The position numbers and the translations under genes were made by a program. The notes under the pieces are model-generated. The model was not told the DNA's origin. It saw only the letters and a program-made list of their open reading frames with translations, and did no database searches. A DNA stretch of 64,000 bases from Torpedo marmorata (lineage: Eukaryota). Position 1 is the first letter of the stretch. Every line of letters starts with the position of its first letter. The stretch lies in the NCBI GenBank assembly GCA_977017645.1, contig OZ360231.1, forward strand, positions 868,001 to 932,000, given 5' to 3'. Shown in pieces: positions 1 through 64,000 of this stretch.

Positions 1-3000
1 GCCTATAGAAATGGGGGAGATATTGAACAGTTTCTTTTCTTCGGTATTCACCAAGGAGAAGGATATTGGGATATGCGAGATAAAAAAAGCAAATTGGGTA
101 AATATGGAGAATATAGTGATTACGAAAGATGTAGTGTTAGGGCTTTTGAGGCATATAAAGGTGGATAAGTCTCCGGGACCCGACGGGATCTTCCCCAGGA
201 CCTTGAGAGAAGTAAGTGAGGAAATAGCAGAGGCTCTGACGGTGAATTTCCAAATGTCATTAGAGATGGGGATAGTGCCGGAGGATTGGCGTATTGCGCA
301 TGTGGTTCCGTTATTTTAAAAGGGTTCAAGTAGGAAGCCTGGCAATTATCGGCCTGTAAGTTTGACGTCTGTGGTAGGTAAATTAATGGAGAAAGTTCTT
401 AGAGATAGTACTTATAAATATCTGGATAGACAGGGTCTGATCAGGAACTCTCAACACGGATTTGTGAGCGGAAGGTCCTGTTTGACAAATCTGATTGAAT
501 TTTTTGAAGAGGTGACTAGGAATGTGGATGAGGGTAGCGCAGTGGATGTTGTCTATATGGACTTCAGTAAGGCCTTCGATAAGGTACCACATGGAAGGTT
601 AGTTAGGAAGGTGCAGTCTTTAGGTATAAATTTTGAGATAGTCAAATGGATTGAACATTGGCTGAAAGGGAGAAGCCAGAGAGTGGTAGTGGATAATTGT
701 CTGTCAGGTTGGAGGCCGGTGAGCAGCGGTGTGCCTCAGGATTCTGTATTGGGCCCATTGTTGTTCGTTATATACATTAATGATCTAGATGATGGGGTGG
801 TGAACTGGATTAGTAAATATGCAGACGATACTAAGATAGGTGGAATAGTGGATAATGAAGAAGGTTTTCAAGGATTGCAGAGGGATTTGGGCTGCTTAGA
901 AAAGTGGGCTGAAAAATGGCAAATGGAGTTTAATGCTGATAAGTGTGAGGTGCTTCATTTTGGTAAGAAGAATCAGAACAGGACATACGTAGTAAATGGG
1001 AGAGCATTGATGAATACAGAAGAGCAGAAAGATTTAGGAATAACGGTGCATCGTTCCCTGAAGGTAGAAACTCATGTGAATAGGGTGGTGAAGAAGGCTT
1101 TTAGTATGCTGGCCTTTATCAATCATTGCATAGAATATAGGAGTTGGGAAGTGATGTTGAGATTATATAAGGCGTTGGTGCGGCCTAGTTTAGAGTTCTG
1201 TGTGCAGTTCTGGTCGCCAAATTATAGGAAGGATATCAACAGAGTGGAGAGAGTGCAGAGAAGATTTACCAGAATGTTACCTGGGTTTAAGCATCTAGAG
1301 TACAAGGAGAGATTGAGCAGATTAGGTCTTTATTCTTTGGAGCGAAGAAGGTTGAGAGGGGATTTGATAGAGGTTTTAAGATTATGAAAGGGATAGACAG
1401 AGTGGATGTGGATAGACTATTTCCGTTAAGAGTAGGAAAGATTCTTTCCAATGCTTTTCTTCTATTGTTACATTCAAATCTGATTCCCATTTTAATCTTG
1501 ATTTGTGAATAGCTACCTTAGGTATTTTCCTCTGTAATAATTTATACATTTGAGAAATAAATTTATTTACACCTCCATTTGTAACTAATAATTCAAATTC
1601 ACTTTGTTGAGGTAAAGTCAAACTATGACCCAACCTTTCAACTAAAAATGCTTTAATTTGAAAATAGGCAAAAAACGTATTGTTTAATATATTAAACTTA
1701 TCTTTCATTCTTTGAAAAGTAATAAATTTACCAGCTTCAAAACAGTCATTTATTTTCTTAATTCCCTTTTGAAACCAAATTTTAAATAATTGATTATCAA
1801 AAGCAAATGGAATAAGTCTATTTTGATATAAAGGCATTCTTGGCGAAATTAAACCTTTCGTTCCTATCTCTTTATCCAGTCTATTCCAATTTCTAACAAA
1901 TGTTTAAAAATAGGAGAATTTTTACCTCTTAATAATATTTGTTTAGAATTCCATTTATAAATAACTTCTTCTTTCAAATCTTCTCCTATATTATTTAATT
2001 CTATTCGAATCCAAGCAGAAGATTTTACTGAATCAAACATTTCATTAATAAATCTTAGTTGAGCTGCTTTATAATAATTTTGAAAATTAGGAAGTTGTAA
2101 ACCACCCAATTCATAATTCCAAGTTAATTTCTCCATAGCTACTCTAGCCAATTTACCCTTCCACAAAAACGTCCTAATAATTAAATTTAAATCTTTAAAA
2201 AATTTCTGAGGAATTTCATAAGGAATTGATTGAAAAAGATATTGAATCCTTGGAAAGATATTCATTTTAATACAATTTACCCTTCCTAATAAAGTTATAG
2301 GTAAATCTTTCCAACTTTCTAAATCTTTTTTAATTTTCACAAATAATGGTAAATAATTTAATTTATATAAGTTAGCTAGCTTAGTATCTATCTTTATACC
2401 TAAATATTTAATACCTTCTTTTGACCATTTAAATTGTGTAATTTCCTTACATTTATTATAATCCCCTTGTGTTAACGCCATAATTTCACTTTTATCAGAA
2501 TTAATTTTATAACCAGATATCTCCCAATATTCTTTCAATAAAACATCCAATTGTATTAAAGAAGTAATAGGTTTTGTCATATATATCAATACATCATCTG
2601 CAAATAAACTAATCTTATGCTCTTCCCTTCCAACTTTAATACCCACAATCTTAATATCTTGTCTAATTAATTCTGCCAAAGGTTCAATTGCTAAAACAAA
2701 TAATGCAGGTGACAACGGACATCCTTGCCGTGTCGACCTCGTCAACAAAAACTTTGAAGAAATTTGTCCATTTGTAACCACCCTAGCAGAAGGCTCCTTA
2801 TATATAGTTTTAATCCAATTAATAAATGTAGTTCCAAAACCAAATTTTTCCAATACTTTAAATAAATAGTTCCACTCTAGTCTATCAAAAGCCTTTTCAG
2901 CATCTAATGTTAATACTAATGCTAATTCCTCTTTCTTTTGCGCCGTATTTATTAAACTAATTAACCTAGCTATATTATCTTTTGAATATCTATTCTTAAT

Positions 3001-4101
3001 GAAACTTGCTTGATCATTAATGTTAGATATAGATTAGTGCAGTATAATTTTTTCCATCAATTATACTTAACACCTAAAAGATTAAAGAAATTTAACCCGA
3101 CACTATCAGATTTATGTTTTAGATGTAATAGAGAGGAAGGTTCTTTTGTACATTCTACATGGTATTGCCCAAAGATTTCTGATTTTTGGTTGAAAGTTAA
3201 GGAGTTTTTGGACAAAGTATTAAGAATTATACTCCCAATGGATCCTATGATATTTTTATTTGGAGATATTAAAAGAATTAGTATTATGATGAAATTAAAT
3301 ATGTATCAAATAGAGTTTTTGAGAATTGCTCTAGCTGTTGCTAAGAAATGCATTGGTCTTACTTGGAAATCTGATGTAGATTTAGGTTTAGAAAGATGGC
3401 ATGCAGAACTTCGTTCATGTGTACCACTTGAAAAGATTACTTATAATTTACGTAATAAATATCATTTCTTTTTGAAAACATGGAGCCCATACATAAAAGC
3501 GGTTGGTTTAAAAATTTGAAGATCTCCAGAAGATCAGACCAGACTGGTGAACCTATTTTCCACAAAAGATTTAGTTGATAGTTGTTCTTTTTTTAGATTG
3601 ACATTCTCCTTATTCTATCTTTTTCTTTCTTTTATTTTATAGATTAGTGGGGGTGGGAGGGTTAGGGTGGGGAGGGTGGTTGGGGGTGAGAAAATGTATC
3701 ACATGTATTTTGATAATTTTATATTTGCTTTTTGTATTTTGTGATTTAAAATTTTAAATAAAATATTTAAAAATAAAAAAAAAGAGTAGGAAAGATTGAA
3801 ACAAGAGGACATGAGTTAAGAGTTAAGGGGCAGAGGTTTAGAGGTAACATGAGGGGGAACTTCTTTACTCAGAGAGTGGTAGCGTTGTGGAATGAGCTTC
3901 CGGGAGAAGTAGTGGCGGCAGAGTCAATTTTATTATTTAAGAAAAAGTTGGACAGGTATATGGATGAGAAGGAAGTGGAGGGTTATGGGCAGGGTGAAGG
4001 TAGGTGGGACTAGAGAGGAGTGTTTGGTTCGGTGCGGACTAGAAGGGCCTAATGGCCTGTTTTCATGCTGTAATTGTTATATGGTTATATTATATGGTTA
4101 T
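1..4101 (+). mobile_element. CR1-clade LINE, RT through 3' end, split by an L1 insertion at 1444-3781
   Basis: ORFs 11-319 and 362-1387 carry CR1 ORF2 motifs (KSPGPDG, QHGF..GRSCLTNL, YMDFSKAFDKVPH, YADDTK, LERRRLRGDLIE). The CR1 sequence resumes at 3782 and ends in (GGTTATAT)-like repeats at ~4075-4101. Confidence 0.93.
1444..3781 (+). mobile_element. L1-clade LINE, 5'-truncated with 5' inversion (1444-~3006 on minus, ~3007-3781 on plus)
   Basis: The minus segment encodes RT (TRQGCPLSP, LFADD). The plus segment encodes the C-terminal Cys-rich region (CFRC..HSTWYC), a 3'UTR and an A-rich tail. 16-bp TSD AAGAGTAGGAAAGATT at 1428-1443 and 3782-3797. Confidence 0.93.
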
Positions 4102-4413
4102 AAGTAAGGGTTTACTTAAGGTGGTATGTGAGTGGGAAAAAAAGGTTGAGAACCACTGCTCTAGACCCATTGTGACTGAAATATATTTCTTGAGAAAAAT
4201 TGTCATTGGCCCATTTCCTTTGGAGTTATAAAACTGTCCACATAACGAGTCAATTAGGTATGATTAAAACAGTGGTTTTCAAACTTTTTCTTTCGTCTCA
4301 CATACCACTCACTTTAAGTAATCCCTTACTAATCACAGAGCACCTATGGCATAGGGATTGCTTAAAGTGGTATGCGAGTGGAAAGAAAAAGTTTGAAAAC
4401 CACTAATCTAGAT
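4102..4413. mobile_element. hAT-Charlie-like MITE composite (partial unit plus palindromic unit 4270-4405)
   Basis: Termini CAGTGGTTTTCAAAC ... GTTTGAAAACCACT and GGTTGAGAACCACTG, each right end followed by an NTCTAGAN-type Charlie target site (CTCTAGAC, ATCTAGAT). Confidence 0.7.
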
Positions 4414-7058
4414 GATAAACAACAATGGTCCCAGCTCCAATCCCTGAGGCACACCACAAGTCACTGGCATCTAGTCTAAGAAGCAATCATTCACCACCAC
4501 TCTCTGGCTTCTTCTGCATGGCCAAAGTCGAATCCAGTTTACTACCTCACCATGAATATCGAGCATCAGATCATTCCTGACTAACTCCCCATGTGGGACC
4601 TTGTCAAAGGCCTTACTAAAAGCCAATGTAGACAACATCCAGAGCCTTTCCTTCATCAACTTTCCTGGTTACCTCCTCGAAAAATTCTATCAGATTGGTT
4701 AAACACGACCTACCATGCACAAAGCCATGTTAACTGTCTCTAATTATATGTCCGATATATACTTATATATCCGATCTCTTTGAACACCTTCCAATAATTT
4801 ACCTACGACTGACATCAGGCTCACCGGCCTATAATTTCCAGGGTTACTTTTGGAGCCTTTTTTAAACAACAGAACAACATGAGCTACCCTCCAATTCTCC
4901 AGCACCACACCCATGGCTAAGGACATTTTAAATATTTCTGCCAGAGCACCTGCAATTTCTACATTAGCCTCCTACATTAGTTCTTGAATGACGTCAGAAC
5001 ATCATTTAAGAGGGTGAACCCTCGCAAGGCGTCAGGCCCTGACGGCGTACCTGGCAGGGTACTGAAAATCTGCGCCAACCAACTAGCTTGAGTGTTCACG
5101 GACATTTTCAACTTCTCATTGCGGCAGTCAGAGGTTCCCACCTGCTTCAAAAGGGCATCAATCATCCCGGTTCCCAAGAAGAGTAGTGTGGGCTGACTCA
5201 ACGACTACCGCCCAGTAGCACTAACTTCTACTGTGATGAAATGCTTTGAGAGGCTGGTCATGGCCAGAATTAACACGTACCTAAGCAAAGATCTGGACCC
5301 ACTGCAATTCGCCTATCGTCACAATCGCTCCACAGCAGATACAATATCGCTGGCTCTCCACTCAGCTCTGGATCACCTCGAAAACAGCAATTCATACATA
5401 CGGATGCTCTCCATCGACTCAGCTCGGCCTTCAATACCACTATTCACTCAGTGCTGGTCAAGAAGCTACAAACTCTAGGCCTCTGTACCCCACTCTGCAA
5501 CTGGATCCTTGACTTTCTCATCGGAAGACCACAGTCAGTACGAATTGGAAACAACATCTTCTCCTCACTGATTATCAACACAGGCGCACCCCAAGGATGC
5601 GTGCTTAGTCCACTGCTCTACTCGTTATACACCCATGACTGTGTGGCCAGGCACAATTCCAATGCCATCTACAAGTTTGCCGATGACACCACAGTTGTCG
5701 GCAGAATCACAAACGGCAATGAGGAAGCGTACAGGAGGGAGATAGATCAGCTCGTTGAATGGTGTAACGACAACAACCTTGAGCTCAACGTCAGCAAAAC
5801 CAAGGAGATGATTGTGGACTGTCAGGAGGAAGTCAGGGGAACACGACCCAGTCCTCATCGAGGGCTCAGTAGTGGAGAGGGTCAAGAACTTCAAATTCCT
5901 GGGTGTCAACATCTCCGATAATCTGTCCTGGAGCCTCCACGTTGATGCAATCACAAAGAAGGCTCGTCAGCGGCTATACTTTGTGAGGTGTCTGAGGAGA
6001 TCTGTATGCCACCGAAGACTCTCGTAAACTTCTACAGGTGTACCGTGGAGAGCATTCTGGCTGGTTGCATCACTGCCTGGTATGGAGGCGCCAACTCTCA
6101 GGACAAGAATAAACTCCAGAGGGTTGTTAACTCGGCCTGTGACAACACAGGCACCAGACTTCACTCCATCGAGGACATCTACATGAGGCGGTGTCTTAAA
6201 AAAGCAGCCTCTATCCTTAAAGACCCCCACCACCCAGGCCATGCCCTCTTCACTCTGCTACCATCGGGAAAAAGGTACAGGAGCCTAAAGACGAGCACTC
6301 AACGGCACAAGGACAGCTTCTTCCCCGCTGCCATCAGATTCCTGAATAATCAATGAACCAAAGACACTGCCTTACTTTGCGTGCACTTTTATTTATATTT
6401 TTTTTATAGTAATGTCGTAAGATGGTTATAATATGAATATTTGCACTATGATGCTGCCGCAAAACACCGAATTTCATGACTTGTTCATGACAATAAATTC
6501 TGATTCTGATTCTGATTCTCAAGGTTCGAGGGAATAGCTTGTCCGGCCCTGGGGATCTATCCACCCTTATTTGCTTTTAGACAGCAAGCACCTCCTCCTC
6601 TTTAATCTGTATCGGTTCCATGACCTCACTGCTTGTTTTCCTAACTTCCCTGGACTCTGTGCCAGTTTCCTGAGTAAATATTGATGCAAAAAATTCCATT
6701 TAAGATCTTCCCCAAATCTTCTGACTCCATACATAGCCGACCACTCTGATCTTCAAGGGGACCAATTTTGTCCCTTACTATCCTTTTGCTCTTAATATAC
6801 TGTACCTGTAGAAACCCTTAGGATTTTCCTTCACATTGTCTGCCAAAGCAACCTCATGTCTTCTTTTAGCCTTCCTGATTTCTTGAGTTTTTTCTTGCAT
6901 TTTTATCCTCCTCAAGTACCTCATTTGCTCCGTGTTGCCTATACCTGCTATGCACCTCTTTCTTCATCCGAACCAGATCCCCAATGTCCCCCAAAAACCA
7001 AGGTTCCCTATGCCTGTTAACTTTGCCTTTAATCCTGAAAGGAACGTTCAAACTCTGT
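4414..7058 (-). mobile_element. Degraded CR1 LINE fragment, interrupted by a Rex1-like LINE
   Basis: Minus ORFs with FSKAFDKVPHG, NPGNYRPVSL and DRSPGPD. CR1 sequence continues on both sides of 4979-6519. Confidence 0.85.
4979..6519 (+). mobile_element. Rex1/Babar-like LINE, 5'-truncated
   Basis: [61 protein letters not shown]. Ends AATAAA followed by (TCTGAT)3. Confidence 0.9.
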
Positions 7059-8097
7059 TACAGTTGATCAACAATGATCAATCAGGTTTGCAGAATTATA
7101 ATAATGCCACATTTTATTTACCAGAGACCAAGGATTTTGAACGTAGATCCATACATAGAGCACAGTACATTCCCTTCAGCCCACAATGTTGTGCTGACCT
7201 ATATATACAAAAAAAAAAAACGCTCCCTACCTCATAACCCTGTATTTTTATTTCATTCATGTGCCTGTCCCTTCATATCATCTGCAAACTTGCTGACCCA
7301 TCCCTCTACTTTTCCATCCAGGTCATTTATAAAAACAACCACAAAGAGCAGGGGTCCAGAACAGATCCCTGTGGAACACCACTAGTTACTGATCTCCAGG
7401 CAGAATACTTCCCATCCACTACTACTCTCTGCTTTCTACAGGCAAGCCAATTCTGAATCCACACAGCCAAGGTTCCATGGATCCCATGCCTCATGACTTT
7501 CTGAACGAGTCTTTCATTGGGGACCTTGTCAAATGCCTTACTAAAATCCATATACACTACATCTACCACCAATTTCTTTTGTTACCTCCTCAAAAATCTC
7601 AATTAGGCTCGTGAGGCACGACCTTCCCCTCAAAAAGCTATGCCGACTATCCCTGAGAAGACTGTACTTCTCTAAATGCTCATAAATCCTGTTCTTAAGA
7701 ATCCTCTCCATTAATTTGCCCACCACTGATGTAAGACTCACTGGTCTATACCTTTTTTAAACAAGGGGACCACATTTGCCATTCTCCAATCCTCTGGCAC
7801 CTCGCCTGTGGACAAGGGGGACGCAAAGAACATTGCCAAAGGCCCAGCAATCTCTTCCCTCCCTTCCCATAGCAACCTGTGGTATATCTTGTCTGGTCCC
7901 GAGGACTTATCAATCCTAATGTTTTTAAAAAGATCCAGCACTTCCTCTTTCTTAATATCAACGTGGTCCAGCACATAAGCTTGTTCAATTCTGACCTCAC
8001 CTTGACCAAGGTCCTTTTCTCTGGTGAATACTGAAGCAATACATTTTGCACCTCTCCAACCTTGTCCACCTCCAGGCACACATTGCCTCCTTTATCC

Positions 8098-8210
8098 GTT
8101 CGAAACGTACCGGGGTGTAGGTTAATTGGGTGTAAATTGGGTGGCACAGACTCGTGGGTTGAAATGGCCTGTTACCATGCTGTTTGTCTAAATTTTTTTA
8201 AAAATAATAA
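8098..8210 (+). mobile_element. 3' fragment of HE1-like V-SINE inserted in CR1
   Basis: Matches the 3' half of the SINEs at 12956 and 55875 (TAGGTTAATTGGG...GAAATGGCCTGTTACC.TGCTG). Confidence 0.8.
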
Positions 8211-8966
8211 TCCTTAAACGGCCCTACCTTCACTGTCGTCATCCTTCTGTTGTGCACGTATCCATAAAACGCCTTAGGGTTCTCCTTAATCCTACTTGCC
8301 AAGGCCTTCTCATGTCCCCTTCTAGCTCTCCTAAGTCCTTTCTTAAGTTCCTTACTGGCTAACGTATAATTTTCATGAGTCCTTGCTGTCTTTTGCTTTC
8401 TAAATCTAACGTCTGCTTCCTTCTTCCTCTTAACTAGCTGCCTCACCTGTTTTGTCAACCACGGTTCCCTTTTCCTATCATCTTTTTCCTGTCTCCGTGG
8501 GGAAAACCTATCCAGAACCCCGCGCAAGTAGTCCCTAAACATCCTCCAAATTACTTCTGTGTTTTATCCCGAGAACATCTGTTCCCAATTTACTCCCCCT
8601 AGTTCTTGCCTCATCCCTTCATAATTAGCCATTCCCCAATTAAACACCACCATTTTGTCTGCTTTTATCCTTGTCCATAGCTATGCTAAAGCTCAGGGAG
8701 TTGTGGTCACTATCACCGAAATGCTTCCCCACCGAGAGGTCTGTCACCTGACCAGCTTCATTACCCAGTACTAGATCCAGTGTGGCCTCTCCTCTTGTCA
8801 GCTGGTCCACATACTGTGTCAGGAATCCTTCTTGGACACACCTGACAAATTCTGCCCCATCTATCCCTCTTGGGGTAAGGAGGTGCCAGTCAATATTTGG
8901 GAAGTTGAAGTCTCCCATAACAAAAACCCTGTAATTTATGCACCATTCAAAAATCTGCCTAATTAC

Positions 8967-10220
8967 CAACTTCAAGTTCAAGTTTATTATCATCCGATTG
9001 CACAAGTACAACCCGACGAAACAGCGTTCTCTGGTCCTCGGTGCAAAACATGCAGACACACAACCAGACATAACACACATATAGGCAAACAATACATATG
9101 CAGGATAAATGTATGTATAAAAAAATAAATAAATAAATATTGCTTAGTGAATATGAGAGTCTCGGATGGTAAGTGTGAGCAGTTCCTTTGGTCGTTCAGC
9201 ATTTTTACTGCCTGTGGGAAGAAGCTGTTTCTCAGCCTGGTGGTGCTGGCTCTGATACTCCTGTATCTCTTTCCCGATGGGAGTAGCTGAAAGATGCTGT
9301 GTGTGGGGTGGTAGGGGTCCTCAACGATTTTGCGTGCCCTCTTCATTCAACGATCCCGGTAGATCACGTCGATAGAGGGGAGATTGACCCCAGTGATCCT
9401 CTCTGCCACTCTTATGGTCCTTTGGATTGACCTCTAATCCAATTCTCTACAGCAACTATACTACACTGTGATCCAGCCAGCCAGGACACTCTCAATAGAG
9501 CTCCTGTAGAAGGTTGACATGATGGTAACCTTGCCCGCTTCAGTCTTCTCAGGAAGTGTTGTTGCTGTTGCGCCTTCCTGACAAGTGACGAGATGTTATG
9601 TGTCTATGGTAGGTCACTTATTAAGTGGACTTAAGTGGACTCCAAGGAACTTGGTGCTCTCTTCTCTCTCCACTACCAAGTTATTGATGTGTGGTGGAGG
9701 GTGGTCATTCCTGGTTCTCCTGAAGTCCACGATCATCTCCATCGTCTTGTCCACATTGAGGCTCAAGTGGTTACTCTCGCACCATATCACGAGATTTTCC
9801 ACCTCTTCTCTGTAGTGTGACATCATTGTTGCTGCTGAGGCCAACTACTGTTGTGTCATCTGCAAACTTGATGACACTGTTGGAGCTGGATCTGGTGATG
9901 CAGTCGTGGGTCAGTAGTGTGAACAGGAGCGGGCTGAGTACACAGTCCTGTGGGTGTGACTGTACTCAGCGTAACGGTGCTCAACATTCTGCTACCGACT
10001 CGGACAGACTGCGGTCTTTCCGTTAGGAAGTCCAGAATCCAGTTACAGAGAGGGGAGTTGAGTCCCAGCGAGGACACCTTCTCCACCAGCCTCTTGGGAA
10101 TGATCGTATTAAATGCTGAGCTGAAGTCGATGAACAGCAGCCTGGCGTATGAGGCGTCGTTCTCCAGGTGGGTCAGGACGGAGTGGAGGGACAAGGCTAT
10201 AGCATCATCAGTGGAGCGGT
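8967..10220 (-). mobile_element. Rex1/Babar-like LINE (second family) nested in CR1
   Basis: [34 protein letters not shown]. On minus it ends AATAAA followed by (CTTGAA)n. Confidence 0.88.
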
Positions 10221-10595
10221 TTCTTCTCTTGGCAAATCTGTTCCTCAGTGTCCCAAGGGCTATTTGGGGGCTTATAGACTGCTCCAAAACAGTGATTGCT
10301 CCCTTCCTATTTCTGACTTCCACCCACACCAATTCAGTGGACACTCCCTCCACAGCTTCCTCCCTTTCTGCAGCTGTGATACTATCCCTGACTAGTATTG
10401 CTTCTACCCCCCTCCCCACTTTTACCTCCCATCCTATCCCTTTTAAAACATCTAATGTTTTTCTTTCTTTAAACATTCTAGATTACTTAATAGTTCAATA
10501 TAAAGATCACTCTTTAATCAAACTCGTGCTGCATATTTTTTTCCAAGATGACATCCACACAACAGTAGTTTCTGTTCAACTAGCACCTATGTTTT

Positions 10596-11373
10596 AAGAC
10601 CAGAAGACCATGTCATAGGAGCATAAATAGGCTATTCAGCCCATCGAGTCTGCCCCGCCATTCAATCTTGAGTGGATCCATTCTCCCATGCAGCCCCACT
10701 CCCTGACCTTTGATGCCCTGTCTAATCAGAATCAGAATTTATTGTCATGAACAAGTCATGAAATTCGGTGTTTTGCGGCAGCATCATTGTGCAAACATTC
10801 ATATTATAACCATCTTACGACATTACTATAAAAAATATATAAATAATAGTGCACGAAAAGTAAGGCAGTGTCTTTGGTTCATTGATTATTCAGGAATCTG
10901 ATGGCAGCGGGGAAGAAGCTGTCCTTGTGCCGTTGAGTGCTCGTCTTTAGGCTCCTGTACCTTTTTCCTGATAGAAGCAGAGTGAAGAGGGCATGGCCTG
11001 GGTGGTGGGGGTCTTTGAGGATAGAGGCTGCTTTTTTAAGACACCGCCTCATGTAGATGTCCTCGATGGAGTGAAGTTTGGTGCCTATCAATCTCTGCCT
11101 TAAATACACTCAATGACTTGGCCTCCACAATCGCCTGTGGCAATAAATTCCACAGATTCACCACCCTCTGGCTAAAGAAATTTCTCTGTAGTAAGTGGAC
11201 GCCTTCAATCCTGAAGTTGTGACCTCTTGTCCTCGACTCTCCCACCATGGGAAACAACCTTCCTACATCTACTCTGTCCATGCCTTACAACATTTGAAAT
11301 GTTTCAATGAGATTTCCCTCATTCCCCTAAATTCCAATGAGTACAGGCCAAGAGCTGTCAAACGTTCCTCATA
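10596..11373 (-). mobile_element. CR1 3' fragment containing a Rex1-like 3' fragment (10724-11085, minus)
   Basis: DRVDVGRLFPMVGESRTRGH / NFFSQRVVNLWN. The inserted piece is near-identical to 6150-6510 and has a (TCTGAT)n tail. Confidence 0.85.
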
Positions 11374-11669
11374 TACTGAAAGAGTTGGAGGTGACATCTG
11401 CCACAAAAACTTCAAAACTGAAGAATTAGAAGTGGTGCTATTGTTTACAGCAGATCCATGAACGCACCATTGATGAGGTGGTCGAGTAAGTGACTATTAA
11501 TGGACCATTAAAGCAATGGTTTAACAGCAATTTCAGGTGTGCACCTGAGAAGGATTTTTATTTCCAAGCTGATCCAGGCCACGTTGCCACTAGAATATAT
11601 GTTCATAAAATGTTGTTTTCTTACATTTTGGAATGAGCCTTTATCATTCAAGGTCAAGTGTAGGGTATA

Positions 11670-11835
11670 GGGTAAAGCAGGTAGAGCTTCTATTGCACAA
11701 CTCCAGTGGTCCTGATTCAATCCTGACCTCCAGCGCTGACTGAGTGGTGTTTGCATGCTCCCCTGTAACCACATGGATTTCCCCTGTGTATTCTGGATTG
11801 TGTGGTTATTAGATGAAACTGCCCCAAACATAAGT
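11670..11835 (+). mobile_element. Degenerate V-SINE
   Basis: Residual B-box-like GATTCAATCCT and V-domain-like GTTTGCATGCTCCCTGTAACCACATGGATTTCCCC. Confidence 0.55.
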
Positions 11836-11999
11836 GGGTGGCAGGTGAATTGGTATGCAGATGATGGGTCATACCTCTTACAAAGAATGAGGGTTGTGTT
11901 TGTTGGAGGTTAGTCATCCCATTGCCAGGACACTGAATCAGGTGTTCCTCTGAACAGTGTCCTCTGCAGACTATCTCCTACTTCATCAATGACTCTCCT

Positions 12000-12840
12000 T
12001 TCGTTAGAATGTGAAGAATCTGGATGTTTGGTGATGATTGTCCAGTTCCATTTCCAGCAACTAAGATAAATGCCCACCACCAACAAAACCAAGATAATGT
12101 TCAGGCTCTGTCTGAAATGCAGTAAAAAGCATTCCAATGATGACAGTATCAGATGTGATCATCTCCGACAAAAGAAGATCTAACCACAGCTTTTTGACAT
12201 TCTGTGGCAGTGCCATTGTTTAAGTCCCCGTCCCCACCGTGAGCATCTTGGAGTTCATTGCTGCCTTACTTCCTTACTCTCTAAAACTTTTCCACATGGG
12301 CCGGAAGGGCCAGTTTCTGTGCTGTATCACCAAATTAAATTAAATCTACAAGGCACAAATTAGTAAAATAGCCTGTGCTGGCATGGATGCAGGCAGCTTC
12401 AACAATTCCCAACAATTTGGGTACAAACCGGGACAAAGCAGCCTATCTCAGTGGCAACACATTCCCTGCCCTGAAAATTCACTTGCTCATCAACTGGTAC
12501 ATCATGGGTGTATGGTGTACTATCTATAAATTGCACAGCAGCAACTTGCCATTTCTTTAACAGCAACTCCCAAACATGTAAGCTCTGGAACCTAGAAGAA
12601 CAAAAATAACACAAAAAAATCCTTCCACTTGCAAGGTTCCCTCAAGTTTGCACCATTCTACCTTGTAAGCAAGTTGCTGGGTCAATCAATATCCTGGAAC
12701 TTGTTAACCATTGCCTCTGGGGAGGACCCTTCAATATGTTGGAGATCAAAGAGATGGCATTTTATCACCATCACCTCAAAGATACTTAAAGATTAATGAA
12801 ATAAATATTGGTCTTGCCAGAGACACCCACATCCCATGAC
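12000..12840 (+). mobile_element. Old, decayed CR1/L2-group LINE 3' remnant
   Basis: Resembles, by eye, a common elasmobranch LINE 3' region (GGTGTACTATCTATAAATTGCACAGCAGCAACTTGCC ... AATAAATATTGGTCTTGCCAG). No intact ORF. Confidence 0.45.
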
Positions 12841-12955
12841 AAACTTTTAAAAAGTCAATTGGAAACTACATTGCCTCCACAGGTGAAAAGTTGAAACAAC
12901 AACATGCCAAAACTCATTTGATATTCTGAATTTTTAGTGAGCACATAAGAAATAC

Positions 12956-13230
12956 GGATAGCGTAGCGGTTAGCGCAACGTTGTTACAGCGCCAGCGATC
13001 GGTACCGGGGTTCGAATCCCGCGCTCTCTGAAAGGAGTTTGTACATTCTCACCGTGTCTGCGTGGGTTTTCCCCGGGGGCTCCAGTTTCCTCCCACCCTT
13101 CAAAAATGTACCGCGGGTTGTAGGTTAATTGGGTATAATTGGGCGACACAGGCTCGTGGGCCGAAATGGCCTGTTACCGTGCTGTATGTCTAAAAAATTT
13201 TTTTAATTAAATTTTTTAAAAATTAAATTT
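12956..13230 (+). mobile_element. Full-length tRNA-derived HE1-like V-SINE
   Basis: A box TAGCGTAGCGG, B box GGTTCGAATCC, V-domain (GTTTGTACATTCTC.CCGTGTCTGCGTGGGTTT...TTTCCTCCCA), CR1-like 3' tail and AT-rich end. Confidence 0.9.
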
Positions 13231-13410
13231 ATGTTGCCAAATATTTAGCATTGCAGAAGCAAATGATTAATTCAAAGGAAATCTTTTATATGTGCAAACT
13301 AATCAGCAGGAGAAAATACTCCATTAATCATCAATTAAGATGCTTAGTTATTATTAACAATCAAGTAACCATGGATTTTGGACATCCAAAATAAAATCAG
13401 CTAATGCTGG

Positions 13411-14251
13411 AGATTCAAGATTCAATTTATTGTCACAGCAATAAGACAGTGTCATATACCACGAAATTTCTTTTTGCCTGCTGCAAGGCAGACAGATTCG
13501 CCATCGGCAGAAATTGCCTAAGCGCCTCTAACATTCCTTACAGTCAGTGAAAGCGAAGCAAAAGAGAGTCCCCCCAGAGTCACCGAATGTCCATAGATTC
13601 GCCTCCAGCACCTCCGCAGCCACAAAGAGTCCAGTCCAAACGATCGGCATCCCGAGCTCCAGATCCGAACCTCCAACACGGTCAGGTCGCCCTCGGCACC
13701 CCCTCACATCCCGGTTCCGATACCTGGTACTCCTCCAGCCAGTTCGAGCCAACCTCCAGCAGTCCGCAGCCCGTCGTGAGTCCCCCGACAGCAGTCTCCA
13801 GCAGCCCACAGCCTCCGCGGGTTCCTCGCCTCGAGTCGCCAGCAGCCCGCCGCATGCACTGGTCCTTCAGCCTCAGAGCCCCTCACCGGTCCGCCGCTGT
13901 GCTCACCGTCCCGTGGGTCGTCTCCTCCGCTTCTCCTTCTCAGACGGGGGTGATCTTCCCGTTCACTGGTGCCCTGCTCCAGTCCCCCGCTTCCCCGGAG
14001 TCTGCAGCCCCTCGTGGCTGCTGCCGATTAATAGGCGCTGCCATCTTGGGCGCAGACCCCGCGGTCGCGGGATCTCAAATAAAACCACTGTCGGCTCCTT
14101 TAATGGGCCGTTCAAAGCCCGTGCGGAAGCGACGGCAGTCGACTGGGCGGCTGGACCCCGCGGGAGCGCTGTATCTCCGCTCCCACGCTCCTCGCGGGTC
14201 CGCACCAGCGGCAGCGCTGCCGCTACAGCGGCTCCGGCAGCGCCGCCATTG
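13411..14251 (-). mobile_element. GC/CpG-rich non-autonomous retroelement with Rex1-type 3' tail
   Basis: On minus it starts AATGGCGGCGCTGCC and ends GACAATAAA followed by (TTGAATC)2. No RT-like ORF. A related tail remnant lies at ~29912-29990. Confidence 0.65.
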
Positions 14252-14419
14252 AATATGCTGAGCAAGGTGATATGTTTATTCCTTTACTCACCTCTTGCTT
14301 TACCTGCACCATCTCTCGGAGAATACAATGAGTTAAGGGTAAGATTAGTGTCAAAATGTGCTTGGTGTTTGGCACAAACTTGTCGGCTAAAGAGGCAGTA
14401 CCTGTGATGTATACTTCTA

Positions 14420-14635
14420 TATTCTAAAAGGGGTTTGCTGCCTTGTGTCCTAATCAATATTTACAACTGTATCACTAAAATAGCTTAGTACACATTATGA
14501 TTGTAATATTTTTGTGTACAACTTGACTGTGTAATCCTCAAATTACAACAATGGCAACATTCCAAATGCCCTTTGTTGCCTCTAGAACACTTGGAACATC
14601 CTGGAAAGGTGATACATCATAAAGAAAGAATTCTA
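14420..14635 (+). mobile_element. Highly decayed Deu-domain SINE remnant
   Basis: Similar by eye to the Deu-domain/3' part of the element at 44715-45195. Confidence 0.4.
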
Positions 14636-14966
14636 ACGATATCAATATTTGCCAGTTAGTGCCTTATAGCACCCACCTACTCCAATTTATTATTTCAATT
14701 TTTATTGAGTAGTTTTTATTGTTGGATAGTAAAAGGAGTGGTCATGTAGCAATATTAGATGGTTTTTCCATTCTGTGCTTCTCAGAGCAAGAACAGTGAT
14801 TTCCAAAAATGTTAAATTAAAATACACAATTACAAATTTCTTAGAGCATATTGCATCAGTTCTGTACAGTCCCTCCAAAAAATTAATAGGGGCATTTGCA
14901 TGGCCACTGCTTCGTTGTTGTCTAAAATAAATGCATTGATCAAATACAAACATTAATTTCTTACAG

Positions 14967-15035
14967 GAAGTTCGCAAACAGCGGATTGCACTGGAGTCAC
15001 AGTTGGAGCACTTTCGACCAATCCCTCACACGTGA
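14967..15035 (+). CDS. REPS2: Terminal coding exon of a RalBP1-associated Eps15-homology protein, most like REPS2/POB1
   Basis: Acceptor TTAATTTCTTACAG| then EVRKQRIALESQLEHFRPIPHT* in phase 0. This matches my recollection of the human REPS2 end (EVHQERIALENQLEQLRPVTVL*) better than REPS1 ([22 protein letters not shown]). Four CpGs are retained in an AT-rich context. No upstream exon was recognised in the window. Confidence 0.78.
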   Translation, partial: EVRKQRIALESQLEHFRPIPHT

Positions 15036-15251
15036 CTTCACCTTCCAGATAGTAACTCTAATGGGAGCTCAAATGTGAGGACAATATATACATTGAAATT
15101 CTGATAGGAACAGGGCAAGTGAAAACACAATAGGGGCAAATATGACGCAAAGACCTTTCAATGCTGTCATTTTTCGTGTTTGAACATAAGAATAGAAACA
15201 TTTATACAATGCAAACATTAATATTTGAACTTTTAAAATATTCACTTGTTT

Positions 15252-18238
15252 TTTTGTTTTTTTAAATTATTTTATTTAAACTTTTAAATCACAAAATACA
15301 TAAGATAAAATATAAAATTATCAAAATACATGTGATATATTTTTACCCTCCCACCCTCCCTCCCCTCCCCAACCCCCCCATCCCCACTAATCTAATAAAA
15401 AATAAAAATAAAAATTAAAGTAAAATAGAAAAAAGAAAGAAAAGAATAGAATGAGGGGAATACTTTCTAAACTAATTCTATTATGGAGGTCAAATATGCC
15501 AGCAGATCTGATATCTAGAGATCTTCAAATCCTTAAACCCACGGCTCTCATATATGGGCTCCAAATTTTCAAGAAAAAATGATATTTATTACGTAAATTA
15601 TAAGTAATTTTTTCCAGTGGTATACACGAACGGAGTTCTGCATGCCATCTTTCTAATCCTAAATCTAAATCAGATTTCCAAGTAATAGCAATGCATTTTT
15701 TTGAAACAGCTAAAGCAATTCGCAAAAATTCTACTTGAAACATATTTAATTTCATCTTAGTACTAAATTTTCTAATATCTCCAAATAAAAATAACATAGG
15801 ATCCATTGGAAACACAATATTAAATACTTTATCTAAAAAATTTTTAACTTTCAACCAAAAATCTTGAATCTTTGGACAAAACCATGTAGAATGAACAAAA
15901 GAACCTTCCTCACTATTGCATCTAAAACATAAGTCTGATAATGTCGGATTAAATTTCTTTAATTTTTTAAGTGTTAAATATAATTGATGAAAAAAATTAT
16001 ATTGTACTAGTCTATATCTAACATTGATAATCTTCGTCATACTTAACTTACATAAATCTTTCCAATGATTTTCATCTATATTTACATTTAAATCTAATTC
16101 CCATTTTAATCTTGATTTATGTAATCCTATTTTAGGCATTTTCCTCTGAAACAATTTATACATTTGAGAAATAAATTTATTAACATCTCCATTAGTAACT
16201 AATTATTCTAATTCATTTTGTCTTGGTAAAATCAAAGCATAACCTAATTTCTCAGTCAAAAAAGCTTTAACTTGATAATAAGCTAAAAATGTATTATCTG
16301 GTATATTAAATTTATCTTTCATTCTTTGAAACGTAATAAATCTTCCAGCTTCAAAACAATCATTAATCTTCTTAATACCTTTTTGAAACCAAATTTTAAG
16401 TAATTGATTATTAACAGTAAATGATATAAGTCCATTTTGATATAATGGCATATTTGAAGAAATTAATCCTCTTCCACCTATCTCTTTATCCGTCTTACCC
16501 CATATTTCTAACAAATGTTTAATAATCGGTGAATTTTTCTTTTTTAATAATATTAACTTAGAATTCTATTTATAAATAATTTCTTCTTTAAGATTTTCTC
16601 CTATATTATTTAATTTTATTTTAATCCAAGCAGAAGATTTAGTTGAATCAAAAAATTCATTAACAAATTTTAATTGAGCTGCTTTATAATAATTTTGAAA
16701 ATTAGGAAGTTGCAATCCACCCATCTCATAATTCCAGGTTAACTTTTCCATACTTACTCTTGCTAACTTTCCTTTCCATAAAAATTTCCTAATAATAAAA
16801 TTTAAATCTTTAAAAAATTTTTGAGGAATCCCAAAAGGAATTGATTGAAAAAGATACTGAACTCTTGGAAAAATATTCATTTTAATACAATTTACCCTTC
16901 CCATTAAAGTTATGGGTAAATCTTTCCAATTCTCTAAATCTTTCTTTATTTTCACAAATAATGGTAGATAATTTAATTTATATAAATTTTCCAATTTTGT
17001 ATCAACCTTAACCCCCAAATATTTAATTCCTTCTTTAGCCCATTTAAATTGTGTAATTTCTTTACATCTAGTATAATCACCTTGAGATAAAGCCATTATT
17101 TCACTTTTATCAGAATTAATTTTATATCCAGATATTTCACCATATTCTCTTAATATAATAGATAGTTGTTGAAGTGATGTAATAGATTTTGTCATATATA
17201 TCAATACATCATCTGCAAACAAACTAATCTTATGTTCTTCCATACCAACTTTAATACCCACTATCTTAGGATCTTTTCTAACTAATTCAGCCAAGGGTTC
17301 TATCGCCAAAACAAATAAAGCTGGTGACAGGGGACATCCCTGTCTCGTAGAATGTGTCAGAGAAAATTTTGGCGATATTTGTCCATTTGTAATTACTTTA
17401 GCTGATGGTTCTTTATATATAGTTTTAATCCAATTTATAAATGTATTTCCAAAACCAAATTTTTCTAATACCTTAAATAAAAAATTCCATTCTAATCTAT
17501 CAAAAGCCTTTTCAGCGTCTAATGTTACAACTAATGGTAAATCTTGTTTCTTTTTATGCAAACTAATTAAACTAATTAATCTAGCTATATTATCCTTTGA
17601 ATATCTATTTTTAATAAAACCAGCTTGGTCTATATGTATCAAATCTGGCAAATATTTAGCCATTCTGTTTGCTAAAATTTTTGCCATTATTTTATAATCT
17701 ACATTTAATAATGAAATAGGTCTATATGATTCAGTTTTTAATACATCTCTATCCTTCTTTGGTATAACTGTAATTATAGCATTTAAGAATGTTTTCGGTA
17801 ATGAATGAGTTTCCGTAATTTGATCTAGTACTTCCATATATGGAGGTATCAATAAATCTTTAAATTCTTTATAAAATTCTGATGAAAACCCGTCATCACC
17901 CGGAGATTTACCACTCTTCAGCGAAGAAAAAACTTCACTAACTTCCCTCATTGTGAAAGGCGAATCTAAAGAGTCTCTACTCCGAATATTCAATTTAGGT
18001 AATATAATTTTAGATAGGAATCTATTAATTTTAGAATCATCTTGATCAATCTGCGATTTATATAAATTCTGATAATAGTCTTTAAAAGATTCATTTATCT
18101 CTTGAGGTTTATAAGTTATTTCTCCAGTATTTTTCTTCCTTATAGCATTTATAGTTTTAGAAACTTGTTCTTTTTTCAATTGCCATGCCAAAACCTTATG
18201 TGCTCTTTCTCCTAATTTATAATATCTTTGTTTAGTTT
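15252..18238 (-). mobile_element. Young 5'-truncated L1-clade LINE
   Basis: ORF2 from 18191 to 15525 is one frame broken by only two stops (near 16566 and 16203), with RT motifs (LDAEKAFDR, TRQGCPLSP, LFADD) and a Cys-rich end. PolyA tail. 16-bp TSD AAATATTCACTTGTTT at 15236-15251 and 18239-18254. Confidence 0.95.
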
Positions 18239-19399
18239 AAATATTCACTTGTTTAAAGCACAATCTGATCTGGCCATCTTGCATGATAAATAAAATATTT
18301 TACATGGATAATATAATACATATATCAAAGCACAATACATGTTTGGCTCCTTTGTATGTATGGTAAACCCAAAGGTTTGCTGGTTAGGAAGACAAATAGA
18401 ATTATCTGAAATTTTGTTAAAGCATATTTTTCACATTTTCCCCTATCCTGAAATGATCCACAACTTAGAAACATGATCAACATTCTTCCTCCCTCCCAAT
18501 CCCAATATGTTGCAATTTTTGACCTTTTTATTTTTTTTAAAATTTAAATATTCATTAAATATATTGAAATTTATGGTAAAGATAGATTTTTTTCTACTGA
18601 AATGTTTAATGAAGATTTAATGAAGATAATATGAATATTAAACTGGATATTTTCTTGTTTTCTAAATGTTCCATACATTTTATATTTTCCTAAATTTTGA
18701 TTTACCTCTTTGGGATGGAACATTCGGTGTTTGAGCAGCTGTGTGCTATTGCAATAATATACGTCATGTTGTTGTGGTTTAAAGTTCTGTTCTATTCTCA
18801 CCCTGATTCATCACTTTGAGGACAAAATAAGTATTTTATATAATGACAGACTTTCTGGGAATGCACTGCTCAGTTCAACATCTGATATTCTGGGATTCGA
18901 CGGTTCTTACGATAATCACTTTTGTTTAGATATTTTCATCTATTTTCCTTGTGTTAATGTGCAATATTTGTATACTGATTCTACATAATGTGAAGTGTTT
19001 AATTAAACAGAAGTGTCAGAGGTTGTAGAATATATTTCATTCTGAACAGTAGTTCATGTTACTACTTGAAAATGATTTGGGGGTTGATGGTACTATATTA
19101 GAATGAATCTGCACACATTTCTGAATCTGCCACACACCTGCATGTATATTATAGGCGATGTTTTCAATTGGCCCTGTGAACAGAGGCGTTGCAGTTTTCT
19201 GCCTGTTTTGGGTAGCACCTAGCTTGGGTTTGCCAGGAGTCCAACCTGAGCCAGGCAATCCAGAAGCTCTATAATTGACTATTCCTGGATGACTAACTTC
19301 CTATCCCTTGCAAGTTAAAACTCTGTTTCTATTCTAACTTGCACCACCACATCCACCCATCATACTTTTGCCCACTAACCTACCTTCTGTTTGAGTAAA

Positions 19400-19765
19400 G
19401 CCTCAAGTTGAAGTTCATCCTTCGTTTTAAAATTCACCAATTGCCTTGACTCCCTACTGTGTCTAATCTCCAATCTTATAACTGTCTAAAATATCTGAAG
19501 TCCTCAATTCTGACAGCTTGATCACCCCAAATTTTAATTGCTCCACTACTGGCAGCAATTCCTTCAGTTGTCAAGGTCCTACGTTCAGAAATTCCCTCCC
19601 AAACCTCTGTCTCCTTTTCATCCTTTGAGACCGCTTAAAGGCTAACTCTTTGACCAAGCTTTTGGTCATCCAATATTTCTTTATTTGGCTATTCTTTGGC
19701 ATAACTCCTTTGAAATACTTTGGTCATTTCCCTCTGTTAAAGAGACTACATCAATACAAGTTGTG
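19400..19765 (+). mobile_element. Ancient L2-like LINE 3' end
   Basis: L2-type terminus: ...AATTCCCTCCC...CTCTTTGACCAAGCTTTTGG...CTACATCAATACAAGTTGT. Confidence 0.6.
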
Positions 19766-20459
19766 TGAAGCAAAATTAATCTAAATTAAATATCTTGCAT
19801 TGGACAAAAATCAGAGAAATGAGATGCCCCTTGCATCAAATGTGCAAAACACTAACTTGCTGTATGCATTCATGCTAATTGCTTTCTCAAACTGCATATG
19901 TGATGTACTTGCATTGAAATTTTATGCTTGTGCACTGTAGAATAACATAGGTACAGTTCTGTTTGAAGAGCAGTAGATGTTGAGATTCAGTGCCTCGCCT
20001 TCTGAACTTTCAGTGGAATCATTTGAAACGGTCGCTGGAATTCTACTCTCTCTCAGAAATATGTTATTGCATTATTTCTCAGTAACCGAAAGACAATACT
20101 CACTAGCATCACCATGTTCGACTGTGATCATATATTAATGCAGAGGATCTGAATGTTGGCAACACAAAGAGACTCCTAATGGATAATTCATGACATCATC
20201 TGAACCCTTGTTAGGAGATTGCTGCCCTGCAGTTACTGCCAGACATCCATTGTTCTCTGTTTTATTTGAACAGTCCTTCAAAGCTGTCATGTACTTATTA
20301 TACATCTACTGTTTCATACACCCCACTCTCACAATCTGTATACTTTCTCACAACCTACTGAAAGAATAGACTGCCTGCTTTGTGCTGCTGTAATATTGTT
20401 TTATAATAAATGTATTGTAACTCATTGAGAAGTGCTTGGTATCTCAGACAATTTAAACA

Positions 20460-22780
20460 AAAAAGAGCAAACAACAAACTGCTGGAGGAACTCAGCAGTT
20501 AAACAACATCCTTAGGTAGAAATGGTCAGTCAGCGTTTCAGGTTCAGAATCAGAATCAGAATTTATTGTCATGAATAAGTCATGAAATTCAGTGTTTTGC
20601 GGCAGCATCATAGTGCAATTAACATTCATATTAACCATCTCACGACATTACTATAAAAAATTATAAACAATAGTGTTGGGATCTTTTATCAAGATTAATA
20701 TAAAAAAAATATGAAATTACATAAAGGGCAGAAGAAGCTGGAGAAGGGGTCCAGAGATGATGGAGTATAGGACAGAAGGTGTGAGACAGGTAGATGGAGA
20801 GACCACTAGGAAAGTGAGGGAAGGGGAAGAAAAGTTAGAAAAATAAAATGTATAGGATAAAATGTCGGTAAAGAAGGAAGCAGTGAACTGGGAGGTTTAC
20901 AACTTCCAGATTTCAAAAAATATTATTGGGCAGCCCAAATGAAATTTGTCACCTCCTTCTTTGAAGGGGAAGACAAGCCTTCCTGGGTAAAGATGGAACT
21001 GCATAAGGTGGGAGAGAAGATAGCAGAAGACTTTATATACAAATGGGATAAAAAATTAATGTCCGGTGTGAAAGAAACCCCCCTGTTGAAACACATAATT
21101 GATACCTGGTATAAAATAAATTATCAAATTGGGAATAAGGGGAGGTTATCTCCAAAAACGCCCCTGGCTCAAAATAGGTGTATACCTTTTACAATGGATA
21201 ATAAGATCCTGGACGCCTGGTCCCGGAAAGGGATCAGATGTGTCGAGGATTGCTATGAGCAGGGACAACTTATGTCATTTGAACAATTAAAAAATAAGTG
21301 GTATTATGAATAATACACTCTTCTGCTATTTCCAGCTGAGATCTTACTTAAGGGATAAATTGGGCCCATCAATGACCCTACTGGAATGCAGTGAAGTGGA
21401 GACTTTGATTCGAAAGGGGATCACAAAGAAGTTTATTTCAGCAGCCTATCTTTTACTACAAAAAGGAACCCCTAAACAGGTGCTACATAGATCTAGACAG
21501 AGATGGGAGTCAGACTTGGATATAATAATTAATGAACAAAACTGGTCCGACTTATGTCGGGACAGTATAAAAAACACAATAAATGTGAAATAGACTGGTG
21601 CAATCCAATTTTTTGCACCAGTTGTATCTCACGCCACAAAAATTGAATAAATTTAAATCAGAAATATCAGATAAATGTTTTAGATGCGGCAAAGAAATAG
21701 GAATGTTTTTACATTTAACCTGGTCATGCCCCAAAGTAAAACCTTTCTGGACAGACTTAGGGAAACTCTTAGAACAAATTACAGAAATTCAGTTCCCACA
21801 ACGCCCAGAATTATTTCTATTGGGCAATATCTCTGGTGTAAGACCTAAGATGAGGCTGTCAAAATTTCAAATAAAATTTGTGAAGATCGCATTGGCGGTG
21901 GCCAGGAAATGTATAGCGGTCACATGGAAGTCTGATTCCCATCTAGGTATGACAAGATGGAATGAGGAAATGTACAGTTGTGTTCTCCTTGAGAAGATTA
22001 CCTATAATCTTAGAAATAGATATGATATATTTTTAAAGATTTGGTCTCCATATTTACAACATTAACCAGGCCCCCCTCGCCTCCAGGACCTATGTCCATT
22101 TCCTTTTCAGAAATCCGAGTATGCCAAGTAATTTAAGCCTGCGGGGTGGGCGACGAGCCTCCAACGTCTTCTTTCCATTTCTATTTCAACCTTTTCTTAT
22201 TCTATTCCTCTCTTTTCTTTCATTTAGAGGGGAATTGGGAGAGTGGGTTTTCCTTTGTTTGTAATTTTGTTGTTTTTTAGTATAATAGTCAACAGATAAA
22301 TATTATATTTGATTATGTATTATTTTTGTTATTGATAATATGTTTGGCTTTAAAAAATACAAATAAAATATTCCAAAAAAAAGGAAGCAGTGGAATCAGA
22401 TGGGGGTGGGGGTTACTAAAACTGGAAAAAAAAGTGATGCTCCTGCTGTTAGGTTTAAGGCTGTCCAGGAGGAATATGATTTATTGTTCCTCAAGTTTAC
22501 ATTTGCCATCACCTTGATGTTTGGCCTCACCCTAACAATGGATGAGGCCAAGGATAGGTATATCTGTAGGAATGGGTGGACGAGTTAAAATAGCTACAGA
22601 AAGTTCACTTTGGACCCATCCACAGAGTGTAAGTGTTCAGTGAAGCAGTCACCCAATCTGCATTTGGTCTCCCCAATGTAGAGGAGGCCACTCCAAGTAC
22701 ATCAAATGTAGTAGATTGGGTTGGACAATGTGCATGTAAAGCTCTGCCTCATCTGGAAGGTCTATTTCTGGCCATGAACT
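20460..22780 (-). mobile_element. Old Penelope-like remnant (terminus plus GIY-YIG region) hosting a Rex1-like 3' fragment (20545-20675) and an L1 fragment
   Basis: Terminus motif TGCTGGAGGAACTCAGCAG. The reverse complement of 22650-22715 reads CTACATTTGATGTAC...CTCTACATTGGGGAGACCAAATGCAGATTGGGTGAC (LYIGETKCRLGD). Confidence 0.7.
20886..22380 (+). mobile_element. 5'-truncated L1-clade LINE of a second, less AT-rich family
   Basis: ORF2 C-terminal fragments (GGLQLPDF, CFRCGKE..HLTWSC, LEKITYNLRN), AATAAA and an A tail. TSD AAGGAAGCAGTG at 20874-20885 and 22381-22392. Confidence 0.9.
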
Positions 22781-22985
22781 GAACTGAACTGCAGGCGGTC
22801 CGCAACAATGGGCTAATGAATACGATGTCGACCCACGTCCAGGTCCGTAAGTACCGCACCTCAGGCACCTCAGTCTAAAAACGCGGCGATATCCGTACAG
22901 AGGTCATTCTGTGTGAACGGCCACTCCGAAAGGTAGGTGTGAAAATTGCCAACAGAAAAAAAAATGTCGGTTATGTGTAAAAGCC
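22772..22985. mobile_element. Possible PIF/Harbinger-type MITE fragment
   Basis: CpG-rich patch ending in three TIR-like repeats: GTGTGAACGGCC, GTGTGAAAATTGCC, GTGTAAAAGCC. Confidence 0.3.
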
Positions 22986-23714
22986 AAATTTGATTACTGT
23001 GGGATTCACCTTGGTGCAAAACATGGTAATTTCCAAAACCTGTCGTGTTGCTTCAGGCATACATACTGACCCTTATCAGCAAGAATTTCATCACTCCTTT
23101 CTATCCCTCTCACACTCAACACCTCCCAATATACACTTGTGAGGAAGTGACTATAATAGAGAAACTAACACTTTCCATTCAAAAACAATTCTGATAATGA
23201 TTTCAGTTAAAGAAATGGAACCATAATCAAGCACTTGGCCCACACTCAATTCTTATGGAAAGTGATGTAAATATAATTACCAATTTTAAAACAAAGGCAG
23301 AATTCTCACCTGTCACAGCTCTGTCATTGAGTTTAGTGAAAGTATTGTATTTGGCCTGGACACAAAAGCTTCTAAATTGGATACCCTCTGGCAACAGGCA
23401 CCTTTGTCAAGGTGCTTTAATGTTTTCGGTTTCCTGTTTTATGTGTATCAGTGCCACAGGTTGTGCTGTTGAGGGATGTGACATTACATTAGCCATTTCA
23501 CGCACCATATTATCCCATTAGAGATTAATGAACAGATATATGGCTAAAAAAATCACTCCTGTTGTTCATCCTTTTTTGCATAGCACAAATGAATTCTACC
23601 TAAAATTAAAACACGAAAATCTGTGGACACCGTGGTTGAAGTAAAAAACACAAATGCTGGAGAAACTCATCAGGTCAAACAAACAGTGTCCTTTATGTAG
23701 CAAAGGTAGAAATA

Positions 23715-23755
23715 CATAACCGACGTTTCGGGCTTGAGCCCTTCATCAAAGTATG
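23715..23755 (-). ncRNA. Minimal type I hammerhead-ribozyme-like motif in the inverted PLE arm
   Basis: Minus strand reads CATACT-TTGATGA-A-GGGC(TCAA)GCCC-GAAACGTC-GGTTATG. Confidence 0.65.
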
Positions 23756-24000
23756 AGAAAAGGCCGGTAGGCGTCCGAACAAAAGAGTGAGGGGAGAAGG
23801 GGGATGGCAAAGGCAGGAGATAATAGGTGGAGAAAGGAGGGAGGGGACAGCAGCAAAGAGGGGGAGGAGGGATGGCTGGGTAGCTGGAGAAAAACAGGAA
23901 GGACAGGTGAGGGGGGAGGGGAAGGGAACGACAAGCATGTTTAGTGGAAAGCAGAAAAGTCAATGTTAATGCCATCTGGCTGGAGAGTGCCGAGACGGAA

Positions 24001-27000
24001 GTTCGCCTTTGCTCTCCGAAGGGAGTTCTGTGGGATTCTCTCTCACTGCTCCCCATCTGCAACCCCTGCTGCTCTCAAGCTCTACGACCATGTACTCACC
24101 CAGACTCGATTCCACAGCCACGTTGCCTTCCTTGCTATTTGCCTCCGTCGTCATCTTGTGCCTCGTGGTTTCCAGCTTCGATTCCAGGCCTCGCAGTTTG
24201 GCGCCAGCAAGGACCTCAGGTACCTCCATAACATCAACTGCTGCTCTCTCCGCTTCTCCCAAAGACTCCTCCGCACCACCCTCACCTCGATGCGGAGATA
24301 CCAGTGGAAACTCGCCCTCTCCCTGCCACAGCTCCGGACCTCGCTGGCCATGGCCTGCAACGGACCCCTCCTATACTACATCCGCCGCCGGATCCACGCG
24401 TTCAACCGCCGGCTCTACACCTACCTGGCGTCCATCAAGAACCGTAAGCTTGCATCCCTTGAAACTGCAGCCTCTGCTACCCTCCACGTGGATCCCCATC
24501 TCGGCCCCGGCCGCCTGCCCTCCGGAGGTCCCAACGCCGCGTCCGCCGATCCGATCCCTGGTCCCAGCCTCCGACTCACCGGAGCTCCCCACGCCGCAGC
24601 CGCCGACCCGAACCTGGACCCCGGCCGCCGACTTACCGGAGCTTCCAACGCGACGGCTGCCGACCCGACCCTGGACCCCGGCCGCCGACTTACCGGAGCT
24701 CCCAACGCCGCAGCCGCCGACCCGAACCTGGACCCCGGCCGCCGACTTACCGGAGCTCCCTACGCCGCAGCCGCCAACCCGATCCCTGGTCCCGGCCGCT
24801 GACTTACCGGAGCTCCCAACGCCGCAGCTGCCGACCCGAACCTGGACCCCGGCCGCCGACTTACCGGAGCTCCCAACGCCGCAGCCGCCGACTTGATCCC
24901 TGGTCCCGGCCGCCGACTCACCGGAGCTCCCAACGCAATGGCCGCCGACCTGACCCTGGACCCCGGCCGCCGACTCACCGGAGCTCCCAACGCTGCAGCT
25001 GCCGACCCGACCCTGGACCCCGGCCGCCGACTCACTAGAGCTCCCAACGCCGCAGCCGCCTGCTCCTATCCGCGCCCCGGGCGCCGACACGATGGTACTC
25101 CCGAAGCTACGGCCGCCAACCCCAGCCCGGACCCTGAGCCTCTACTCACCAGAGTTCCCGATGCCTCCACTGCCGACTCCCGACACAGACTGTTACCTGC
25201 TGGAGCCTCCCACGCTGACTGCCACTGGAGTCCTCACCTCGCAACAAGATCCCACTTACCTATCCCCCTCACTACTCCTTCCCTCTCCTCCTGCACCTCT
25301 CCCTACTCCACCCCCATCTCCCCCTCTCTGCCCCACTCTCCTCCCCAACCCTCAGACCTCATCCCTTCCCTTCCCTCCATCCCCCCCCTCTCTCTGGCTA
25401 CCCTCCCTACCCCACTCTCCCACCCTCCTACCTCCCCTAGCCCCCACCTCCCCCCTCCGACCCCCCTCCCCCTCCCTCCAACCTCCCCCACCCTCCACCT
25501 CCCCCCTCTGACCTCCCCAACCCTCCCCCTCCCCCCAACACCCTCCACAACACCGATCCCCACTCTAACACCTGCTTGGTTTTTGCTATCCCCTCCGACC
25601 TTCCCCTCTCTGAGACGGAGCACTCCGTCCTCAGTAGAGGCCTCACCTTCGTCCCCCTCCGCCAACACCTCAACGAGTTCCGCGCACGCCATGATGCCGA
25701 ACTCTTCTTCCATCGCCTCCGCATCCGTGCTCACTTCCATGACCGTGACTCTCCACCCCCCCACCCAAGACCCTTTCTCCCGCTTCAAGCCTTCTTCCTC
25801 TTCCTGGACACCTCACCCTGGCCAGCTGTCCGCTCTGGACCTTTTTATTTCCAACTGCCGCCGAGACATCAACCGTCTCAACTTCACCACCCCCCTCTCG
25901 TATTCCAACCTCACCTCCTCAGAACACTCTGCCCTCCACTCTCTCCGCAACAATCCCAACCTCACCATCAAACCCGCAGACAAGGGCGGTGCGGTTGTGG
26001 TCTGGCGCACTGACCTCTACCTTGCCGAGGCCAGTCGACAACTCTCAGACACCTCCTCCTACTGACCCCTCCCACAGGACCCCACCACAGCACATCAAGC
26101 CACTGTCTCCAACACCATCTCCGACCTCATCACCTACGGCCACCTCCCCTCCACGGCCACCAACCTCATTCTCCACCCCCGCACTGCCCGTTTCTACCTT
26201 CTACCCAAGATACACAAACCCAACCATCCGGGCAGACCCATTGTTTCTGCCTGCTCCTGCCCCACTGAACTAGTTTCATCTTACCTTGACTCCATCTTTT
26301 CTCCCCAGGTCCAATCCCTCCCCACCTACATCCGTGACACCTCACATGCCCTCCATCTCCTCAATGACTTCAGATTCCCTGAACCGAACCGCATCATCTT
26401 CACCATGGATGTCCAATCCCTTTATACCTCTATCCCCCACACAGAAGGTCTGAAAGCACTTCGCTTCTTCCTGGACCAAAGACCCGACCAGTCACCCTCT
26501 ACCACCACCCTCCTCCGCCTGGCAGAACTTGTCCTCACTCTCAATAACTTCTCCTTCAACTCATCCCACTTCCTCCAAATCAAAGGAGTAGCCATGGGTA
26601 CCCGCATGGGTCCCAGCTACGCCTGCCTGTTTGTGGGCTTTGTGGAGCAATCCATGCTGCAAGCCTACACAGGCAAGACCCCTCATCTCTTCCTCCATTA
26701 TATCGACGACTACATCGGGGCTGCCTCATGCACCCGCGATGAGCTTGTCAACTTCATCCACTTCACATCCAACTTTCACCACAATCTCAAACTCACCTGG
26801 TCCATCTCCGATAACACTCTCCCCTTCCTGGATCTCTCTGTCTCCATCTCGGGAGACAAGCTTTCCACCGACATTTACTACAAACCCTCCAACTCCCACA
26901 ACTATCTGGACTACACATCCTCACACCCTGTCCCCTGCAAGGACTCCATCCCCTTCTCTCAATTTCTCCGCCTCCGCCGCATCTGTTCCCAAGATGAGGT

Positions 27001-27720
27001 GTTGCACTCCAGATCTTCTGAAATGTTTGCCTTTTTCCACAAACGTGGCTTCCCCTCCACCACCATCAACTCAGCCCTCACCCGCACCTTCTCCATTTCC
27101 CGCTCATCTTCCCCCAGACGTAACAAACATAGAATCCCCCTCATCCTCACCTACCACCCCACCAGCCTCCGCATCCAACACATTATCTGCCAGAATTTCC
27201 GGCACTTACTACAGGATCCCACCACCAGACACATTTTTCCTTCTCCTCCCCTCTCGGCCTTCCGTAGGGACCGCTCCCTCTGCGATTCACTCGTGCACTC
27301 ATCCCTCCCCACCCATCGCACCCCCGGCACCATCCCCTGTGCCCGCAGGAGGTGCAACACCTGCGCCCACACCTCCCCCCTCACCACGGTCCAGGGCCCC
27401 AAACAGGCCTTCCAAGTGAAACTACACTTCACTTGTACATCCAGAGAACTTATTTACTGCATCCGGTGCTCCCTTTGTGGCTTTCTCTACATTGGAGAGA
27501 CCGGTCGTAGATTGGGAGACCGCTTTGCTGAGCACCTCCTCTCCGTCCACAACAACAGCGACCTCCCAGTAGCTAACCATTTCATTCCGGGTCACACTCC
27601 CACACTCACATGTCTGTCCATGGCCTCATGTACTATCCCACCCAGACTACCCGCAAATTGGAGGAACAACATCTCATATTCCGTCTCGGCACTCTCCAGC
27701 CAGATGGCATTAACATTGAC
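24001..27720 (+). pseudogene. Disrupted PLE ORF: N-terminal region, repeats, reverse transcriptase, Cys linker, GIY-YIG endonuclease
   Basis: VLSRGLTFVP, KPADKGG, MDVQSLYTSIPH, GVAMGTRMGPSYA, YIDD, LPFLD, SIPFSQFLRLRRICS, PCARRRCNTCAH, LIYCIRCSLCGFLYIGETGRRLGDRFAEH. TGA stops at 24800 and 26063 plus several frameshifts. Confidence 0.9.
24500..25140 (+). repeat. 57-bp GC-rich coding tandem repeat, about 10-11 units (PGRRLTGAPNAAAADPNLD)
   Basis: The unit CCCGGCCGCCGACTTACCGGAGCTCCCAACGCCGCAGCCGCCGACCCGAACCTGGAC recurs every 57 nt, in frame with the PLE ORF. Confidence 0.92.
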
Positions 27721-27920
27721 TTTTCTGCTTTCCACTAAACCTGCTTGTCGTTCCCATCCCCTCCCCCCTCACCTGTCCTTCCTGTTTTTCTCCAGCTACC
27801 TAGCCATCCCTCCTCCCCCTCTTTGCTGCTGTCCCCTCCCTCCTTTCTCCACTTATCATCTCCTGCCTTTGCCATCCCCCTTCCCCCTCACTCTTTTGTT
27901 CGGACGCCTACCGGCATTTT

Positions 27921-27966
27921 CTATTACTTTGATGAAGGGCTCAAGCCCGAAACGTCGGTTATGTAT
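27921..27966 (+). ncRNA. Minimal type I hammerhead-ribozyme-like motif in the PLE 3' terminus
   Basis: TTGATGA (27929-27935), A, helix II GGGC/GCCC with TCAA loop, GAAA (27949-27952), CGTC. PLE termini are known to carry minimal hammerheads. Confidence 0.65.
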
Positions 27967-30561
27967 TTCTACCTTTGCTACATAAAGGACACTGTTTGAC
28001 CTGCTGAGTTTCTCCAGCATTTGTGTTTTTTTCTACCTAAAATTAGATTGCTGCAGGCAGTGAGCTTTTTGAGCGCACAGAGTGGATACACAAAAGCTGA
28101 GCACATGCAGTGAAGTTGAAATGATGTACTGTACATGACATGTTGTGTTCATTTCCCTTCTATGCTAATATCCATACAAACCCCAATCACCTCCAGTCAT
28201 CCAAGACCACCACCCATCAACTGATCCCCAATCCTTCCTCTGTTGATACAATCTTCCACTCATTTTTACAAACCACACAATAGAATTTTTGTCCAATCTG
28301 GGAGTGCATTCTGTATTTTTCATCATGTTTCTCCAGGCTAACGATGCAGATACACAAAATGGTGTCAAATGGAACTCAGCACTCTATTGGCACTACTTGC
28401 ATGAAATTCTACGATTTGTGTACAAATGATGAAGAGTACAAGTCTTGAGACATTAACCTTCCTTGAGGTAGGTTCCTCTGAGTTTTCAGTGCCGATCATC
28501 ATACACTCGCTTGACCAATGCCGGTTCAAAGTCTTCCCCTTGAGTTTCCTTGCCAACTAACCCACTGATCAATCCCCTTACCTCCAACGGTTAACCCCCT
28601 CCAGTCATCTGTTCTTCTTGGGATTCGTTCCCACTGGCAATCTTTCTGTAACACTTCTGTTCTCATCTAATCCACATCCCAATGCATTTCCTCCATGATA
28701 TCCTCTGCAATGCTACAAGAATGCAGAGGAAAGGCCTTTCAGTGCACTTACACACGTACAGTATATTCTACAAACACAGCAAACAAGATTAGTCTCTGCA
28801 CCCAGATCATTTATGTAAGATACAGTAGCTGACCAACCATAAACTTCCTTCATCCAGTATTGCATCTTAATTAGAAATGTCTTTTGATTTTATCTGTTAC
28901 TGAATATGTTCACCCCATATTAAGGAAGGAAAGAGCAGACAGTGGTCACAGTTTTATAACCCCGTCCTGATCGATGCTACCTCATCCTTGGAAGCAAAGT
29001 TAAAGCTCCGCATCTGCCTGTCGGAACATCCCGGTATTCTCAGCGGAAATTTGCAGTCTGATATTACACCAGGAAATCTGGCTTGACCTTCCTTGATGAA
29101 TTTTGCTTCCAGTACATGAGAGAAGATCTTGGCATCGGACTTTATCTGATGGTTTCCCAGATAGGATTTTGTTACAGTAATCCAGTATCACTTGTCCTCT
29201 CATCAGACTTTACTGAACATCACCTTGTGAAAGATGGCATAGATCAGCATGGGGACAGATCAATACACTTGATATAGCTCACGTGGAATGTGGCAGTGAG
29301 ATTTATCAGCCTCCACATGTTGGGTTGATCAAGAAACTAAAGCCCCATAGGATTCAAGGAAAATTGGAAAAAAGATTATAAAAATAGTTCAATCACTACA
29401 GGGAAAAGTCAATGAGAGTTTTGGAGATGTGACAGCTATGTGCATGGGGTTAATGGGACAAGATCTAACATTCCTCACTTAATATGAACATTTGTAGGGG
29501 CTATGAATAAGAAGCTTCCTGATAATGCCAAGATTGGAATGTAATGATCGAGGAAGAAGGTTGTTGGCTACAAGAAGGTACCAGGAGCCAAGTTAGATAT
29601 GCCCAGGAATATCAATCAAAAGTCAATCTGGAGGTGTGTGAGCTGGTCCATTTGTGAGATCAAACCCAGAAAATTGCTGTGATCAATTTTGCTTTGAGTT
29701 CAAATCACCATAACTGTAACAGTTATTGATGTTCGATAAGAACTTGTATTCTAGATAATTCCAGAACTTAGAGGGCATGGGTTGAGGTGAGAGGGAAGAA
29801 ATTTAAGAGGGACCAAAGGGGCAACTTTTTCACTCACAGAGTAGTCCATATCTGGGACAAGCTGACAGAGAAAGCTCTAGAAATGGGTATGATTTCAACA
29901 TTCAAAAAACTTAGATTCAAGATTCCTTTATTATCATGTACACAAAATACACAAAATTTGTTTTCCTTTGCCCTGTAAAGGCACATAGAGGTGCCACTAG
30001 ACCAATGGAATGGTTGGGCTGATGTGGGGTCTGTACCTGGAGAGTGTCTGGGCTGACATCAGAATAACCAGGGGAATAGGTCCACTTCACAATCTGTCCT
30101 GGGCTTGGCTAAAATGGGCATTTTTAAAGTCCAGGCAGTGGAGCCAACTGCTGGCCCTATTTCAAGGTCATGGTCATGTGAGGGAGATGGAGAACCTGGC
30201 GTTAGCCATATTATTGGTGGCTTTGGAGGGCCGGTGGGAATTGTGGGGGCTAGAGTGGATTCTGAACAACGTTTTGTATTGTTATCGGTATCATTCCAGA
30301 GTCAACCTCAATCTATATTGTCCCGTCACATTCTCCCTGCACAGGTGAGGAAAAAAATGGCACATTTATTTGACCAGTTCCTGCCACATCTAAATTTTGA
30401 GGGATAATCAAACTTTTACCGTAAATTAAATCAAATTACCAACAAAGTTTACTGAACTATATTCAGGGTTGTTTTATTGGGCATATCTCGATGTTTTTTT
30501 CATAGAACTGGGTGTTGTAATCAAGTTTGCTATTTGTTCAAATAACCATTTAACTATAATA

Positions 30562-30808
30562 AAAAACACAAAAGCTGGAGAACTCAGCAGGTCAAACAGT
30601 GTCTTTTATGTAGCAAAGGAAGAAATACATAACCGACGTTTCGGGCTTGAGCCCTTCTTCAAAGTACTTTGAAGAAGGGCTCAAGCCCGAAACGTCGGTT
30701 ATGTATTTCTTCCTTTGCTACATAAAAGACACTGTTTGACCTGCTGAGTTCTCCAGCTTTTGTGTTTTTTACTCTAACCACGGTGTCTACAGATTTTCAT
30801 GTTTACTT
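30562..30808. mobile_element. Palindromic non-autonomous PLE-terminus element
   Basis: Perfect spacerless inverted repeat 30560-30665 / 30666-30771 plus a one-sided ~37-nt tail. 14-bp TSD ATTTAACTATAATA at 30548-30561 and 30809-30822. Confidence 0.92.
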
Positions 30809-31099
30809 ATTTAACTATAATAGATACATCCTGTGTATTCAAGATGCAGTATTAATGGGTAGAGAATATCAAGAACAGGGTATTGAATATGGATGACCAT
30901 CCATAATCAGATTGAATGGTGGCGCAGGCTGGAATGGCTACTCCTGCTCCTACTTTCTACGTTTCTATTGGGACAACCCCTTCCTAACAGTAAATAGATC
31001 TTACCGAATTATAATAAAACATTTAGGTTGTGCAGAAAGAATTGCATAAGATTGGCCATAATTGCTGACATGAGGCTGAGGAAGTGTGGTAAATTTTAA

Positions 31100-31430
31100 A
31101 AATAGTAGTTGTCAAAATTAGTTATTGAATCTGGAATTTGTCCAAGATATTCTGTATGATGCTGTATGGCTGACGATAGGAGGTGCTATACGAAAGGGCC
31201 AGTCATCCAGTAGCAAAATTTTGTCTCTGTTTAGTTTATGCAAGATTTGTGTTTTGATTCTGTGTTAATGTGTCCTGCCCTCTGAGAGTTTATGCATGAT
31301 CTATTGGTAATTTTATGGGCCATAGGGAATGCGGTGAACTGCCTTAGGAGTTTCTCGACAAGTCGGTCGTACTCTCTGGGAAACAATCTGTCAAAATGAT
31401 GTACAGACTTCCTTTTATAGTTAACCACAA
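31100..31430 (-). mobile_element. Possible ancient L1 ORF1 remnant
   Basis: Broken frames give LVEKLLRQF, LPIDHA*TLR (like IDRAHR) and KTQILHKLNRDKILLLDDWPFRI, in the order expected for L1 ORF1. Confidence 0.35.
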
Positions 31431-31789
31431 GACCAGAATAATTTTAGTACATATGTGCTTATGTTTGGGAGTTGGAAAGAATTAAAAAGTCCATTGAAAG
31501 ATGGGATACAATAGGCATGAATATGGAACAGACATTTGGGGCATTGTGGAACAAAATACATAGAGTGCCCTTAGGAACAATTTTGTCTCGCTCTACCTGG
31601 TGGGTAAGATCATAATTCCCATGAACACTTATTGAAATTCACATCTACCACCTCAGCTGACATTTGTTTACACTAGCTGGCTCATAGGATGTAAATGAGA
31701 CCCAGAAATTAAAACAAACTGGGCCTCAAACTGAAGCTTGCCCATGCTCTTGCCTTCAAAAACTAACCCCTAATTAAAGTTATGCTCAT

Positions 31790-31950
31790 TGAGAAGCAGA
31801 GAAACTGCAGGTGCTGGAAATCTGAAATAAAGCAGAAATACTGCCTCCCCTGTTCTGATGAAGAGACATCAACCTGAAATGTTAACTCTGTTTCTCTCAA
31901 CATTGATGCTGCCTGACTTGCTGAATATCTCCATTTTCTATTTTTATTTT
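31790..31950. mobile_element. Old PLE-terminus remnant with canonical CTGATGA hammerhead box
   Basis: CTGATGAAGAGACATCAACCTGAAATGTT at 31855-31883, flanked by degenerate inverted TGCTG motifs. Confidence 0.55.
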
Positions 31951-32087
31951 TAAAGTGACTTTTTTCTATTTCTATTTTAAATTTGACCCACTGCCCTGCC
32001 TCACCCCATTCTACCACCAGCACTATATGTGGCACAAAATTGTTGATCACAGGATCCTATCCCTCCTTCGACTACCATATTGCTTCT

Positions 32088-35000
32088 TTTTTAAAATATA
32101 TTTTTTAAATATTTTATTTAAAATTATTAAATCACAGAATACATAATATAAAATGCAAAATTATCAAAATACATGTGATACATTTTCACCCCCCCTCCCT
32201 CCCTCCCCTCCCTAACCTTCCCACCCCTACTAATCTACTAAAATAGAAAAGAAAGAAAGAAATAAAGAAAGAAAAAGATAGAGTAAGGAGAATGTCAATC
32301 TAAAAAAGAACAACTATAAGCTGATTTTATTGTTGAAGATAGGTTCGCCAGTCAGATCTGATATCCAGAGATCTTCAAATCTTTAAACCAACAGTTTTTA
32401 TATATGGGCTCCATATTTTCAAAAAGAAATGATATTTATTACGTAAATTATAAGTAATTTTTTCAAGTGGTATACATGAACGAAGTTCTGCATGCCATCT
32501 TTCTAACCCTAAATCTATATCAGATTTCCAAGTAATAGCAATGCATTTCTTAGAAACAGCTAAAGCAATTCGCAAAAATTCTATTTGATACATATTTAAT
32601 TTCATCTTAATACTAATTCTTTTAATATCTCCAAACAAAAATATCATAGGGTCCATTAGAAGTGTAATACTTAATACTTTGTCTAAAAATGTTTTAACTT
32701 TCAACCAAAAATCATATATCTTTGGACAGAACCATGTAGAATGTACAAAAGAACCTTCCTCTCTATTACATCTAAAACATAAACCTGATAATGTCGGATT
32801 AAATTTCTTTAATTTATTAGGTGTTAGATATAATTGATGAAAAAAATTATATTGCACTAACCTATATCTAATGTTAATAATCTTCGTCATACTTTGTTTA
32901 CATAATTCTTTCCAATGTTCTTCACCTATACATTGAGATCTGATTCCCATTTTAATCTTGATTTATGAACTCCTAATTTAGGCATTTTTCTCTGTAACAA
33001 TCTATACATTTGAGAAATAAATTTATTTACACCTCCATTAGTAACTAATAATTCCAGTTCACTTTGTCTTGGTAAAGTCAAACTATAACCCAACCTTTCA
33101 ACTAAAAATGCTCTGATTTGATAATAAGCAAAAAGTGTATTATTTAATATATTAAACTTTTCTTTCATTCTTTGAAAAGTAATAAATTTACTAGCTTCAA
33201 AACAATCATTTATTTTCTTAATTTCCTTTTGGAACCAAATTTTAAATAATTGATTATCAACAGTAAATGGAATGTTTATTTTGATATAAAGGCATTTTTC
33301 GAGAAATTAACCCTTTCCCTCCTATCTCCCTATCCACTCTATTCCATATTTCTAACAAATGTTTAAAAATAGGAGAATTTTTCCCTCTTGTTAATAATAA
33401 TTTAGAATTCCATTTATAAATAACTTTTTCTTTCAAATCTTCTCCTATATTATTTAATTCTATTCTAATCCAAGCAGAAGATTTTCCTAAATCAAACATT
33501 TCATTAACAAATTTTAATTGAGCTGCTTTATAATAATTTTGAAAATTGGGAAGTTGTAAACTACCCATTTCATAATTCCAAGTTAATTTCTCCATACCTA
33601 CTCTAGCCAACTTTCCTTTCCACAAAAACTTCTTAATAATTAAATTTAAACCTTTTTGAGGAATTTCATAAGGAATTGATTAAAAAAGATATTGAATTCT
33701 TGGAAAAACATTCATTTTAATACAGTTTACCCTTCCTATTAAAGTTATAGGTAAATCCTTCCAACTTTCTAGATCTTTTTTAATATTCATAAATGATGGT
33801 AAATAATTTAGTTTATATAAATTAGCTAATTTTGTATCAATCTTTATTCCCAAATACTTAATTCCTTCCTTTGATCATTTAAATTGTGTAATTTCTTTAT
33901 ATTTATTATAATCCCCTTGTGTCAATGCCATAATTTCACTTTTATCAGAATTAAGCTTATAACCAGATATTTCCCCGTATTCTCTCAATAAAACATTCAA
34001 TTGTATTAAAGAAGTAATAGGTTTTGTCATATAGATCAATACATCATCTGCAAATAAACTAATTTTATGCTCTTCTCTTCCAACTTTAATACCTGCAATC
34101 TTAATATCTTGTCTAATTAATTCTGACAAAGGTTCTATTGCTAAAATAAACAATGCTGCCGACAAAGGACATCCTTGTCTGGTTGACCTAGTCAAAGAAA
34201 ATTTTGAAGAAATGTGTCCATTTGTCACCACTCCAGCAGAAGGTTCTTTATATATAGTTTTAATCCAATTAATAAATGTAGTTCCAAAACCAAATTTCCC
34301 CAATACTTTAAATAAATAATTCCACTCTAATCTGTCGAAAGCCTTTTTGGCATCTAATGTTAATACTAATGCTAATTCCTCTTTTTTTGTGCCACATTTA
34401 TTAAACTAATTAATCTAGCTATATTATCTTTTGAATATCTATTCTTAATAAAGCCAGCTTGATCTACATGGATTAAGTCTGGTAAATATTTAGCCACTCT
34501 ATTTGCTAAAATTTTTGCCATTATCTTATAATCCACATTTAACAATGAAATTGGTCTATATGATTCTGTTTTCAATACATCTCTATCTTTTTTAGGTATA
34601 ACTGTAATTATTGCATTTGAAAATGTTTCTGGTAGCGAATGAGTTTCCGTTATTTGTTTCAACACCTCCATGTATGGAGGTATCAATAAATTATTAAACT
34701 CCTTATAAAATTCTGATGGGAAACCATCCTCCCCTGGAGATTTTCCACTCGTTAAAGAACTAAGAACATCATTAACTTCCCTCATCAAAAACGACAAATC
34801 TAAAAGTTCTTTACTTTGAGTATTTAATCTAGGTATCTTAATTTTAGATAGAATTTAATTAATTTTAGAATCATCTTTATCAGTTTGAGATTTATATAAA
34901 TTTAAATAAAATTTAATTAAAAAAGATTTAGAAAGTTGGAAGGACTTACCTGTAACTTTAATAGGAAGGGTAAACTGTATTAAAATGAATGTCTTTCCAA

Positions 35001-36930
35001 GAATTCAATATCTTTTTCAATCAATTTCTTACGAAATCCCTTCGAAATTCTTTAAGGATTTAAATTTAATTATTAGGAAGATTTTGTGGAAAGGAAAGTT
35101 GGCTAGAGTAGATATGGAGAAGTTAACTTGGAATTATGAAATGGGTGGTTTGCAACTTCCTAATTTTCAAAATTATTATAAAGCAGCTCAATTAAAATTT
35201 GTTAATGAAATGTTTGATTTAGGTAAATCTTCTGCTTGGATTAGAATAGAACTAAATAATATAGGAGAAGATTTGAAAGAAGAAGTTATTTATAAATGGA
35301 ATTCTAAATTATTATTAACAAAAGGGAAGAATTCTCCTATTTTTAAACATTTGTTAGAAATATGGAATAGAGTGGATAGGGAGATAGGAGGGAAAGGGTC
35401 GATTTCTCGAAAAATGCCTTTATATCAAAATAAACATTCCATTTACTGTTGATAATCAATTATTTAAAATTTGGTTCCAAAAGGGAATTAAGAAAATAAA
35501 TGATTGTTTTGAAGCTGGTAAATTTATTACTTTTCAAAGAATGAAAGATAAGTTTAATGTATTGAACAATACACATTTTGCTTATTATCAAATTAGAGCA
35601 TTTTTAGTTGGGAAGTTAGGTTATAGTTTGACTTTACCAAGACAGAGTGAACTAGAATTATTAGTTATTAATGGAGGTGTAAATAAATTTATTTCTCAAA
35701 TGTATAGATTGTTTTAGAGGAAAATTCCTAAAGTAGGAATTCATAAATCAAGATTAAAATGGGAATCGGATTTGAATGTAACAATAGATGAAGAACATTG
35801 GAAAGAATTATGTAAACTAAGTATGACGAAGATTATTAACGTTAGATATAGATTAGTCCAATATAATTTCTTTCATCAATTGTATTTAACGCCTAAACAT
35901 TAAAGAAATTTAATCCGACATTATCAGGTTTATGTTTTAGATGTAATAGAGAAGAAGGTTCTTTTGTACATTCTACATGGTTTTGTCCAAAGATATATGA
36001 TTTTTGGTTGAAAGTTTAAAAAAAATTAGATAAAGTATTGAGTATTACACTTCCAATGGACCCTATGATAATTTTGTTTGGAGATATTAAAAGAATTAGT
36101 ATTAAGATTAAATTAAATATGTATCAAATAGAATTTTTGCGAATTGCTTTAGCTGTTTCTAAGAAATGCATTGCTATTACTTGGAAATCTGATGTAGATT
36201 TAGGGTTAGAAAGATGGCATGCAGAACTTCGTTTATGTATACCACTTGAAAAAATTACTTATAATTTACGTAATAAATACCATTTCTTTTTGAAAATATG
36301 GAGCCCATATATAAAAACTGTTGATTTAAGGATGTGAAGATCTCTGGATATCAGATCTGACTGGCAAACCTATCTTCCACAATAAAATTAGTTTATAGTT
36401 CTTTTTTAGATTGACATTCTCCTTATTCTATCTTTTTCTTTCTTTCTTTCTTTTTATTTTAGTAGATTAGTAGGAGCAGGAGGTCTAGGGAGGGGAGGGA
36501 GGGGGGGTGAAAATGTATCACATGTATTTTGATAATTTTATATTTTATTTTATGTATTTTGTGATTTTAAAATTTTAAATAAAATATTTTTAAAAAATTA
36601 ATTTAAATAAAATTCTTTAAAGGAATCATTTATTTCTCGAGGTTTATATGTTATTTTCTTTGAATTCTTTTTTATGGAATTTATAGTTCTAGAAGTTTGT
36701 TCTTTCTTTAATTGCCACGCCAACACTTTATGCACTCTTTCTCCCAATTCATACTATCTTTGCTTAGTTCTTTCAATTAATTTTTCTATTTTATATGTTT
36801 GTAACGTATTATAATGCAATTTTTTTCCAATTAAGTTTTTCCTCTTTTCTTCTGATCTCTTTTTTTGCAAATCCTTCTCCAAAAATTCAATCTCCCTCTC
36901 CAAATTATCCACTTCCCGAACATATTCCTT
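32088..36930 (-). mobile_element. 5'-truncated L1-clade LINE interrupted by a same-family L1
   Basis: ORF2 fragments on minus at 32375-34900 resume at 36615-36930. TSD CTACCATATTGCTTCT (32072-32087) / CTACCATTTTGCTTCT (36931-36946). Confidence 0.92.
34914..36599 (+). mobile_element. 5'-truncated L1 nested in opposite orientation inside the previous L1
   Basis: ORF2 C-terminal fragments on plus, 3'UTR and A tail. TSD AATTTAAATAAAATT at 34899-34913 and 36600-36614. Confidence 0.92.
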
Positions 36931-38867
36931 CTACCATTTTGCTTCTGAAGAAAAAGGCAGTAACTCGAAAGTTTGGGACTCTGTACCATCTTCGAGGTGA
37001 ATGGGGAAGAGCCCGTGGTGATGTTCAATTCCTTGTCCTGGATAACATTTACGCTCAACCAACATAACTTAAAATTTATCACTTTGTTGTTGAAGTTTGC
37101 AAAATTGGCTTCAGTAGTTCTTATTTTACAAGATTGATTACAATGTATTCAATCATTGTAAAGAGCCAGAGGTGGTTCTGAGATTGCAATAAGTGCAGTA
37201 TGTACAGTGTTTGATTTTTTTTCTTTCTCCTCACATCCATTCCCAAATCTGTCTATGTGATTGTTACAATTCATTTCTGCACAGCAATCCAGCTGATATG
37301 ATTTGTAGAGGACCACTTCTCAATGGTGACCCATTGACCTCAGTTGAACAGTTAATTTGAAAAGTGCATCTGCTGAAAAATTCTCACAGTGCTATACATT
37401 GACAACCACAATCAACACTTCACTGGACAGAACTTCGTAAAATGCAAACTGGTATTCCTTGCAAAACCTCAAAATAAGTTTCTAAAAATACCTGTAAAGG
37501 GCCAGGCCGTTATTCTGTTGCCACATTCTTCTCGGTGAAGGAATAAAAGTTCCCTGCACTCTGAGGTTCCTTTACATGGCTGCTGATCAGTTCTTTTTGA
37601 TCTGAAGGTGAGACGACATTCTAACAATCCAACAATTTATGTTGAATTAGCAATCTCTTAGAAGGACACAGATGTGACAAGAGTGTGAAATTTAAAAAAT
37701 CTGCTGCAATTTAGGTGTGCTTTCTTGAGCTGATGGCAAATTGTGATTTGAGGTTTAACCTCAGACCGTATTTGTTCTGTGCTAAGAGCATAAGAAATTG
37801 AAGCAGGAGTTAGTTATTCATCCCCTTGATTCTGACCAACTGTTTGGTTCGAGCATGGGTGCATCTATCTCAGTGCCACTTTACTCCACTCTCCCTTGTT
37901 CTTTCATTTGCTTCATATCTAAGAATCTGCTGATCTACAACAAAGTCAGAGGCTGAGCCTCCCAAGCTAGGTCTCAATAAAGGCTCCCAACCCGAAACAT
38001 TGACTGACCATTTCTATCCATGGATGCTGCATGACCCTCTGAATCTCTCCAGCTTCTCATTGTTTGCTCAGAGCATGTCAAAGATTCACTACTCTCTGGA
38101 CAAAGGAATTTATTTTCCTCTGTCCAGAATGTCTAGTCCTTTGTTTTGAAATAATGTTCAGCTTCTTGATACCACAGCCAGGGATAATACAAACTCCACA
38201 TCCACCATGTCAAACCCTTTAAGAATTTTGCACACTTCAATGAAACTTCATTTTGTTCTTCTGAACTCCAAAGAGTATCGGTTATATTTATCTTAGAGTG
38301 TCAGATGCCCAAATTTTGCTTCTCCCCACACTTGACAATCAAAAAGAAAATTGCTGGCAATGAAGAAGGAAAGGGGAGAAACTATTTGATCCAATTTTTT
38401 TTCCCTATAATTCATAACAAAATCTGGAATTTGTCGAAAGGACCATTGTTAACGCATTGGGTTTAGTCAGGAAATGATAATGGGAGTACACATCCAAACC
38501 CCATACAGCATTAATTTTACATTTGCATAAACCTATCATCAATCACTGGAGTGGATGCTGAGGTCAGTTTTTATAATCCCAGCCGAGGTACACCAGCTTT
38601 CTACAAACTAAGACTCAACTTTCCTTATGGACTCTTGCTAGAAGAAGCATTTGGCAACTGAGTAAAAGTGTAAATGTTTGTCCAATATTAGCATTTGCTT
38701 TTATTGAAACTGAACCTAAAGAAGACATTGTTGGATGTTCTACAAGTTCATATTTGTGCACTAATCTGTTATTCATATCTCTTAGAACAATCTAAGAATA
38801 ATGCCTGCAGGTTAAATATTGACAAGTAATTCTGTTCTTCACACAGGAGGGAATGAATGAATGAAGT

Positions 38868-38940
38868 GAAACATGAAAGTCTGCAAACGCTGTGATTGTA
38901 GTAAAAACATAGAAATGCTGGAGGAACTCGAGCACTGAAC
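38868..38940 (-). mobile_element. ~70-bp PLE terminal stub (tail plus start of arm)
   Basis: GAAACATGAAAGTCTGCAAACGCTGTGATTGTAGTAAAAACATAGAAATGCTGGAGGAACTC is homologous to 23609-23670. It is flanked by TGAATGAATGAAGT at 38854-38867 and 38941-38954. Confidence 0.7.
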
Positions 38941-40660
38941 TGAATGAATGAAGTTTATTGTCATATACAAAAGTGCAATGTACACATGCAATGAAGGTCT
39001 TACTTGCTGCAGTTTTCCATAAAATACACAACACATAAGAAGAGGAAAAGAAGTTAATCAGAGTTGGCAATAAAACGTAGTGTATAAATTTGTGCTGAGT
39101 CACTAGTGCAGACAGATCTTTGGTGGTCTTGAAGTAGTGTTGTGAAGAAGGTAGTGCAGGGAGGTTCAAGACCTGATAGCTTTTGGAAATAAAAACTGTT
39201 CTTGAACCCAGAGGTGCCAGACTTCAGTCTTCTGTAGCTTCTACCTGAAATGCAAAGAGAGATGGCCTGGGTGATGGGGATCTTTTATGATGTTGGCTGT
39301 CTTATTGAAGCAGCACCTCATATAGAAGTCTTCAATGTTGGGAGATCGGTGACTGCAATGGCGTTGGCTATGTTTGCTCCTTTTTGCAGCTTTCTACGTT
39401 CTTAGTTATTCAAGATGCAAACCAGCCCATAATGCAACCTATACTTTCCACAGTACACCCGTAGAAGTTCGATAGAATATTTGATGACATCCTGAATCTT
39501 CTCAAACTCCTTAAAAAGTAAATCCACTGGTGTGCCTTCTTCATAGTTGCCTAAATGTACTGGCCCCAGGAGAAGTCCTCTGACCATCATAAAGCCATGC
39601 AAAAGGTAGTGGACACAGCCCAGAACATCACAAGTAAAACCCTCCCCACCATCGAGAACATCTACGGGGAACGCTGCCATCGGAGAGCAGCAGCAATCAT
39701 CAAGAATCCACACCACCCAGCTCACGCTCTGTTCTTGCTGCTACCATCAGGAAAGAGGTATAGGTGCCACAAGACTCGCACCACCAGGTTCAGGAACAGC
39801 TCCTACCCCTCCACCATCAGACTCCTCAACAACAAACTCAATCAGGGACACATTTAAGGACTCTTAGTTTTGCACTTTATTGTTTTTTTTCCTCTGTATT
39901 GCACCGTCAGTTGTTTACATTTCTTTATTTGTTTACATCTGTACATTGTGTACAGTTTTTTTTGCACTACTAATAAGTGATAATTCTGCCTTTCTCGCAG
40001 GAAAAAAAATCTCATGGTTGTATGTGATGTCATGTATGTACTCTCACAATAAATCTGAAATCTGAATCTGGTATGTGAATACCCAGGAATTTTTAGGTAC
40101 TAACCCTCTCCACTGCCTTCCCATCAATCAATACAGTTGATCCCTTGGCTTCCCCTTCCTGAGTCTACAATCAACTCCTTGATCTTGTTGACTTTGAGCG
40201 CAAGATTATTGTTCTAGCACTACGCAACCAGAGTCTATGTTCATTCTCCATTCGGACTTGTCAATGCCCGTTATTCAGGCAATAACAGTGGTGTTGTCGC
40301 CGAACTTGGCTACACTGCCTGGATATTGAGGGAATTTAGCAGGGGATTAAGCAGGCAGCCTTGTGCTACCCCTGAGTTGATGGTCAGCAAGGAGGAGGTG
40401 ATGTTAGCAATCCACACTGTTTGGCGTATGCTGATGAGGAAGTCAAGGATCTAGTTGCAAAGTGAAGAACAGTCCCAGATCCCCGAGTTTGTTTATCAAT
40501 TTAGATGGTATGATGCTGTTAAAACACCAAGCTATAGTCAAGGAACAATAGCGTCAGCTGATCTGTTAAGGTGCAGGGTCACTCTTACAGTAATATGGCA
40601 GCTGCTTCATTTTAATCCATCCTGCTAAGTGAACCAAACATAAATGGAGGGTCAAGGTGT
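38941..40660 (-). mobile_element. Old Rex1-like LINE with a younger Rex1-like 3' fragment (39590-40070, plus) inserted
   Basis: The insert encodes HHPAHALFLLLPSGKRYRCHKTRTTRFRNS and ends AATAAATCTGAAATCTGAATCTG. The flanks are decayed Rex1 RT on minus. Confidence 0.75.
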
Positions 40661-41533
40661 TGGACTTGTATTATAATTACCACAGGTATGAATCAGAGTT
40701 TTGAACAGAGGGAGTTCTATCTTCCATCATGGCTACAATTACTTCATTCCATTTCTTATCTACACCCTGTTTTTCTTAATGGCTGCCTACTGTTTCCCCT
40801 CCCCCGTCACCATCATCTGTGCGCTGTAATGTCAGATCAGATTTGACACAGTACTGCACAGACTGACGTCAAATGCTCAAACCTAATTCTGTGACTTGCA
40901 ATTGTACCAGACTGAATTAACTTGTTCAGTGCTGGATTAAACCAGCTGCAGATTAAAATCAAGTAGCTTCATACTGCAATAAAAACAAACAGTGCAAATT
41001 GAGAGAAATGGCTCCTTCTGAATCACTTACTGCACTGAGAGTTTGTTTCTGTGCCCTAGCTCTCCTGCTGAGGTATCAGTCCATAGGTTCCAGATTACCC
41101 ACATGGCCATTCTTCGAGTGTGAAGCATGGCAGAGGAAGCAGTCAATTCAACAGAAGTCAAATCCACTTTTATTCAGGGTGCACGTATATCCATTCACTG
41201 GAAAATGAACAGCATTGGGAACAATAAATTAGAACTTTCAACTTTGACATCCACATCCCGACACCAAAGGCACTGTGGCAGTCATAGAGTGTTCCCATTT
41301 GTTCAAGGGCGATGGATGTCCCTAGCAAAAGGCCAGCATTTATTCTCCATCCCCAACTGACAACAAACTGACTGACTGGCTGGATCATCCAAAGGCGCAA
41401 GGGGTTAGGAGGTTAATTGGTCACATGGGTGTATTTGGGCATCGTGGGCTCGTACTTTGGAAAGGCCTGTTACTGTGATTAAGATAAGAACTCAGAAGGC
41501 ATTGCTGGGATGGGAGACACACAGTGACCACTT

Positions 41534-42880
41534 AAGTTCAGATTTATTGTCAGAGTACATACATGACATCATATACAACCCTGAGATTATTGTTCCTGTG
41601 GGCAAGACAGAACTTTGACTTATCGGTAGTGCAAAAAACTGTACTCTAGAAAAATGTAAACAAAGAAAGAAATGTAAACAAACTGACTGTAAATACAGAA
41701 AAAAATATATTCAGTAATAAATAATGTGCAAAGTCCTTAGATGAGTCTTTGATTGAGTCTGCTGTTTAGGAGTCTGATGGTGGAGGAATAGCAGCTGTTC
41801 CTGAACCTGGTGGTACGAGTCTTGTGGCACCTATACCTCTTTCCTGATGGCAGCAGCGAGAACAGAGCATGTCCTGGGTGGTGTGAATGCTTGATGATTG
41901 CTGCTGCTCTCTGATGGCAGTGTTCCACATAGATTTTCTCAATGGTAGGGAGAGTTTTGCCTGTGATGTACTGGCTGTGTCGACTGCCTTTTTCAGGGCT
42001 TTCTGCTCAGAGGCATTGGTAACCCCATGCCAGGCTGTGATGCAGCCAGTCAGCACACTTTCCACTACACATCTGTAGAAGTTTGCCAAGGTTTTCAATG
42101 CCATCCCAAACCTCCACAAACTCCTGAGGAAGTAAAGGCGCTGACATGCTTTCTTCACGATGACATTCGTGTGTTGGGTCCAGGAAAGGTCCTCTGAGAT
42201 GGTGACTCCCAGATATTTAAATATGCTCACCCTCTGCACCTCTGATTCCCCCAATGATCACTGGATTGTACACCTCTGGTTTTCCCTTCCTAAAGTCCAC
42301 AATCAGCTCGTTGGTTTTGGTAACATTGAGTGAAAGGTTGTTGTTAGTGCAGCATTCAGCCAAGTTTTTATTCTCCCTCCTGTATGCTGACTCATCGCCC
42401 CTTTTTATACAACCCACTATTGTGGTATCATTAACAAATTTATAAATTGTGTTGTTGTACTAAGCCATGCAGTTGTAGGTGTAAAGTGAGTAGGGGGCTA
42501 GGTATGCAGCCCTGTGGTGCTCCGGTGCTGACAGAGATTGTGGAGGAGATGTTCTTACCAATCTGCATTGATTGGGATCTGGAGGTGAGGAAATCCAGGA
42601 TACACAGTGGGCTATTGAGGCCCAGGACTTGGAGTCTGCTGATCAGTTTTGAGGGGATGATGGTGTTGAATGCCGAATTGTAGTCAATAAGGAACATCCT
42701 GATGTATGCATCTTTTCTATCCAGATGTTCCAGGGTTGTGTGGAGCCAGTGAGATGGCATCTGCCGTAGACCTGTTGCTGTTGTAGGCAAATTGAAATGC
42801 ATCCAAGTTAACACTCAGACAGGAGCTGATATGCTTCAGCACCAGCCTTTCAAAACACTTCATCACTGTGGAGGTAAAGT
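41534..42880 (-). mobile_element. Rex1/Babar-like LINE, 5'-truncated
   Basis: [37 protein letters not shown]. Tail AATAAATCTGAA. Confidence 0.88.
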
Positions 42881-42919
42881 TCCCCCTCATGAAGGACATT
42901 CTAACTCCAACACGTCAGG

Positions 42920-43240
42920 AAGTCATATAGACCCAGAAACAGGCCCTTTGACCCACTGAGTCAGTGCCATCATCAAGCATTCATTTACACTCACCCTACA
43001 CTAATCCCTCTCTATTCTCCACATGTTTCCATCAGACTATCACCTACCTGGGGGCAACAGTGGCTAATTAACCTACCAACCCACAGTGAGATGTGGGAAG
43101 AAATCAGAGTATCCCAGGAAACCCATGCAGTCACAGTGGGTATGTGCAAGCTCCACACCGAGAGAACCTGAGGTCAGGATTGTACCTGGGTTGTTGGAGC
43201 CGTGTGGCAGCATCTCTACAAGTTGCCCCACTGTGACACC
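42920..43240 (-). mobile_element. Degenerate HE1-like V-SINE
   Basis: Reverse complement of the V-domain (GTGGGAAGAAATCAGAGTATCCCAGGAAACCCATGCAGTCACAG) and of the CR1-like tail (CAGGCCCTTTGACCCACTGAG). Confidence 0.65.
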
Positions 43241-43879
43241 CATATTTGGGCTCAGGCCCTGCCATGACTACTGTGAAAATCATCCCTAGTTGCTGGTTCC
43301 AAATGGACACTGTTGTAACGTCACTAGATTGCAGTTAATTTCCAACTTCATTGCATGCATTTCACAGGCTGACCAAATGCACATTTAACATAACCAACCA
43401 GGTTTGAATGTCAAAGTACATCTGTTCTATCTCATTCATAACACTTATTTTGTTGGTGTAATTCTTTACCCCTTTTTCCAAAAGTAGATTGAATCAGTTC
43501 TGCGCCAACCTTAGGCTTGGAAGTAAAGTAGATCATTTGCCAAAGAACAACGGGATCCCAAGCAGACAGTCTTGGAAACTGCAGGCACACAGGAGACTGC
43601 AGATCTGCAGATGCTGGAATCTGAAGCCAAACATATTCTGCTGGAGGGACTCAGCAGATCGAGCACCATCAGTGGGAGAAAAAGAATGGTCGACATTTCT
43701 GGCCGAAATCCTTCAAGTCTTGAAGCTCAGGGGAGAACTAATGGGGCAACATGCAATTATGTGGAACCTTTCATTCCAAACAACTTCATTGTTAAACTTT
43801 GAAATGTAGTCACAGACCTGAAGATCCAAATGGTTGCCTCTTGTTCTGTAATAGCTCTAATTCAGTGTCCATCCTCCCA

Positions 43880-44100
43880 TTAACAGCAATGAAATGAATG
43901 ACCAGATCATGGTTTTTTAGATGTTAGATGAGAACCCTGGGAACTTTTGAAAAACAGTTCCTCTGAGAGTGTAACACTCTCTCGGTACTGCATGGAAGTG
44001 CCAACATATATGTTCAAACCCTTGATGTGGGGCTTGAACCCACAACATCCTGGTTGCGTGCCAAGGGTGCTCTGTGTACCAAATTGAGGTTGACATCCAG
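43880..44100 (-). mobile_element. Degenerate Deu/AmnSINE-like SINE 5' part
   Basis: Reverse tRNA-like head GGGCTTGAACCCACAAC...GTGCTCTGTGTACC and CTCGGTACTGCA core. Confidence 0.55.
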
Positions 44101-44714
44101 AAATGCAGCTGATGTCAACCTCACGAGCTGGACGTGCTCCAATGTTGCCTCCAGGAGGAGAGATCACCGTGGAAATGTAAGTGAACCTCCATCTATTCCA
44201 CATGTCTGACTCCACATCAGTAATTTTTCTGTCAGTGAACTCCATTATTTAGGTAGCAAACAGTGGCAGAAGTCTGTGGAAGACTTGGCAGTAGGTGTTG
44301 AGAAAGTTTCAGTACAAAAAAATTCATGCCACTGGGGATGGTAATTTTTACAGCAGTTTTATTTATTTAGTATGACTTCATCATTTATAGGTTGTTTAAA
44401 GGTCAGACAATTGAATCGCTGAAGTGTTCAGTACAAGATGTAACAGGTGTGGTCAATCTGGAAAAGATTTGGTATTGAAGGAACAAGCAACAGAAATAAG
44501 CTCTGTAAATCTGCAGAAACTCTCATAAAATCAGTGGAATGCTACTTAAAATAGCTTGTCTGGGATTTTTTTCCTGATCATCACAGACGAGAGCAAAAAG
44601 TCTAAAATACTTCTTTTAATGACCCCAAATAAGCTTTTAGTTGGAACGCTGAGGGAGGTTTCTATTGGATAATGGATGTTGTGCAGACACTTTTGAATGC
44701 TGCCTAGGTCACAG

Positions 44715-45195
44715 TGTCAACAATGACTCAGTTGGTAGCACTTTTGCTTTCAGCGGGATGCCTGGGAATTCAAGTCCTGATGAAGAGAATGGAGCACAGG
44801 TTTGCTCAGAGAAAACAGAATTTCCCAAGGGAGTGCTGTATTATTGGAGGTTTTATCTTTCAGATGAAGCATTAATTTGATGTGCTATTGCTTGACTTCT
44901 CTGTGGGACAGCTCCCAAAATTAGCAATGTCACAAAGTACCAATGAAGAGGTGCCATGGCATAACACCAAAAAGGGCAGCAGGCTGTCCCTGGTGCCCTG
45001 GTCAACATTCCTTCCTCAACCAACATTCTTTTAAATCCCTCACCTGATCCACTTTGCTCTTGATAGGAATTTGCTGTGGACAAATTTACTGCTGCATTTC
45101 CTTTATTATCTCCACTCCAGAAGTATTCCATTAACTGTAAAGTTCTTTGGCATTTCTGCGGGACTGAAGTAGCAGAAGGTTAATAAACTATTCTT
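44715..45195 (+). mobile_element. Degenerate Deu-domain SINE (SacSINE1-like)
   Basis: TGACTCAGTTGGTAGCAC head, TTCAAGTCC B box, GGAGTGCTG...CTTTCAGATGA core, TTGCTGTGGACAAATTTACTGCTGCATTTCC Deu core. Confidence 0.6.
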
Positions 45196-45287
45196 TCAAC
45201 TCTGATACTTAAATGCATAACTTTCCACAGCTGACTTTAAGTATTCTGCATTAAATAGAGAGAGAAAAACCTTGCATTCATATATAC

Positions 45288-46950
45288 AGATTTCAGATTT
45301 ATTGTCACAGTACATACATGACATCACATTCAACCCTGAGATTCTTTTTCCTGTGGGCGAGGTAGAATTACCACTTATTGGTAGTGCAAAAGAAACTGCA
45401 CACAATGTACACATGTAAACAAATAAACAAATGTAAACAAACTGTGCAATACAGAGAGGAAAAAATATCAATAAAGTGCGAAAGTAAGAGTCCTTAAATG
45501 AGTCCCTGATTGAGTTTGTTCTTGACGGCAGCGTTCCCTGTAGTTATTCTCGATAGTGGGGAGGCCTGTGATGTCTTGGGCTGTGTCCACTACCTTTTTG
45601 GAGGGCTTTACGCTCAGGGGTATTGGTGTCCCCATTCCAGACCATGATGCAGCCGGTCAGCACACTTTCCACCACACCTCTGTAGAAATTTGCCAGGGTT
45701 TCTGGTATCATACCAAAACTCCGCAAACTCCTAAGGAAGTAGAGGCGCTGACGTGCTTTCTTCACGATGCCATTAATGTGTTGGGTCCAGGAAAGGTCCT
45801 CCAAGATAGTGACTCCCAGGAACTTAAATTTGCTCACCCTCTCCACCTCTGATCCCCCAATTATCACTGGATTGTATACCTCTGGCTTTCCTTTCCTGAA
45901 GTCAACAATCAGCTCCTTAGTTTTGATGACATTGAGTGCAAGGTTGTTGTTGGTGCACCATTCAGCGAAGGTTTCAATCTCCCTCCTGTATGCTGATTCA
46001 TCACCTTTCTTTATACAACCCACTACCGTGATATCATCGGCAAATTTGTAGATGGTGTTATTGTCATACCGAGCTACACAGTCGTAGGTGTAAAGCGAAT
46101 AGAGCAGGGGGCTAAGTACGCAGCCCTGTGGTGCTCCGGTACTGATGGAGATTGTGGAGGAGATGTTCTTATCAATCCTCACTGATTGTGGTTTGGAGGT
46201 GTGGAAATCCATGATCTAATTACACAGTGGGGTGTTGAGTCCCAGATCTTGGAGTTTGTTGGTCAGTTTTGAGGGGATGATGGTGTTAAATGCCGAACTG
46301 TAGTTGATAAAGAGCATCCTGATGTATGCATCTTTACTGTCCAGGTGTTCCAGGGCTTTGTGTAGAGCCAATGAGATGGCAACCGCTGTAGACCTGTTGC
46401 TACAATAGGCGAACTGGAACGTTTCCATGTCACCACTCAGACAGGAGCTGATATGCTTCATCACCAGCCTTTCAAAACACTTCATCACTGTTGATGTAAG
46501 TGCTACTGGTCAATAGTCATTTAGGCAGGTTAATACACTCTTGTTTGAAACAGGTGGGTACCACGCCCTGCTGGAGTGAGATATTGAAGATATCCATGAA
46601 TACATTAGTAAGTTGGTCAGCACAGATTTTTAATACTCAGCCAGGTACTCTGTCCGGGCCAGATGCTTTCCTTGGATTCACTCTCCTGAAGGCAGCACGC
46701 ACATCATCCTCAGATACGTACAGGATGGGATCATCAGGGGTTGTGGGAGTGAAGAGGCGTGGTTCTTCGCTGTTACTGTCGTCAAATCGAGCGTAGAAGG
46801 TGTTGAGTTCCTCTGGGAGCAAAGCTTTGCCGTCTGCTACTACACCGGATTTGGTTTTGTAGCAGGTTATGGCATTTAGGCCCTGCCACAGCTGTCGGGT
46901 GTCCCTTATTGTTTCCATTTTCATCCAGAATGTCCACTTCGCCCGGGAGA
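45288..46950 (-). mobile_element. Rex1/Babar-like LINE, 5'-truncated
   Basis: [52 protein letters not shown]. Tail AATAAATCTGAAATCTG. Confidence 0.9.
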
Positions 46951-48320
46951 TACCTCGGATATGTTAGCCTCAGAGCAAATACAGTGCGGATTTACCAGAA
47001 TGAGCTTGAGCTCTGATGTTAAATTAATTCCACTGGTTGGTGAGAATAGAGCTAGAAACATAAACTGGAATCTAATCTTTCATTTGATGTTAGGGAGAGC
47101 TGCAAAAACCATTGAAATTATGTAAATTATTAATTTCAATTATGGATTTATGATAACAAAAGGCATTGAGGGATATGACAGTGGGTGTGGGGAGCACGTG
47201 AAAGATCAAAGGTTTGATTCAAAGTCCATGCTGAGCTCTCTGGCTTGCTATCTGAAATAACCAGTTATTATTTTGAGCCCTATTAATATCATCATATTTC
47301 AAAGTTAAAATAGCAACAGTCATGATAGGGTGCATGATCTTCAAATTCTATTCCTTAAGAAGCATGATTTTATTGCTACCATGGATCCAAAGATTTTGTA
47401 ACAGACAATGGCATTTGACACTGCTTCCCGAAAGTAAAAGATATTGAACTATTTCCCAGAGAAAAGCGGTAACAGGAGAGGAGAGTGAGCAAAACTGGTG
47501 AAGAGTGAGAAAGAGAACCAAAGGTGAGGAGGACAAGGAGAGATGTTTTTTACTATTTCTCATGACTTTAACAGCACTGACATAGTTGTATTTATTACAC
47601 CTCCCCTGCTGCTCAGAAAAGGTGATGTTAGGCTTCCTGAACTATTGTTTTTACAGAGGACATTAAATGTGCTGCATAGTCAGGGTCTGAATTAACCTGC
47701 CAACCAGACCAAGCAAATCCCCCACCCTAAAGAGTATCACTGATGGTTTGGCAGTTTTGATCATCATTTTATTTTTTGGAACCTGTGGGGGAGTGGGGGG
47801 GTCAAACCCTGAAATAATGAGGTGTGGGAATTGCAACTGATGATTGCCTGCTCATCCCATTAAAGACAACATATAATGTGCTGCCTGCTGTTTTATATGG
47901 TTGCTGACTACAGCCAGCCCAATCCTTGCACATATCAGCAAGGGGCCTGATATCATGGATGGCTAGCATTACTCAAAGGCAGTCTGCTCCTCTTAAAGTG
48001 GAGATGCATCGTGGTTGCAAGAAATACTTTGAGTCTTTTGTGGACTAAATTGGTATTGTATTGCATTGCAGGGCGACTGAATATGCAAGAGAGCCAAGTG
48101 TAGAAAATCTTTACAACTGTATAATTGCATGAGGACCCAGAGGAAAAAAAAATCCAGCAACTAAGGTACACGTACTTCATGATCCCTTTAAGTGGGTGTC
48201 TTACTTAATGTTAGGTTCCGCTGTACCAAGCTGGGGCAGGAGCTTGCAGCTGGAATATGCCAATGAAGCCTTCAAGTACTTATCTGCATCTTAATTTCAC
48301 TGCTCTATAGGATGCAAGAC

Positions 48321-48486
48321 CTTGTAGTCATCCTCACATAAACAGTACACTTTACCAAGCCCGCACCCTGCGTTGTTCATACCTGAAATGGGCAGCATCA
48401 TCTTGTAGTCATCCTCACATAAACAGTACACTTTACCAAGCCCGCACCCTGCGTTGTTCATACCTGAAATGGGCAGCATCATCTTG
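48321..48486. repeat. Exact 81-bp tandem duplication
   Basis: CTTGTAGTCATCCTCAC...GGGCAGCATCAT starts at both 48321 and 48402. Confidence 0.9.
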
Positions 48487-50310
48487 CATGCTATATTTGA
48501 GTCTTAGTATGTATGCCTCATCCCATACTGATCATTGTGGGCATTATGCTGCTTGGTTTAACACTGCAGATATATTCAATTCTACCACTTACCACAGTGG
48601 GACTTTGAACATACAGGTTTAGGGGAGAAGTGAGGCAAAGAAAGAGGTCCTTATAGAAATTAAAAGTTTGTTTTAAATCCACACATTATGACCAGGATCC
48701 ATTGTTTGGGGACTTGACACGCTGAGGGGTATCAATTAGATCCATTCCAAGAAAGTTTAAGCCCTACTAAACCCAATAATACATTAGCAAAAACTACATT
48801 AGCCTAAAGTGTGCATTTAGCAAAGTGAAAGGGTCTGTTGAGAGAATGGTTAGTTATACATATGGGATTCAGAAATAGAGGCATGGAGTGTAAAAGCAAG
48901 AAATTAAAATTGAACTTTTATGAAACAGTGGTTAGGCTACAACTGAAATACTACATCCAATTTTAGTCACCCAAACTTAGGAGGAAGTGCAAAAAAGTTG
49001 AGGTATTTCAGCCACTAGGTTAGAATAGAGAAAATTGGATTATTTCAACTTCCAAAGATGGTTAGTGTTATGATAGAAGTGTACAAAGTAATGAAATGTT
49101 TAGATTAGTTGGAGAGGACCAGGGGAATCAGATTTAAGATTTGACTCAAAAGAATGAGAGGGTAGTGAGAGGATATAGAGTATGGGATAGAGTAGATATG
49201 ATTTAGAACTCAATGCTGGTCAGGGTGGCAATCCCATAATTGGTCAGGACATTCATATAACAATTAAACAAACATTTGATGTTGAATAATTTGCAGGTTT
49301 ATGGGCCATGAGAAGAGGAAGAGATGAACAGGATTGCTCTGCTAAGAGCTGACGTGATTGATGGGCTGAGTGATCTCCTTCAGTGTCTCAAATCTATGAA
49401 AAATAATCCCATGATACCAGGAGGGGCTCACAAGCAATTCCCATTATTTTGTCAGTGACTGTGGCAAAGTCTTTAAAGTAGTTGGTAGACATGAGAAGAA
49501 GCCATGTGCACACTTTACATGAAACAAAGACAACAACTTTAACCACAGCATTTGCAAAATTGCCTGCTGACGCAATGCAAAGTTGTTTTTGAGATTGCAT
49601 GGATACCAACCATGAGCACTGTAACATTGTTTCTGATCACTGCACAGCAAGATCTTGGCACAAGCTTTAAGACTGACATGCTTTTCAGTTTACAGGCCAA
49701 CTGCAATGGGACACTTTTGCTCCAAACTGTGCTAATGAACTTGCTTTATTTAAATAGGAATGTGGACAATATAATATTAGAAAGCAGAAACTATTAAAAT
49801 TTAAATTCTAGTAAAGTGATGTCAAAGAAAGCTCTGCTAATACATTCTCTGCACTGAAAGATTAGGTCAAGGATTAGGTAACACAAGAGGTCAGATGTTC
49901 CCAATGTTAAGATTCCTCTTTTATACTTGGCAAGACACCATATTTGACACCTATTGTGATATCCAGGATCAGATTAATTGAAATCAATATGAAAAATGAG
50001 GCACATACTTCCCAGTGAGAGGATGGGGAAGAAGGGATGCACTGCCGTATAGGTCAGAGGCTTGCATTTTCAGTGGATGAACAGCACAATTGTCTCCTGC
50101 CACTGACATCAGATCCCACTGCTGTCACTGACTAGCATCCAGCTCTGTATCTTCAAAAATACAAGAATGCTTCTGGTGCCTCTTCTGGATATAAGAACAC
50201 ACAAAATTGAAGCAGCTTTAGGTAATTTGGCCCCTCATTCCCTGCTCTAGTATTTCATAATATCATGGCTGATCTTTAAACTCTGTGTCATTTTCCTGCA
50301 TTAATGCAAT

Positions 50311-50555
50311 ATGGTTAGCGTAGTGGTTAGCGCAAGTCTATTACAGCGCCAGCGACTGGGTTCGAATCCGGCGCTGTCTGGAAGGTGTTTGTATGTTCTC
50401 TTCGTGTCTGCATGGGTTTCCTCCGGGTGCTCCGGTTTCCTCCCACTCTTGAAAAATGTACAGGGGTTGTCAGTTAATTGGGGTATTTGGGCGGCATGGG
50501 CTCGTGGGCCGGAAGAGCCTGTTACCATGCTGTATATCTAAATTTAAATTTAATT
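50311..50555 (+). mobile_element. Full-length HE1-like V-SINE inserted in an old CR1 3' remnant (~50190-50910, minus)
   Basis: TAGCGTAGTGG A box, GGTTCGAATCC B box, V-domain, CR1-like tail and (AAATTT)n end. Confidence 0.9.
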
Positions 50556-51349
50556 CCTTATTCCTTAATTCAATCAATATCCAAAAATCTTTTAATCTAG
50601 ATCTTGAATGTACTGATTGAGTAAGCCTCCACAGATCTCCTTGTGGAGAATTCCAAAGATTTGCTACCCTTTGGGTGAAGAAATTTCTTTTTATCTTAGT
50701 CCTAAATGGTCAATCACTTCCCATAAGGCCACAAACCCCTAGTTCTAGACACTACAACCATGGATGCATCATCCTTGCACCTATCCTGTAAAGCCCCATC
50801 AGAATTTTGATGTTTCAATGAAATCACCTCTCATTTTTCTGAACACAACAGAGTATCGGCCCAGTCTGCTTAATTTTTACCGAATCCCTCCATCCCAGGG
50901 ATCAATTTTGTTCAGAAACCGAGGATAATGCACATGTAACAAGGGTGCAGCATGGAAAAATAGATTTCTTCCTGAAGTCTTGTTGAAGGATTTCAACCAG
51001 AAAGGACAACAATTCCTTCTCCCCCCCCCCACCCTTCCCTGACCCCTCACCCCGTGTTCCTCAGTCCGCTGAGCTATTCCTGCAGATGTTGTTGCTCCAG
51101 ATTTCAGCATGTGCAGTCTCTAGATTCTACCGAGAATCGCCTGCAGCCAGCAGTTTGGGGTTAAGGAGGCTGGATTGCCTTTCTGGTTCCTGACAGGAAT
51201 TAGAACATTCACTGTCACAATGTATGACAGTTTCTTTCAAATGAGAAGCATGTTGTTCTAATGATATAAATGGCCACTTTCAACCTCAGAAATCCTGCCA
51301 TTCACTAACATTTCCACCAGCTGTCCGTCAATGCTGGGATGATTGCCAT

Positions 51350-51530
51350 TTCTTAGGCAGCCTTGGGATCGAGGATGACTTACTTCTGCCCCAGTGATGG
51401 GGTTGCTCATGAGGCCAATGTGAGAACTGCAGACTTGTCCACAGATGGGACAGAAATGGGCTGACAGGACAGATGGGCAGTGGTTTGTGAAACGGTGCAT
51501 TCCTTCTGCTACCTCGACAGGGTGTCTGTT
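51350..51530 (-). mobile_element. RTE-clade LINE extreme 3' remnant
   Basis: CPICGQVCSSHIGLMSN resembles the RTE C-terminal C2H2-like motif. Confidence 0.55.
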
Positions 51531-51710
51531 CATGTACAATTAACGTCCTTCCTCCCCCTGTGCACATCGTGGACAGAAGATCCGTGCAACTTCACCTTCC
51601 CCCCACTTATTTATGTCCAGTTTATTATCGGGCATTGCAATAGTTTCATTTCAGTCGTTCAGTCCCATAGCGTTTACTTTGTTCTCCAAGCACGCAAACA
51701 AAATCTGGTG

Positions 51711-52212
51711 TAAATCACGAAAATCTGTAGACACCGTGGTTGAAGTAAAAACACAAAATGCTGGAGAAGCTCAGCAGGTCAAACAGTGTCCTTTATGTAG
51801 CAAAGGTAAAGATACATAACCGACGTTTCGGGCTTGAGCCCTTCATCAAAGTATGAGAAAATGCCGGCAGGTGTCCGAACAAAAGAGTGAGGGGGAAGGG
51901 GGGGGGGTGGCAAAGGCAGGAGATGATAGGTGGAGAAAGGAGGGAGGGGTCAGTAGCAAAGAGGGGGAGGAGGGGAAGGAAAAATGTGTCTAATGGTGGG
52001 ATCCTGTAGTAAGTGCTGGAAATTCTGGCGGAAGCGGAGGCTGGTGGGATGGTAGGTGAGGATGAGGGGGATTCTATGTTTGTTGCGTCTGAGGGCAGAG
52101 GGGGCCAGGGCAGATGAGCGGGAAATGGAGGAGATGCGGGTGAGGGCTGAGTTGATGGTGGTGGAGGGGAAGCCACGTTTGTGGAAGAAGGCAGACATTT
52201 CAGAAGAATCTG
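51711..52212 (-). mobile_element. 5'-truncated, internally deleted copy of the young PLE family, with tail and hammerhead-like motif (51815-51855)
   Basis: Near-identical to 23609-23870 and to parts of 27010-27250 (SEMSAFFHKRGFPSTTINSALTR). Confidence 0.9.
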
Positions 52213-52599
52213 GTACCGACTTAGCTATCCCTTCTGTTGACACGAACTTGTCTTCATATTCTGAGCAATGTATCCCAAATTCTGGAAATTGTCGGACTGT
52301 GTGAAAGAACTGCAAGGTGCAGAAATCTCAGCCCACGCCAGATGTGGGACACGACGCCTTTGATTTTATTTCTCGGCGTTTGTGCCATCGTTAGTGCTGT
52401 TTTCGTGCACCAATTAAAATACATCTGAGCGAGAACGAACTAAAACGCCGCCGAGCTGGAAGAATGTACCAGCTGCTCATCTCTTCACTTGCAGCACTTT
52501 CGCCCGAGACAGCTCACCGCCTTCCTTTCAATTACCAGCCTGCATTCAATTTCCAGTCACCTTTACTTTTGCGCTGATGCCGTACTTGTTTATATTGTT

Positions 52600-52805
52600 A
52601 AGTAAAAAACACAAATGCTGGAGAAACTCAGCAGGTCAAACAGTGTCTTTTATGTAGCAAAGGTAGAAATACATAACCGACGTTTCAGGCTTGATGAAGA
52701 GCTCAAGCCTTTGCTACATAAAAGACACGGTTTGACCTGCTGAGTTTCTCCAGCATTTGTGTTTTTTACTTCAACCACGGTGTCCACAGATTTTCGTGTT
52801 TACTT
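52600..52805. mobile_element. Second palindromic PLE-terminus mini-element with a rearranged centre
   Basis: Inverted arms ~52600-52663 / 52708-52771, central hammerhead fragments, one-sided tail. 14-bp TSD TTGTTTATATTGTT at 52586-52599 and 52806-52819. Confidence 0.9.
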
Positions 52806-53139
52806 TTGTTTATATTGTTGTTTGATTGAAAGAACTTCCACACCCTGCACTCTTGGGAATAGAAACGAATGTCAATGTAGTTATCAGTTTTGTTTTTAAA
52901 CGTGTAAAAGGAAGAAATAGAAGCTGGTATATTTTGAACAATAGTCAAGAAACCCCCACGAACGAATTGGAGTCAAAGTTTGGTTACTTGGAGCTTTTGA
53001 TATTTTGATCATAGTTCAACCAGTAAATAACTGGAGCTACGTTTTAATTCACGGTTCACCCCAAACCAATTTTATCACGACGATCCGTGGAAAATACTAG
53101 ACCAATAACAACATAAAGCTGCAGAGAAGAAGGGAAGGG

Positions 53140-53350
53140 GGCATTCTTCTTCAGTGCGTCCTCCGTTCCATGGCGACTTGTTTCCACTCCAGTTCTGTAG
53201 ATGTGTCGTGGCGGTAAGGTCAATATGGGACCCCCAGTCTCCACCACAGGCGGGACAGGAGTCCCGGTCGGGGATCGGGATGGATGGTGCGCTCCTCCAG
53301 CCCTGCACCAGGAACCCCGTGCGCTCATGACCAAGAAAGACCAGGATGGT
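53140..53350 (-). mobile_element. RTE-clade LINE 3' remnant
   Basis: CPACGGDWGSHIDL..TH motif followed by a GAAGAAGAA-type tail. Confidence 0.45.
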
Positions 53351-54737
53351 TTTCGAGGCTGTCCCAAATGTACTTTCTCTTTTTTGAGTTGTTATCAGCC
53401 AAGAATTGGTCTCAGATGACGAGAATTATTCTATCTGTCCTCTTGGCATGAGCGCTCAATGCACACTGCCTGTTTTGAGACTGTTTTCAGGCGGAGACGA
53501 ACCTTGATAATGGTATTATTGGCCAGGGAGAGGACGGTTTGTTGTTCTCATGCAACCTACCCGAGGCTTTCTTTGCCAATTAACCCGCAGCATTGCTGAT
53601 GCTGACATCTGTAAGGCCAAGTGCCCACCGAAACATGTCCCACCTCCATGGGTAAAATATCCTTTATCTTTATGGCCTCCAGGTTAATTGGCGGAGACCC
53701 AAATTCGGTGAAGAAGGCCACACGGTTCAATGTGCTGGTATCAATTTTACTCCTTGAAGAGCCCTTTTTAAAAAAGGGAACGTCACCAGTACTCTCTCAA
53801 ACGACAATGCTGGAGTCATTCAACCAGTGAATATTACACAAGAAAATTCCAGAACTTCTGAAGTTCTGTAATTATGTTGTGCATTCAATTCCCATCACAT
53901 TTGGAATAATTCTACAACAGGCTTATTCATTTTGACTTATTACTGATGAAAATATAATTTTGTTCTGCAAACATTTTTTGCCAAATGGGTAATTGTTGAC
54001 TCTCAAAACTGGTTTCTGCAGCAATCCTGGACATGTTTTACCTGCAGGCCTGCTTTTTAAGAAAGGTGATAAGTATTTGCCAAATATTTTTTTTAATTGA
54101 CTATCCTGTTACTGGAGAGAAAATAATCTAAAATGCTCCATAAATGGGTTTTGCTCTGTAAATATTCCCACCACTGACACTTATGGTTGTGTTTTTTTTT
54201 TCATTAGAAAGTGATGGAGCTCTGTCTCCAAGAAAGATGCTGGCAATTTGCAACAAAGCACCACACACAAATCACGAGATAATGTAAGAAGAGCGAAAAA
54301 TAATCGAAAACTATTGTGAAGTGCACACTCGATCTTCCTGTAAGGTATGCTTATAAACAACAACCGGGGCACTCAACAGAAGTCTTTTTACTAACTTTTC
54401 AGGATCACTGGCAAAGCCAGCATTCATTGACCATCCCAATTGTCTCTGCACCCTTTGGATTGCTAGGGCCACTTAAGAGTCAGCAACATTGCAGTAGGTT
54501 AGTAGCCACTATTGGGCAGGTACGGACCCTCTGAAGGACATTAGTGCACCAGATTATCTTATCACAGTGTGGTGGTTTCATGGTGCTTATTGTGAATGGC
54601 TAGTGTTTTTTTTTTTGCTGCCACTATAGGATCTGAACTGGTTCTCTGTCCAGTCGGTCTAAGCCTTTTGATTACTAGACTGATAGGTTACCCACTGCAC
54701 CACCACCCTAGACCAAGAACGGTAATAAACAAGGGAG

Positions 54738-54952
54738 AAACACAAAGACTGCAGATGCTTGAATCTTGAGCAAACAATGAGATGCTGGAGAAACACAGTG
54801 GGTCAGGCAACATCGAAGGGCAGAAGTGGTCGGTCAGTGCTCTGGGTCAGGACCCTATATCAAGAATAAAGTCAAACGTGGATGAAATGATCATTTCTGC
54901 CCATGGATGCTGCCTGACTTGCTGAGTTTCTCCACCAGTTCATTGTTTGCTC
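54738..54952. mobile_element. Older diverged palindromic PLE-terminus element
   Basis: GAGCAAACAATGAGATGCTGGAGAAACACAGTGGGTCAGGCAACATC...GGGCAGAAGTG pairs with CATTTCTGCCC...GATGCTGCCTGACTTGCTGAGTTTCTCCA...TCATTGTTTGCTC. A tail is present on the left only. Confidence 0.7.
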
Positions 54953-55219
54953 ACGGTAATAAACAACACTGGGAACTTTGGATTTCAGGAGTAAATATGG
55001 AAGCAGAATGGAAATATGTGACCATGAGTGCTGCTTGATCCACTGAAAGTTCCCCGCATTTTCTGGCTTTTATTTCAGATTTCCAGCATTTGCATTTTTT
55101 TTTTTTTTTTTTTTTTTGCTTTTCAGAGTCAGAGCACCAAGCTATGTGGCTCCTACCGGCATAAAAACAGAAGCTGAGGAGGGTGGTGAAAGTCATTCAA
55201 CAATAATCAGTGGGTAAAG

Positions 55220-57458
55220 ACAACATCCTATGCGACTGCTTCCAGTCAGTAGACTGGTCTGTATTCAAGGATTCGACGAGCAACCTTGATGAATAAACCA
55301 CTTCCATTACCAACTCATCAGCAACTGTATCGAAGACTTCATGACCCGGAAGTCAATAAAGGTATTCTCCAATCAGAAACCATGGATGAACGACAAAGTC
55401 AATTCACTACTGAAGACCAGGTTAGAGACATTCAGGTCAGGAGACTTGGCACTCTATCAGAAATCCAAGTAATCTTTGCAAAGCCATCAGAGAAGTCAAG
55501 AGATAGTACCATGAGAACATCACAGACACACGGAGACTATGGCAGGGTATGCATGCAGAGTACAAAACAAGGCCAGCATGCAACACTGCCCGACAAGCTT
55601 AATGCATTCCGCATCACTTCGAACTGGGAGCCAGAGAGACAGGAACATCCACCTCAACTGCTCTGTGCACTTCAGCACCCATGATCACTGCTGCTGAAGT
55701 CAGATTGGCATGCCAGAGTGAAAAGCAACTGGCTCAGAAGTAGTCCTGACCTGTCCTGAGAGCCTGCACAGATCACCTAGTGGTTGCCTTCACAGATACA
55801 GTATCTTTAATATCTCCCTGCAACAGACTGTAGTTCCCAACTGCTTCAAGAAGGCCACCATCATAGTGGTACCATAGCGGTTAACGCAACGCTTTTACAG
55901 CGCCAGCGATCGGGACCGGACCAGGGTTCGAATCCCATGCTGTCTGTAAGGAGTTTGTACATTCTCCCCGTGTCTGTGTGGGTTTTTTATGGGGGCTCCG
56001 GTTTCCTCCCACCATTCAAAAATGTACCGGGGGTGAGGTTAATTGGGGGTAAATTGGGCGGCATGGACTCATGGGCCGAAATGGCCTGTTACCGTGCTGT
56101 ATGTCTAAATAAATAAAAAGCACAATAACAGGCCTAACTTACTATTGAACTGTTGCTCTGACATCCACCATCATGAAGTGCTTTGAGAGCTGGCCATGGC
56201 TCACATTAACTCTAGCCTCCCAGCCAGCCTTGACCCGTTTTAATTTGCCTAACAGGTCCATGGCAGGCGTCATCTCCCTGGCCTGCAATTGGGCCCTGGA
56301 ATACTCAGACACCAAAATCACCTATGTCAGACTGCTGTTCATCGACTATAGCTCTGCCTTCAATGCAGAGTTGATGGTCCCCAGCAAACGCATCCCCAAA
56401 CTTTGGGATCTTGGCCTCAGAAGTCCCTCTGCCACTAGATTCTCGACTTCTTGTCAAACAGACCACAATCAGAGAAGGTGGGCTGCAACATCTCCTCCGC
56501 AATCACACTCAACACTGATGCTCCACAAGAATGCGTACTCAGCCCTCTTCTATACTCCCTCTGCACCAAAACCCATACAGCTAAATACCGTTTCAACTCC
56601 ATCTTCAAAAATTGCTGTCAATCACAGTTGTAGGCCAAATATCAAATTATGACAAGACGGAATACAGGAAGGAGATTGACAGTTTAGTGGCATGATGCCA
56701 AGATGTCAGTAAGACAAGGGAGCTAATCATAGACATCAGGAGAAGGGGTAATGCCCACACCCTGTCCACATCAATGGTGTTGAAGTGGAAAGGGTAGTTT
56801 GCTTCAAGTTGCCAGGAGTAAACCTTTCCAATGACTTGACCTGGACCAACCACATTAACGTGATTGTCAAGAAAGCACATCAATGCTTCTAATTTTTTAG
56901 GAGTCTAAGGATATTTGACATGTACTTCATGTCACCCAACAACTTCAGCAGGTACATCATTGAAAGCACACTGGATGGATGCATCACAGTGTGGTACAGG
57001 AGCTGTTCTACCCATGGCAGTGGAAGCTGCAGAAGTTGTTGAATGCAGCTCAGAATACCACACAAACCGCCCTCCCTGCCATCGACTCCATCTACACCTC
57101 CTGCTCCCTTAGAAAGACAGCCAACGTACTGAAGGACCGTTCCCACCACCCCCCCCACCCCCCCCCCCCCACCCCCCACACACACCCTCCTCCCTTGTCT
57201 CATCAGGGAGAAGGCTCAAGAGTATGAAGTTGCTCACCAACAGGATTAAAGACTGTTTCTTTCCCACAGCCATTTACAGTGCTCTCATGCTACCTTGCTA
57301 TGTACTAATTGATCTTTTTCATTGTAACCCTATGCACTGTAACCACTTTTGCCCTGCTACCCTGTACAGTAGTAGCAAGTTAGAGTTGACTTGCTGGACC
57401 ATTCATGGAAGAACCCTCACTGTACCAGTATAACGTGACAATAAATGTGATCTTGATT
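55220..57458 (+). mobile_element. Older Rex1-like LINE with an HE1-like V-SINE inserted at 55875-56118
   Basis: [32 protein letters not shown] fragments, 3' AATAAA. The SINE has a GGTTCGAATCC B box and V-domain. Confidence 0.8.
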
Positions 57459-57823
57459 GGAATCTACTGTCTATCAAGATGGGTGGCAAAATATGGGCAA
57501 TGAATGCAGCTTTTAAGGAACATCAAAGAGTTTTGCTGAGTACTTCAGTGCGTAGGAACCATAGGAATGAAGGTATCAATGTCAACACTAGAGCACTGAT
57601 AATTTCAGATAAATAGGTTAAAATCCAAGAAGTGCAGAAATCTCAAGAGGGTTGCAGGTCTGGAGAGATTAAAATAAGAAGACATGAACCAATGGAAGGA
57701 ATCAAACATTATGTCAGCTGAAAACAGCTTGAGACTCCGTGATAATGTCTCAAAATTTGAGGCAATGCCACATGGGATCCAATGTTGGTCGGCAAGCTCA
57801 AGTGTGTAAGATGAATGGGATTC

Positions 57824-57931
57824 AATGCAGGTTAGAGGACAAGGAGCAGAGTTTTAGATGAGTTGCACATTTACAAATGCAGGTTAGAGGACAAGGAGCA
57901 GAGTTTTAGATGAGTTGCACATTTACAAATG
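57824..57931. repeat. Exact 52-bp tandem duplication
   Basis: AATGCAGGTTAGAGGACAAGGAGCAGAGTTTTAGATGAGTTGCACATTTACA at 57824 and 57876. Confidence 0.9.
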
Positions 57932-58481
57932 ATGGAAAGTAGGAGACTGGACAAGTGACTCTAAGGAATGGCAAGTTTGGAGGTAACAGTGGCATAGTTC
58001 AGGATTTCAGGAGTAAATGGTATTGAAGCAGGACTAAGTGATGGAGGACTTGAATTACCATATAGGCAAATTTATTCAGAGATAATTATCTCATTTGAAT
58101 TGTTTTTGAACAATCTGGACCGGGCAAAAAGGCAGACATTTTCTTTTGGATTGTGGTTGCCAATTACCTATCTAAAAAAATCTGCAACCTTTGCTCATCC
58201 TTCTACCCTTTCATTTATTTTTTTCATAGAACATTACAGCACAGTACAGGCCCTTCAGCCCTTGATGTTGTGCCAACCTATATATTCCTACCAAAAAAAA
58301 TACTAAACCCTTCCTACCTCGTAACCCTCTATTTTTCTTTCATCCATGTGCCTGTCTAAGTGTCTCTTAAATGCCCCTAATGTTTCAGCCTCCACCACCA
58401 CCCCTAGCAAGGCATTCCAGGCACCCACAACTCTCTGTGTAAAAAACTTACCCCTGATGTCTCCCCTAAACTTTCCTCCCT

Positions 58482-59036
58482 GATATTTTTGTTTGGAGAT
58501 ATTAGAAAATTTAGTATTAAGATGAAATTAAATATGTATCAAATAGAATTTCCGCTAATTGCTTTAGCTGTTTCAAAGAAATGTATTGCTATTACTTGGA
58601 AATCTGATTTAGATTTAGGGTTAGAAAGATGGCATGCAGAACTTCGTTCATGTATACCACTTGAAAAAATTACTTATAATTTACGTAATAAATATCATTT
58701 CTTTTTAAAAATATGGAGCTCATATATGAAAGCTGTTGGTTTAAGGATTTGAAGATCTCTAGACATCGGATCTACTGGCTACCTGACCTCCATAATAGAA
58801 TTAGTCTATAGATGTATTTCTTTTTTTAGATTGACATTCTCCTTACTCTATCTTTTTCTTTCTTTTCTTTTCTTTTATTTTATAATATATTTTATTTTAT
58901 TAGATTAGTGGGGTTGGGAGGGTTGGGGAGGGGAGGGTGGGAGGGGGGGTGAAAATGTATCACAAATATATTGATAATTTCATATTTTATTTTATGTATT
59001 CTGTGATTTAAAATTTTAAATAAAATATTTTAAAAA
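58482..59036 (+). mobile_element. Short 3' L1 fragment inserted in CR1
   Basis: LEKITYNLRNKY terminus, 3'UTR and A tail. TSD AAACTTTCCTCCCT at 58468-58481 and 59037-59050. Confidence 0.93.
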
Positions 59037-60061
59037 AAACTTTCCTCCCTTAACTTTGTACAGATGTCCTCTGGTGTTTGCTATTCCTGCCCTGGAAACA
59101 GGCGCTGGCTGACAATCATATCTTTGCCTCGCAGAATCTTGTAGACCTCTATTAAGTCTCCTCTCACCCTTCTTCGCTCCAAAGAGAAAAGTCCCAGCTC
59201 TTCTAACTTTGCTCTCATAAGAGTTATTTTCCGATTCAGGCAACATCCTGTAAATCTCCTCTGCACCGTCTCCATAGCTTCCACATCTTTCATGTAATGA
59301 GGTGACCAGAACTAAACACAATACTCTAAGAGTGATTTGTAGAGTTGCAACATAACCTCTCAACTCTTGAACTCAATCCTCCAACTAATGAAGCCCAGCA
59401 TCCCATAGGCCTTCTTAACTATCCTATCAACCTGTGCAGCAACCCTGAGAGATGTATGGATTTGGACCCCAAGGTCCCTCTGTTCCTCTACACTGTTGTA
59501 TCCGACCATTAACCCTGTACTCAGCCTTCTGGTTTGACCTTCCAAAATGCATCATCTCACACTTATCTGGATTGAACTCTATCTGCCACTTTTCTGCCCA
59601 AATCTGCATCCTGTCTATATCCTTTTGTAACCTACGACAACCATCAGTACTCTTCACAACTCCTCCAACCTTCGTATCATCCACAAACTTACTGACCCAT
59701 CCTTCCGCCTCTTCATCTAGGTCATTTCTAAAAATCACAAAGAGCTGGAGTCCCAGAACAGATCCCTGAAGAATTCCACTAGTCACTGACCTCCAGGCAG
59801 AATACTTTCTGTCCACTAGTACTCTCTGCTTTCTGCATGCAAGCCAATTTTTTATCCACACAGCCAAGGTTCCACTGATCCCGTGCCTCATGGCTTTCTG
59901 AACGAGTCTCTCATGGGGGACATTGTCAAATGCCTTACTAAAATCCATATAGACCACATCTCATGCCCTATTTCACCAATTTCTTTTGTTACCTCCTCAA
60001 AAAACTCAATTAGGCTCGTGAGGCACGACATTCCCTTCACAAAGCCGTGCTAACTATCCTT

Positions 60062-60692
60062 TTTTTAAATTTATTTTTTTAAAAATTTTATTTAAACTTT
60101 TAAATCACACAATACATAGAATAAAATATGAAATTGTCAAAATACATGTGATATATTTTCACCCCCCCACCTCCCTCCCCTCCCTAACCCCCCCATCCCC
60201 ACTAATCTAATAATATAAAGTAACAGTAAAAATAAAAATAGAAAAAAAAAGAAAGAAAGGAAAAGATAGAGTAAGGGGAATATCATCTATAAACTAATTC
60301 TATTACGGAGGTCAAGTTTGCCAGTAGATCCGATATCTAGAGATTTTCAAATCCTTAAACCCACAGCTCTCATATATGGGCTCCAAATTTTCAAAAAGAA
60401 ATGATATTTATTACGTAGATTATAAGTAATTTTTTCCAGTGGTATACACGAACGGAGTTCTGCATGCCAACTTTCTAATCCTAAATCTAAATCAGATTTC
60501 CAAGTAATAGCAATGCATTTTTTCGAAACTGCTAAAGCAATTCGTAAAAATTCTACTTGAAACATATTTAATTTCTTTTTAATACTAAATTTTCTAATAT
60601 CTCCAAATAAAAATAACATAGGATCCATTGGAAATGTAATATTAAATACTTTATCTAAAAAATTTTTTACTTTCAACCAAAAATCTTGAATA
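60062..60692 (-). mobile_element. Short 3' L1 fragment inserted in CR1
   Basis: Same ORF2 terminus on minus. TSD TGCTAACTATCCTT at 60048-60061 and 60693-60706. Confidence 0.93.
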
Positions 60693-61869
60693 TGCTAACT
60701 ATCCTTGAGTAGACTGTACTTCTCCAAATGCTCATAAATCCTATCTTTAAGAATCCTCTCCAATAGTTTGCACACCAGTCTATAATTCCCAGGATTCTCC
60801 CTATTACCTTTTTTAAACAAGGGGACCACATTTGCCATTCTCCAATCCTCCGGCACCTTCCCTGTGGCCAAAGAGGATACAAAGATCATAGCCAGTGCCC
60901 TGGCTATCTCTTCCCTTCCTTCCCACAGCAACCTGGGGTACATCACATCTGACCCCAGGGACTTATCAATCTTAATGTTTTTAAGAAGATCCAGCACCTC
61001 CTCTTCCTTAATCTCAACATCATTCAGCACACAAGCCTGTTCTATTCCGACCTCACCCTGATCAAGGTCCTCTTCTCTGGTGAATACTGAAGCAAAATAT
61101 TTATTTAGGACCTCCCCAACCTCCTTCACCTCCAGACACGTTGCCTCCTTTATCCTTAAGCGGTCCCACCTTCATTCTCGTCACCCTGTTCTTCACATAT
61201 GCATAGAACGTCTTGGGGTTCTCCTTAATCCTACTTGCCTAGGTCTTCTCATGCCCCCTTCGAGCTCTCCTAAGTCCTTTCTTGAGTTCCTTCCTGCCTA
61301 CCATATAATTCCTATTTCCTGTTTCCTAAATCTAATGTACACTTCCTTCGTTTTCTTAACCAGCTGCCTCACCTGTTTTGTCAACCACAGTTCCCTTTTC
61401 CTACCATCATTTCCCTATTTCAGTGGGACAAACCTATCCTGAACCCAGCGCAAGTTGTCCCAAAACATCCTCCAAATTACTTCTGTGCTTTCTTCCGTGA
61501 ACATCTGTTCCCAATTTACTCTCCCTAGTTCCTAACTCATCCCATCGTAATTAGCCCTTACCCAATTGAACACTTTCCCATTTTGTTTGCTTTTATCCTT
61601 GTCGATAGCTATGCTAAAGCTCAGGGAGTTGTAGTCACTATCACTGAAATGCTCCCCCACTGAGAGGTCTGCCACCTGACCAGGTTCATTACCCAGTACT
61701 AGATCCAGTACGGCCCCTCATTCATTCATATTCAGACTGTCGGCTGGACCACATATTGTGTCAGGAATCCTTCTTGGACACACCTGACAAATTCTGCCCC
61801 ATCTATCCCTCTTGCAGTCAGGAAGTGCCAGACAACATTAGGGAAGTTGAACTCTCCCATGACAACAAC

Positions 61870-62266
61870 CAGGGTCGACGCCAAGGGGGGGGGGACATTT
61901 GTGGGCATTGCCCCCCCAAACGAGATGTTGTGACCCCCCCATATGCTCGTGGCCATTGCCCCCCAGATCACTGTCAGACCCATTTGCGCCCCCTGACTAC
62001 GGTCAGACCCACCCCCACCCCCGCCCGCATCACTAGCATGCGTCAAGCATCATTAGCGTCTCCTCTAGCGACGCTTGACGCACGCTAGTGATGCCAGAGA
62101 CTCTCCACGACCACGTAATATAAGCAGCGCTTTCGTCGGCTACGTCAGAGGACGTTAATATTCGGTAGGTAGCCACTACCACGAGCACCCCCCACCCCGC
62201 TGAGCGAGTTTTCGAGCGTTAGACTGTGCCCCCCCCCCGCTAAGACTCGTTCTGGCGCCGACCCTG
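61870..62266. mobile_element. hAT-superfamily MITE (397 bp) inserted in CR1
   Basis: TIRs CAGGGTCGACGCCA / TGGCGCCGACCCTG (13/14 match). 8-bp TSD ACAACAAC / ACAACAAA. Confidence 0.88.
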
Positions 62267-62879
62267 ACAACAAACCTGTAATTTCTGCACCATTCCAAAA
62301 TCTGCCTACTTATCTGTTCCTCTGTGTCCCGAGGGCTATTTGGGGGCCTATAGACTACTCCCAATACAGTGATTGCTCCCTTCCTATTTCTGACTTCTAT
62401 CCACACCGACTCAGTAGACATTCCCTCTACAGCGACCTCCCTTTCTACAGCCATGATACTATCCCTGACCAGTAATGCTACTCCCCCTCTCTTACCTCCC
62501 ATCCTATTCCTTTTAAATTTAAATGAAACAATTTGCTAGCCTTCTTCATGATTTAACTATCTGAATTTAATAATGTTCTATATGATAGGCATTTCCTTTG
62601 CAGTGAGATTATCTTGTCCTGTTGCACTGATCAAATACTCCTCTGAAATCTATTATTATATGTAAGGGTCCAGTGTGGTCCCGAAGCCAGGATTTAAAAT
62701 GGGCCATTAATTGGAAGTTGTAACTGATCTCAATGCCACAGGGCAAGGAACGAAAATCTCTTAATCTCTGAATCAGAGTAAACAAGTGGAAAACAAAAAA
62801 TAACAGGGTGGAGGAACTCAGTGGGTCAGACAGCATCTGTGGAGGGAAATAGTCGGCTGATTGGCTGAAATCATCTTCA

Positions 62880-63485
62880 GTCCTAGCGCGACAGGTAGTT
62901 ACAGAGGATCTTTGGTAAATTCATGCTGTAGAATGGAAATTAAAAGATTAAAAATTAAAATTGAAAGATTTATTTACAAATATAAGGAAAACAACCCTCT
63001 GTTCAAGTAATTGGTGAGACCTCACTGAGAATGTTGTGTGCATTTCTGTTCTCTGAGCTGCAAGAAAGATGTCATTAAACTAGAATTCACCAGGACTTGC
63101 CAGGACTGAAGGACTTGAGTCATAAGGACAGACTGGATACTTGGTATCTTTATTCCCCAGAGTGGAGGAGGCTGACTTTAATCATAAGCCTATATAAGGT
63201 AAGTAGTCCTAATATTTTTCCCCAAGTCAGGAGATTCTAAAATTGGAAGTTGTGGTGTTAAGGTGGGAAGGAAAGATTTAAAAGGGACTTGAAGGACAAC
63301 TTCTTCACATAGAAGATGGTGGGACTATGCAATAAGCTGCCAAAGGAAGTAGTAGAGGGCATTTGGACGAGAATCTGGATGGGAAAGGTTAAGGGGGATA
63401 AGGGCCAAATGCAGGATGATAGCACTTGCTTAAGTAGACAACTTGATCAGGAAGAACGAGTTGGGCCGAAGGGTCTAGCTCCGTA
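62880..63485 (+). mobile_element. Decayed CR1 3' remnant
   Basis: TTGGTGAGACCTCAC, AACTTCTTCACATAGAAGATGGTG and GTTGGGCCGAAGGG resemble the CR1 3' region. Confidence 0.6.
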
Positions 63486-64000
63486 TTGTGGAGGCATCAA
63501 AGACGGAATCTTAAAGTTAGAGCTAGCCCATTGAAGTGGAGAAAATACACATTCACACAAAATGTGGTCGGAATTTAAAAGTCCCCTGAAAGACTGTTCA
63601 TGCTGCGAAGCTGATGAATGTTTTCATCGAGAAATAAGAAGCAAAGACAAGTAAATGAAGAGGATATGTTATCAAACCGTCGACAGGCCAGGCTCCAGGA
63701 GTTGGATGGCTCACTCCAACTTCTTGTGTTCGCTCACGGAAACCTGGAGCAATCTACTAACCGAGGAGGAGACATCAGCGCAGAGAATATCCACTAAGCC
63801 TTATGGTCGCACACAGTCTGCACTTCTGTCAGAGGTCTCAGCGATTAAGTACTTCTGAGGAGCCGTCGCTGTTGGAATGAGCACAGAAAGCTTCCACAGA
63901 CAGCAATGTGGTAACGTCCGATCACCACGGGAATCGCAGCCAGCGCTTTACTCGCAGCTGGAATCACTGTCCCGACTGTGTTTCACCTTGGACCTGTGAG

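What the first reader, a model, noticed from the sequence alone, without database searches (positions are those of the whole stretch)
30548..30822. Perfect 212-bp spacerless palindrome that is a self-contained, TSD-flanked Penelope mini-element with back-to-back hammerhead motifs
Seen: arms 30560-30665 and 30666-30771 are exact reverse complements centred on AAAGT|ACTTT. Only the right arm continues into a ~37-nt tail, and a 14-bp TSD flanks the unit. Both arms share private variants relative to the 23609-28030 element (TTGAAGA vs TTGATGA, GGAGAACTC vs GGAGAAACTC, AAAGCTGG vs AATGCTGG). The inversion point lies a few nt 5' of the hammerhead core. Known: PLE insertions often have an inverted terminal copy and a 30-40 nt tail. 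Inference: either both target nicks primed on the same short terminal RNA (one at the tail end, one internally at the T-run), or this is a self-propagating hairpin non-autonomous family that looks like a MITE but moves via RNA. Post-insertion arm homogenisation is an alternative explanation for the shared variants.
Basis: partly seen in the sequence, partly recalled or inferred. Interest (0 to 1): 0.72.

Follow-up and report, generated by a model that had tools for sequence, protein, structure and literature searches.

The report
Recurrent Penelope stub stopped beside hammerhead
This perfect mirror-image sequence is a real, very young insertion of the last 143 bases of an abundant Penelope-type jumping gene, one of 226 with the same seam; it is likely a by-product made again and again when both cut DNA strands copy the same RNA and stop at one preferred spot just past a ribozyme motif, and likely not a self-copying mini-element.

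Summary
In detail: exact 106-bp arms, a 37-nt one-sided tail and a 14-bp TSD. The genome holds 226 insertions with the same centre, each with its own TSD, so it is no assembly artefact. At least five subfamilies gave this same seam, about 1-2% of their insertions (two subfamilies scaled), with variants mirrored in both arms. The seam is the commonest of a continuum of joins (1,195 nearby). It marks a strong copying stop: 24% of ends are lost in the 7 nt 5' of the hammerhead core against 5% in the next 7 nt. Either arm can be the longer one, and asymmetric seams face the tail both ways (5:4), which fits two independently primed cDNAs. The two hammerheads lie on opposite strands; a transcript would bury its one hammerhead in the hairpin. 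The layout is published; the scan noted similar stubs on other DNA of this genome. The measured stop site is the new detail.

The parts
30548..30561 (+). left target-site duplication (14 bp; last 2 nt shared with the left arm)
30560..30665 (-). left arm: inverted copy of the element's 3' end, without tail; its outer end is the T-run end seen in tail-less ends of long copies
30661..30670 (.). seam AAAGT|ACTTT; a 2-nt self-complementary TA overlap of two copies of the native sequence CATACTTT
30666..30771 (+). right arm: last 106 nt of a young Penelope-like subfamily before the tail; non-coding (the RT-GIY-YIG frame of long copy L109 ends upstream)
30668..30703 (+). minimal type I hammerhead motif: U3UGA-A7-GA core 30669-75, extra A, stem II GGGC/UCAA/GCCC 30677-88, GAAA, palindromic CG, UC with predicted cut after 30696; the 5' strand of stem I is cut short by the seam
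   Evidence: sequence read against features in PMC4209133; not detected by Rfam
30628..30663 (-). mirror copy of the hammerhead motif on the opposite strand
30772..30808 (+). 37-nt Penelope 'tail', one end only
30809..30822 (+). right target-site duplication
23609..28034 (+). long relative of an older subfamily: RT (Pfam RVT_1), Cys linker, GIY-YIG; 392-nt inverted arm with tail at left, tail-less right end, 15-bp TSD; stops and a frameshift. Not the direct source

Best explanation
The unit is a TSD-flanked, head-to-head insertion of the 3' end of a young Penelope-like retrotransposon, likely made anew each time: both target nicks likely prime reverse transcription on the same element RNA, both cDNAs likely stop just 5' of the hammerhead core, and their ends are likely joined through a 2-nt TA overlap. 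Shown: structure, family size, identity of the arms with long copies, several source subfamilies, the excess of ends at 104-110 nt, one tail per insertion, either arm longer. Inferred: the endonuclease cuts both strands about 14-15 nt apart (TSD length); one nick primes at the tail end, the other 37 nt upstream at the T-run (two start sites bracketing the tail and extension of both strands were shown in vitro for an Anolis PLE, PMC11167929); both cDNAs come from one RNA or one source locus (arms always share a haplotype). Why copying stops there is the weakest step: most likely a stall or release after the nascent cDNA has copied the GC-rich stem II hairpin and enters an A/U-rich run, or a block by protein bound at the hammerhead; an RNA 5' end at the initiator-like TCATACT is less likely. 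The copy itself is predicted to be a dead end: a transcript would fold into a 104-bp hairpin that buries the hammerhead.
For: 226 exact centres, control 0. Own TSD of 14-18 bp in 42 of 50 copies listed by centre alone; left arm ends at 103-110 in 43 of 50. Tail on exactly one side in 77 of 78, both sides in 0. Six subfamily-diagnostic sites in 77 copies: 115 symmetric calls against 11 one-arm calls (7 at CpG sites, 3 second mutations, 1 interrupted arm); no asymmetry shared by more than 3 copies. The main mini haplotypes all occur with native upstream sequence (2,862 matches for the one best candidate for a private type). Minis are about 1.0% of 5,336 and 1.9% of 3,662 tails of two subfamilies (12/50 and 15/50 of 226, scaled). 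1,195 head-to-head joins within 30 nt of this place; of 50 listed 12 are this seam, 9 a 1-nt seam, 5 at GCCGGC, 3 GTATAC, 21 unique (tallied by eye); 523 more inside the hammerhead. Ladder 2,757 > 2,083 > 1,987. Tail-anchored sample: 8 of 51 copies reaching 102 end at 102-110, 2 at 111-119, 0 at 93-101. Single-arm stumps with TSDs start at the same place. Tail side longer in 9, shorter in 11, equal in 3 of 23 inverted insertions. The 1-nt seam faces the tail one way in 5 and the other in 4 of 9. Stem II pairing probability 0.00 in the full RNA, 0.95 in the right arm alone.
Against: All evidence is genomic footprint; no biochemistry on this element and no RNA data. Two-site priming on a palindromic transcript would also give symmetric variants and flip-flop centres, so some second-round copying cannot be excluded. 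This seam has only 2 nt of overlap yet outnumbers the 8-nt palindrome at GCCGGC (12 vs 5 of 50), and the cause of the stop is not shown; DNA folding of the nascent cDNA showed no change across the stop positions. Samples are the first listed places on contigs C1, C2, C5, and 39 of the 78 minis were first found by likeness to the query. One mini haplotype (2-3 copies) was not seen in long context in the sample. The arm-length correlation (rho 0.82, n=23) is inflated because only pairs that fit in the fetched DNA were seen. The arm/TSD overlap (1-5 nt in 36 of 50) has no shuffled control.
Confidence: 0.8

Rival explanations
1. Self-propagating hairpin element: palindromic copies are transcribed and re-inserted in trans; the two cDNAs are complementary across the centre, so the seam is inherited and both arms are re-made from the right arm each round.
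For: 226 copies with one seam, many 99-100% identical; it is the commonest seam despite weak overlap; symmetric variants are expected under this version too; non-autonomous PLE derivatives are known (PMC8557442 section 10; 10.64898/2026.07.22.740005).
Against: Haplotypes mirror long subfamilies; share of insertions is low and similar in two subfamilies; same start point in single-arm stumps and in many other seams; no upstream promoter sequence is kept; no shared one-arm mutations.
Confidence: 0.1
2. Same two-nick mechanism, but the stop is the 5' end of the RNA: transcription starts at the initiator-like TCATACT (A at position 108) and both cDNAs run off it.
For: Most stops map to 104-108; the two perfect seams GTAC and GTATAC use the TA and AT overlaps at 106-108; start sites lie in the pLTR of Penelope and Chlamys-3 (PMC8557442 section 10). 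The initiator consensus YYANWYY is recalled.
Against: Only 1 of 30 copies that read through the tail into the body starts at 107; in 8 of 50 joins one arm stops at 104-109 while its partner runs on to 112 or beyond (by eye).
Confidence: 0.2
3. Snap-back self-priming: one cDNA folds back at its 3' end and is copied into the second arm (self-priming was proposed for PLE inversions in PMC3846280).
For: Explains one haplotype in both arms, the 7 symmetric singletons in 5 copies and seams at micro-palindromes.
Against: Predicts the tail-side arm is never the shorter one; it is shorter in 11 of 23, and the 1-nt seam faces both ways. The tail-less end sits at one fixed site, as a start site would.
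Confidence: 0.06
4. Assembly fold-back artefact, or arms made equal after insertion.
For: Perfect spacerless palindromes are a known artefact type (general knowledge); no read spanning this locus was seen.
Against: Flanks are unique, with a TSD and a one-sided tail; 29 of 30 loci have their own TSD of 12 bp or more; 42 of 77 copies have mismatches between arms; the source subfamily already has the variants.
Confidence: 0.02

Closest known systems
Endonuclease-positive Penelope-like insertions with inverted pLTR, one-sided 30-40 bp tail and TSD (Adineta Pen2/Pen2a, PMC3846280, passages read; PMC8557442, passages and section 10 read)
   Same: Head-to-head inversion, palindrome at the junction, tail at one end only, TSD.
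   Different: Here both arms are cut down to 106 nt with no coding sequence; TSD 14-16 bp rather than 8-10; one seam recurs 226 times across subfamilies.
Poseidon element of Anolis in vitro (PMC11167929, parts 1-2 of 4 read; supplements not seen)
   Same: Both strands nicked and extended, two start sites that bracket the tail, AT-rich targets, uncut RNA as template, predicted dimer.
   Different: Another clade (the source here has the Cys linker described for Neptune/Nematis). The parts read do not describe joining of the two cDNAs or a stop beside the hammerhead.
Minimal hammerheads of metazoan PLEs (PMC4209133, parts 1-2 of 4 read)
   Same: Extra base after A9, G-C first pair of stem II, palindromic minimal stem III; that paper already mentions pairs of motifs 100-700 bp apart on opposite strands.
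   Different: U3 opposite G8 instead of C3-G8 (the paper reports U3-A8); stem I cut by the seam; buried in a hairpin.
Non-LTR retrozymes (10.64898/2026.07.22.740005, parts 1-2 of 5 read; PMC7229834, listing only)
   Same: Non-coding, hammerhead-bearing, pLTR-derived.
   Different: Retrozymes are head-to-tail tandems with two motifs on one strand; this unit is head-to-head with one motif per strand.
L1 twin priming (PMC2837659, abstract start only; mechanism otherwise recalled)
   Same: Two target nicks prime on one RNA, giving an inversion inside a TSD.
   Different: In L1 the second primer sits at a variable upstream site and the arms cover different RNA; here the second start is fixed and both arms copy the same stretch.
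MITEs (recalled)
   Same: Short, non-coding, hairpin-forming, dispersed.
   Different: Long variable TSD, asymmetric ends, retroelement origin; a repeat finder could mislabel it.

Membership tests
Penelope-like element insertion (EN+) | Source encodes RT with a C-terminal GIY-YIG endonuclease | tested here: met
   Window relative: RVT_1 above cut-off, GIY-YIG E 0.0029, below cut-off. L109 and L084, which carry the mini's arm haplotype, have open frames of 396 and 434 aa through RT and GIY-YIG motifs. A complete intact copy was not fetched.
Penelope-like element insertion (EN+) | Inverted terminal copy with a 30-40 nt tail at one end | tested here: met
   37-nt tail; one side in 77 of 78
Penelope-like element insertion (EN+) | Target-site duplication of variable sequence | tested here: met
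Neptune clade | Cys-rich linker between RT and endonuclease; placement in an RT tree | tested here: inconclusive
   CxxxxCxxC linker seen, shared by Neptune and Nematis per PMC8557442; no tree built
Minimal type I hammerhead | Core boxes, stem II, palindromic stem III | tested here: inconclusive
   All present by reading except C3 (U here); no Rfam hit
Minimal type I hammerhead | Self-cleavage | not testable with these tools
   Predicted buried in the hairpin. 0 of 50 joins are symmetric at the cut site; 5 of 50 have one arm starting there (by eye)
Non-autonomous self-propagating family | Own lineage with variants absent from autonomous copies | tested here: not met
   sample of 77 copies, not all 226
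Non-autonomous self-propagating family | Transcription of the unit | not testable with these tools
   no RNA data laid
Non-LTR retrozyme | Head-to-tail tandem with two or more hammerheads on one strand | tested here: not met
   head-to-head, one motif per strand
MITE | Terminal inverted repeats at both ends with short fixed TSD from a DNA transposase | tested here: not met
   right end carries a 37-nt extension; TSD 14-18 bp of free sequence

The most novel reading that the evidence does not exclude
Penelope-like elements integrate by making two cDNAs at once from one RNA, one from each target nick, and the hammerhead region acts in vivo not by cutting the template but as a terminator for the reverse transcriptase: about one cDNA in five that passes the core ends within 7 nt of it, which mass-produces hairpin stubs. 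The 1,700 short head-to-head joins in this genome would then be a base-resolution record of the still undefined second-strand step of Penelope transposition.
Probability: 0.3. Interest if true: 0.62.

Novelty: new member of a known kind. Interest (0 to 1): 0.34.

Why it matters
How Penelope-like elements finish integration and what their hammerheads do are stated as open in the papers read (PMC8557442, PMC11167929). These stubs give in vivo support for two fixed start sites used on both strands and point to a sharp, measurable stop beside the hammerhead that can be tested in the existing in vitro assay. They also warn that a shared seam in hundreds of copies does not prove a self-copying family, and that such stubs can be mis-annotated as MITEs or miRNA hairpins (one search gives sub-threshold miRNA hits). 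As a single locus the finding is ordinary.

Tried and rejected
Rfam at gathering score over the window and at E<=10 over two stretches: no hammerhead family; only sub-threshold hairpin matches. Sequencing runs: no RNA holder listed. Four contig sets laid on 30100-31300: one covers both flanks at about 98% identity but no piece spans or skips the unit, so neither presence nor an empty site was shown. ADAR-type A>G excess in copies, which an RNA hairpin intermediate might leave: not seen in the right arm (1 A>G); the left-arm tally was swamped by one interrupted copy, so inconclusive. A splice junction at the stop, as in Drosophila Penelope where an intron ends at stem I (PMC4209133): rejected, since sequences upstream of the stops are unrelated to each other and there is no AG there. 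Ribozyme cleavage as the cause of the seam: rejected, the seam is 31 nt upstream of the cut site. Two different RNAs per insertion: the one A/T-discordant copy (L178) agrees between arms at the other diagnostic sites, so a point mutation explains it. An extra G opposite a cap at the stop: no consistent sign in 13 copies (the script stopped with an error before the last 2 of 15). Paper searches showed no title or abstract on fixed-seam palindromic PLE stubs or a stop beside the hammerhead; Repbase, Dfam and most subscription journals are not covered, and supplements were not read.

Full report
Observation. The palindrome is exact over 2 x 106 bp (30560-30771); nothing else in the window exceeds 9-bp arms. 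A 37-nt tail follows on the right only, and a 14-bp TSD flanks the unit, sharing 2 nt with the left arm. The arm matches the 3' end of a long element at 23609-28034 that encodes an RT, a Cys-rich linker and a weak GIY-YIG match, and that itself has an inverted, tailed left arm, a tail-less right end and a 15-bp TSD. This is the published layout of endonuclease-positive Penelope-like elements (PMC3846280 passages; PMC8557442 passages).

It is one of many. A DNA search of the 6.2-Gb genome gave 813 candidates; all 40 scored were full-length at 96-100% identity. Of 30 fetched, 29 have their own TSD of 12-18 bp. An exact 30-nt centre pattern gave 226 places, control 0. In the 50 places listed by that pattern alone, 42 have a TSD of 14-18 bp and 43 have a left arm ending at 103-110 nt. 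Of 78 copies held, 77 have a tail on one side and none on both. In 77 copies (one dropped for a left arm cut at 45 nt, one duplicate dropped) 42 show mismatches between arms. A fold-back artefact would not give these features, although no read spanning this locus was seen.

The variants are not private. The arms are identical to the 3' ends of long copies L080, L084, L100; L084 and L109 of the same type carry open RT-to-endonuclease frames. The minis fall into several haplotypes defined by six sites and four or more tail types. At these sites 115 calls are symmetric and 11 are on one arm only, 7 of them at CpG positions. Among the 50 centres listed, 19 are A/A, 30 T/T, 1 T/C and none A/T at core position 7. 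The main haplotypes were all found again with native upstream sequence; the best candidate for a mini-only type has 2,862 such matches; one type with 2-3 copies was not seen in the sample. Scaled from the 50, minis are about 54 of 5,336 (1.0%) and 68 of 3,662 (1.9%) tails of two subfamilies. So the same seam was made repeatedly by different long subfamilies.

The seam is the top of a continuum. Head-to-head joins with up to 30 nt between the core-adjacent anchors number 1,195; by eye, of 50 listed, 12 are this seam, 9 a 1-nt seam, 5 centre on GCCGGC, 3 on GTATAC and 21 are unique. A further 523 joins lie inside the hammerhead. Longer inversions with arms of hundreds of bases occur in the same subfamilies. 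The perfect seams fall on self-complementary words of the native sequence: TA at 106/107, AT at 107/108, TGCCGGCA at 119/120 (positions count back from the T-run end, 106 = window 30666).

There is a real stop. Exact matches fall from 2,757 to 2,083 when the pattern is extended 7 nt upstream of position 104, and only to 1,987 with 7 nt more: 24% against 5%, mutation included in both. In 60 copies chosen by tail only, 8 of the 51 that reach 102 end at 102-110, against 2 at 111-119 and 0 at 93-101 (two of the 8 are a duplicated pair). Single-arm stumps with TSDs, tailed or tail-less, begin at the same place. The stop is 31 nt upstream of the predicted cut site; none of 50 joins is symmetric at the cut site and 5 have one arm starting there (by eye), so cut RNA is at most a minor template. 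This agrees with the in vitro finding that uncut RNA is the main substrate (PMC11167929).

Mechanism. That paper shows nicking and extension of both target strands and two start sites that bracket the tail. The genomic pattern fits use of both in one event. Fold-back of the tail-primed cDNA predicts that the tail side is never shorter; it is longer in 9, shorter in 11 and equal in 3 of 23 inverted insertions, and the 1-nt seam faces the tail one way in 5 and the other in 4 of 9. Arms share a haplotype, so both cDNAs likely come from one RNA or one locus. For the stop, an RNA 5' end at TCATACT is attractive, but only 1 of 30 read-through copies starts there and in 8 of 50 joins the partner arm runs past it. 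A stall or release after the stem II hairpin, 7-11 nt into an A/U-rich run, or a block by bound protein is my preferred inference; DNA folding gave no direct support.

Hammerheads. The two copies lie on opposite strands. A transcript folds into a 104-bp hairpin in which stem II has probability 0.00, against 0.95 for the right arm alone. Rfam does not detect the motif. Pairs of motifs on opposite strands were already mentioned in that paper.

What is left open. Copying of a palindromic transcript by two-site priming would leave much the same marks, so some self-propagation is not excluded (about 10%). Samples come from the first listed places of a few contigs. There are no RNA data.

Prior notes and verdict. 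After forming this reading I found that earlier agents reached the same view on other DNA of this genome (e1-9911423, e1-9975692, e1-9271753, e1-9852052); none lies near this window. They are unchecked notes, not support. Six paper searches showed no report of a fixed seam or of a stop beside the hammerhead, within the limits of that library. Verdict: a real but ordinary short product of a known class; modest interest (0.34) for the quantified stop and the footprint of two-nick priming.

Noticed in passing
window 52597-52805: Second short fold-back of the same family, older subfamily, with an asymmetric rearranged centre, one-sided tail and a TSD of about 14 bp.
   Followed up: partly
window 23609-28034: Long PLE with a 392-nt tailed inverted arm, a 57-bp tandem repeat (24377-25189) and a C-rich tract inside the coding region; stops and a frameshift.
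   Followed up: partly
G000:C1:83038148-83038194: Head-to-head join with TAACCC telomere-like repeats between the arms, suggesting telomerase-type or templated filling at the seam.
   Followed up: no
G000:C5:20311140-20314401: Ten head-to-tail 363-bp units that read through the tail, in two opposite blocks: a retrozyme-like tandem of this family. Shorter tandems of about 210-430 bp in L148, L155, L161.
   Followed up: no
window 32305-36407: Large inverted repeat (arms of 509 and 727 nt at 94-95%) of another AT-rich repeat with further copies at about 1.4-3.5, 15.3-17.8 and 58.5-60.7 kb.
   Followed up: no
L082 (G000:C1:5814559-5814712): Insertion that starts twice at position 107: a 46-nt piece of the hammerhead followed by a second start at the same base.
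   Followed up: no
window 51710-51903: Tailed end of another copy of the family on the minus strand.
   Followed up: no
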